Source: Tubulanus polymorphus
Lineage: Eukaryota > Animalia > Nemertea
Length of the DNA: 64,000 nt
NCBI RefSeq assembly: GCF_964204645.1
Contig: NC_134026.1
Location: forward strand, 1,263,950-1,327,949
Direction of reading: 5' to 3'
Position numbers and translations under genes: made by a program. The notes under the pieces are model-generated. The model made no database searches, was not told the origin of the DNA, and saw only the letters and a program-made list of their open reading frames with translations. Positions within the stretch are counted from its first letter, which is position 1. The number at the start of each line of letters is the position of its first letter. Below, piece after piece: positions 1-64,000 of the stretch.

Positions 1-1095
1 GTCTGAGAGAACAACCGACATCGGTTCAAGTACCTGGTTTTTAAAAAATATTCATTTCCTCGGGAAGAAATCCATGATAAAACAAGAACACAGACTCATG
101 AAGTGGAACACCATCGCAGTATCAAATTATCAAAATGTTGCTTTTGTTTGATCGAATATGGGTATAACTCGATTTCATACTGACTAAAACATCTCAAGAC
201 TCTCATATCATGTTCTTAGCACGCACAGCATAATACTCTTTTTTTCCAAAGTGCGTTTGAACTGATTTTGTTGATGTCTCGCGCTATACAATATCTCAAC
301 TATGTACATAAAGACATTCAGTATTGAATAATGATAGTGTTTATCGTGTGGTTTGAAAATGACAGTGTGTCTGTGTCACTGTCTCGCGGGAATCTCAATT
401 TGAGCTGCTACGTTCATCCATCATTAACTAATTAAACGCTAGACATCTGAAGTGAATATCAAACCAAATATACATCACTTTATCTTAATCAAACTTCCGA
501 AACTTGTCATCAATGTGTCACGTCTTCCTGTATTTACGTCATTTCTTTAAGTTAAAAAGAAGTTAGTGAGAATTATTTTCAACAGTCTCGATGCATTGTT
601 TGTGTTTGAAATGTCGAAAAAGTCAATTGTATGAACACATAAAACCGCTCGCTCAACGAGTGAAATCAACCCGATTTTCACTTGTCAACGAGATATGTGT
701 CAGTCAATAAAGTAATACACCTAATATCGTTAATAACTCCGAATTGAAATATTTCACTCGATCTATAAAGGCCCGCGGCTTAGGCAAAAGATCCCCTCTG
801 GAAGTATGGAAATGGTATTTGAATATACCTTGTGATGATTTTTTAATCATTTTCAAGCGATATTCATTTCAATACATGCAAACATTTTTATAACCATTTT
901 TGTAAATGTTGTTTACAGGTAGTGTTATGCACTGCACTCATAGATGATAAATATATGTTTAGAATGCATAGAAATAAGTTAATCAATCGGAGTAACAGAC
1001 CTGGTTCGACTAAGTTCGGCTGCTTGACTAATAGAATCACTACCGTCGTGTAAGAAAGTAGAAATATCTTCTTCATCGCTTTCGCTGGTCGGCAT
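1..1095 (-). CDS. 5' coding exons of an unidentified gene continuing off the left edge (exons 1095-1001 and 33-<1)
   Basis: ATG at 1095 opens MPTSESDEEDISTFLHDGSDSISQAAELSRT(R), ending at a phase-2 GT donor after 1001. This joins in frame to the acceptor aaaccag|G at 33 (RYLNRCRLFSQ). Product not recognised. Confidence 0.45.
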
Positions 1096-1645
1096 GTACC
1101 TTCCGTGCAAAGTATTTCCGTTTGCGACCACAGAAAATCATTCGCGTCAATTTGTAGACGCTAGTGTCACACCATCATTGCGAGGACCGCTATATTAGTT
1201 TCCTTTTTGGCTGAAGATGTAGCGCTTTATGGAATGGTTAAGCTACTTATGATCGACCGCCGAACGCCTTAATCTCGACGAACGTTCTCCAACGCGTGGA
1301 ATACACCGCTTCCAGTAGTGCAACCGATCGCTCTCTCTCTCTCACGTCCACGGCCACTAAGACGGTGTCATAATGAAGTATACTCCTGCCCAACAAATTA
1401 CCGGTATCCCGTCGTAAATATTTCCGAAAACCTCCGTTTCTATTATTCGTTAAATCTCATTTCAATACAAAAACGGCAAGCAGTATATTATAGTCTCAGG
1501 TATAACAATGGTTACCGTAGATATTTCACATAAACCTCGCTCGAAAAACGACGTTAATTTTCATATGAATACGCGCGGCCTGTTTTATGATATACGTTCT
1601 CATTAGTACAGTTCTGCTGGTTAACATTCCGGACATTTCTTTCAA

Positions 1646-1656
1646 ATATATATGTA

Positions 1657-1693
<37 letters not shown>

Positions 1694-1695
1694 AT
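1646..1695. repeat. (TA)n microsatellite
   Basis: Direct reading. Confidence 0.9.
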
Positions 1696-2286
1696 GATTT
1701 TATATGATTTTCATGAGTTCTGACATTAAATTAGTTGTTTCCAAATCGACCGTGTTGCACTACATAAGTTGAACATACCATGCATACCAGGAAATGCTCT
1801 TAGGTAAAATTTTAGGAAGCAAAATCGAGGCATTGAAAAACGTTTATTTAATTCTATATATTTGAAATTAACGAGACAGAAACAGGATAGGTCCTACTCC
1901 TTTTCAAGCAATGCATTATGAGGGCTTAATAAGGACTTTATGAGGCTTTGCTGATTTGTGGATTGATGATGTTGAAAAGGCTTGTGGAATTTATTAAAAC
2001 GCTCTGTATTTTCTTAATAATTTAGACCGTTAGGTTTTCATGCGCCAAAACGTCTCGCACGTCACGCCGGGTCGTGCCACGGCCGCTGCGTGTCCTGAGA
2101 TCACTCACTTGGATATATAAGTGTTTGATACGACCGGCACGCGGCAGCACCTGACGATAGAGGACGGACACTCATCATCTGTCCCCCAACCATCCACTTA
2201 TTTCACCGAGAGGGGTTATCCGCGTTCCCAAAATTAGATATAATTTCGATTCTAGAAATCATTATAGAAGGGGTATTTTTGGTTTG

Positions 2287-2332
2287 ATCTACGAGCAATT
2301 ATCTATCTATTATTAGATAATTGCTCGTAGGT
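2287..2332. repeat. Short inverted repeat/hairpin
   Basis: ctacgagcaattatcta ... tagataattgctcgtag, 17-bp perfect arms. Confidence 0.75.
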
Positions 2333-5300
2333 TTGATAGAAGAATAGACTTTATGCAGAAGGGTTACACATGTTTCACGCTCTCTCTTCATCAGTTGTTA
2401 AGTATCCGCAATTTTTAGTGTTTCTGTTGTAATTAGACAATCGACGAATTGTATGAGTGGTTTATCTTTCAGAGATACTCCGAAACAGGGATGTCTGACA
2501 CGATGATAAGATTGCTAGAGATTTGTTTATTTTCTGTAAATAGATTACAGTCACAGTACACCGCCAACATCGGGGATCTTTTGGGAATCAGCTAACGACC
2601 ATCTTACTCAAGTAGTGATGGGCACGGGATGTTGTAACGTGGTCAACCGGTCCTCAGTAAATCCACTGTGATACTTCCTTCCTCGAATTCATCATACAAC
2701 AACATTTAGGACTCTTTTTAAAAGAATTTTATTTTATACACACAAAAATACAAATTTTCTTTAACTAACTTTTATAATTGAATAAAATTTACAAAGAACT
2801 TTTTTAACACAGATATCTTGGAATTCTGAATAATATTTAACCTACATAGGTATTTAATATCTATTTTTAGTGGTTATACAAATTTCACGATAGTATTTTT
2901 CATTTATAAATAGGACGCACTCTTTGTTACGACGAATTCATCTCGAATTGCGTTAAAGTAAAAAACAAGCTGCGCGCGCATGTCGAAATAGCAAGACGAG
3001 AAAAATTCATGGTTTCAAATGCGTTCGTTCGAACCTCAATTCGCATCCATTGTCTCCGGATAATTCAAGAAATGCAAAGGACGCAAAAACTCGTTTTCAA
3101 TCAGAATTGCTTGTTCGATCGAATTTGATGTCGATTCGATGTGATAATTCAAACTAATCGTTCACATATGTAGCTTATTATGTATGATTTTAATTCAGAT
3201 TTCGTGTAGAATCAACTGAAATTTATTCATTGGCGGTGCCTTTCAAAAAAAAAATCAATCTAGGCACGATTAAAAATTCATCAGCAAATTTTACTATAAT
3301 AATTAGAAACATCAGTTAAAAAACAGCGAATTTATAATTTCTAAAAAATTCCAATCGAAGCAGAAAATTTCATTTTTTTAGAGAGATCATATTATTCTAT
3401 ATAGTAATAGTAGATACATGAAACGTAATTAATTCACCTTCTGACAATGTACATAATAAACATGATGGCAGATTATAGAGAGGAGAGAGAGAGAGATAGA
3501 GACCAAAGCACTTCAATTTTAGAAGCAAAAAAAAACTAGTCTAAAACATAGACACTTTAATAATGATCATGTGCTTGGTCGTTGAGGTGGGATTCTAAAT
3601 GCATTAATAGATACTGACGTATTTACAAAGCAACTTGTTATTCGAACACCTACTGAGGTAGAACAGCCTCAATACTTGCACAATGGAGTCATTTATGAGA
3701 GGTCAATGTATATTTATGTATATAATACACCTAGTGCAGTCTGGAATGCTCAGATTTCATTCAAGCAATAATATTTCAACCCAATTACCATTTACCGACC
3801 ATGCAATTCACTTCACACGGGCTACACTGTTCAAAGCAGTATCAGGCCACATAAACCAAGTCACGTTTGATAATCAAACTTTTTTAAGTCGTTAAAAGTA
3901 TGCTTTCTGATACACAAAATTATGAATAGCTCAGATGTTTCAAGATTAAAGTGACTGGCTAGAAATGCTTTGAAAAATGTATCAAACTTTCATTCATTTT
4001 GGTTGCAGTTCAGAAAGCTTACAGTTGTTCAATCATTCAGAATCAACACACTCGAATCCGTCATCAACCTTAAACAGAAACCCGTAGTTTCTAACCTTCG
4101 CCCGTCAAAGCTTCGATGAGCAGATCAAATTCCCATTTTACGTTCACAAACTTCTAATGGAAGCAAAGAATTTCATGGATACAATGAGAGTAAGAACACA
4201 TTATACGCAAAGTGAAGTCACAACATAACGAGACTGATTTACGCTAACATCGATGGGAAACTGCCTACAGTAGTTGTTACTCAGTTTTCCAATTTTTCTA
4301 CTTCTTGAATGAAATCGAATGAACTTATTCCCGAAAAGAATCAATTATGAATGAAAACTGTAACAATCACTGAGAAGAAAATAAAGTTAATGAATATTTA
4401 GAGGATCCCTTGATGTCTGGATTTGGCCGCCAAATAATTCAGTACAAAGTTGATTTTGATAATAAACTAATTTTGAAAACTTAACACTGACGCTATCTGG
4501 CAGGATAGCTGGCAGCTCCCCAATATTAAACAATTCCCTTCAATCAGAACCTTTTTTAGACTATTTTGCGAAGATTTCGTTGTTTCACAAATGAAACATA
4601 ATCAAAAACACAAATATGAAGGAAGATATTCAAACATGATTGTTTACTTCTTCAGAAAAGATGGCTATGTGGAAGATTTGGTTTCCAGTAGATTGAAAGT
4701 TGCGGAGAGCGATATGAAAACTTTCACATTTCTGATTTAAGTCTATGAATGCTAGATAATTGATCTAATATCGAAATAAGATTCAATCATATTTTCATAA
4801 TTTACAAAGTGCCTACTAAAAGTGTTCCTGGCAAGACTAAGTTGAATGGTTTGAAATTTACAAGTATTGAACCGACTGAAACTGTGACTTATTTAAGTCG
4901 ACAAGCATACAAAAGTTGCTTTTTCATCATTATATACCGACAAATGAAAAATAAAATCTACTTAGTAGATATACATATGTAGCAAAATGAGAATGATACA
5001 TTAGCTATTAATTATACATAATATTGATATAATCATACCTATATATTTGAAGGATACACATGTTCTTATATTCGAAGCTAAATAACTAAAGAAAAAAAAA
5101 ACTTTTGCGAAAATGGTTAAAATCGATACTAATTTAGTTTGTATGTAATAATAGTGTTAAGATTATTAAGATCGGTAAATACTAAACGAATTATATCGAT
5201 AACTGTTTGAGAGCGTAATCACCATCTCGTTATTTTTCGCAAAAAGATCTAAATCTGAGATATAGGTTTAAACCGTCACTGGCCCGAGAATCAGCCCGTA

Positions 5301-6091
5301 CAGCTGTAAATATATTCCATCAAAAAAGTGCCGTTTCTTATCAACATAACACTTGAGAGTAGAATTCATTCACTCATTATGAAAGACTGGCTTTGCTGCA
5401 TTTTTCTATTTACACGTAGTTCATTCTCTGCGATTGTTATTTTATTCTCGAAATCAAAAATGGATAAAACAGGATTTAAAAAGCCCGCATTCACGGTGGG
5501 CGTCGTTGTTGTAATCGCCGTGACAAATTTGGAGTCAACGTTTCGTTTAATTTTCTTTCCGAGAATTGTTTGCGCTTTTTTAGGACAGAGGTTTTTAATC
5601 AGAGGACACGGTGATACAAATATATAATGATATAACAGGTTCTACAACAGGATACCTGAACTCGCGCGTATAATACACATGAATTTACGATGGAAACGAC
5701 GAAGCAGTTTGGAATATGTTGTGCGTCAACATCTCTTCGGATTTACAACATAAGATATAAGGCTTACCAATAACACAGTATCAACACCCTTCAATATTTG
5801 TAATCATATATTCGTAATTAGGGCTGGTTAGCCGTCTGCCTACTCAATGGTAGAGAATATAGTACCGGTATCTTTCAATGCCCATTTAAAGTACGTATAA
5901 CTTGAGAGATGCCCAATTCCATACAACCTTACGAAGTACAAGACAAGCTCAATAACTCAACGCTTCTTAGACCACTTGTTCATAAATTTGTGGCATATTC
6001 TAGTAATGTATATACCCTTATAGCTATGACCATGTGCTAATACGTACATACATGTATTGCCATATGAGAAAATGAAGTCACCCGTTAACCA

Positions 6092-6529
6092 AAATGAACC
6101 ACCAGTAGATTCAGCGGAGCTTCAAATGAACCACCGGTAGATTCAACTGAGCTTCAAATGAACCACCGGTAGATTCAGCTGAGCTTCAAATGAACCACCA
6201 GTAGATTCAGCTGAGCTTCAAATGAACCACCAGTAGATTCAGCTGAGCTTCAATTGAACCACCAGTAGATTCAGCTGAGCTTCAAATGAACCACCGGTAG
6301 ATTCAGCTGAGCTTCAAATGAACCACCGGTAGATTCAGCTGAGCTTCAAATGAACCACCAGTAGATTCAGCTGAGCTTCAACTGAACCACCGGTAGATTC
6401 AGCTGAGCTTCAAATGAACCACCGGTAGATTCAGCTGAGCTTCAAATGAACCACCGGTAGATTCAGCTGAGCTTCAACTGAACCACCGGTAGATTCAGCT
6501 GAGCTTCAACTGAACCACCAGTAGATTCA
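6092..6529. repeat. 32-bp minisatellite, ~13.7 copies
   Basis: Unit aaatgaaccacc(g/a)gtagattcagctgagcttc; atg recurs at 6094, 6126, 6158 and onward. Confidence 0.95.
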
Positions 6530-7164
6530 CATTCACCTTTATTCCACACTATAGTTTTAAATGTACACCATACCGTATAAGTAAAAGCTAGCCAAAGCAA
6601 TACCCTGTTTCAAGTACTAGCACCTGGACAAACCTAGTGAGTAATCTGAATTAACTCCCAGTTGAGGAGAACAACTTTTCTTCCTTTTTAATAATAATTA
6701 TCTTTACGACATTTTGTGCAAAATTGTAGCCATTTTGGAAGACGAGAAGTATCGCCTACGTATTGCTTTATTATTGTTCCCTGGCAACACCGTTAAAGTT
6801 TTCAATGAATGAAATAAATGCGGCACCGATTCAAAGATGTTGCCAGCAGTTACGACGAAACCATCGACACCACTCGACACGCGTCGGTCATTCACTACCA
6901 TCGATAGTTTCACTGAACTGCCAAAAAAAACCAACAAGACAACATCTGTGAATCACACGACGCATTTTAAACTACTACCGTTATCATCATATTAAAAACA
7001 CTCGCACGCATCTATCACACACTGAGGTGGGTTGAAATTGACACAAATTTTCTTCACACAGAATAAACCGATTCCAAAATGGATTCCTTCAAACTAATCC
7101 AACTAACACAATAGAGGAAACGTGTGTGCGTCGTCTTAATGGTAAAATTACAATTCAAACTTAC

Positions 7165-7387
7165 AAATTTGTTCTGATATGGGCTGCAGATCTAGGAAGG
7201 GCATCTCGAGGGTCAATGACCGCGACTGTCAGTCAGCAAATTTCAGAGTATCCTCTCAGAAATTATCCTTTTATGTGTTGAATGTGTACGAAACACCAGT
7301 GAGGGACAGCTCAATCGCGTTCAGAGCCCTCGGAGGCTCGGTGTCATCTGGGCATCTATCCCGCCCTTGTCACCTTCCAAGATCTGC
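7165..7387 (-). other. Candidate upstream/alternative exon of the left-edge gene
   Basis: GC-richer block bounded on the minus strand by a ctaacag acceptor (7388-7390) and a gtaagt donor (7164). A second gtaagt donor at ~7519 suggests a further upstream exon. Confidence 0.35.
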
Positions 7388-8060
7388 CTGTTAGAATATT
7401 TTCAGGCTATATATTCATATATTTAAGAGAATTTCCCCCATCGAGAACCCATACAAATATTTGGAAATTACATCAAACGACTGTTGAAACCTTTCAGAGT
7501 AAATGTAATATTCACTTACGTCAAAACTACTCGGAAGAAAATACAACACTTAAAAAATCTAAATACGACCACAAGTTGACAACAAATATCGCCACACTCG
7601 TGCGCCGTTTATTCACAGTACTGAATAGATTTCTTCTGTTATAGTGAATGAACTAAGACTTCATCAGAATTTTACAAGTTTAAAGACATTTTCATCAACA
7701 CCATCATTTACTACAAACATTCAATTCATAAATCATCATGTACCACCGGTTTGATTTCATACAAACGTTCTTTTTCTTTTTCTACGAATTTCCAATGAAC
7801 ACCTTCTGAATTTTTGTAAATAAATTCATTCGGAGATATATATTTTTCAGACGCAATGAGCACAATTTCGACATCCAACAAGAGTCTAATTTTTCACGCG
7901 GAATGCTTTACATTATCGAGAGAAAGAAGTCTTCATTTCAAAGGCGAGCGCGTTGTTGTTGTTGACATAGAATATCTTTCGTTTTTAGTTTCATTTTTTT
8001 CATTTATCTTAGAAAGCGATTGACGACCGAAAACTCACACGCAAAATATGAGATCAGACT

Positions 8061-8134
8061 AATATATATATATATATATATATATTTCATCAGTCGTCCT
8101 GCATTCAGAAAACTTCACCATGGTCCTGGTTTTA

Positions 8135-8166
<32 letters not shown>

Positions 8167-8180
8167 ATATATATAATATA
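8061..8180. repeat. Two (TA)n tracts
   Basis: Direct reading. Confidence 0.85.
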
Positions 8181-8530
8181 CAATATCACAGTAATTATCA
8201 ACTATACGACGTTTAAAGTGCTCGATTAGGAAAGTTTTACATTTTATAAATATCAACAGAATGATCATGCCCGATACGCTCGGCAATCCTTGTGCGACTA
8301 AACAGTTGCGAATCAGTCCAGATGCATTTTCCTAGTTTTAGACACTTCGATATCGCTAGACGGCATCAGGTAGTTATTCGAATTAGAGTCAAAATGGCTT
8401 CCACGATGATAAGGGTTTTATGTAACAAAAAATTTTCTAGGTAAATCTCATTATTAATTTGTGTTTAAAGACGATGAATTATTGAAAAGTAGTCGACGTG
8501 ATGAGTTCAGTTGTAGAGGAGCCGTGTTAA

Positions 8531-8647
8531 CCAGGACCCAAATCCACAGTTCTGAGTTAAGATTTGACTCTGAGTTAACTCATTGAAAATGAACTAATTT
8601 TAACTCAGGAGTTAACTCTAACTCACAACTGTGGAACTGGATCCTGG
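8531..8647. mobile_element. ~115-bp palindromic MITE (family A), copy 1
   Basis: Ends ccaggacccaaatccacagtt ... aactgtggaactggatcctgg; related copy in opposite orientation at ~34289-34400. Confidence 0.7.
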
Positions 8648-8730
8648 GTGTCAAATCAGTCTAGTATTTGTAGGTTAATTACCGGTAGATTTTATTAAAA
8701 ATATGATCTTTCAATACTAGTGTATTATAT

Positions 8731-9129
8731 GGGGTCCCTACAGATCAGTCATTCCTAGATATAAGGAGTTTTCAAGGAGAAAATGTCAAATTTCCAGTAA
8801 GTGTCTGCGTCACTTTTATATACATCCCAATTACAGTAGACTCCACATTAACCTGTGCTGTCTACCTCAGTGAACTGTTAATGAGTGGTTTTGTATGCAA
8901 GTTTTTATCCTTGGTACTAACTGAACTCAGAAACTGCTCAATAGGGCAAAAGATCCTGGTCCCAACTGTACTGATTTAGATGAAGTCTTCTGTACCACTT
9001 CAAACTAAAGTAGACAAAAATTTCTAATTGCCTTTCTTTTTGCTCAAATCAGAGGAGTTTCAAGCACCTTCAACAGCATTTTCCATTAAGAAAGAGTTTT
9101 TAAGGAATCAGGGAGATGTAGGGACCCTG
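8731..9129. mobile_element. Non-autonomous DNA transposon remnant with short TIRs
   Basis: gggtccctaca ... tgtagggaccc terminal inverted repeats. Confidence 0.5.
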
Positions 9130-9335
9130 CATCTGGTAAACGATTCTCATTTAGCAGATGCAGATGCACTAGCAACAAAAGCAAATCTAAAATAATCAGT
9201 AAAACACCTACTAATACAAACTTTGAGTACTAACTGTCTTCACATTTACTTATATGGAAATACTTGACATTGGACATGATCAGAATGCTGTCTCATTTTT
9301 TGTTTTTTTTTGGTACTATCGTATATTCATGAATT

Positions 9336-10075
9336 ATATAACGGGTTATAACGAGTTTAGACGAGGGAGAGAGACGCTCGTAACAATCGTAGGTTGCTAT
9401 AACCTGTTATAACGAGTTATAACGAGTTTAGACGAGGGAGAGAGACGCTCATATCAATCGTAGGTTGCTATAACAGGTTATAACGAGTTATAACGGGTTA
9501 TAAAGAGTTTAGACGAGGGAGAGAGACGCTCATATCAATCGTAGGTTGCTATAACCGGTTATAACGAGTTATAACGGGTTATAACGAGTTTAGACGAGGG
9601 AGAGAGACGCTCGTAACAATCGTACGTTGCTATAACAGGTTATAACGGGTTATAACGAGTTTAGACGAGGGAGAGAGACGCTCGTAACAATCGTACGTTG
9701 CTATAACAGGTTATAACGGGTTATAACGAGTTTAGATGAGGGAGAGAGACGCTCATATCAATCGTAGGTTGCTATAACCGGTTATAACGAGTTATAACGG
9801 GTTATAAGGAGTTTAGACGAGGGAGAGAGACGCTCGTAACAATCGTACGTTGCTATAACAGGTTATAACGGGTTATAACGAGTTTAGATGAGGGAGAGAG
9901 ACGCTCATATCAATCCTACGTTGCTATAACAGGTTATAACGAGTTATAACGGGTTATAACGAGTTTAGATGAGGGAGAGACGCTCATATCGATGGTACGT
10001 TGCTATAACAGGTTATAACAAATTATAACGGGTTATAACAGGTTATAGACGAGGGAGAGACGCTTGTATTAATTG
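9336..10075. repeat. 71/81-bp compound minisatellite, 10 copies, immediately 3' of the FAM53 stop
   Basis: Core gagggagag at 9363, 9434, 9515, 9596, 9667, 9738, 9819, 9890, 9971, 10051; variable number of ttataacg(a/g)g 10-mers. Confidence 0.95.
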
Positions 10076-10085
10076 TACGTCGCTT

Positions 10086-13000
10086 TCAATCGTTTTCAAT
10101 TTGTTCGAGGTCGATTTCGTTGCCGATATCGATATGAAACAAATCCTCAGCACCATCATCGTGACAACTACAGTCCTCGCCGACGGCGTTGAACGTGACG
10201 ATCTCCGGCGGATCGCCGCAGCCGCTGTCCGTCTGCGATAAACCGATCTCCTCGGCAGCCTGCTCCATCGCTTGACTGACTTCCGTCGTCGGGCTCGTCG
10301 TCGGTGACTTTAACACGGCGTTCGGGATGCTGCTATCCAACGGTGATCCGGTGATCGGTTTCAGACCGAATATTTTATTCTGTTGATCGGCGAACAAACT
10401 GCTGAGACTATGAGATGACGATCGGATGTACTGTAATGAGATAAAAACTCATTTGAAACTTTATCACGACACACAACAAAAAACTGCATTCGACACTATA
10501 CATTATTATAACGTTATCTTGACATTTGAAAGTGTTCTCTCATAGTAGAAATAATCCAGGGCTCAAATAGTAGCGTTTTAAAATGTCAAAGAGATATCGA
10601 AGTAAGACTGATATAGGTTATAGTCGTATGTATGAGAAAAATCGTGAGATTATTTAGCACAATTTCATAATTTACTACCAGGGAACGTACGTGTAAATAA
10701 ATTATGAACATTTCCACGTTATGGTCTTTTACATCCTTGTTTATGCAGTATAAGTGAATTGTGCATCGCAGTTTCACCGAATGAATAAATATGATCAATC
10801 CATGTCCATGCATTAATTATAGAACCCCGGCAATTATTCCAGTTCAAAAAGTTTATCCGAGCGCCGGGTTGTCGCATGAAAGCGGCCTATCGAAGCCATG
10901 GTTATATTCCGTTGCACGTTTCATTCCAAAAACGCACCTTAATCTAGGTCTTAATTATAGACTCTCTTAAGCTTTCATTGTTTAATTGGACATAAACATC
11001 TCGTGAGACTGCCACAGTACAAAACCCTGCCCTAGTATTCATTCGTTTCCCTACTCATGATAGGATGGCCAAAATATAGGCAGGGTCCGATCTAAGGAAT
11101 GAAAGCCACTTGCCCGGGGGCAAGCATATCTGATATTTTGCTTGCCCCCCCTCCAAAAGCTACTTGCCCTTCACAGGCAAACGGATTGGTGGCACTATCA
11201 TCCTTTGTATCGAGTGGGAAAAAAGCTTTGAGACATGAAATTCACTAGCCTGGGGGACAAGTGATAATGATTACTTCTTGCCCTGATGAGAATATACTTG
11301 TCCCGGGCAATCGGACAAGTGTTTAGATCGGACTCTGCATAGGGCTCAACATACCTGATGAAGCTGCATATATTAGGTAAAAAAAGGCGGTGGACTGAAT
11401 TCAATTCATAACCGGTGAAAGGAAATAGGACAGACATACAGCATTACTTAAATAGCCACGTCAGTTACAACGTTCCGGTTATCAACTCAGATTGGAAAAC
11501 GTATATTTAGAACAACTAACGGACATTGTAATTAATTACGTGGAGTATAACGACATTGTAATGAACGTCATCATTTCAGACACTTAATCAACACCTACTA
11601 CATAACGCAAAATAAAAAAACAACAAGCAAACAAAAAAAACATGTGTGAACTAATCAAGCGGATTGTAATTAGCGTCTGGCTGAATATTGGCGCGGTACT
11701 GGTGGAATTACTTACGAGTGGCTGCGACATTGTTACAGATCTCGGCCTTCTTTGATACGCAGTCTGAAATGACACATAATCAATACAATATTATTTCATT
11801 TCTCCATCGAGACAATTAGAAAATATTTATTATTGCCGTGGCGTAATTTATTATAAAACCCCCTACCATCCGAGCTAGTGCACAAACAGTTGATGGAACT
11901 AGGACATAATGTATTAATTCTTATGAATTTTTGCAGCCCGTGTTTTATAGCGGTTTCTCACTTCAACGCCGTGTTGGATTTAAGCCGGGTTGTTCTAGTT
12001 AGATTGGCACATACCGGAAACGCGCCCAAACCAGCTATGTTTTGCCCGTGTCAATAAACCCAGTCGGCCCGGGTCTTTTCGGGCGCAGGCCTAATATAGA
12101 AAAGAAAAATTGTGATCGTAGGTTTTTTGTTAGTATGAAAAGTTGAATTTAAAAAAGCTAGATTTAAAACAGTCCTAAAATAACTTAGTACAAACGTCAC
12201 GGCTTTAGTCGTAACAGGTTTAACTTCGAAAAAAATAAGATAAGCTCAGAACAACGTTCGATACATAAATCAGGATCACAGACGTCTGAAAAATAAATTT
12301 CATCCAAGTTTCATAAACCTGTGACAAGTCGGCATAAAGATCAATGCCGATTATTCAAATAGGCTGGCATCTCGCCAACGCGAGCACCGGATAGCTTTGT
12401 ATATAACACCAATAATCCATGCATGATCATGTATAACTCGAGTAAATCAACCGATTTTATAGTCTTATATTCGTGAGGATAAAGCATTTTACAGTCTAAA
12501 CAGATGCGATACATATTCATGGCCAGTATCAGATCTCTCAACATGTGAAACTATTGAAAACACGAACTAAACACTGCACGCAATAGTTGAGCTGTAGTTT
12601 ATTTCAGTATTCCTGATGATGACTATTAGCGGGATGGCCAGTTTATCCCAGTTTACAAATTCCCTGATTTTTAGCATCTAAATAAACAAAATTCCTTGGT
12701 TTAATGTTACAATTTATCAATTCTTTCATGAATCATGTATTGATAAAGAAATGCATGGACAATAATACATTCAAATTACCTCGAAGTTTTCCAGGTTTTT
12801 TGAAACATTTTTCTGATTCCCTGATTTTTTCTAGATTAGTCAAATTCCCTGAGATTTTCAGGTTTTCTATATGTAAGTGGCCACCCTGTATAGGATATAG
12901 TCCAAATGTTGAATGACAGTTGCAGCCAAAGGAAACCTTTTGGACAAGTTTTTTTTTGTATCGTGCGTTTTTATCGTATCGACGTTACAACACCGACTCA

Positions 13001-16000
13001 GAGCATTTCATCAAGATTATCGAACAAGTATTTATTATTTACACAAGGTTTTTATGTGTTTGCTCGTTTGAAAGCTCGTGACCGAACCCCGTACCGGGAT
13101 CGAACGAGGCTTTTTACATATTTCATTCACAACGCGCAGAGCGGCGAATAAATTCAATCCGTAAATTATCATCAATTTGATAATTACTACGAAACACGAA
13201 CGACGAACGAGACACGGAAAGTTGGAAAATATTTCACTTTTTATTATTAATTCATAAACGTTAATGCGGAACATGCGTGCTAAAGCAGCTGATTGTAGTT
13301 AGTGCATTTAGTTATTGCTATTGATGGTATATTTCTCTATAAATTACTGTATTAACTCGGTATATTCGATAGCCGCGTGTTTCATCGACGAGTTTACGAC
13401 TTACCGATCATCATCGGCGCATCGCATATACATTTCTAAATCATGACCGAATATTTGAAATGAGTTGCCGCAATCAGCAGGAACCGCAGCAACCCGGGAC
13501 GCATTAATGCAAATGATTTTCCATCGGGTGAATTTATGATACTGTTAACGACGAGACGACTGCGAACACTAAACGCTTTTACAACATACTGTTTACAGAA
13601 AAACTATAGAGTACAAGCATCGATCTTCCGTCATCAGTCGAAATTACTGTAATTTACCACCATATGCTTTTAACTCTTTTGGAAAATTACGGTAAATTCT
13701 GTATCGATTCGATCGTCGGCTATGTGGTAATATACACAGGCCTGCTAAGCACAAAATTTATTCAGGAAAATTTCATAGTTATATCGAAGAAACTTCAAAA
13801 TTAATCATTAATTAACTGTAAGACCCTCGATAACACCTTTTACGACAAATCATCAAACGAATCAAATTAGCATTTCATGGAAATCAGAAACATTGACAGG
13901 TAGAAATTTCATGCAGAAAAAATTCTAATCCGCGTTACCGATCAGACACGGTTTATTGGCCAGAAAATGGTCAGTCAGTGAACCTGGAATGATCTACATA
14001 ATTGCCATGCGCTTTTAAAAAAGTCCAAGGTCGTCATCCTCCTAGCAAACGCAATGAGTTCTAGCTTTTGCCTTACATTTCAAGCAGCATAATTAACACA
14101 GCTGGCTCCAGTCGACCTGGGTCTGAAGTGTTAATTGATTTTTCTGTTTATTTGATCAATGACGAACGGTGCATTATGATAATGAATTAATGACACGTAT
14201 ATTCTGATTCGTGTATCTTATCATTGTTTTTGTCGCGACGGGATTAAAACAAGACGATTGTCAACGAGTTCATCCGATAACCGCAATAAATACTTCAACC
14301 GGGTTCAAATTATTTTTTCAACATCAACCCACTTAGCGCTGAGCAGGACATTAGCTGTTATCCTGAATATTGTTTTAAGACCTTATCACGGGACCATCAG
14401 GGGGGTGTGTAGGCCTCCCACGGGAAATTTTAGAATTCTTATCTCCTCTAGATATATTCTGAGCATTCATAAAGACGTTAAATTAAATTTTTCACACACA
14501 CATCGCTCCAAAATACTTCGAACATAAGTCTGCTCTGATGTTTGGTGTATCGAAAAAAAATCTTGAAAGTAACAGCGGTAGGCTGGATCGGGGCCGGTAG
14601 CAGGTTCGAGAGAGAGATCAGCTAGCAGAATCTTCAACCAAGAAACAACTCCAAAATTCCCACAATGATTTACAGGTTTTACAAAACCAGTGTTCTTCGC
14701 AATAAGTGTTAAGAGTCACAAACTGGACGGATCAAAATAACATTTCCTGAACTTCATCAACACAGCTTGTGCATAAATTCTGAGCTCCATGGTATATGGC
14801 ATCAAACGGGGACAAAAACATGTTGACAAGAAATGCTTCTGAATTTTTCAGATTTTCATCCCTGCTATGTTAAAAACCAGCTGTTACACTTATATCAGTG
14901 CACCTAATATAACAGTGCACCTTAACCAGACAGTAAACATAATTAATGAAGAGTTCATTAACCTTTCACGTTATGTATATAGATACAATGTATACACAAC
15001 AAACCTTGATAAACACCTGTATCTGTATAAATGATAAACACTACATCCTGTTGAGTAGTTTAAACACCAGGGGCAAAACTATCATCATCTGCATTTTTTT
15101 TAACACCCTCGACCGATGTTTTTCCCAATGGGGGAGAGACCAGAGAAGAACCACCGACCAAGAAACTCTTTCGCCACCAGGGTTTGAACCCATAAACCCT
15201 TGAATGACGAGACTAGTGACCGGCGCCTTAAACCACTCGGCCACTGCACCTCGGACACCAGCATCATTTACTTTAAACATCTACAGATATTACAAAATGT
15301 CTATTTCATATATACACATGGATATTGCGGGTTTATTTTAACACTACACATCGACTGTGACAAGTTTAAACTGATCTTACCTCTTTCATTTTATGAAAAT
15401 CCACAGCTGGTCGGTCGTCTTCGCGTCGTCGCTTTACGCCACATTTACGATCGGAGAGAACGCACGGCTGCGAGCGACTTCGCATGATTCGATGTCGTCT
15501 TGGAGACGCTATAGTCGAGGATGAACCGGAGCCTCCGGAGTGCTGCTGCTGCTGCTGGACCGATGAGACGCCGGTCATCACGCCTGATGAGATTGCCTCC
15601 TCCACCGATATGCTACGATTCTGCCGCGTTAAACCGAACCAGTTCATAAAACACGAAGCCGTACCGACCGTCGACTGTTCAAACCACGGCGCCGTAGAGA
15701 ACGACGAATTACTGGAACTATCTACGAAACCGCTCGATACGGACGCGGGCCGCGGCACCGGTGAATCACGCGGAGAAGACGATAACTCCGACGACGAACG
15801 TAGTCCGCATCCGGGCGATATCACGTGACTACCTCTGAGGAGACCCAGCGGAGAATTGCGATTTTTTATCGACTTGTTATTGTTAGTGTGCGGACGCAGC
15901 GCGATCGGTTTCAATACGTTATGATTGCACCACGTCGAGTTACTCGGTATCGACAGCGAGCGACATTGTCTTTTCTTTGGAGGAACGGCGGCGACATTCG

Positions 16001-16952
16001 ACAACGCCTCGCAGTGACAACAAATCTCTAAACCAGTCGAGTATTTCTTGCGATGTTTGCTGAATGTAGGCGTTTCCAAGCTACGCTGAGGCGTCTTCGT
16101 TTGACGGAATGCTGAGAATGCGCCGTGGTTGTACGCGCCGGCTTCAAACATGTTGTGGTCCCAACCTGTAAATAACGAAAACGTGTGAAACCATTCCATC
16201 AAAATGAGAGGAAAATAATAAAGTGAAATTCGACTAAGTCGTTTTTGGGACTAATTCATTAATCAAATATTAATGGGGCACAAATATTTCATCATTGCAT
16301 TTTGCCTGTATCCACAGGATGTGATCAATGGCACTTTATATACCAGGTGTGTTTTTAGATGTTGTCCGAAGATCTCTTAACTATCTGATGCCCAAAAAGA
16401 AGCGAGCAGCTTATTCCACATGCGTGGAGCAAAACTAGAGAAACAGCGATCTCAATGTTCTGGACTCTATCTCAAGGAGTTGGAGAGTACAAACTGAATT
16501 CTTGATTTCATTTCTGATCTTTTAAACTTGTATTGAGCAGGTTTAAATTGTATTATCAATGCACACGTCTGAGTCAGTTTGATCCTAAACTAAAGCGCAG
16601 CTAGTGTCGTGGGTAAAACTGAATCACGCCGAAGGAGGGCTGTATTTCAAATCCTTTTAAGTTGGCAGAGAATTACGACAACATTTCTTTCACCTGCTGT
16701 GCCTTTGAACGCCGTGGCAAAATCGCTTTGAGCCAGAGGCATGATCCAGTTCGTAAATTTCTTCTACAAAAGAGTAAATAAGCAAGTCATACATCGTGGA
16801 ACTAACTATATAGGCGTCTATTGAATATGATTCATGCTCGACGCGACGCGAATCCAAAAATGCAAAAGACTTTTACTAACCGTAGACTCGGCGGTTGCAC
16901 TAACATCGTGTAGCGTTTGAACACGAAACTTTTCTGTAATAATGTCAACCAT
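10086..16952 (-). CDS. FAM53: FAM53 family protein; coding exons 16952-16881, 16763-16694, 16165-15381, 11763-11716, 10430-10086
   Basis: N-terminus MVDIITEKFRVQTL, PPKKRQCRSLS motif, RSRSQPCVLSDRKCGVKRRR..RPAVDFHKM motif and C-terminal DLEQIEND* all match recalled FAM53A/B/C. All introns are GT-AG and phase-compatible. Confidence 0.9.
11081..11337. mobile_element. ~260-bp MITE (family B), copy 1, in FAM53 intron
   Basis: TIR cagggtccgatctaa ... ttagatcggactctg; internal cttgccc motifs; inverted copy at 33142-33406. Confidence 0.85.
12630..12887. mobile_element. MITE (family C, cagggtggccac-type termini)
   Basis: gggatggcca ... gtggccaccctg with ttccctga/ttttccagg internal motifs; relatives at ~25870-26030 and 52268-52550. 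Confidence 0.6.
15100..15255 (-). mobile_element. tRNA-derived SINE head in FAM53 intron
   Basis: Minus strand has A-box TGGCCGAGTGG and B-box GGTTCAAACCC, but no intact cloverleaf. Confidence 0.65.
16330..16460 (-). mobile_element. 3' fragment of an L2/CR1-group LINE ORF2
   Basis: Minus strand encodes DRCFSSFAPRMWNKL...KTHL, resembling the DRAFS.AAP.LWN.LP...KT.L terminus of L2/CR1-group LINEs. Confidence 0.55.
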
Positions 16953-17230
16953 GACCAAACCTCACCCAGACGAACATCTGAAATCATCTACGACGATTGA
17001 CATGCGCGATCTGCAAAGAGAGAGATAACTTATAAAGACCTGTTCATACTTTTTTTTTTTCGACGTGAATCAAACCGAAAATAAGCGAATGCAAACTGCC
17101 ACATTTCAGACATTAAACACTGATGATTCAATATGCATTTTTAACAGTAATCGATATTACAATGAATATGATCTACTTTTTAGCTCATCGCTTGTGTAAA
17201 TATGTATAACTGAGCTGAACTGGCTGGTGT

Positions 17231-18012
<782 letters not shown>

Positions 18013-21000
18013 CGGCATTCCAATAACACCCCCTCGCAAAAAAAAAAACTACCGTAAATGCTTTATAACCTTCATAAAAGATTAAACCTATTCAATGTTA
18101 TTGACGCCTACCTCTATACTAGGGTAAACAGTATGCAAAACAGGATGAATAATATGCAAGTTTCAAACACTATATCTGGTATAGGCACTTATCCGGTATA
18201 TCGGCAGAGCAGAAGACAATTCTCGCATACCAGTAATTAGGCAATTAATACATATATATGAATTTTGAAGTATTTTGTACTGAAGTTTTGCGCACAAAAA
18301 AAAGGATATCGTATGTAGAACGTCAATAATATTGATTCATTCACGAGCGACCAAGAGAAAGAATGAACTGACTTACATAAATTCGGTGCACTTCGCTCAT
18401 GTTCTACCATAACAGCATTTTCGGCTCTGAAATAAACAAAGAAAAATGAAGGAACATCTGTAATCACACGCTACAACCAAAGTAGCTATGTTTTTAGAAC
18501 ACACGACGCACGGTGGGATCAACCGTGCACTGTTATAATGTAGAATAGTAAACCTTACGATCGAAGAAAAGATTACTGCAGTAAACTGAACCCATTACTG
18601 CCCGAGGATAGGAACAGTTCGAAGAGACAAAGAACATCCGCGAAAGAAAATGTCACAGCGTATGTTATAATACACTACACCTTTTTATCCCGTACGAAGT
18701 CATAAATTTCACATACGTCAATATCTTACGACAGACGAACGAACGGTCGCGGTAATCTTATTCAAACGTGATTTCGTTCGCGTCGTCGTTGTAAAAAATA
18801 TCGAGAGAAATCACTTCGGTCAATGATATTCTTCTTTGTACGCGAAAGCCTATTCGGCACTTTCTTTTTCTTGTAAATATTTCACGCCGTAAATTCAGGT
18901 CAATGGCTGCCACGATTGGAGAAGAACTAGCTCGCTAAGTATATATATATATATATACACGTAAATAGGAACCGGATGAAGTAAAATATTGTAAATATTC
19001 AAACTTCAAAATCGGTTTTACGAATCACAACACGACGCATATAGGCCTAAACAACAGCCGCCACTCAAAACGTCGAATCGCATTTTGAATTGATTGATTA
19101 AAATTTCCAAAACGCACAATTCTTGTCATTAATACCATATATACGTGCCACAGGCGAATGTAAGCTTATACTCGTACATATGGGGCTGAATGAAACTCTA
19201 GAACACTTAGAAAATGAAATTTTCACCATGAATTGTACTGAATTAATAATTACAGTACTGACTCATTATAGATGTTTTCGATATTTGACAGAAATGCGTT
19301 AATTGTATCAACAGCTGCAACAATATGGTATTGGCTTATATGACTGTCACACCTGCGCAATCAGGGGGCCGATCCAAACTTGGGGGCATCGTCGCTTGCC
19401 ATGGTTTGAGTGCCTCACGCCAACACAAACCCTGGCCGCAGACCCTTTATTGGTCTACTACACCGCCCAAGATTTCTTGGGCAGACAGGTTGCCAAAACA
19501 ACATATCTGATTGGCTTACAAAGACTGGTGGCCGCAGAGTGGCAACCTGTCTGCCCAAGAGACCACTCCCGGCCAAATAGGCTAGGCCTACATGTGTGGC
19601 TAGACCTAGTTGGTACCCTTCTTTAGAGAATGCAACATTGATGAGCGTTGAAAAGCGAAACGAAATGAGAGGGAAAACCTAGATCAGGTTGATTAATGTT
19701 AATGTTTCTCACATTCTGGCAATCTTCCAGGACTTGTCTGCAAGAACCGCAGAATACTAAAAGAAGCAGCAGCAGCGTACCACGAGCAACTGATTCACAT
19801 CTCTAGACGTACAGTCACCAATCTAGGACAATGATTACAATGTATATGGTTATTCACGTCACTCATATTTCATCTAATAACCTCTTCTCTCACTAAATCA
19901 GCAGCAGCAGACTGTGGTTTCACACGAGATACATTACACTGCATTTAGACCATGTTGCACGGTATCAGTAACACCAATGATCAAGTTATCAGCTAGCTTT
20001 TTTTACCAGTTCAATGCCAATCGATCGGAATATTGCGACAGAGCGGTATAAAATTTCAGACCTGATCTGAAATATTAGGGCATATCCTAAATGAAAAACA
20101 AACTAGGTAGGTATCAAGGGTCAATGATTCCTATATTCTGGAGGGTCATGTCATGGAATCTTTTTAGCTGGCGTCTCAATCATCGTTTTTGAACCCGGCA
20201 CAAATATAAACCATCTAACACCAATAAAGACCTGCATCCAGACATGACTGCCTCGGAAACGCAGCAGAGAATTGTGATTATCAACTTGTATATTTAAACC
20301 ATAACCGACTGACCATATCTAACAATAACGGAGCATAGCTGGGGCTTCAATAATGTGAAAGGTAGATAAAAGAATTCTATAATTTTCTATAATTTTAAAA
20401 GCATTCGTTTCATTCTGTCTTCACTGAAACTGCAGAAACATCTTCACTCAAGAGTCACTTCACACATACATTTTTTGTTGTTAGATCAGCAAATGTCGGC
20501 AAACTCTGATATATCATGTCCTAACCGCGAGCGTCACCAGGTTTTGAACCCACCACCCCTACGGTCGGTTTATTCATGTAGCGATATTTAATAATGGCAT
20601 TTATTACGAGTTGCCAATCAAAGATTAGACCAAGCTATAAAGACAGGATTAACCTAACCATATCCTAAATACACCATAACAAGTAAAATTTGGTTGTGGC
20701 CAAAGACCTCTCCTCAGACTCAGTCTCAGACAGTGCTGGTAACATAATTTCTAATCAATAAGCTCTTACAAGAAATGTCATGATAATTTTTCTGCAGATA
20801 GATTATTCAAATCGTGAAGTCTACGCTGATGCAAGTTAATTCACGGAAACATTTTTCGAAATACCATCTACTATGTAAAAGCATTGAAAACGAACGAGCG
20901 GATTAAACCCAGACTATCAGCAGCGAATGAACAATTTTACCCGGGTTTTGTCAGCGCTAACAAAGGCACAATTCCTACTAAGTTCGAAGTTGTTTCACTA

Positions 21001-21030
21001 CAGAACATATTTAATTCGATCAGAACTTAC

Positions 21031-21130
21031 CTGATGAGGTATACGTGAGTTTTGACGCGGTTTCAAGCGATGAGAAAAGCCTGAAGAATGGCAGCTAACC
21101 AGGTTCCAGTTGGCTGCACGGCTCTCTAGT
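21031..21130 (-). other. Probable non-coding first exon of FAM53
   Basis: Strong minus-strand donor CAG|gtaagt at 21030; CRE-like tgacgt and ccaat motifs at ~21158-21178; acceptor at 17011 precedes the ATG exon. Confidence 0.45.
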
Positions 21131-22849
21131 GCATTGCACGGAGAGGAGCACCTGCGATGACGTAGTGCGTCAACCAATCACATCATACACGATTATAATA
21201 ATTTTTTCCTCCTTTTAAAACATTTTTTCTTGTCTTGCCTTTTTCTAACAAAAAAATTAATCAATTCCGTAAATAACTTTGATGATATTCGATCGTACGA
21301 ATTAGATTTTTTGGTCTAACTTCTAAACTATAAATACTATCATCTGTGGGGAAATTAGATTTTGGTGAAAATCTAGAAAACGATTGCTCGCCACCCCCAA
21401 GAGTCGTATTACTATGCCAAAAAATGATTTAATGCTTCAAAATATATTTGGCGATATTATAATATAGGGTCAATTTTGCAGTGTATTATTTCTTTCATTC
21501 CATCGAATTCGGCCTCTCAAAAACGGATTTTCTTCGTATTTTCAGTTATCAACTTCAATTTCGCAATCGCGCACACGTAAATATTTTCAACACAACGTTT
21601 TTGGTTAAAAAGGAAAAGGGCTAAGTAAAGAAAAGGTTGACGTCTGACCTTGACTGACAGTTGGTGACATTCGCGTGCACCGTGTATCAAAACATCACGT
21701 ATTCGAGTTCGAAATATTAACTAAAAACAGGACAAATTAATGACCAATGAATTAAATCTCAAATTTATTTACTTTATCTTTCGTATTCTAGGGTCTACGT
21801 AAATTTTCCGTGAGCATTCAACGTGAAATTGTTGAAATGTTTTTGCAAATGTCGAGTCTATTGTAGCCACGTGCGTTTGTTTACATTTTTGAAATACAAA
21901 TCTATTGACGAAACGTTGATCAGTTCTAAACGCTTCAGACTGGCTATAATCCACGTTTGATGAGGCAGTTTTATCATTTTATATATGAATAAAAATGTAT
22001 AATTTATCGGGATGATTATCAGGAATGTGTATTCAATGGATATTGAAAAATAAAATCATTTTCTCCTGGTCGCAAATCATTCACAAAGTTATCCATTTAG
22101 TTACGACTTAATTGATCACCTCTTTAGAGTCTGTGTAAGCGCCTTTCAGTTTCGATAATCAGAAAAATACTGAAATTCCGTTCTATTTTTTGTCACTTTT
22201 TTCGTGACCAAATCAAGTAAATGTGTCTTGATTAGTTCAGCTAAATAACAGGCAAGTAAATACGATATAGAACCGTAAATGATCACTTTTTGTGACTGGA
22301 TTTATGGATTTTCTTAAAAAATATCGTCAACACTTTTTCTACTACCTACTAACCAGAGTACTACTACTACTACCACTTTCCAATCCAAGTTTGAGCGTTC
22401 AGTGACAGGAATGTCGGTGCTTTTTTGGGTCAAAAGTTACTCATTTTGAATCCCTAGACCTCCCTGATAATAAATATGCAGAAATAAAAATCTTTGGGAG
22501 GGGGTACGAAAGTGCAATAAGGGGCCCTAGCGCGGGAACGTCCAATCTGGTCCAATGCACTTGCCATTCTGGTCAGTTTGTTACGAATCATTAGAATACA
22601 GGCTGTTCATCAAGGCTAATTCAGGTTGATTTAAATCTGATCGTAAACAGTCAAAACTCTGCGATTTTCTTAACGGGAACCTTTTTCGATATGAATGTAT
22701 TCATGACCAGGAAAGATTAGTCGAGTCGCTATAAGTTGACCTGAGCTAGGCTTTTGTCCATAATTAAAAGACGATCACATGTAAATCAATTTTAGATACA
22801 ATATAATATTATTAAGGAATGTATAATTTCAGTAGTATATTCATCCACC

Positions 22850-25800
22850 GTGGCGGCTTTCCTTGTTGATAACCGGTATCTGAATGCAGTTGATGAGGTG
22901 TTTGTTGAAAACGTTGCTGACGATGTTCAATCGTTCAATGACAATGTAGTGAATGATCCAGAAAGGTATATTGAATTTTAATAGATAGTTCCAGGATAGT
23001 TGTTGGTGTTCTTCTCCGTAAGTTCAGCTGGTATTCGGACTATGAAAACTCACCTAAAGTACAGTTTGTTTCTAGTACGCGGTTCCAGTGTTACGAGTTG
23101 AATTCGAATCCCTTTCTCAAATCATAGGCTGAAGACCATGACTGGATTTAAAACATATAGTACTTGAGACAATTTGAATTAAGAATTTGTTTCTTCTTTC
23201 TTGCAGGGTTTTGATATTTCCTGCAGTGGATAACTATCATCGTCTATTAATTCACAGGACGGTCGAGAAATTTCCTGATCTGAAGAGTTTTTCAATCGGT
23301 CAAGGCCATCAAAGGCGAACAGTAGTGTGTTCATCATCAAAACATCAGTAAGCATGAATAGTTATGAAATGGGACGGGGTCAATTTAACGCCTTGAAAGT
23401 CGTAGAATGGCCTCTGGCATCATTAAATCAGGGTCATAGTCCTGCCTCACACACTAATACAATTTAAAGCTTTTTGGTCCTATTATGATGTCTAGTAAAC
23501 TAGTCTGGTAAGAGTAATCTCGACTGAAAACGATGATTCTGGGCTATAAGCCTCTTTCTTTAAAAATAGCAAACGTTCCAAATCTAATTATGATTTCCTG
23601 GCGATTTTAGACAATTTGAGGAAAGTATGAGCGATAAACATTCCCAATGTGACCAACACGAAGGAGAATCGGCGAGTCAGAAAGAATCATCGGAATCGAA
23701 ATATCGACCACCGAGGCATTCTTCATCGCGGAATCGAAATGATTCATCATCACCGAGAGGGTGTACCTCGCCTGCTGCTGGGTGTAGTTCATCACCGAGA
23801 GGCTGTACCTCGCCTGCTGCTGGGTGTAGTTCATCAAAAGTATGTAGATAATTAGTATTCGCCGTTATTTTCATCCTACCTCCAGTATCCCACTAGATGA
23901 CGAGCGTATCAATACTTGGTCCAAATTTTTTTCATATTTCATTGGTGAATTTGCATATGGAGCCCTAATTCAAAAACAGAAGACAGATTAAATATCATGT
24001 TTGACCACTTACATGATCTCGTATAATAGCTAAAGAATTCACTGATTTACAGGTTGTCACCGGGACTACTGGCTCATCTCACAGTCCAACACCGATCTCA
24101 GGAGAACCTGCACAACAAGCCAATGAAAAGAAACGTGCAAGGTATGTTCTTCAGTTAACAATAATAGATATAGAAGTGAAATAATGCTGTCTTCACTTTC
24201 AATCTTTCTTGTTGTTTTTCATGGGTTTACATCTATAGACTAACTATTGGTTTATTTTGTTTTTGATAGAGTCAAACCTCGTCGACCTGACCAACAAGTT
24301 TACGTGCCGAGGGGTCGAAGAATGGAAATATCTGCTCAACAGACATCGTCCGATACAGTACCTAATACTGAAACTGTGGTGCCACCGTCGGCTTGTGCCG
24401 GTCGAGATCGGGACTCGGTCAGCAGCGTAAACACTACTACAGTCTCCGGTGAACTGGTTGAAGCTAGCCGCGAACAAACGCAGAGACAACGTCCGGAAAT
24501 ACCGGTTTACGTACCACGCGGTCGCAGGATGCAACAACTCATGATTCTGGCTGATAACGAAAATAATGAAAACCTAGTCAAATCTCAAGAACGCGAAGCG
24601 GAGGAGGCAGCTCAAATCAGTGCGAGTCGATCAATAGCCGAAACATCTCCTCTCCGTGATGATTTACAAACAGAAATGACGGACGTCGAGGTTTATTTGG
24701 AAGCCCGCGATTCTCCGTCAAACGACGGCGACGCGTATCACTCGTGTTCGGATCACTTGACCGGCGGCAGCACTCACGAGGATCAACATCGTTCGAGCAA
24801 CGCTTCGTCGAGCGGTAACTCGGAAGAACCGAGTAAACCGAAGAAAAAGAAAAGCTCATCGGATCCGCATAAACTGAGAAAAGGGTCGAGCAAAAACAGC
24901 GGCAAAGACGGCACTAAACGTAAAAAGAGCGATAAAAAGAAATCTTCGTCGAACTCTAATTTGATGGCGGTCGATGTCGTTTCGGATGTTTCTAATAGCG
25001 TAAATAAAAACAAAGCCGGCGAAATAGACGCTTTAAAGAATGACGTCGATCGGCAAAAAGAAATGGACACCGATAGAAAACAATACGAAATAGCAGCTTT
25101 CTCAAATAAATTCGTACAGGGCGCGACCGATGGATATAAAGATCTCTTCGACGATAATAATCGTCTGGCTTTCGAAAACGATTTATCGTATCGAGAGGAT
25201 GATAGCGTCGGGTCGTCGCAGATGACTCCCAGTGAAACGTCGTACGTCTCCGCGAATGAATCTATGAATACTAGCGGCGATATTGTAGCAATGAATACTA
25301 GCAGCGATATTGTAGCAATGAATACTAGCAGCGATATCGTAGTCGATAAACTCATCGTTGAGAATCAGCGCGGCAGTTGCTGCGCGATCGAAAAACGTGA
25401 CGAAATGCCTCGCGTCGCTTGCGTTTACGATATCAACTTTTCAAAAGAGTTTGCGCCGGCCGTATCGAAAGAATCGGCAATTGCTCAGACGTCTTCAGAT
25501 CACGGTGCTAGCGTCAAATACAATCAGACGGAATCAGAGGCCGATGAATCGACCTCGATTCACAACATTTCGCGAACCGCGCGAGTTGAAACGGATATGA
25601 ATAGTAATAACATGAACACTGACGCGAGTAGTGAAACTTGTGCAAAAGAAAGTGAAATCAAATCAAGTGCTGAAAATCGATCGGAAATAGTTTCGAATTT
25701 AATGAACGGTATTAACGATGCTGCAACTGCTGCTGCTGCTGCTGAAACTACGAAAACTTCAGACATCGATGATGAAGATTCGTGGGATAGAATGTTCAAC

Positions 25801-28800
25801 GACGAAGGCGAAGCTTTGGATCCCAACTTTGTCGATGAGGTAGGTCTATGATACACCCCCTTATATTAAGAACCTGGAAAACTCAGGGAATTCGTATTGC
25901 TATTGATCACATGTTTTTTTGTGTAATTCGATGAAAAATGAAAACCTAGAAATTTCTCTGATTCGCTCTGATTTTGTGAAATCACATGGAAAACTCAGGG
26001 GATTTGTAAGTGCGTGGAAAGAGACCACCTGAACAGACTGTGGTTGATGCAGTTCTGACAACATTCATAATATTGTTGGTGAACATTTCTTGAGATGAAA
26101 TTGGTGTTATACAAACTTACCGATTTTCTGTTTGCTTTTCAGCTGACAAAAGCAGTCGGAAAAGTCAAAGTACAAAAAACGAAATGTAAATATCTTGAAT
26201 TTCAACCGAAGGAGCCTGACATGGATTATGAAGGTAAAAGATACATTTATTTTGTTCATCAATTCCTGTGGAAATTTTGTTACGTATTCGTGGTCATAAT
26301 ATTCAATGAATGTTAATTTTAGCGTACAACCATCTGATTGAAATCGCTGACTTTCCACCCGGATTCGTGAACAGAGACATTTTAGCGGCTTTTAAAGACT
26401 ACGTGAAAAAAGGTTTTGACATCAAATGGGTCGATGATACACACGCTATAGGGATTTTTTCAAGTTCAATCGCTGGTCAGTATCGTACAGTCTGAATGTG
26501 TGAGATTCTGTTGGGAAGCTTATCCTCGCTCTGATCAGAGAAGTTCATTATAGCGAAACAGCTCTAGTGAACCCAACATAAACGCAGAATTTAACTTCAA
26601 ATATTTTTATCAAATTAATGATCTATTAAGTTATCCCGACTGATATCTATTTTCACGGTAACTACCGGTAATTAGATAAGTAATAGATATTTTCAACTGT
26701 AGCTAGTTAATCAGCTTCCTATCAGAGATAGATGATAGCTCTCTATAGCAGCAGTTGATCATTAACGATCAACTTATTAAATAACTACGGTTCATTTCTG
26801 CAAATGTCTTTGTATCAACGAGTCAATCATTTTCATGTATAGAATTGACAGTAAGAATGCGCAGCGGTTTATTAGTTCTACTATTACGAGTGCGTATTAT
26901 TTCTATCATTCTAGTTATCTCTGACGTGTTTCTGTTATTTCTCTAATCGACGACATTTTCAAAAGCGATATCATCATGGAAAATCAATCGTTATTCATGA
27001 ATATATCTGGTGTGGTGATGACTACGGAAGGAGGGTTTAAACCCCATCGTCGATGTAGATACATTCACCATTCCGACTACAAACCATTTCACGTGAACCT
27101 GTTTCTTCAAGTTATTAATTATATTATTTTTAGCCTTTCCGTTCTCGGCGTTGGAGGAAACCTACTCTCGTTGATAATGCTCAGCAAGGAACCCTCGACA
27201 ATAATATATTTTACTTGAAGTGTTTAGCTTTTTCTGATTTTCTTTTGTGCCTTACGTCAGTCGTGATTGATTTTCAATATGAGCTGTATAGTCACACTCT
27301 CCTATTGGATATGACTGCAAAATTCAACCACGATATGAAGCGAATGTATTCATATACGAGAAATCTTCAAATGATATTCGGAAAATTCGGAGATCTTTTA
27401 ATTCTTTTAATCGCCGTCGACAGATATATCATTGTGTGTTGGCCTCTGAAAGCGGCCAGAGTTATCAACATGAAAAGAAGTTATATCTGTGTCTCTTTAA
27501 TCGCGTTGATATCCGTGGTGAATTTGAGTCGAAATTTCTTTAAGTACTACACGCGTCGTTCTGTTAACCCGTGCACTGGACACGAGAGGTGGACGCAAAA
27601 GTTGACTTCATTCTCGAAGAACATTTATCTGAGATACTACGAGACGTTTTTCGTCGTTCCCGTTTTTATTTTCGTACCTACAGTTGTTCTGGTCGTATTA
27701 ACTATCCGCTTGATTTTCACGTTGCGATCGGCGGAAGCCACGAGAATGTGTCTACGTCTAGTGGTACGGATAAGAGTCTAACGAGAACTCTCATTCTCAT
27801 TTCATGTTTTTATTTGCTGAAAAAAAGTTTCAACGTAAATTCGGGGATAGTTAATTTTGTTGATACTCTACGCGGTTCACTTGGTAAAAACCAGTATATC
27901 TTTTATACGAACGCTTTACAGAGTCTGGTCAGGATAAAGATATCGTCTTGCAATTTCTTCATCTACTGCGGTTCAAGGCAACGCTTTCGTAACAACCTTG
28001 CAGCGACATTCAGCTGTCGATGCATACAGCAATAGTATCTTTAAACATGTTTGTCTTATGCAGGACAAACTAGAGACAGTGATAGATTTACTAGATATAG
28101 TAAATAGGCACTCACTGGAAAAAAACTAACACACAGAATGTGAAAGGAAATCGATAGATTTTAATGTCTTTTTTTAAACTTTTGACTTCATTCACCGACC
28201 AACTCTCCACAATATCAACTTTGTTGTTTAGGCTGGCCTGTACTGCTAAGGGCTGACTTTAATAGATATGGGCGATAACAATTTTTAAAGTGCTAAAAAT
28301 CTTGTCGATTAATCTGCATCAGTGTCATCCACTGCTTGAGCATTCTATACCCAGTGGCATCTTATCACTCATTGATTTACTGTCTCTGTATTCTCTGATT
28401 CCCGTCGCTCCATGTATATGTACATAGAAACTGTTGTTTCTTCTCTGACTGTACTCATTTGCCTGATGTATGAAGCTACTTTAGACGCTAGAAGCAAAAG
28501 CTTGTACTTCAAACGATAATAAATTTAGTAAACTGTTTGTGTGTTTTCATTTACTGATTGGACACCAGGTTCAGACAGCTCCTCTGAAAATTTCCAGTAG
28601 TACGTACTCAAATTGTTGTTATGCACTAAAAGTTTTTCAGCTACATGCATATAGCTGCCTTGCAGCCATATTGAACGATTAATTTCGTACTCTTGCTAAA
28701 ACTCATAATAAAGACAACAATGTTCGGCTATAACGAAATGAGTTGAAATATGCTTGTTGATGCTGGTACATGTTTATGATTAGGGACCATCTAAAATTTC

Positions 28801-30135
28801 CATAGTTCCCTCAATAAGAATAACTGTCTAATTGGTTTTAATCCCCCCTCCCACCCGCCTTTGATTAGACACATGCCAAAGTTGGAACTATTGATTTTCT
28901 AATGAGAAACCACAGACAAAGATAAGACATTCTCACGAGTGTTCGATCACAACTTTTAATTGAAAAATAAATTAGCAAAATTACAAGTGGAAAACCTATT
29001 AAACTTAAATAGACTTTATAAACAAAATAAGATATATCTTAAATACAAACAGCATCAAAAGTGAGACGGTTAAATCTACTGCTTGTAATAAATATATTTG
29101 AAACTGCAATTCAATGTTATCTGTATTGTACCGCAATAAATCGATAGTTCGGCTGTGGTGATGAATCTGCAGGAGGCCTTAACCCCCCCCCCACCCCCTT
29201 CCGCGAGTTATTCTAATTGAAGTAACTAGCGAAATTTTGAGATGCTCCCTTACTGAGTCTTTTCAAACCTTACTCCTATTATCCTGTGCAGTTAGCTCAG
29301 TTGGTTAAGTGGAGGACTGGGAACCAAGAGGTCCCTTGTTCGAATCCACCTCTGGTGTTGGCTGTCGAGACATAGCCCTGACTGTCTCTTAAGCTCCACT
29401 AGGGTTACACTGTAAGCAATTGCAGTTGGAACGTGAAACTCTTCTAAACTCTAATTACTTTTTTCAGCCAAAGATGCTCTTGAAATGAATCACCCGATGC
29501 TGAATGTTTTACCGTTGTCGAAAGCGACGAGGCAAACGAAAATGAAAGCGAAACGTTGTACCGAATTTCTACAGCCATACAAAGCGCGGCCGGAAACGAC
29601 CGCTTTGACCGCTCGTAGAATGGTGACCGGTGCCCTGGGTATCGCTCCGAAAGTATCCAGAGAACTTCGAGATCAGGAACGCAAGAAACTAAAAGAAGCT
29701 AAAGGTAAAAGATTGCGTAGACGGTTGCCCTGAAATTTACAGGAAAATGAAAAATGTTTAAATGATACCTAAACAAGTTTAAATTCATTTTCTCGTTCTC
29801 TTAAACTCAATTTTTTTGTGTAATTGCTATTGGTTACTTCATGTTTTCAATGAGGACAACAATTCGGACTTAACCGTTTTAGGCTTAAACTTTTTCGTGA
29901 AACTAGGTCCAGTATTTCCAAAAATGAATAAATACCGTAATATTTTCCCATGAGCTTTCTTTCGAGATGCCGTTTTAGTTGTAAAATATGAACTATTTCG
30001 AATCAGATCCTTTGAATCTTCATCCATTTCGCTAATAACTTCCTCTGATTTTTAGAAAAGAAGAAATTAGCCGTAAAGCAACGAAACGATGCTTGGGAAG
30101 GAACGATCGGAAATTGTGCAATGGATGAAGTTTAG
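22850..30135 (+). CDS. R3HCC1L: R3HCC1/R3HCC1L-family protein (R3H, two EJC-binding motifs, C-terminal RRM-like/coiled coil); exons 22850-22965, 23207-23347, 23611-23839, 24053-24141, 24270-25839, 26143-26233, 26323-26475, 29468-29704, 30056-30135
   Basis: R3H VLIFPAVDNYHRLLIHRTVEKFPDLKSFSIGQGHQRRTVVC; RRPDQQVYVPRGRR; HLIEIADFP..GFDIKWVDDTHAIGIFSS; RPETTALTARRMVTGALG; DAWEG. All junctions are phase-compatible. The GTG start is inferred. Confidence 0.9.
23741..23835 (+). repeat. 39-bp in-frame coding tandem duplication (SSSPRGCTSPAAGC x2)
   Basis: tcatcaccgagagg.tgtacctcgcctgctgctgggtgtagt repeated. Confidence 0.85.
25264..25342 (+). repeat. 27-bp coding tandem repeat x3 (MNTS[GS]DIV[AV])
   Basis: atgaatactagc.gcgatattgtagca. 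Confidence 0.85.
26976..28035 (+). pseudogene. Intronless class A (peptide-receptor-like) GPCR with two frameshifts, nested in an R3HCC1L intron
   Basis: TM1 GVGGNLLSL, TM2 YLKCLAFSD, TM3 IAVDRYIIVCWPLKA and TM7 SSCNFFIYC are spread over three frames, with shifts at ~27205 and ~27745. Confidence 0.8.
29286..29420 (+). mobile_element. tRNA-derived SINE head / tRNA pseudogene
   Basis: A-box TAGCTCAGTTGG and B-box GTTCGAATCC at tRNA-like spacing; stems degenerate. Confidence 0.6.
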
Positions 30136-31098
30136 AACGAAGAATGTCTTGTGATGTTTACATCTTATTGTGTCGTACGATTTTGTATCGGTCGTCATCC
30201 GGTTTTGTATTATTAAACTAGAGCTATAGATTGTGCCCATCTTGAAACAAACTACGATTTCTTAAAGTTGAAGAAACTTTAATACTGGAAATTCAATACT
30301 GTAGACACTACCTCGTCTAGTAACATACCTTAGCAGATTTTCTACGAAATTTTCTAAGCATATTTACGTATTTTATGATAATTGAGTGTTCTAGTCTGGA
30401 ATTGAAGTTTTATTGTTTTGAAACGAATGACATATTATTGTACTTTGTGTTTACGAATAGATAATTTATTACGGATTTAAGAGGCGGTTGTATTTATACC
30501 CTTATGTAATAAGCAAATGAACGCCTCGATTAAATCTTTTTTCTTATTTTTCATTTTAAAAACTCAATATTATCGAACAGGTAACGGTATGGTAGAACTT
30601 TTGACCCAATAACAGCTGACAACGGGATACAAAACTAAATATCCGAAGTACATGCATTTTTCCGATGGTCCCTGTAGGCAATGTTACAATGCTCCCAACT
30701 GTTTGATTGTCCAAATGTTTATCAGAGCTACCAACTGGGTATTTGTCACAGCAACCTCCAATATTATTAAGCAGAATTCCAGACTCATATATTTCGGTAG
30801 TGGATCAAATATCCAGAATATACCCAATGGTGGCATTATGAATATAATAACACTCATGTACCGTTTAGAATGGTGTGGTTGATAATTCAAATGAATGTAG
30901 TTATTATTTTGTTTTTAATGGTAGAATGTACGTTATCTGATAATAAATGTTGATAGCTAGTGTGAAAATTAAAAGTTTTTTGAATAGTCGAATCAGATCA
31001 ACTGAAGAGATTGTTTTAACTCAGAGGATCTTTGTTGAAAGTCTACTCTATGATTGCAGAAAAATCCACAATTAGAAAAACTATGAAAATTAACTATT

Positions 31099-31270
31099 CT
31101 AGCTGCTACACGTATCACCGGTAAACTATCTGCTACAAGTATCACTGGTAACCTAGCTGCTACACGTATCACTGGTAACCTAGCTGCTACACGTATCACC
31201 GGTAAACTATCTGCTACAAGTATCACTGGTAACCTAGCTGCTACACATATCACTGGTAACCTAGCTGCTT
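31099..31270. repeat. 27-bp minisatellite, ~6 copies
   Basis: cta(g/t)ctgctaca(c/a)gtatcac(t/c)ggtaa(c/a). Confidence 0.9.
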
Positions 31271-31560
31271 CCCTCCGTGTGTGGGGGGTTTTCTCAATCT
31301 ACGGTATGATGTTTCCACGTGGCAGGGTCTTGTGCATTATTGAAGTATCCAAATAAGTTAAGAGTAAGGATTAAAAGTGAAAATATTGACGGAAACTAAG
31401 ACTAGTGAACTGTGTACAATGTACTACATAACAGCGTGCATAATCTTATTTGGAGTGCTCTTAATAGTATCCTTAAGATTTTTTCTCCGAAAGAAAGGAA
31501 GAATAAGATTCAGAAATATTTGATTCTATCAGAATTTATTGAGGGTCCCCCTATAAACTG

Positions 31561-34500
31561 CTAAGATACAGGATCATCGGGTAACTGATTTAAAACATAA
31601 TTCATATGACCATGAATAACGGCATTCAAATCCGAGGTCATTGTCATTAAACTTCGAAAATTGTCTTTATTTGATAAGACACCGGTAGGACGAGCCATCA
31701 CGTCTGATAATACTTTGTATATATGATTAATCTTCTGATACACATCGACCCTGAGTGGAAACGATAACGTTTTACAATACGTCACAAACGCCGATAACCA
31801 ATTGTAATATTCTTGACTAGAAAACTGAGGATTTTCGATGTAGTTCGAATCAATGATCGCGTTATGATCAGTTTTACACAGCTGAGAATTTGCCGCCTCT
31901 AAACCCTGAGAACGTAAAGAGTTCTCTGGCTCGCACGCGTCGGCTAGCAAGCTTAACGTTCCTCGCTCGAAACATTTACTACTAGATACGACGCCATTAT
32001 TCGAGCAAGCGCCCGTATCGTAAGAATGCTGAGAAATCGATTCGTTTGATGGTATATCAACATCATTTACAGATTCAACCGGTCGGACGGTTGAATTATT
32101 AGTATTTACGGGTGAAATATCCGAATAGATTTGTTCATTCTCATCCGTCAAACATGTAGCAGTCTCTTCTATAATCCGTGAACAGCTAGTACCGGTCTCA
32201 TCAACGCAGTTATTATCCGGTAAACAGGTTATAAATCCTAAATCCGATAACTGTTCATCGTGTTCGTCATTCAGCCCTTCGGTAGGCGTCTCTTCACCTA
32301 ATAGCGATATAGGTTGAGCCTGATCATGCTCTAAATCGATCGTACCTAGTCTAACTTGCTCGGCGATCCGAGACGCGTCCTCCGTATCGGGTATCGTTAT
32401 GATGTGTATATTTATACCGGTTTCGTCACTGTTCTCAATTTGCCGAGCTTCTCGTAGTTGTACGAGAACTCGTTGTATTTGATCCTGAACGTTCTGAATG
32501 TCGATCGCGTCCTGATTATTTTCGTTGACTGCCCGGTGAACGGTCGATCGTATCGACTGATTATCACCGGTACAACACTCGTGAGTTTCTAATCGAGCTA
32601 TTTGAGTGAAACGACCGCCGCACGTTTCGCAAGCGAATCCTTTCTCGTCCGTGTGATTGCGTAAATGTCGTCTGCAACTCGACCGATCGTTAAAACGCAG
32701 ATTACAAACTGAACACTGGTACGGCCTCGTCCCTGCGAGTAGAAAAACACCAAAATTGATTTATTTGTTCTGAATTTTGTTTAGCTCATGGTGAAAAGGT
32801 ATCATCTCAGGATTTGTTTTACCTCTATGTATAATAGCGTGTCTGTTCAAGTCCGACCGATATCCAAATACTTTACTACATAATTCACACGAGAAACGTT
32901 TTTCACCTGAAACGAACGAATGAAAATACGGATCAATAATCAATGAGATAATGAAAGAAATGTTTGTAGGTTAAATTTAGAAACCTATTTTAAACTTTTT
33001 CTAGTCTCACATACAATAGATATAGAAGGTCATTCATTTATTATTCAGTGCATGAATTTTTCTGTCTTCTGCCCCCATTTAAACAGTACGTTCATATTCC
33101 TGTCTCCTGCGTAGTAAATCAATCTGAAAACTTTGCCTATTCAGGGTCCGATCTAAGCACTTGATCGATTGCCAGGGACAAGTATATTCTCATCAGGGCA
33201 AGTAGGTAATCATTATCACCCGTCCGCCGGGCTAGTCCAATTTTTTATGCCACAAAGCTTTTTTTTTTCCCTACTCGATACAACGGATGATAGTGCCACC
33301 AATCCGTTTGCCTGTGTAGGGCAAGTAGCTTTTGAAGGCGGCAAGTGAAATATCAGATATGCTTGCCCCCCGGGCAAGTGGCTTTCATTCCTTAGATCGA
33401 ACCCTGCTATTGATGAAACAGCTAATATACCTGTATGGGTTCGTATATGAGATCTAAGATACGCAGGCTGCGCGAATTTCCTATCGCAAATATTACACGA
33501 ATATTTCTTTTCGCCGCTGTGTAAAACCATGTGACGACTGAGACAACTGATCTGACGGAAATGTCGGTTACAAACAGAACACGCGTACAGTTTAGTATCC
33601 GAATGCCTCGAACGATGTTCCTTCAACGCGTGATTCGTCGTGAAACCTCGTCGACAGATTTCACAAGAGAACGGTTTTATACCTGAAATACATTCACATC
33701 GATGAGTCGAGAAGATACACAATATTCACGTATGATGAATAATAAACATTTGAGCAATGCTTCGGATAAACTATTAGCCGTCATTAGGCGTATTGCTGAT
33801 CGCTAAATACTCTTTAGTTGAAACATTGCTCCCATATCCAAGAACTTTACATGTTTGGATGAAGTATTGCTGGATTTTCCTTGTACATTCGCATTGAACG
33901 TTCAAGTTAAGGTATATGTTCTTAAAACAAGAGACCTCGCTTAATTCGGATCATTTAGGACCAACGAAATTCATCAGGTTTATAGGAGACCGGATTAAAC
34001 CTCATTTCGGTGGACCACGAAGATCAGAATCCATATTGCAGTAAGCTGATCCGGATTAAAGCAAGATCTCCACACTGTACATAGAATATATTCAATCATT
34101 CATTCATAAATCTTTTTTTCTTCCTGTATCAAATTACCTTGATGCGCTAACTTATGTTTTTCACAGGTTTCCTTAGTTCTAAATGATTTCTTACAATCGT
34201 GGAAGTCACATGTATATGGTTTTTTGTCGGTGTGTGTCAGAAGGTGCTGTTTGAAATTACCTGAAAATTCATATATTTCTTGGTCACATGGCCCAGTTCC
34301 ACAGTTGTGAGTTAGAGTAAACTCTGAGTTAAAGTTAGTTCATTTTCAATGTTTTAACTCGGAGTCAAATCTTAACTCACGACTGCGGAACTGGGCCCAG
34401 GGTTCTTAATGATCAAGGAAAATTCTGACTACTTTCTTGAGAAGTCAGGGAATTTGAATTTATAGTCCGATGCTGGTTGATAGTGGTACAAGGAACCTTT

Positions 34501-35593
34501 TGGGAAGAAACAGCCCCCACTAGGGATATCTTATCATATAATTCGATAAAGGAATTCTTGGTGAAGGGTCAGAGTTTTTATGATACCCGTAAGTACCCTG
34601 AAAAATATGACGGTAAACATCAATGACATTCCGTAATTCTTATGAAATTATCAAACCTTTCATTGAAAACTTTTTCAAACAGACGTGACATTCATGCCAT
34701 TTATCGGCTTCACCGGCCTTTTCTTGACCTTTACACGGACGTCCCCTCTTTGCAGACAGAAGATTATTGACTACACCTAAATATATACAAAACCGCAATA
34801 AACAATAAGGATAGGCTTACTAACGCATAATCAATAGATTGATATGAAAAACATATTTTCTACCTGGACTAAGTTTGAGTATCTTCTCAGTAATGTTTTT
34901 CTCTTTGGTTTTTGATGCTGTAAAGGCATCAGTTGGATCACTGAATTTATCATTCTCTGATTTATTGCAACCTTAAAATGGAAAAAGAAGTCATACAAGG
35001 AATGAAGCTATTCCCACCTCTTCATTTGCCATTCAGTTTTATAGACTGGTGTCAATTTCAACATGGGCTAACTCAAAGTCAATTGACCTCCCCTTTGCTT
35101 GGTTTAAGTTAACCACAGAGGCCAGTTTCACCAAGCAAAATCATGATCAGCTACTTATAGCAACCTTCTGATTTCTATTTGTTTCAAAAATGTCATTTGT
35201 ATGAAACCGGCGCAAGTCTATATTAAAATCAGACCCAGGGATATGTTCTATATTTTGTGATACAAGAAGGAATTGATTTCTCTTACCATAATTTGTCGTG
35301 TTTGGACTTGAACTGTTAAATTCTTCTTGTGGAATATAATCATCTCCATCGTCATCAACGAGTTCATCTTCTTTCATTGATAAAGTGTTTTCATAATCCC
35401 TAAAAACAAGTGAACACAAACTGTTACCACAGATGTCGAGGTCGAGGAGTCCGCGAGAATAAAAACCGAGGTCGAGGTCGAGGAGGAGGACGCCGAGAAA
35501 GAATGCAGAAACTGCTGAGTTTTACCTAAACTTACGAGGCATCGTTCGAACTCTCGCTGGAACTCTACTTGATCTATATTTGCAGTCATCCAT
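31561..35593 (-). CDS. C2H2 zinc-finger protein (~8 fingers, AT-hook-like KRGRP); exons 35593-35526, 35399-35287, 34971-34864, 34776-34657, 34260-34138, 33682-33431, 32906-32823, 32732-31561
   Basis: Repeated CxxC..HxxxH with HTDKKPY/HSGEKKY/HTGEKRF linkers; phase-consistent GT-AG introns; minus-strand AATAAA at 31535-31540. Confidence 0.85.
33142..33406. mobile_element. MITE family B, copy 2
   Basis: cagggtccgatctaag ... cttagatcgaaccctg; reverse-complement homolog of 11081-11337. Confidence 0.85.
34289..34400. mobile_element. MITE family A, copy 2
   Basis: ggcccagttccacagt ... actgcggaactgggcc. Confidence 0.75.
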
Positions 35594-36087
35594 TTAAACT
35601 TCATTATTTTCCATCAACGACACTCAATTTATCAAACGAGCCTCTAGTAAAACAACTCACTGGGAAAATCTATTTTTGACATAAACCAGGAAGTAATGTA
35701 ATGATTAATTCACAGTCTTCACAGCTCCTAGAATATTCCCATTAGCTTCGAATCCCATTTTTGTATGATTCATTCATTACTCGACGGGTCGGAAATGGGC
35801 TGCGCGGCCCAATTCTTTTCGTTCTTATGCATATACGTTATTCCGCACCCCGGGGATTTGGCGATAAATAAATATTTGTTTTGTAGGAACAAAATCATTT
35901 TTCATTGTAGGAAATTCCCCTGAGACCCTTGAATCCATGGAGGTGGTCAAACACCCGGTGCCGCGGATGATTTGCCCACCCCTGTACATCCTCTATTCAT
36001 TATCAAGACCACTCTGAACCAGTATCAGTAATTACTGAGTTTGAACCCGGGACACCCCTGTACATCGTCTATTCACCATCAGGACTA

Positions 36088-36431
36088 AGGCGTTTTTACG
36101 AGCATCCGATTTTTGCGATCGATTTCGTGAACGATTTGCTCCGATCGTACGATCAAATCGAATGTTCGTAAAAATGACGATGGATTTGGCTAATCACATG
36201 ACATAAATATGGCGACGTTGAGGAAAAAAATGTATGGTTTTGAACTACCCGGTGCCGCCATCTTGGAAATCAAATCGCCAAATCGCTCGCCGAGCGAGTT
36301 GGTCGATTTCAAAAATCGATCGGAAAATCGTGTTCGTAAAAACGCCGATCGTGAAATCGATCGCAAAAATCGGTGCTCGTAAATGCGTTCCTACGATCGA
36401 TCGCAAAAATCGGATGCTCGTAAAAACGCCT
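36088..36431. mobile_element. 344-bp MITE with ~35-bp TIRs and 3-bp TSD (CTA), PIF/Harbinger-like
   Basis: cta|aggcgtttttacgagcatccgatttttgcgatcgat ... atcgatcgcaaaaatcggatgctcgtaaaaacgcct|cta. Confidence 0.85.
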
Positions 36432-36472
36432 CTACTCTGAATCAGTGTCAGTTTTGTTATGACATTTTACCG

Positions 36473-36631
36473 TACGGTGCTGCCGCTATGCTCATCGTTA
36501 GCGGGATTTTCATACACTAACGAAAGTAATCTCTGGCAAGCAAGGGTTAATGACAGCAACTCGATTGCCAGAGTTGAGTTGCGTTAGTGTATGAAAATTC
36601 CGCTAACGATGAGCATAGCGGCAGCACCGTA
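36473..36631. mobile_element. ~160-bp fold-back MITE flanked by TA
   Basis: tacggtgctgccgctatgctcatcgttagcgg ... ccgctaacgatgagcatagcggcagcaccgta; ~50-bp near-perfect arms. Confidence 0.85.
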
Positions 36632-38567
36632 GGGCTGGATACACTTTTACATCCTCTATTCAGAGCATCCCCAGGACCACTCAGGCTCAGAATCACCATC
36701 AGTAATTACTGGGTTTGAACCCGGGACACCCCTGTAGATCCTCTATTCAGTATCAGGACCACTATGAACCAGTATCAGTAATTACTGGGTTTGAACCCGG
36801 TACACCCCTGTAAGTCCTCTATTCAGCATCAGGACAACTCTGGATCAGTGTCAGTAATTACTGGGTTCGAACCTGGAACACCCCTGTACATCCTCCTGTC
36901 TATTCAGTATCGACCACTATGAACCAGTATCAGTAATTACTGGGTTTGAACCCGGGACACCCCTGTAGATCCTCTATTCAGTATCAGGACCACTATGAAC
37001 CTGTATCAGTAATTACTGGGTTTGAACCCGGTACACCCCTGTACATCCTCTATTAAGCCAGCAGACTGCCACTGGAGTCGTCACCCGAGTAGCATTCTTA
37101 AAATCGTGTAGCATTCTTGTAAGAATGACAAAAATCAGTCGGCCCCGGGTTCAATATCTGGGGGTAGGGTGGCAATCTCCATGTTGGAGTTGTCTGGGGG
37201 GTTATCATTGTGGGAGCAATTGGTTGGGGTCAGTTAATCTTTTGGGATGATTTGCATCTAGTCATATCTTCCACTCAGTCCAATTTTTTCAACGTATTCA
37301 TCGGTCTGTTCATCAGTCCGCGTTTTTATCACACGTTTGGTATGTTTCATTCTGTTTGTAGAAAATTACACGTATTTTCATCCATTAAGATTATTGCTAT
37401 GCATGAAAATGTCCACAGCCAATCAGAGGAGGGGGTTATGATTGGCTTATCTCACTGTTTGTAAATCTCACGTTAGAATCCTCTCTTTCATCAATCTCAC
37501 ACAAAGAACAAAATTCACACAAAACAGATTTTATTCATTTAAAGAATTTAACAACATCAAGTTAAAACTTGAGAAGGCCAAAACATGTTACTACTAATTG
37601 TATGAAAGAATATTCTTAGAGAATTCATTCGATTTATTTGCGAAAAAATGATGACTGATACATATAACATATAGTCAATAAATTAGAACTATCTTAATAA
37701 TAATGTTATCCATTATTCATCATTTTTATATTCATTCGTTAGATTTTAAAGATACATAGAGTAATTCAATATCTTCATTAAAAACATAATCAATTTTCTG
37801 TTTTGCCCTTTGGCTCTGAAACAAAATTAAATGAGTCCCTAGATGAAATCTATCAATTTCAGAGCTCTAAGAGATAACAAAACTTGGTAGAATTGCAATT
37901 GTAGGACAATCGCTTTTATGATATACATTTCCAATCACTAATGATTCATACACAATTCTCTTGTGATCAAAAATATCCCTCCCGATATGTTCACCCAAAA
38001 TATTCACCCATTCACAATACTATATTTACTCATTATCAATAAATACCTCATGATAGAACAACAAAATCCAGTTCAACACCTTAAAAGAGATTTAATGGAA
38101 CACAAGACATTGTCTTGTTTACTGAACAGAGGCGCAATGGTGAATTTTTAACAAATCATTTCTCATATCAGGTAGGTGGGTCGACTCCATAACCCCCGCT
38201 CATATAGAGATTAATTGTCCGATTTATTTCTGATGTTGTTAGAACGAGGTTCGACTGAATGCATTTGGGAGCCTAAAAATTATGTTCAAATTAAGCCATC
38301 TGGTGGCATAGCTAGCGCGTGTGTACAGTTCCCCAGGGCGGATCTAGGAAAATTGGAAGGCTGCCTGGATCCAACAGAAAACAAAAAGCATTTCTCAGAT
38401 GAAGCAGCCGTGTCAATGGTCACTAGTTGGATCCCAACCTCAGTATTTGATATTTTTGAATAAATGAACCCCGAAAGATTGTCAGTTTAAACAATCTTTG
38501 TCTTGACGGAAAGGGCAACCTCAGCGTAAAGGCAAGGGTCCGCACCCCCGCATTAAACCGATAATAT

Positions 38568-40971
38568 TCAATCTTGATGTTCATGGTCGACGTTGTTTAA
38601 TCGATTATCTTCGACGATAACCGGAGCTCGATGACGAATTCCGTTCGGAACGTTCATTATTCGTCTGTTATTATTCTGTACGAGATCTCGTACATCGTCG
38701 CCTTCCTCGTCGTTCGAAAATTCATCATCTGTTTTATAGATGACTTCGTGACACAACGGGCACCGATCCTGTACGTACAGCCACTTTCTCAGACACACGC
38801 CGTGGAAGAAATGATGACAGCGAGTGATCCGCGCCGACTGTAACTCTTGATAACATATCGCGCATACGTCGTTGTGCGAGTGTATTTGTTGACTGGTCGC
38901 GCACGGCAACGAGTTTATCTTGTTGACGGCGGTTCGTCGCCGTTTGAAAACTTTCCAACCTTCCTTCGCTTGAACCCAGATGTTGAAATACGCGTGTATG
39001 CACATCATGATCGCGCGTATCGTTCCGCCGGATTCGAACACCATGATCCAGAATCCGTTACCGAACAGGAATATACCGAACAGAAACTCGATCGAGCTTC
39101 CCGTCGCTCGTAAGTAGTAAACGTAATCGTCGAGCGCCTCCCAGAAAACGTCCCGATAAGCGTCGACCATGAATAGCGTATAAACTAACAACGATATCGT
39201 CACTTTAATAATCACTTCGACGCTGAAAGCGGTCACCGCCATCAGCCATGTACTAACGCTATATTCCTCCCATAGATGGCGCAAAAGCCACGACGGGAAC
39301 ACGACGAGAAACGCGCACATCGACAACGCGCGGAAATGTTTTTTCACCGAAGTGCTCCGCGACGCGCTTAACGACATCAATATCGGATTCACCATACTAT
39401 GTACGAAATGTAAAATGGCCGTCGACAATAGACAAAAGTTACGAAACAATCGGAGAATGCGCATATCCGGGTGTAATCCGGTGAGACCGGTCTGTAGCGC
39501 GAGAATAAAAAACAAAATCGCCGACACGGTGCCCATATTTTGGCCTTCTTCGTTTTCGGAGCCGACATACGCCGCGAACAGCAAGCCGATGTTCTGAGTG
39601 ACGACCGAAACGACGCTGGTCATACCGAGCAACGCGACGACCGTATCACAGCCGTTAATCAGCAGCTCGCGCGATATCGCAGTCGCGTTCTCGTACGATA
39701 TATACGCGCGGCCGGTTTCGCGTTCATTATCGACGATACGATTAATCGCGAACGCGACGACCTGATAGAAAAAACGCGTAATCCAAAACACGCGTAATAC
39801 GTCCGGAACATTTATACGTATCCACTGATTCTCGATGTATCCTTGTATGCCGTAATTCTGAATGAGCAACCGATTGAAATAATACGTCTCGACCGACGCT
39901 CGGTAGAACTGTCGCAGTTTCGTGACGACGAACGCGATCATCTCGACGAGCGGAAACGTCAACGACACGATCGGCGTTTTTAACAACATCAATTCGGGCA
40001 ACGCGAGAACCTTCGAAACGGATGGGAACAAAAACGAAAAATACGTCAACGAACGCAGCGAACTGGCGAACAGGTTCGTATAGATACCGTGTCGAAACCA
40101 CGGCTGATCCAATCGTAAACTGTTGAAGTTATACGCTAATCCAATTTGTAGGAATAGATTGATCGCGAACGTTCGCATATTATACCAAAATGAAACTTGA
40201 TGACGCTGGTCTTGATGCGTGGTCGTACTGCTGCCTAGTTTCAGTACCATATGACGGTTCCACACGTAAGCGATGAATATCATTCCACTGGAGAGGATGA
40301 AGTTATACGTTTGCATCAGTTGTTCAGTTGTCATGAAGAACATCAGTAACGCACCGACTAAAACTAACAATAGATATATCAATATTAATCTTACGATTAG
40401 AAGTACAGTGTCGTTGGAAGTGCAGCGACTGCAGCTGCGAAAGCCGCGGCAATAATTTCCTGAATGACGTTTTTTTGTCTTTCTATACCATGTTTTTGAA
40501 GAAATTAAGTAAATTCACTGCGGCAATATATAGAACCCGTCCAAAATCGGCATTTTGCAGCAGCAATCAAAAATTGCTCCAACGCGCCTGTCGATATTAT
40601 ATGGCACAATTTACGATTAGGGGATTGTACACCATCGCATAGTTGTATATGTGCCATGGTACATACTCTGGAAGGGTTGAAGCGAGCTTTTCTACGTGTA
40701 TGTGGAAGTTACAAAAATTCATGATTTTTTAGGCTATCTTACGACAAAACGCCGCAAAGCAAAAAAAGCGAATATGAAACTTACAGGAAATTATGAGCAT
40801 TACCGACGAACAAAATCTGATGCTTAACCATGGCGCATCGGCCGAGAAAGAGACAAAATCTGGAATGATGAACGTAAATAGCGATTTACTCAACACGGAA
40901 TCGATAATGAACAGTGGTGGTACCCTCATTAACAGGTCCACCATCGCCATGTATCTGCTCTGTATCGGCAT
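38568..40971 (-). CDS. RNF139: TRC8/RNF139 multi-pass ER membrane RING-H2 E3 ligase; exons 40971-40785 and ~40363-38568
   Basis: DLLMRVPPLFIID; WIRINVPDVLRVFWITR; LFFILALQTGL; DDYVYYLRATG..IEF; RING CAICYQE..CHHFFHGVCLRKWLYVQDRCPLCH. Confidence 0.92.
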
Positions 40972-41312
40972 CGTCTCCTCCTCCTCGGCTCGGGTATCTT
41001 CACTAAATTCAAACTCTTCTTACAAATTCAATCACCATCTTAAACGCAAATTTCTACATTCTTTTTGAATTTGTCCATTTCTTGACATTTTCAATCCTTT
41101 CGATACCACCGGAAACCCGGAAGTCCGATTTATCGTCCGTAATTTAGGGATTATCGTTATCAAATTTTATTTTCTAAAAGTCCGGTCCATTAGTCCGTCG
41201 ATCAATTCAATTAAAACTTTATTCTGTAGACGGAACTCGTCGTTAAAAAAATTTCGTAATTCGTCGCTTTTGATTTATTCGTGACGGTTAGAATTGCGCA
41301 GCTCGATTAAGA
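40972..41312. promoter_or_regulatory. Bidirectional promoter of RNF139/RNF145 with tandem ETS-like sites
   Basis: 341 bp between divergent ATGs; ccggaaacccggaagt at 41109-41124. Confidence 0.65.
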
Positions 41313-43504
41313 ATGTGGAGTTTAACGGATAGACGAAGTTTAGCTATGGCTGTCAATGTTGTATTACGTGTTCCCAGTCTAATTCTGTTGGAATTTTGGT
41401 ACCGAACTAACCCGGAAGATATTGCAGATGATTATTTCGGGGACGATTCGACCGATGACATGGAAGCCGTAGTTTCATTTTTGTATTACTCGGGTAGGTG
41501 AAAGTATTATATGGGAAAAAATGTATTACTAAGGGACCCAGTTTATACGCCCAGCATTTCTAGTGTTCACCAGTTCACATATCTTGCTAATAATATATGT
41601 TTCTATTGTATGTTTCAGTACTCGCTGTTGCGTTATCTCTGTTATTGTTACCGATGAACAAATTGATCAATTTATATCTATACGTGCTCAGTGGTGCGAT
41701 ACTTACGATGATGCATTTCGCCGCGTTGCGTTACGTCGAAGAAGAGCGTAGCAGAATTACGAGCGACGCTAATCAAGTTCCGGTATACGAAGATAAAGCC
41801 TCCATGCAACTGATCGGAATGCACCTGGTTATCCAGGTAGTTTTCGCGGCGCTGATCGCGTACCTGCTTCCGATAAAAGACTGGACTCGATTCTTGTTAT
41901 TGATGTATACGTTACCGATGTTGTCGCGAGCGATCAATCTACCGGTCGAGAATCTACCCGTCGTTCATAACTTTGCGTCGATATTCATGATGTTGATGTG
42001 TTTGATGGTCGTATTTAATAACATCGGTATGATTATAGACATGGCTAAAGCCGCCGTTAACGAAGCTAACATGCTCATACAAGTCATGGGTTGGTTGCAG
42101 TTTTTCATTTCGATGTGGTCGAGACTGTTCCTTGCGTCGCAGTTTTTGATATTTTGGATTATCTTGTTGGTCGGACAGCTGTACGCGCTTTACGTCGACG
42201 GCAAATATTTGAACAAAGAAGGACTGATTTTATACGTTTTAGCGAGTGTTTCGGAGTGTTGCGTAACTCCGGTTAGTCTGATCGGATTGTGCGTAACGGT
42301 GTCGTACTTGGCTTGGTTTATACTCGTACTTACGAAACTGCTTTTAAAAGGTTGGGACGGTCTCGTTCTGGGTCGCGAGCAGACTGGCTGGACGGAAGGT
42401 TTTACGATGTTGCTTCTCGGCGTGCAAACCGATATCATGGGTTTGAAATCGAATCAACGCGTGTTCCTGATGAGCATCGTGTTGTTTATCGTCGTGTTAT
42501 CGTTGATTCAGTCGATGTATGAATTAACCGACCCGGTTTTACTGGCTCTCAGCGCGTCGCACAATAAAAGCGTTATTAAACACGTTAAAGCCGTTGTATT
42601 GAGCACGTTTCTGTGGATGTTCCCGTTGTTTATGACGTACGCGATTTGTCAGTTTTTCGAATTGGATTATTGGTTGTTAGTGATTATATCGAGTTGCGTT
42701 TTGACGTCGATGCAGGTTCTAGGATCGATGGCTGTCTACGCGTTATTCATTTACGATTCATTACTTGAGAAACCGTGGGAGAATCTCGATGATATCGTTT
42801 ATTGGGTTAAAGCCGTAACGCGCGTGTTAGAATTCATCGTGGCTGTGTTCGTCGTTTTGTACGGCGTCAAAGAATCGATATTCGGCAGCTGGAGTTGGGT
42901 GAACTCTTCAATATTGGTATTCCACTTTTATTTCAACGTGTGGCAAAGACTTCAGTCGGGTTGGAAAAGTTTTCTGCTTCGACGCGAAGCCGTGCGTAAA
43001 GTCGAGTCTCTTCCGTTCGCGACCGACGACGAGCTTCGCTTGCACAACGACGTCTGCGCGATTTGTTACCAGGAAATGCGCGAAGCTCACGTCACTCCTT
43101 GTCGGCATATTTTCCATTCGATTTGTCTACGGAAGTGGCTGTACGTGAAAGAGAACTGTCCGATTTGTCACCAAGTCATAGAATTCCAGCCGACCGCGGC
43201 GAAAACAACGACGAATGATGACGAAGACAACGATTTGTTACTAAGAGACAACGAAGATGAATGGGAAGATCTGAATGATTTCATTCATTACGACGGAGAC
43301 AGTGATTATTCGAGTTCTGAATCGCACAATAGTGACATCATACGCGTAAACGTACGGTTTATTCCCGAAGACAACGAGCCGCCATCGGTCGACGGCGCTG
43401 TCGCTCCTAGCGATGGCAGCGGTGACCCGAGCGGTGCCGATTCACGAAAATTAAAATCAGATCATGAAAATGAATCGCAGGCCGATGATAAAGAATCCAG
43501 CTAG
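41313..43504 (+). CDS. RNF145: RNF145 multi-pass ER membrane RING-H2 E3 ligase; exons 41313-41493, 41619-43504
   Basis: AVNVVLRVPSLILL; LYLYV (YLYF-like); GWTEGFTMLLLGVQT; SCVLTSMQVLG; YFNVWQRLQSGWKSFLLRREAVRK; RING-H2 CAICYQEM..CRHIFHSICLRKWLYVKENCPICH. Confidence 0.92.
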
Positions 43505-44215
43505 ACAGTTGGTTTATTTTTTTGTCGACAGGGGTCAGATAGATGGAAAAATCGATGTCTGCATAGAATATTTTGAAAAGAAATTAGAAAATAAGAATGA
43601 TCACCTTTTTAAATTCCGTATCCTGGAGCTTAGAATTCACACACAAGAATTTATCTTAATCTATCCAGAGTGTGATCAATAACTGCTTTTGTTATTGTAC
43701 CCCGATATGAAACATCTTGAGATTTGATATTTTGTTGTAAAAAAAAAGGTCAATATACAGTAAAGATTCCCGCGAGTTCAACAATCTGACCCCTGATCGA
43801 ACTATATATATGTGGTGTCAGCCATCAATAGTCATATGTATCTATGTTATCTACTTCATTATTATGTGATAGATTTAAGTTGATCTGAATAATCAAGAAA
43901 TACATGTATATTTTTATGCTGATTCTGGTAAACAACACTAAAGATAATGATATAATAGACATTACACACTGAGCCTAATTAAACGCCTTCCGGGCCTATA
44001 TTGCTGCATTTTAGTTATAATCAGATATCAATTTGTCATTTGTTTTCTTTTTGTTTTGATAAGCTACAATTGTTCTCCTATATCTTATATTTTTCGGTAC
44101 AAACCAAATTGTTGTCATATCGCTATGTAATTTGTTGACTTTTACAATGTAATAAAATTGTATTGTATCAGTTATTTTCAATATATGCGTATTGCTATTG
44201 TTTATATTAGTTTTA

Positions 44216-44356
44216 AGGTCTGGTTCATTGTCACATGTCCTAGAAATCCATTGAGTTGAATTGTATCCTTTCCTGCATGAAGAAAATGAATCAATGAGGT
44301 CTTGTTCACCGTCACATATCTTAGAAATCCATTAAGTTGAATTGTATCCTATCCTT
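44216..44356. repeat. ~80-bp direct duplication between convergent 3' ends of RNF145 and DNAAF11
   Basis: aggtct.gttca..gtcacat.tc.tagaaatccatt.agttgaattgtatcct occurs twice. Confidence 0.7.
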
Positions 44357-44533
44357 AAAGAAGAAAATAGTTCAGATGCCAAACTGGTATAAGTGTTAGC
44401 AGGATGAACTTGGCCTTGTTTCATTACAGTCCACACAGAAGTAAGAAGTAGATATTGTAAAGAAATGTAAATAATTTATTCTATAAAACCAATTTCAATT
44501 TCTAAATGGACGGTACACGTATTTTGATATGTC

Positions 44534-47500
44534 TTATATCAATGGAGGAACATCTGGATCGTCCACAAAGTCTGCACTGTTCGGTCGTTCTGGTAGATTA
44601 GATCTATAGTCTCTGTGACCGAGTGGAGGCACAACCTTTTTGTCCTTTACAATATTTGAATAATCCAGTTTTTTACTGTTATCAACTTCCAGTCTTTCAT
44701 GACCATTAGACTGTCTGAAAACCACCGAATAATATCATTTCATGAGATAAACAACAAGTTTTAACAAGTTGAAAATGGCTTCAAAAGCTTTAAGCATTAA
44801 GAAACATATTTCAAATTTGAATATCAATTTAAGACCCATATGTAATGAGCCTGGTGTACAGTGGAATTGGGGGGCACTGGGTTGCTTGTCTTACCTTTTT
44901 TCATCACTTTCAGTGGACTTTGATTTTGCTTTTGGATTATTTTTCTTCACTATCATCGGCTTTGCCTGAAAGCGATTACAAATTCAGGATTTAAATCAGA
45001 TATATGTACATGTGCAATGATTATTTTGACATACCTTTGGCATTGTAACTAATAAATGTCCTGTAATCTGAGAACGTTTTGCAGTGCTAGCATCAGGATT
45101 CACTTCTTCGGGAAGCTCCAACTGAAAGGCCTTAAATGAAAAAACGTTCCTAGCCTACTTCATTTCTATGGAAAAAACAGACACCTTCTTCAGCCAATAC
45201 ATACCTTGCCTTTAACAAATGCTCGAACATATTTTGGTTGTACATCGATGTCTATTAGCGATGTGTCTAGGTACCTAAAATGAACTTTTCATCAATTACA
45301 CAGAAAACAATTTTCTTCGAATACAGATCTTAAATTCTGTACTCACTTATAAACAGCTAAATCTAATGTGATGTCGTTAGTTTCATCGTTTTCAACTAAG
45401 GAAAACTCCAATCTAAAATGGAAAATGATGCACCCACATTAAACAGGTTATTTCAATGTAGCACAATTATACCGAGTTATTGGAATAAATTCTCACTTTG
45501 CTTCGTTGACATTCAACGCATGACCATCATTTGCTATCAGACGCCTTGGTTTCTTTGGTTCCTCTTCCCTACAATGACAAATATGATTGAATAATCTACA
45601 TGTACCTGCTTTTTTAACAGTAAAGTGGCAGAGGAATTTTTCAACTTACTCTTTTTGTTTTTCTTTGGCTTTCTTATTTTTCATATGTTCATGTACTTCG
45701 ATTCTAGATTCGGGACTAAACGGGACCTTTTCATTCCAAAATCTGAACGAAAAATATAATTTCATTTCACCAAAACATTATCGAAAGATTACGAGAAGTT
45801 TATACAGTCAGAGATACAGTACTCACTCAGAATCATCATCATCACCATTTCCCTTATTCGTATTTTCTTCCACCTGCACAGATTCACTGAATATAAAAAT
45901 ATAAGAATATGAATAATCAGATGAATAAATGTGACAAGGGAAGCAATAAGACGCATACCTGTTCATGTCAGTATACCATCTACCATCAAATCCTGGCTTT
46001 TTTTCTTTATTTTGCTTCCTCAATCCTGCATCACATTTTTCCTTCTCCTAAATTGTTTGAATAAAGATTAACCCAACACTACTATTTTGTGTACGTCGCC
46101 CGTTCAAAAACATCTCTAATGTCACTCACCCTTTTCTTTCTATGTTGTGTCTGTTGGGCAATAATTGCTTTTCGTTTCACCTCATAATCCTGTTATAAAG
46201 AGCATCAAATCTAATTACTGGTACTTGTTTTTCATATTCTTCAAGTTAGGACTAAAGATGAGTATAAAAATACCACAAGCTTCAGACTTCTTCGTACCTG
46301 TTTTGCGAGTATTCTTTCCTTTTTACTGACTTCATTTCCATCAAGATACTGAAAAAATAAGCCAATTCAATGATACAAACAACATTCAGAAAACTTATCG
46401 AAGAACATTATTCCCCAAAGATGAATGTACCTTTAAATGAGGGAGAGTAGCTATAACATATTCTCTATAGTATTCGAATTCTGCACAAGGGTTACCAGTG
46501 AGGTATCTAAAAATACAATAAAATAATTACGACGATTAGATAATTGATTACTAGTATTCTACTGAGCTGGTCATACACTGTAAATAAACTGATCTAATTA
46601 TTCATTTAACCTATTGATTCTTACAATGTGTGAAAATGCTCCAAATGACACAGACTGTCAACGCTTGTTAGTTCACCGACAAAATTTATAGTGAGATCCA
46701 ATTTTTCAAGTGATTCACAACCTAAAAAGCAAATCAATGAGTAAAGAAAATAGTCATATAGATAGATAGAGTCATATACGATCATTACTCTAATCTTCAT
46801 TAGGGCAAACAGGGTGATAAATGAAAAAGAGAACTAAGTGTCTTTACTAACCTTCTAAATTTTCAATAAGTTCAACATTGTTCAACGCCAAATTGAGATA
46901 TTCTAGTTTTTTTAATTTGCTGACATTTTCTGCAAAAGAAATGGTTGATGGTGTCAATATATCAATTTACAGTTTATACGCCCCAGCTACCATAGTCAGT
47001 AACCAGTCTGTGGTTTAGTTTCACGATCGGATATTTTCACAAACCAAATATAGATGGTATTAGCCCAAAAAAGGATTACCACCAATGATTAGGTTAAGCT
47101 ACCACAAAATAAATGACTAAGTGGTTTTACCTATCTTCGGAATAAGGTTACTTTGTAAATAAAGTATTTTCAAATCTTTGCACCATCTATCCAAATGCTC
47201 TATTCTGAAAAATAAAAATTTCCATAACTAAAACTAATAATTCATATGACTACTTAGTAGAAAAAAGGCATTTAAATTAATATATACTTTTCAATATCTT
47301 GCTGATGAAGTGAAATTTCCTCAAGAGTGGATATCTGCAATTCATTATGTTCAGCCCTTGATCTTACAAGCTGCTCAGTAACTAAAATATAGATATAATA
47401 TATTTAAGACATAATGTATTGAAACTGAAAGTAGCAGTTACAGACTATGGTATTTTTACTTTGGTGCCTGCTTAGGCGGTTATCAGAACATCTTATGAGC

Positions 47501-47577
47501 AGGTTTATATTTTCATTATGTACTTTTTTATTTATATTTACACATTAACTCAACAAGTTTAACCTACTTTTGACCAT
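44534..47577 (-). CDS. DNAAF11: Dynein axonemal assembly factor 11 (LRRC6/tilB), ~17 small exons (47577-47568, 47381-47288, 47204-47131, 46929-46852, 46721-46625, 46506-46431 ... last ~44714-44534)
   Basis: [34 protein letters not shown]; [24 protein letters not shown]; [19 protein letters not shown]; [11 protein letters not shown]; GFDGRWYTD; C-terminal [11 protein letters not shown]. Confidence 0.92.
46985..47105. mobile_element. Short interspersed repeat shared with 48346-48455
   Basis: agtcagtaacc..tgtggtttagtttcacgat.ggatattttcacaaa...ttaccaccaa.gattagg present in both introns. Confidence 0.65.
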
Positions 47578-48103
47578 TTTAGATATTTATGTTAGTTATT
47601 TCCATCGAACATCCTGGAATTCTTCTATTTCTTCGTTGGCAATGACGCTTCAAACAGCGCCCTCGTAATTCAATTCAATGTTATTCTATTGGATAGACTG
47701 GTTGCCTGTCTCAAAGGGCAAAAAACATATAAACACTGTGGTTACGATCGATGGATTGGCGATTGATGATTAGCGACCTGACGAAAAGCGAACGGCGATT
47801 GATTTATTATTTATTTACACTCAAACCCATTACAGGTATTAGAAGGACAACACAAAATCTACAAATTTTACAACACTGTAGAAAATTTACAAATTCGACA
47901 ACAAAATTCCGGTATCGTCCAGTGGCGCCATCGAACGCACCAATCCAAAACTAAAACCAGGAAATGACGACACTGTAATGACCAATAGACGAGATAGACA
48001 TTGATTAGCAGCAAATTGACCAAATTTAACTAATTTACACTGGAAAATTTCCCTGAATTCTGACCCTTAGACAAACTATGTTCATTACTGATAATCTGAA
48101 GTG
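47578..48103. promoter_or_regulatory. Bidirectional promoter DNAAF11/GAK
   Basis: 526 bp between divergent ATGs; CCAAT/ATTGG boxes at ~47688, 47755, 47940, 47982. Confidence 0.55.
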
Positions 48104-51100
48104 ATGTCCGAATTTTTCAAATCAGCGATCGGTTACCTGAGCAGCGGTTCAGTTGGCGTGGATAATAATGATTTTGTTGGTCAGTATGTGGAACTGGGTA
48201 ATCAAAAGTTACGAATTAAACGAGTCATTGCTGAAGGTAAGTGTTATATCCACAATTAGATAATTGTAGTAAAGCCATTTGACTTTTTGGGGATTGATTC
48301 AAGGAAAGCCAGGCGCCGTTTTAAAAAAGGGCTTGTCAATAATGTGGTAGTCAGTAACCTGTCTGTGGACTGTGGTTTAGTTTCACGATTGGATATTTTC
48401 ACAAAAATCCCATCCGATTATAAAAAGCTTACCACCAACGATTAGGTAACTATCTAGTCAATAATGCAGCCACGGGGTCCAAAATCAGATTAATAAACCT
48501 ATCCTCCCTAAACACCAGTACCTCTGGTCTCTAAGAGTTAATACTGTTATAGGTGGTAGGCCTACCTTAGGATGTAAATCTTTATGTGACATGTTGATTT
48601 AGTCTAGCATAGTTTCAGGCTAATGTCTTTCAACTTCAGAGCTCAACTGGTGGCCTAGCTTGGTCAGTTTGATGGTACATACCTGATAAAAGTCTTAGGT
48701 AAAAGTGCAGATCCGCGCCTCTTGAGTGATTGACACAATCTGCTGAATGACAGAATCCAGGCTAAAATCTTTCTACTCTCTAGTGAAGATATCTTAAAAT
48801 TAACCAATGGCAATGTACTGAATTGCTGATGACATTTTGAATCTGAAACAATGATATTTAATGTATAATTGATTGAACCGTTTACGCGGAGAGGTGCGGA
48901 TCTGCACTTTTACCAAGTCTTATTAGGACCAGGAAGGACTGGCATTTGACATAAAATATTGATTTTTAATACATTTTAATTATATCGAAGGATATCCAAA
49001 AAATCTGCATTATTTGAAAGTTGTTGAAAAGAGACTCCATGATTTGAAAGTAAAATTAGTGTTCAATGACTGACAGATGTTTCGATAGATTTTTAATGAC
49101 AAATGTCATTATTTTTGCAGGTGGATTTGCTTTCGTGTTCGTTGCTCAGGATCTTGCATCCAGCAAAGAATACGCTCTGAAGGTATGGATTCTTTTTGAT
49201 TTTGCCACTTCATTTATGACGATTACTCTGATCGATACTGCTGAATGGTTTGTAATGTGTTTTTTATTTGTGGTTATGTATTTTGTAGAGATTGTTGGCG
49301 AATGACGAAGAAAAAAATAAATCCATTATTCAAGAGATTTGTACTCTAGTATCCTTTAAAGCAGTAAAACTAAAAAAAAAACTCTGAGGAACCTCTGATG
49401 ATGAGGCTTAGTTAGAGCCTCGAAACTGTAAGGAAAATAAACTGTTTTTACAGATCTAACTGTGGGTTTTTATTCGTCCACAAAGAATGTTAATTACCGG
49501 CAATTCATCTTCAAGTCTTTCTCTTTTTTGCACATTTCAGTTTACAACTTTTCTCGTTAGTGAATCATTTTGTTAATCGCTAATGAACGTGTTACATTTA
49601 AACAAATCTTTCCTTCATGATTGTTATAGAAAAAACTGTCCGGTCACCCGAACATAGTGACTTTCATTGCAGCTGCGTCGATTAGTAAAGAAGAATCTGA
49701 TCATGGCCAATCAGAATATTTGATACTTACTGAACTCTGTAGCGGTAAGTTTTATTATTTTCATGTATAGAAAAACACTTCAGTTAAGCAGCAAATAATA
49801 CAGTTATTTGTATGAATATGTTAGCTCCATCCTCGCTAACCAGATCTTCACCCGTCAAGGGATTCGAACCCACTACGCTGAAGCTGCTCCTCGAACCCCT
49901 TGACCTCACGAGTCGTTGGAGTCGTTACTAGCCGACCAGAATCCGGACGTACCAATCACAGCGCTTGTAACAAACGACATTAGGCTTCTTTTGGTTTTCC
50001 CCTTTAATGGACAAATCAGCGAACGTTTTACTGAACAAGGGCCAGTAATGAAATCGCGCGCGTGAGGCCAGGGGGCGCTGGTGGAAGCGAGTTCGGGGAG
50101 CGATAGGGAACCCCTGACAAGCGAGGATGTGCTAGTCACCTCTCGTCTAAGCTCATTTGTCGATTATATACAGCACGCATTTTTGATTATGCTTGATTTA
50201 ATTGATATTCAATCTTTGATTAGATTGATTAGCGTTGAAGTTATTTTCAATTCTATTTTTGTTTTCGTTTGTTATTTGTTCAGGAGGAGAACTAGTGGAT
50301 GTTTTGAAATATCGAGGAAGTCCGCTTACCTGTGATGATGTTATACACATATTTTATCAAACGTGTCGCGCCGTGCAACACATGCATAAACAAAATCCTG
50401 CAATTATTCATCGAGATCTTAAGGTAAACATCATCAACATCGAATTGATTCAATATAACTAGTTCTTCGTTTTCAACTGTCTTTTGGGGTATCTCAGAAA
50501 TTTCAAGGGGGCCAGACCCCGAAGAAAGTAGAAAATATTTCATCGGATATTTTTCATTTGAGAAAACATGTTTGTTGTGATATCTAATTTCACGCTCTTC
50601 TCTCGTTATTAACAGATTGAGAATCTGTTATTGAGCAGCCGCGCTAGTGTGAAACTGTGTGATTTCGGCAGTGCTACAACCAAAACTCACGAACCTGATC
50701 ACAGTTGGTCTTCCATCAGACGTAGCATGGTTGAGGATGAAGTAAGTGACTAAATAAAAACTTTGACATTCAACTGATTTGTAATCGATAAATAGAATTC
50801 CTGTGATAGATTTTCGGTGTCAAACGTACCTTCCTAATTGTATGCGGAAGAGAAAAGTGAATTATCTAAATGAAATGTTTGTTTCTCCAGATTGCGCGTA
50901 ATACAACTCCGATGTACAGAGCTCCCGAAATGTTAGATCTATATCAGAATTTTCCTATAAATCAAGCCGTTGATATCTGGGTAATTATAAATCTGATCAA
51001 TCATATCTATGACTGGTATCCCTACAAATATCCACTAGAATTTCAGGGCTTCACGTATCATGATGTTTGTTTTAAGGCGCTGGGTTGTGTATTATATATG

Positions 51101-53908
51101 CTGTGTTACAACGAACATCCGTTTGAAGACAGCGCGAAACTTCGAATAATCAATGCAAATTATACGATTCCCGAAACCGACAAAGACTATACAGTCGTTC
51201 ATGAACTTTTACGTAAGTCTTCAGTACGTTGAATCAAATTCCGATTAGAAGTTCAAGATTTTGAAGGTAAATATCTTCTTGCAGGGAGCATGTTACAAGT
51301 TGATCCGAAACTGCGACCGAGTATCAACGAACTCGTATCACGGTTACAGGAGATCGCAGCCGCACGAGCGATATCGCTGAAAGCTCCGATCACTATTTCA
51401 GATCAACAGAAAATCAATAGAGGTAAACAGAAAATATGATTTCCACTCGCGAATCATAATCACTTACTCAAATAAGTGCACTAGTTTCAATATTTTGTTT
51501 AGTTAACCCTTTCCATACTTGGAGATAACTCGAAAATATAGGAGTTTCACCCTGCAGTGCAGTGTATCAGTAGTTACTAATATTTACAATGTTTGGCAGG
51601 TGCTGTCGTCCTTCAATGGAGCTTTTATCTGATTAATAATAATAACCGCGCGATGGGGTAGAGGCAATAGGGTGGTTGGGTTGTACACCGCATAGCAGAA
51701 TACACGTAATGAATGAGTTGTTAGTCAATAGGCGTAGTTTTATAATCCTCTTATGTATTTCGTGTGTTTCTCTCAGATCCGGCGACACCCGAAAAACAGA
51801 TCTATTCCAGCGATGAGAAAATGTCTCCTCAACACGTTCCCAATCCTTCGAATAATCCACAACAACAGCAGCTTCCTTCAACGGCCGGCACAATGTTCAG
51901 CTATTTGAAAGGAGGTGCTGGAAGTCTGATGAAAAATATCAAAGACGCTTCTTCCAAAGTGATGGAAACAGTCTCCGCGTAAGTACTGAATAATGCATCG
52001 AAATCGACTAAGTTTACTTGATCGAAATAATTCATCGAATTTTTCTGAATTTGTTTTAGTTCTATGAACAAAGGAGACTTAGATATAAGCTACATAACTT
52101 CTCGATTACTTGGTAAGTTTGTATTTCTTCAGTAAACGTGAAGACTGGTGGTAGACTTACATAAAAACTACAAGCTTTCTAATAGTGCATAGCAGCTTCA
52201 TTAGGTAGCGAGTTAGCCTATAAATTTACTACCAGTCATCACAGTGACTTGTCACCAGGTGAACATGCAGGGTGGCCACTGACCTGGAAAACCTGGAAAG
52301 CTCAAGAGAATCAGAAAAATATAGAAAAGATTCATGGAAATCTCAGGGAATTTGACAAATTGTGCAAAAAACTAATTTGGATTTATGTTATTGACCACGT
52401 GTTTCTTTATCAATACATGATTCATTAAAAAATTAATTAATTGTAACATTTTAAACCAAGAAATCCCTCAGGATATGACTCGGGGAATTTCCTGTTATAA
52501 CTTGGAAAACTCATGGAATTTATTAGATTGGTGGAAAGTGGTGCCACCCTGACACAGCTCCTCTACAACAACTTTATATTTCTTGTAATTTTGTTCCCCC
52601 TAAATTATATACTTGTAAAATTAATCAGTGTTTCTGTATGTTTTAGTCATGTCATTCCCAGCAGAAGGTATAGAAACAGCATTCCGTAATCATATCGATG
52701 ATGTGCGATCATTCCTCGACAGCCGACACCCGAATGCCTATGCAGTTTACAATCTGACTACTAGGAGTTATAGACCGGTGAAATTTCAAAATCGAGTAAG
52801 AATTTCATTAAATGTGCAGAAAGCGTTTTGCAATCCCTGAACCCTTACGGTGCTGACTAATTAATACCTTACAGTGCTGGAGATACTGAAAATTTAGAAA
52901 AAAATTCCAATCCAGCGTGTTGAATAATGGGTTTTAGTGCTGCTTTTAGTGTGTCTACACCATCTAGACTATCGTCCATCACTGATTTATACACTGCATT
53001 ATGGTGTAATTGCACTGAAAAGATTAAAATCAATTTCTTCCATAATGATCGGTATTTAAAAATGTTTTTTGCAGGTATCGGAATGCGGTTGGCCCGGTAA
53101 AAAAGCGCCGACGTTGCAAAACCTGTTCGCTATTTGTAAGAATATGCATCTTTGGCTGCGACAAAATCCAAAAAATATCTGCGTAATTCATTGCCTTGTA
53201 AGTACATAGAAAACCTAGGGTACGTTTGTTTAGAACTAACTAATTACATGGTAGGTTTATTGAAAGATTGTATTTGTTTTGGCTGGTTTGTGAACTGATT
53301 TGCTAAAACTGACACTTTTGTTTTGTTGAAATCCTAAGCATTTGAGTAAACCAACCAAACCATCCTAATTCAACCCTCATTTATATCAAGTCTTTATATC
53401 TATTCTGTTACGTGTGATTTCAAAATCAATCGAGTTTAATTGAAAAATCTTGCGTTGTCTATTTCAGGATGGGAAGGCCTCATCAGCCACGGTAGTTGCA
53501 GCATTGTGCGCATTCTGTCATCTATTCGATAACGCATCTCCTACAATGCATTTATTCACAGCCAGACGCTGCAATCCGTACATAACTCCTTCACAAAAGA
53601 GGTATAAGAATTGATCACAATGCCTGCCGCTTGAGAAAAGGAATTCCTAATTATCTCGACCGTTTTTGTCACTAAACACCTCGATATCGATACGTTTCAG
53701 ATATATCAATTACGTTTGTGATATGATGCAAGATGATGTACCTACTGTGCCTCATCATAAACCGGTGATGATGGTGGCCCTGACGGTGCATCCTGTTCCG
53801 CTGTTTAATAGAATGAAGTAAGTATTCACATATCTCTAATGTTAAATTTAGATTTTCAATGTCCTTTTTCATTTGATGTAATTTTCAGTATTAGTGATAA
53901 TTCATTAA

Positions 53909-53983
<75 letters not shown>

Positions 53984-56900
53984 CGATTTAATTTGATTAT
54001 TTGTCGTAATCCTTTTTGCTGATACAGTTTCTACATCAATGTTTAATCATAGTTATATTTTTGAAGTACATTCACGTGTAGATTCAACTCTACTTTAAGC
54101 AAGTAATGTACATTTTTCGTGTATTTTTAAACCCCGAAAATCCTAAAGTTCTAACTTTATAACATTGACAGGGATGTCAGTAACTTACTGAGGCTGACTG
54201 ATAGTAGTAGTACTGTTATATACATAGAGACAGCTATAGCACATGTGATAATGGGCTTCTCGGGCCTTCATTAGTGCAGAACAATCACTGCCTGGCATTA
54301 ATGGCATCCCTGCGTTGACATTAGATTTATGCACTTCTCTCCTATCTGACAGCAGAAGGGTGAATTACAGGTTTTAATTGCCTCTTCAAATTTTTAGTTT
54401 TACGATATTCTCATATATATTTTTCGTTCATTTTGTTGATTTGATCTACCGGTATCTGTATCTGTCCTTAGCTTTATTTGCGTTTCTGAATCTGGTCACT
54501 CACTATATTTCTATTAAATTCAGTTTCATGCCTTTGCCAGCGTAAGTACATATATACATCATGCGCATGCTTAACCCCCCGCGTTCCCCCAATATCTAGT
54601 AATAACTTAAACTTATCTTGATTATTTGTGTTCATTTTGAAGTGATTTGAAGACTATTTGGTGATTAGAAAATCACTGGTGGAAGGTTTTTGACATGTAA
54701 AAAATCCCTCTTCATAATGCTACAGCATTGTAACTTTTGATATAGATTCTATTTTCCCATTTACATTTCCTCTTCATACCTCCTTTCATACATTTCCCTT
54801 CATTAAATCATTACCATGTACTGATAGCATGGTAATATTATAATCAAATATTGTGCCTTGTACTCATTGAAGTTTTCGATTGGTTCAAACAAGTTTTATA
54901 GTGAGAATTTCAAAGAATGACTCTGCCTCATGGTGAATCATGTTGATGTATAATTGTTTTGTCTTTTTAAAGGAATGGTTGTCGGCCGTTCGTTGAGATA
55001 TATCTCGGAGAAGATCGAATACTGACAACGTCTCAAGAATATGAAAAAATGAGGTAGCGATCAATTTGAAATTGATGTTTATTGGTCTCTCTCTAATCAA
55101 TGTTATTATTTTATATTCTAAAGGGGTTTCAACATTGAAGATAGAAAAGCATTAATACCTCTGAATATATCAGCCACAGGGGATGTGACTATTGTGGCTT
55201 ATCACGCTAGATCAACTTTCGGTGGCAAAGTTCAAGGGAAGGTAAGAATTCTATACATACACAGAGATGATGTTATCCTAAGGCTCAGTGATCTTTCCAC
55301 TTATTCATTGCTCAGTTCTTTAATCAATTATGTTCGAAGGTAATATGTATTGATTTTGCGCGTATGAATTTCAGATCACATCGGTGAAAATGTTCCAGTT
55401 ACAATTTCACACCGGTTTCATTCATGAACAGCAGACATTGCTGAAATTCAGATGGTGAGTTTTCATCCAATCAACAAAAAAGGAAGCTTTTCTGAAAATG
55501 ATATGAAATCCCACAATTAGAATGAAAAATATGACTGGTAGAGACTGGTATTAATCCCAGTATTTCTGAGTTAATGACAACAAAATTCACAGTTGATGAT
55601 TTAACAGTTTATTCTGACAGTTTCAACATTTTGACTAAAAGTTAAGTCAAAACTTTGAAACTGAAAGCTGTAATAAACTAATTGCTCAAGGAAATATTTT
55701 AAACTCGATTTTTTCATTCTAATATTGGGACTTGATCTTACAACATGGAGGACAAAGTGTTCCATCGATGGTTATCATTTCCAAGGTTGTGTTTTACAAG
55801 ATTGATCATTTTGATATCCTGATTTTTTTTTTTTCCAGTAAAGATTTAGATCAGCTGGACACGGAGGATAAATACCCGGATGGATTCTGCGTTACATTAG
55901 ACGTCGTCGTGTCGCCGAAAGAACGTCCAAAAATGGATCAAGTTTTCCCGTGGGATAATTTTGCGTCGAAAGCAATCAGTCCAAAGATTTTATTCGCGAG
56001 TCGAGAAGAACAACAACAAGTAACGAGAGACTACGGTAAATACGTTTGTTCATCTCTTTTGAAATGCTCTTTCTGACAATCTCCTTGCAGTCGACCTACG
56101 CAGCCATTTGCGACCAGTTACAAATGATCTAGCCACAAGTCGACATGTGACAGGTGCTGCCATCTTTCAATAGAGATAAAAAACTAATTACTTATTACAA
56201 CAGTACACCGAGACGTACTAGCAAAATCCGTCACCAATCTATACACTGCACCGTGGTGTAGATGTACTGATATGTTTATGGCCATTGAAACTGTAGCGGA
56301 TTTCTTTAAATGACACGTTCTATTGCCACATTAGCTTATCGGAAAACATTCTACATTTTTTCTAAGGCATCAAATAATAGAATGTAAAATCTCTGTCTAA
56401 TTTGTATATTTTCAGGTGATCGTAATTCTTCGAGAAAACGAACAAGTCGATCTTCGAGCATCGCATCGAATGAAGCAATGTTCGAACCGAAACAACAAAA
56501 CACGCCGACCGATTCACCGGCACATCGACCTTCACCTCAACGAGAGCGTAAAAACGACGAATCAGCCGTCAAAAATCAACAATCGAACGCGCGAAAAGTG
56601 GACGGCAACGGCAGCACGGATTTCTTCAAAACGTTGAACTGGGATGCGGAAGACACAGCGGCGTCGAAACCCGTCGCGTCTCCAGCGAGGACGCGCAAAA
56701 ATACGAATGATAGTTTAGAAAGCGAATTCGCGTCTTTAACGACGGAACGCGTGAAGAGCGGCGTCTCGTCGTCGACGGCAACAGCGCAAGACTTACAAGA
56801 AGAATCGAGGCACACGAACGGCGAATCTGCGAATTTATTCGACGCCAACTTTGACGATAATCTCAACGAAAAACAACCGGAGGTCGAAGTCGATCTTCTT

Positions 56901-58935
56901 AATATGAACTCCGTGAGCGGATCGGCCGGTGTTGATTTGTTAACTACGCCGAAAGAGCCGTCAAATATCGACTTATTGATGGGAACCGGGAATTCTGCAT
57001 CAAACGCCACCAGTTTATTAGGCGAGGATTTCAGCGGGTTTTCCGAACCGGCGCCGAGCGGAGTGTTTGATCCATTCGGTATTTCTAGTCGAAACGACGT
57101 GAACGACGGAGATTCATTCGCGATGTTCAACACCGATATGAACGCTAAACAGAAACAGTCGCAAAAACAAAATGATAATTTCGATCCATTCCATAGCAAT
57201 TCTCAGCAGCAGCAGCCGCTGCAGCAGCAGCAGCAGCATAATAACGCAAACTCGGCTAAACTAGGTGGTGGAACCGGGTTCGATAGTTTCGACCCGTTTA
57301 ACACACTCACCGGCGCAAATTCAAACACTGACAATAACAACCTGTTCCAAGGCAATCCGCCGAGAAAAAATAAAAGTACGAATGACCTGTTCGGAGAAAT
57401 GATGCAGTCTTCGCAGCCGAGTGGAGGAGATTTGCTCGGGAATTGGGGCAGTTCCGCTTTCGGGATTCCGCAGAATTCGAGTCCCAGCCACGGAAATTCG
57501 GTGCCACGACCTAGAAGTACAACGCCTAAATCAACCCCCGGTGACCCATTCGCTGATTTAGGTAAGTTATATTTTCATCGAATATGAGTAAATGAACAGA
57601 CAGAACTAAAGTCAGTCTTGGAACTGATTTGCATTGTTCATTTGCATTAATGTCGTGTCTGTTATCATCATTCAGGTAATCTTAGTGGATTGTCGAATAA
57701 TGGATTGTCGAAACCAGTTCCGCAAAAATCAGCAGCTGGCACCAATTCACCCTCGTGGCAATCACCTCTTCACACTTCTAAACCTCAAACACAACAACAG
57801 GGTCAGTTATAATGTTATTGCCGTTTCATGCTTCAGTTCAGATTCTGTTGTAGTCCTAATTCAACGAGTGAAGTTACTCTCATTCATGGTGTCTTAAAAC
57901 TGACCCGATTTATTTTACTATTTAGGTTCCTGGCAGCAACCGAAACCGAATAATCATCAACAGCCTGCAGCTGCTGCTGCTGCTGCTGCCCAACCAGCCG
58001 GTCCACAACAGCCTAACTATAATAGATCAAACTTTGCCAGTGTGATTGGACAGAGAGAGGAAAGAGGTGCCAATAAGCCATTTGGTAAGACATCAGTGCT
58101 TCATATCAGAACCATGTTTTCTAATATTGAAAATGAATTTTCTTGTCGCCTTGTATTTGCTTGTAAGGTGTCCTTGAAATATCCTAAGCATCATTTTTTG
58201 GACGAAATATCGAATTTTTCAGGCCCAAAACCAAAAGTTACAGGAGATACATTTGGTGATTTGCTCGGAGGGCATTCGTTCACGGCGGGCAAATCCAGGG
58301 AACCGAAAACAATGAAAGAAATGCGTAAAGAACAAACCGCAAAATGCACCGATCCAGAAAAACTGAAGGTATTCATAATAAATACTGAGATAATGATCTT
58401 TCCACGTAATGAAATAGTATTTATAGCGTTAAATACTGTTGAAATTATAGGTGCAAGAATGGATAGAAGGCAAAGAGCGAAACCTACGAGCCTTACTGTG
58501 TTCCCTTCACACGGTTCTGTGGGACGAGGAATCGCGCTGGAAAGAAGTCGGAATGCATCAGCTGGTTACAGCGGACCAAGTTAAAAAATTTTACCGAAAA
58601 GCTGTACTTAGCGTTCACCCTGATAAAGTGAGTTCAGTCACTAAGATACAGACAGAAAGACACTTGAATAAGGATTATGTATTAGATGTTCATAATATGT
58701 AATTAGATATGAGTTGGTTTTAGGGAGAGAACTGTTATATCATCAACTGTGGCTTTTACTCATCAACTTTGTAAATACTGAGATTAATATCAGGCTACCT
58801 GTTATGCTAAATTGTCGTTGATTTTTGTTGCAGCTTGCTGGGACACCGCAGGAGAGTATAGCTAAACTAATATTTATGGAATTAAGCGACGCGTGGGCTG
58901 AATTCGAAGAAACCGGTATGCAGTCGCTGTATTAA
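48104..58935 (+). CDS. GAK: Cyclin G-associated kinase/auxilin-2 (NAK kinase, PTEN-like, C2, DPF/DLL clathrin-binding region, J domain), ~25 exons (48104-48236, 49121-49182, 49289-49348, 49630-49744, 50284-50423, 50616-50741, 50891-50980, 51077-51212 ... 56416-57561 ... 58451-58627, 58834-58935)
   Basis: [28 protein letters not shown]; IIHRDLKIEN; KLCDFGSA; [10 protein letters not shown]; [11 protein letters not shown]; HCLDGKASS; [29 protein letters not shown]. Confidence 0.96.
48698..48914. mobile_element. 217-bp MITE with 8-bp TSD (aagtctta), Merlin-like GGTAA termini
   Basis: aagtctta|ggtaaaagtgcagatccgcgcctct ... agaggtgcggatctgcacttttacc|aagtctta. Confidence 0.88.
49349..49629 (+). other. 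U12-type (minor spliceosome) GT-AG intron in GAK
   Basis: 5' site GTATCCTTT; branch-like TTTCCTTCAT with its A 12 nt before the 3' end; no polypyrimidine tract. Confidence 0.8.
49820..50137. mobile_element. Inverted-repeat-bounded element with internal B-box
   Basis: tagctccatcctcgct ... agcgaggatgtgcta; minus-strand GGTTCGAATCCC at ~49859-49870. Confidence 0.55.
52268..52550. mobile_element. MITE family C copy in GAK intron
   Basis: cagggtggccac ... gtgccaccctg; acctggaaa/cagggaattt motifs. Confidence 0.7.
53910..53980. repeat. (TA)n microsatellite
   Basis: Direct reading. Confidence 0.95.
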
Positions 58936-61900
58936 AAACTCATCACATTTACAAACGGAATGCAATAATGAATGTTTAGTTTAGACACAACGAGTAATGA
59001 TTGAGTGTTCCAGTTCGGCATCGGTGACCAACACCGATACGCTCTTATGGATATATTCTACAAAACTAACTGATCAAGGAGACAGTAACGCAACTGTTAA
59101 AACATGACATTAGTTTATGGTCAAGTTTTGTTATAACCTGTGTGTGTACTTAGGGTTTTATACATTACAAACGTCTACGTGTTATCATAACAACATCATC
59201 ATCATCGGAATCATAGAGAGTCATTTTAATTAGTGAGTTAGTTAGTTCAAGTAGTTGATTAGCTTTGAGATCATTATATTATTTAATTGCTCAGGATTGA
59301 ATATTGAGAATTGTTGAATTCTGTTGTTACAATGTTTAATTGTGTGTGGTTGCGGCCAAAATCTAGTCTTTAGAGAGAAAATACATCGTTATTATTCATG
59401 TCATAGCATGAAATGAGAAAGTGGTTTTATCCGGGGATGAAACCTTGGACAATCGTTATGATACGTGGATCGCTATATCATTAATTGATGAATATGTATT
59501 TAGGGAAATAGTATAGGAAAGTAGTAGCCTACATGTATGATAAAACAAAAGATCTAAATCTAGACGTAGATAGTAATCGTATAGGCCCTGTATTACGTCA
59601 CTGTCGAATGCATAGCTGCCTTCACAGTGCTATTACAAGTGCATCAACTGAAGTATTGTGTTGATTACCGCAGTAATCAATGAAGCAATTCTTCCTTCAT
59701 AGTATAATCAGGTTGACTGTAAGTTCTCGTGAATTCTCAGTGACTGTGACAGCGACACTTGTTTCTCTCAGTGTGTGATGATTGCATGTATATTTATGAT
59801 AAAATAGATCACAAACTACGCTTAACAATTTTGATGGAAAACTGGTGTATTCTCGATGTACAAAATAACAAACGCACAATTAATGATATCTCACATTTAT
59901 TATTCTAATGGTTTACGATATCTTAATCTGATCTTCACACAAATAGCTATGATAAATATAATAATAGACAGTATTACTATATCATGTGTGTGTATATAAC
60001 AGCTATCTGTAATATGCTATCTGTTATTATGATATTTATCATGTTCCTCTGAAGATGAGGTTTAGGTTAATTTCGGAACTGTCAGAATGATAAACCTACG
60101 ATATTGTCAATTGTGAGATTGTTCACTTAATTAATACATGTATCAATCAAATACACTATGATATATTCCCAATGAATTCACACATGATAGTAAAGGGTAT
60201 ATAGAATATATAGTGCTGTGTAGTTTAAGTATTGTAGTTATAGCAAGCTTGTGCCATGATGATGTTCATTTTATGTTTTTGTTGTTGAAGTTGCGGCGTA
60301 TTTTTAGAGCGATTCGAATGAAAGTGTCCTCTACATCCCTTGTCCATTCCGACTAATGCTTTGAGTTGATCTCATCAAAACTAAAATACAAAAAAATGTA
60401 GAAATAATGTACATTTTGAATGAGTTTGGAAAATCATGGAACATTATATTTATTTATTGTTATTTATCACGCAAAAAGAAGGCATTCTTTGAAAACTATT
60501 TACATTTCAACGCTGAATAATTTGATGATTGTTTAGTGATGTCATACAAAAAATACTGAATGAAGTTATATTTGCCTAAGCTAGATGTTTCGAGTCATCG
60601 CTTCCTGGTTACCATATATGCTTTACGATAATAATTCATAGCTTCAAAAGCTACTGTCACATTCGAATTGATCGAGGATTAGTGGGAGACATGAGAAAGT
60701 TGGACTCCGCTGACCTCGGAATAGTTGGACTATCAAATCTTGTTCTTGAGTTATAAGTGATATTTTGACCGAATAAGAACTACTTGTAATAGAAAATATG
60801 CAACGTATAAACGTTCAATTAGGAGCTTGCAATAAATGAATGAAGTGAATTCGAGGTCAGTGGTTGACTGAACTACCGCGTAATACGTCTATTGATGATG
60901 TTATTTCTAGCTGGGAAGAATTATTTATTTTTGAGCAAAGCAGATTTAGCTGTGATATTCAATGTGAAACAGTTTTCACCATGTTGCTAAATGTAAATAG
61001 GCTGCTAAATTGTCATCAACAATTCACAGATTTTGCAATGACCTATTTCCAGTTTTCCCTTAATTTATCTTCATTACTGATTAATTTCTGAGCTGAGCTT
61101 TAACTATCATTATTGGTATGATCTAGAGTGATTGTTTATCAGATTTTGTGAATGCTGTATTTAACTTGCTTTGCCCCTCATCATACCGGTAGGCTGCCTA
61201 CATCATTTTGAAAAGTAAGTTTTTAGAATTTTGAATCTTACATCAGATCATAATCATTTATGTTCGTAGTTTGAATTACTTTTCATTAATGATAATATTT
61301 TAAAAACTTTATTTTAAGTTTTTGTTGTGTTACTGGTTTTATAAATCGTGTAGTTACAAACCCAATGGCTATCGTAAATCTCAAAGTAACAATTGAATAA
61401 GTTGAAAGGTTTTCGCTGGGGTTTGGTTTGTACCAATCTATATAAAACCAGGTTGAAATGATTATTTACATTCCGTTGTATAATGGTTAATTTTAAATGA
61501 ATCATGGACACATTGACCACCTCGATTACTCAATGACTGTATATTTGACTAGATGTATATTGTATATAATAAAAATGTGAAATTATATGTGAAAATATAT
61601 GTTAAACTGTGTTCAACAAATATATTTTCTTTGGATTTTTCTTTGAATCGCAGGAAGGATTTCTTTTGGTAGGCTGTCATCTCTTTACAGACACCATGCA
61701 ACCACGGAGCAGTCCCTCAAGATTATCATTTTTCTTTTTCAAAGGAATTAATGGACAATTTGTATTCAATTAAGATTAACTATGATTAAATTTTTTACAT
61801 ATTTCAATAATTAGGAGCTATTGTATATTAAGAGTAGTGAGAGAGCCTATTAGACAAAGACACCTCGGAGTAATTACGGTAATTAATTACTCTGATAGCA

Positions 61901-62471
61901 TTATGTACTCAAAAGGAGAGAGAGGACAGGCACATTCTTGCTGCTGGAATGTTTGTTTGTTTATTAATTAGAATTAATAGTCGATGCTTTCGTCATGACA
62001 ACCTTTATTAACGCAATACACCGATTGGCTCAGCGCGTACCACGTGACCCCTGATGTTTCAAACATGGATGACATTTCGAGTGATAGAGCTAGGTTCATT
62101 AGCTCTTCGGATTAATCGCTATTTCTGCCCGACCATCGACACTACGAGGAATTAAAGCGCGTTGATAGCTGCAATATCATGCCAGGAATCGTGCTGAACT
62201 ATCGCATCTCAACCATTACTCCCGAATCGTGTGGAAAATAGGATATAAACGCTGTATGGAACGTATTTGACATTTCCGGGTTCCCTCACTTCACTGTTTT
62301 GCGTATTTCGACCATCATTGATTTGTTATTGTTGTTGACTAGATCGTCTTCTATTGTGATCTATCCCTCGACCTCTGTAGCTAGGATAACTGTGGTCTCA
62401 ATTATCTAACGGTACATTATTTAAACGGCTCTCCACCAATCCATATGTGGAGAACATCACCTTCTTCAATA

Positions 62472-62998
62472 ATGGCTGATGATAATGACATTATTGGCAG
62501 TGCTTCAGAATTCATAAAAGGTAAGTAAAGTAAAGCCCTGCATGAAAAATCGTAAAGTGTTTTATCAATGGAGGTAGCAGATATTTTATTTATGTAGTCT
62601 GCATTATCAGATTTGTTAATGACAACTTTTACCGGTTAGTCCTAGGGTAATAGACACCTTGGTTGTCGTTCAGTGTCAAAATAGAATTTCAGAATCTGAT
62701 GATGTCGATGTCTTTTTCAGATCGTCTTTACTTTGCAACCCTTCGAACAAAACCACGATCAACTGCACATACGCATTATTTCTGCGTAGATGATGAACTA
62801 GTCTATGAAAAGTAGGTGACCTAACCCACGCCCCATAGGCCTAGCGGCTCCCCGGACCCTAAGTCGTATTTGCAGTAAATAGGCCTATACCAAGGTTATA
62901 AAATCATTTCCCTTTTTTGCAGTTTCTATGCAGACTTTGGACCTTTGAATCTGGCTCAATTGTACAGATATTGCTGTAAATTAAATAAAAAGTTAAAG
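62472..62998 (+). CDS. CDC14A: CDC14 dual-specificity phosphatase, first three coding exons (62472-62520, 62721-62811, 62923-62998); continues beyond window
   Basis: [60 protein letters not shown]. Confidence 0.93.
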
Positions 62999-64000
62999 GT
63001 AAGAAATTCTTAATTAGGCCTGTGCTACATGATTCAAATATAATATATCAATTGACCACCATATTCCCTGCTTCCTTTTATTTCGTAGTAGGCTTCAAAT
63101 TAGATAGCTTTAATTTATCTGCATTTTACCAGTATTCATTTGAGCTATCAAAAATTGTAAGATAAATCTATCTTCAGAGAACTGCGCTTGATAAATATTG
63201 TTTGAACAAATAAAACTACATTTTTAAGTAATTTTTTGTTTTGAAGAATAAAAGAGTAAGTAGATAATATTGTACCGATCACAATGACAGACTCTCGGCG
63301 TTGTCTTTATGTTCGACCACTCACAAATATTGGACAGACAAAGTTTGGGACCTGTTTTTATTTGTATTTGAATTAAAATTCAGTGTCTGTATTATAATAG
63401 CATTTAGCCTGATTATTCAATTCATATAACCTACATTCTTTATTTCCGAAATTTCTAGTTTAATGTACTTAGATAATCCAGCAATTAGCCCGAGCTAATA
63501 AATCATTTTATCAGGGTAAACTGGTGAATTCTTCATACGGTTTTAAATTATCGATAATGGTTGTACAGGATATATAACATAAGATACCTACTGGTCTAAC
63601 CTTTGAAATATCTATATGTAAAGATTTCTGGAAACTTTACAGGCATCAGATGAATGCTGCGAGCAGCTACCTATTGGTGCTCGCCTGGCTAATCAGTGGA
63701 GCGGTATTTATTTTGAGGATGTGAGTGGATATGTATCGAGCATGATCCCATATTGACTGATAGAAAAACTGTTTACGTATTTAACAGCTAGCCGTAATAC
63801 GGACTGACGTATTCTTAGAGAAAAATAAACTCGCATCTAAACCGGAATCTAGATGACGATATTTAGCTCTATAGGTCTATCAACGTATTCATTCGTATCT
63901 GGTCTCTTTCATACAGGAATGCTTTCACTTTCAATTTTCATATATACAAGAATCACAAATCCTCAGATTTACTCTCCATTTTAATATATAAGGGAAAGGA

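Follow-up and report, generated by a model that had tools for sequence, protein, structure and literature searches.

A predicted GUG start codon in an R3HCC1-family gene of the nemertean Tubulanus polymorphus, at a position where weak near-cognate starts appear common to many animal lineages

The R3HCC1-family locus and its transcript

The window analysed here, a 64,000-nucleotide stretch of the Tubulanus polymorphus genome, carries on its forward strand a member of the R3HCC1/R3HCC1L family. All nine introns of the gene model are seen in sequencing run X3 and six of them in X5, two runs that we took as RNA from their splice joints. The features of the gene are as follows, in window coordinates.

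22189..22251, forward strand: non-coding leader exon, from a spliced X3 contig; its 5' end is possibly further upstream
22221..22235, forward strand: uORF of four codons, with a weak-context ATG (T at -3) in the GTG frame, closed by TAG 22233
22242..22244, forward strand: in-frame TAA, which bounds the main ORF in the spliced mRNA
22252..22832, forward strand: leader intron of 581 nt, GC-AG (CAG/GCAAGT ... TTTCAG)
22555..22624, forward strand: first coding exon as predicted in RefSeq XP_074644039.1; ATG with C at -3 and C at +4; donor CAG/GTTGAT
22833..22965, forward strand: start exon, a 17-nt leader plus 38 codons including the first R3H helix
22850..22852, forward strand: GTG, putative start codon, with A at -3 and G at +4
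22884..22955, forward strand: six out-of-frame ATGs (22884, 22893, 22923, 22938, 22944, 22953), opening ORFs of 1–21 codons
23207..23347, forward strand: R3H exon (Pfam PF01424, E 9.7e-12); joints in X3 and X5
23611..23839, forward strand: Met92 exon; ATG 23627–23629, A at -3, putative second start of a form lacking R3H
24053..24141, forward strand: coding exon; joints in X3 and X5
24270..25839, forward strand: large low-complexity exon with two R-(R)-P-[DE]-x-x-x-Y-V-P motifs, at about 24280 and 24490
26143..26233, forward strand: coding exon; RNA splice joints
26323..26475, forward strand: coding exon, RRM-like region; splice joints; NCBP3 and RRM matches under their cut-offs
29468..29704, forward strand: coding exon, conserved C-terminal region; RNA splice joints
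30056..30135, forward strand: last coding exon, with stop TAG 30133–30135

Read from GTG 22850, the ORF has 901 codons (901 aa). The R3H domain matches PF01424 over residues 18–80, counted from the GTG, at 47.1 bits against a cut-off of 26.8. The C-terminal RRM-like and coiled-coil region is matched by 16 of 16 vertebrate-type homologs in BLASTP (98–230 bits), and Pfam returned no RRM match to the worm protein above its cut-off. The two motifs of the low-complexity exon we take to be the "EJC-binding motif".

The 5' end of the mRNA is given by an X3 contig (depth 31.5) that covers 22189–22248 and is joined to 22830 with three ambiguous letters, placing the end of the leader exon at 22251 and the acceptor at 22833. 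This is the only incoming joint at that acceptor, and it comes from one contig of one run, whose sample differs from that of the best DNA source. The first-pass annotation had proposed assembling the 5' mRNA in search of an in-frame ATG; what this contig delivers is a spliced leader that enters acceptor 22833 with no usable one. A FAM53 gene lies head-to-head with this gene, with an exon at 21031–21099 or beyond, and about 1.1 kb is left for further leader exons. A trans-spliced leader ending in AUG was considered and rejected: with both acceptors in phase 2, translation from such an AUG would run into a stop or out of frame, and the splice in the X3 contig is in cis. The parts of the literature covered by our search yielded nothing on trans-splicing in nemerteans.

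At 22844–22855 the sequence reads TCCACC-GTG-GCG, the near-ideal Kozak context that the first-pass annotation had described for the GTG at 22850. That annotation had further reported that the R3H frame holds no ATG back to an in-frame TAG at 22793, and the genomic sequence agrees, with zero ATGs between TAG and GTG; this TAG is, however, intronic, and in the mRNA the frame is bounded instead by the TAA in the upstream exon. Its placing of the first in-frame ATG at 23627, past the whole R3H domain, likewise holds for the spliced mRNA, in which this codon is Met92, and ATG 22819 is, as it had said, out of frame and soon stopped (16 codons), and sits 5' of the acceptor. From TAA 22242 up to the conserved block, the only near-cognate codons are ATA 22245 (T at -3) and GTG 22850, which is the sole strong-context candidate ahead of the R3H domain. 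Since the only ATG of the leader opens a four-codon uORF that ends at in-frame stops, translation of the R3H domain has to begin at a near-cognate codon, and GUG 22850 is very probably the start of this gene, as predicted from sequence. A sequencing error is ruled out, as contigs from three runs, the DNA-type X1 (22462–23419) and X2 (22824–22894) and the spliced X3 contig, cover the codon with zero differing letters. No stable hairpin was found 3' of the start codon, the one at +13 to +73 having only -6.0 kcal/mol, a value computed with no shuffle control; such a hairpin is a helper feature and is not required.

The start position in other animals

Among 285 stored proteins, 164 have the N-terminal block and fall into 48 groups at 70% identity, of which 23 extend at least 11 residues upstream of a conserved Tyr. 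In 21 of the 23, from a cnidarian to birds, the onset of conservation is marked by a Kozak-shaped triplet of mostly K, then L or V, then A, D, E or G, scored by a rule that was set after the pattern had been seen (a residue with a purine-first codon, Leu or Val, and a residue with a G-first codon, 4–9 residues before the Tyr). A stricter, A-first rule retains 20 of 23 groups. Control windows contain the triplet in 14 of 81 and 26 of 115 cases, and none of 10,000 shuffles reaches the observed count. Within the 18 invertebrate groups, the preceding residue is Lys in 12, and the central residue is Leu in 16 and Val in two. Identity at triplet positions -1, 0 and +1 is 0.44, 0.79 and 0.32, as compared with 0.05–0.11 upstream and 0.06–0.16 at +2 to +5; this profile is what a nucleotide start context would leave, and is unlike that of a protein motif.

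The invertebrates carrying the triplet, read as amino acids and not as codons, include Actinia, Patella, Plakobranchus, Centruroides, Schistocerca, Periplaneta, Cloeon, Toxorhynchites, Drosophila tropicalis (K-L-E at the conserved spot), Pararge, Anneissia and Ptychodera, and T-L-A stands at the same spot in 37 of 51 bird and mammal models. Some models are 5'-partial (three of six from RefSeq in Schistocerca, plus that of Cloeon). In 25 of the 48 groups, the first residue is Met at Y-9 to Y+2, as in Pecten, Hymenoptera, Strigamia, Adineta, Latimeria and carp. For Latimeria and carp, the Met may reflect the Ensembl practice of translating an initial CTG as Met. One Ensembl-style bird model has Met where other birds have Leu.

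Codons could be read in metagenome DNA, where a degenerate R3H pattern found 28 loci, with zero matches in viral and prokaryote contigs. One locus (L006) was a chance match and was dropped; the other 27, which share the intron position, are true orthologs, and the start exon is present in 21 of them, the DNA of L001, L003, L005, L008, L011 and L017 not including it. At the matching codon, 18 of these 21 have ATG (16 in one clade and two further), two have CTG (L002 and L015, both ATC-CTG-G and 92% identical to each other) and one has GTG (L022, AAG-GTG-G); the near-cognate state is therefore not universal. All 19 script-scored loci have a purine at -3 and G at +4, the G being a condition of the codon pick. 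The offset from the worm GTG is one codon in 19 loci, zero in L024 and two in L027. The acceptor lies 8–25 nt upstream of the matching codon and takes all three phases, which is what a non-coding leader would give, and the ATG of relatives marks the codon as a start. The three near-cognate loci may have an upstream coding exon, and in L022 an in-frame ATG lies 18 nt upstream if an alternative acceptor is used.

The alignment of orthologous exons that had been suggested at the outset thus returns either a near-cognate codon or ATG at the matching codon in all 21 loci that have a start exon. An ATG at 22850 itself, in raw reads or in orthologs, had been named as evidence against the proposal: the contigs of the three runs all have GTG, whereas the orthologs do have ATG at the matching codon in 18 of 21 cases. 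The GUG initiation put forward by the first-pass annotation is backed by the spliced leader, by the orthologs that have ATG in this place and by the cross-phylum start signature. We consider it probable, with good though slightly lower assurance than for the start of the worm gene itself, that the full-length R3H protein starts at the weak near-cognate GUG 22850 and that a CUG or GUG in this place is common to many animal lineages.

The human gene offers the closest comparison. Its start reads CTG-GCC-CTT-CTC-TGC-TTG-GAT-GGT-GTC-TTC-CTC (PMC3105428 supplement), and the human xALLCLDGVFL, which the first-pass annotation had put forward, lines up residue for residue with the worm xAAFLVDNRYL. 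The two share the family, the start position relative to R3H and a near-identical context (GTCACC-CTG-GCC in human, TCCACC-GTG-GCG in the worm), while the worm differs in using GUG, and does so in a protostome. Use of the human CUG is backed by ribosome profiling, reporters and N-terminal proteomics (PMC8287933, PMC5778536, bioRxiv 2022.05.02.490320). Sole CUG initiation was proposed in mammals, with non-mammals said to use AUG (PMC3105428).

That last statement would fit a scenario in which GUG is the start here, and near-cognate starts arose separately from an ancestral AUG, making the human CUG a convergence. So would the 18 loci with ATG and the tree of the N-terminal block (57 rows, 76 columns), on which AUG-type and Leu/Val-type starts are interspersed, with 15 start-type changes, at least three of them forced by well-supported branches. 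With 29 of its 54 inner branches open, the tree is poorly resolved and gives the 15 changes no direction; many lineages have AUG, and the data fit ancestry as well as repeated origin. Against convergence stands the breadth of the Leu/Val type (a cnidarian, molluscs, the nemertean, a scorpion, five insect orders, a crinoid, a hemichordate, birds and mammals), which means that many independent losses of AUG at one codon would be needed. In addition, several "Met" models begin 5–10 residues further downstream, and a near-cognate start may go unseen ahead of them. We regard separate origins as rather unlikely, and lean, with some reserve, towards common descent of the near-cognate start across animals. 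The weak start previously deemed mammal-only is likely much older. The "ancient" near-cognate initiation of the first-pass annotation has accordingly gained in breadth, from cnidarian to birds, and not in direction, given AUG in many lineages and an unoriented tree. Our literature search, which covered few subscription journals, found no paper on R3HCC1 initiation in invertebrates.

The RefSeq exon and downstream start codons

RefSeq XP_074644039.1 was built with an AUG exon at 22555–22624, which adds 29 residues from ATG 22555 in an open frame and would make GTG 22850 an internal valine of a protein with an ordinary start. An upstream coding exon, the finding that the first-pass annotation had held to speak against GUG, hence does exist as a prediction, but without support from RNA contigs: X3 and X5 have no RNA-type contig over 22520–22807 (the cover of X2 has a hole over the exon and was left out of the evidence). 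The donor at 22624 has one of four consensus letters at +3 to +6, against two to four in the nine donors with RNA support, and the ATG of the exon carries C at both -3 and +4. Upstream Met prefixes are present in models of other species too, but they are unrelated between species (at the upstream identity given above), and ATG-bearing orthologs have their ATG at the position of GTG 22850. Contigs drop rare isoforms, so the exon keeps some chance; it is nevertheless improbable, and we read it as a gene-finder patch.

Less probable still is that only AUG 23627 is used, the R3H exons being a translated-looking relic or reached through another downstream near-cognate codon: Met92 does have A at -3, many database models begin at the matching Met, and CTG 22880 and GTG 22898 are in frame, but the sequence from the GTG through R3H is intact, 30–52% identical across phyla and predicted to fold with a mean pLDDT of 89.5, with the start exon encoding the first R3H helix, while CTG 22880 has T at -3 and A at +4, and a start there or later would remove conserved residues.

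A second start and the vertebrate paralogs

With initiation at GUG 22850, Met92 becomes a candidate second start. Taking the end of R3H and the first RPD..YVP-like motif as landmarks, and dropping five of 42 invertebrate groups in which a landmark was absent, we found an in-frame Met between the two in 37 of 37 groups at the protein level (24.3 expected; 0 of 200,000 simulations). The residues flanking this Met are compatible with a strong context in 16 of 37, as compared with 44 of 201 other Mets (p = 0.012); both p-values are generous, since the groups are related and not independent. Among amniote R3HCC1 models with the motif, the second Met is kept in two of 41. Invertebrates differ from human R3HCC1, with its CUG as near-sole start, in keeping a second in-frame Met just after R3H.

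Both the worm and human genes have six out-of-frame AUGs downstream of the start, an equality that is probably coincidence; the other near-cognate loci have one, one and three. In the worm, six between GTG and Met92 compares with 2.7 per 91 codons and is not a significant enrichment. Selection for them is unsupported, the ratio of NAT to NAC before G being 6:2 versus 21:28 (p = 0.13). They would, however, hinder simple leaky scanning, and re-initiation may be needed. Thus, of the isoform switch by leaky scanning envisaged in the first-pass annotation, the second start finds support in the Met kept by 37 of 37 groups, whereas simple scanning as its mechanism fares less well.

We propose that scanning ribosomes may pass the weak four-codon uORF or re-initiate after it, and that a fraction would then start at GUG, making the 901-aa protein with R3H and RRM. 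Those that scan past GUG would encounter the six short out-of-frame AUG ORFs, and some may arrive at Met92 by scanning or re-initiation, yielding an 810-aa form that lacks R3H. How much is made of each would depend on start-codon stringency, as in human R3HCC1, where the CUG has about 30% efficiency and its use is raised by eIF5 and lowered by 5MP (PMC5714202).

The C-terminal region of the worm protein is closer to R3HCC1L-like proteins (162–230 bits) than to R3HCC1 (98–128 bits). We take the unnamed R3HCC1L-like matches to be R3HCC1L on the basis of the human N-terminus. All 19 hand-picked R3HCC1L-like proteins begin 8–12 residues ahead of the first RPD..YVP motif, and the R3H block is absent in 11 of 11 checked, which resembles what is predicted for the Met92 form. 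R3HCC1L itself has an RRM and a coiled coil, with predicted EJC co-localisation (bioRxiv 2024.10.29.620958). We tentatively suggest, as a possibility somewhat short of an even call, that the ancestral animal R3HCC1 was a two-start switch whose products were split by vertebrate duplication, R3HCC1 retaining the CUG form and R3HCC1L the AUG form. If this is true, the non-AUG start is as old as the cnidarian–bilaterian split, and translational isoforms have been divided by gene duplication, which offers a testable origin for the R3HCC1/R3HCC1L pair.

Few main-ORF non-AUG starts that span animal phyla are known, with EIF4G2 as the standard example. EIF4G2/NAT1/DAP5 starts at GUG in human and mouse (PMC5666671) and at AUU in fly NAT1 (PMC4528330 Table S3); it resembles R3HCC1 in having a near-cognate main-ORF start in distant animals with a lineage-dependent codon. 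Unlike in that gene, the R3HCC1 position switches to AUG in several lineages, and the prediction includes an AUG isoform that lacks the domain. The passages of PMC5666671 and PMC13754004 consulted do not mention R3HCC1.

The range of the R3HCC1 near-cognate start would be much wider than the published mammal-only view, and a start kept from cnidarians to mammals, if true, implies selection for low or tunable output. It would also give a direct test of eIF5/5MP control in flies or worms, and would explain why database models of the family are truncated, partial or equipped with unrelated first exons. We take CG2162 to be the fly member of the family. If so, a curator has already seen the absence of AUG, as an AUC start is annotated for this Drosophila gene by FlyBase analysis (PMC4528330 Table S3); unlike that AUC, the K-L-E of Drosophila tropicalis points to CUG.

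An upstream ATG in the orthologs with CTG at the matching codon

In the two orthologous metagenome loci that carry CTG at the codon matching the inferred GTG start (L002 and L015), an out-of-frame ATG in good context is found 22 nt upstream of the CTG, and the reading frame that it opens overlaps the CTG. This ATG, shared by both loci, would impose extra damping on the CTG. Among the R3HCC1L-like proteins, one model (P0063) has a short prefix ahead of the usual Met. The prefix bears a faint likeness to the end of an R3H domain; Pfam did not find R3H in this model.

Leader and coding exon of the R3HCC1 gene

22252–22832: 5'-leader intron of the GC-AG type, whose donor CAG|GCAAGT fits the full consensus
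22421–22519: high-copy repeat (depth ~4,300 in the DNA-type run X1)
23760–23840: short tandem duplication within a coding exon, two copies of a SSSPRGCTSPAAGC-like unit

The high-copy repeat is immediately upstream of the RefSeq-predicted exon (22555–22624).

Nested and neighbouring sequences

15366–21100, minus strand: gene of the FAM53 family, arranged head-to-head with R3HCC1
17200–18050: pure GA microsatellite of ~850 nt
26976–28035, plus strand: rhodopsin-family GPCR sequence without introns (Pfam 7tm_1 match at E 1.2e-10)
31561–33725, minus strand: C2H2 zinc-finger-like ORFs, judged by eye

The GPCR sequence is nested within the R3HCC1 gene, on the same strand, in an intron of 2,992 nt. 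It is split across three frames and is therefore either a pseudogene or an assembly error. The FAM53-family gene has a 5' exon at 21031–21099 or beyond, joined by splicing to ~18426 in X3 and X5, two runs read as RNA from their splice joints. The zinc-finger-like ORFs are convergent with the R3HCC1 gene, facing its 3' end.
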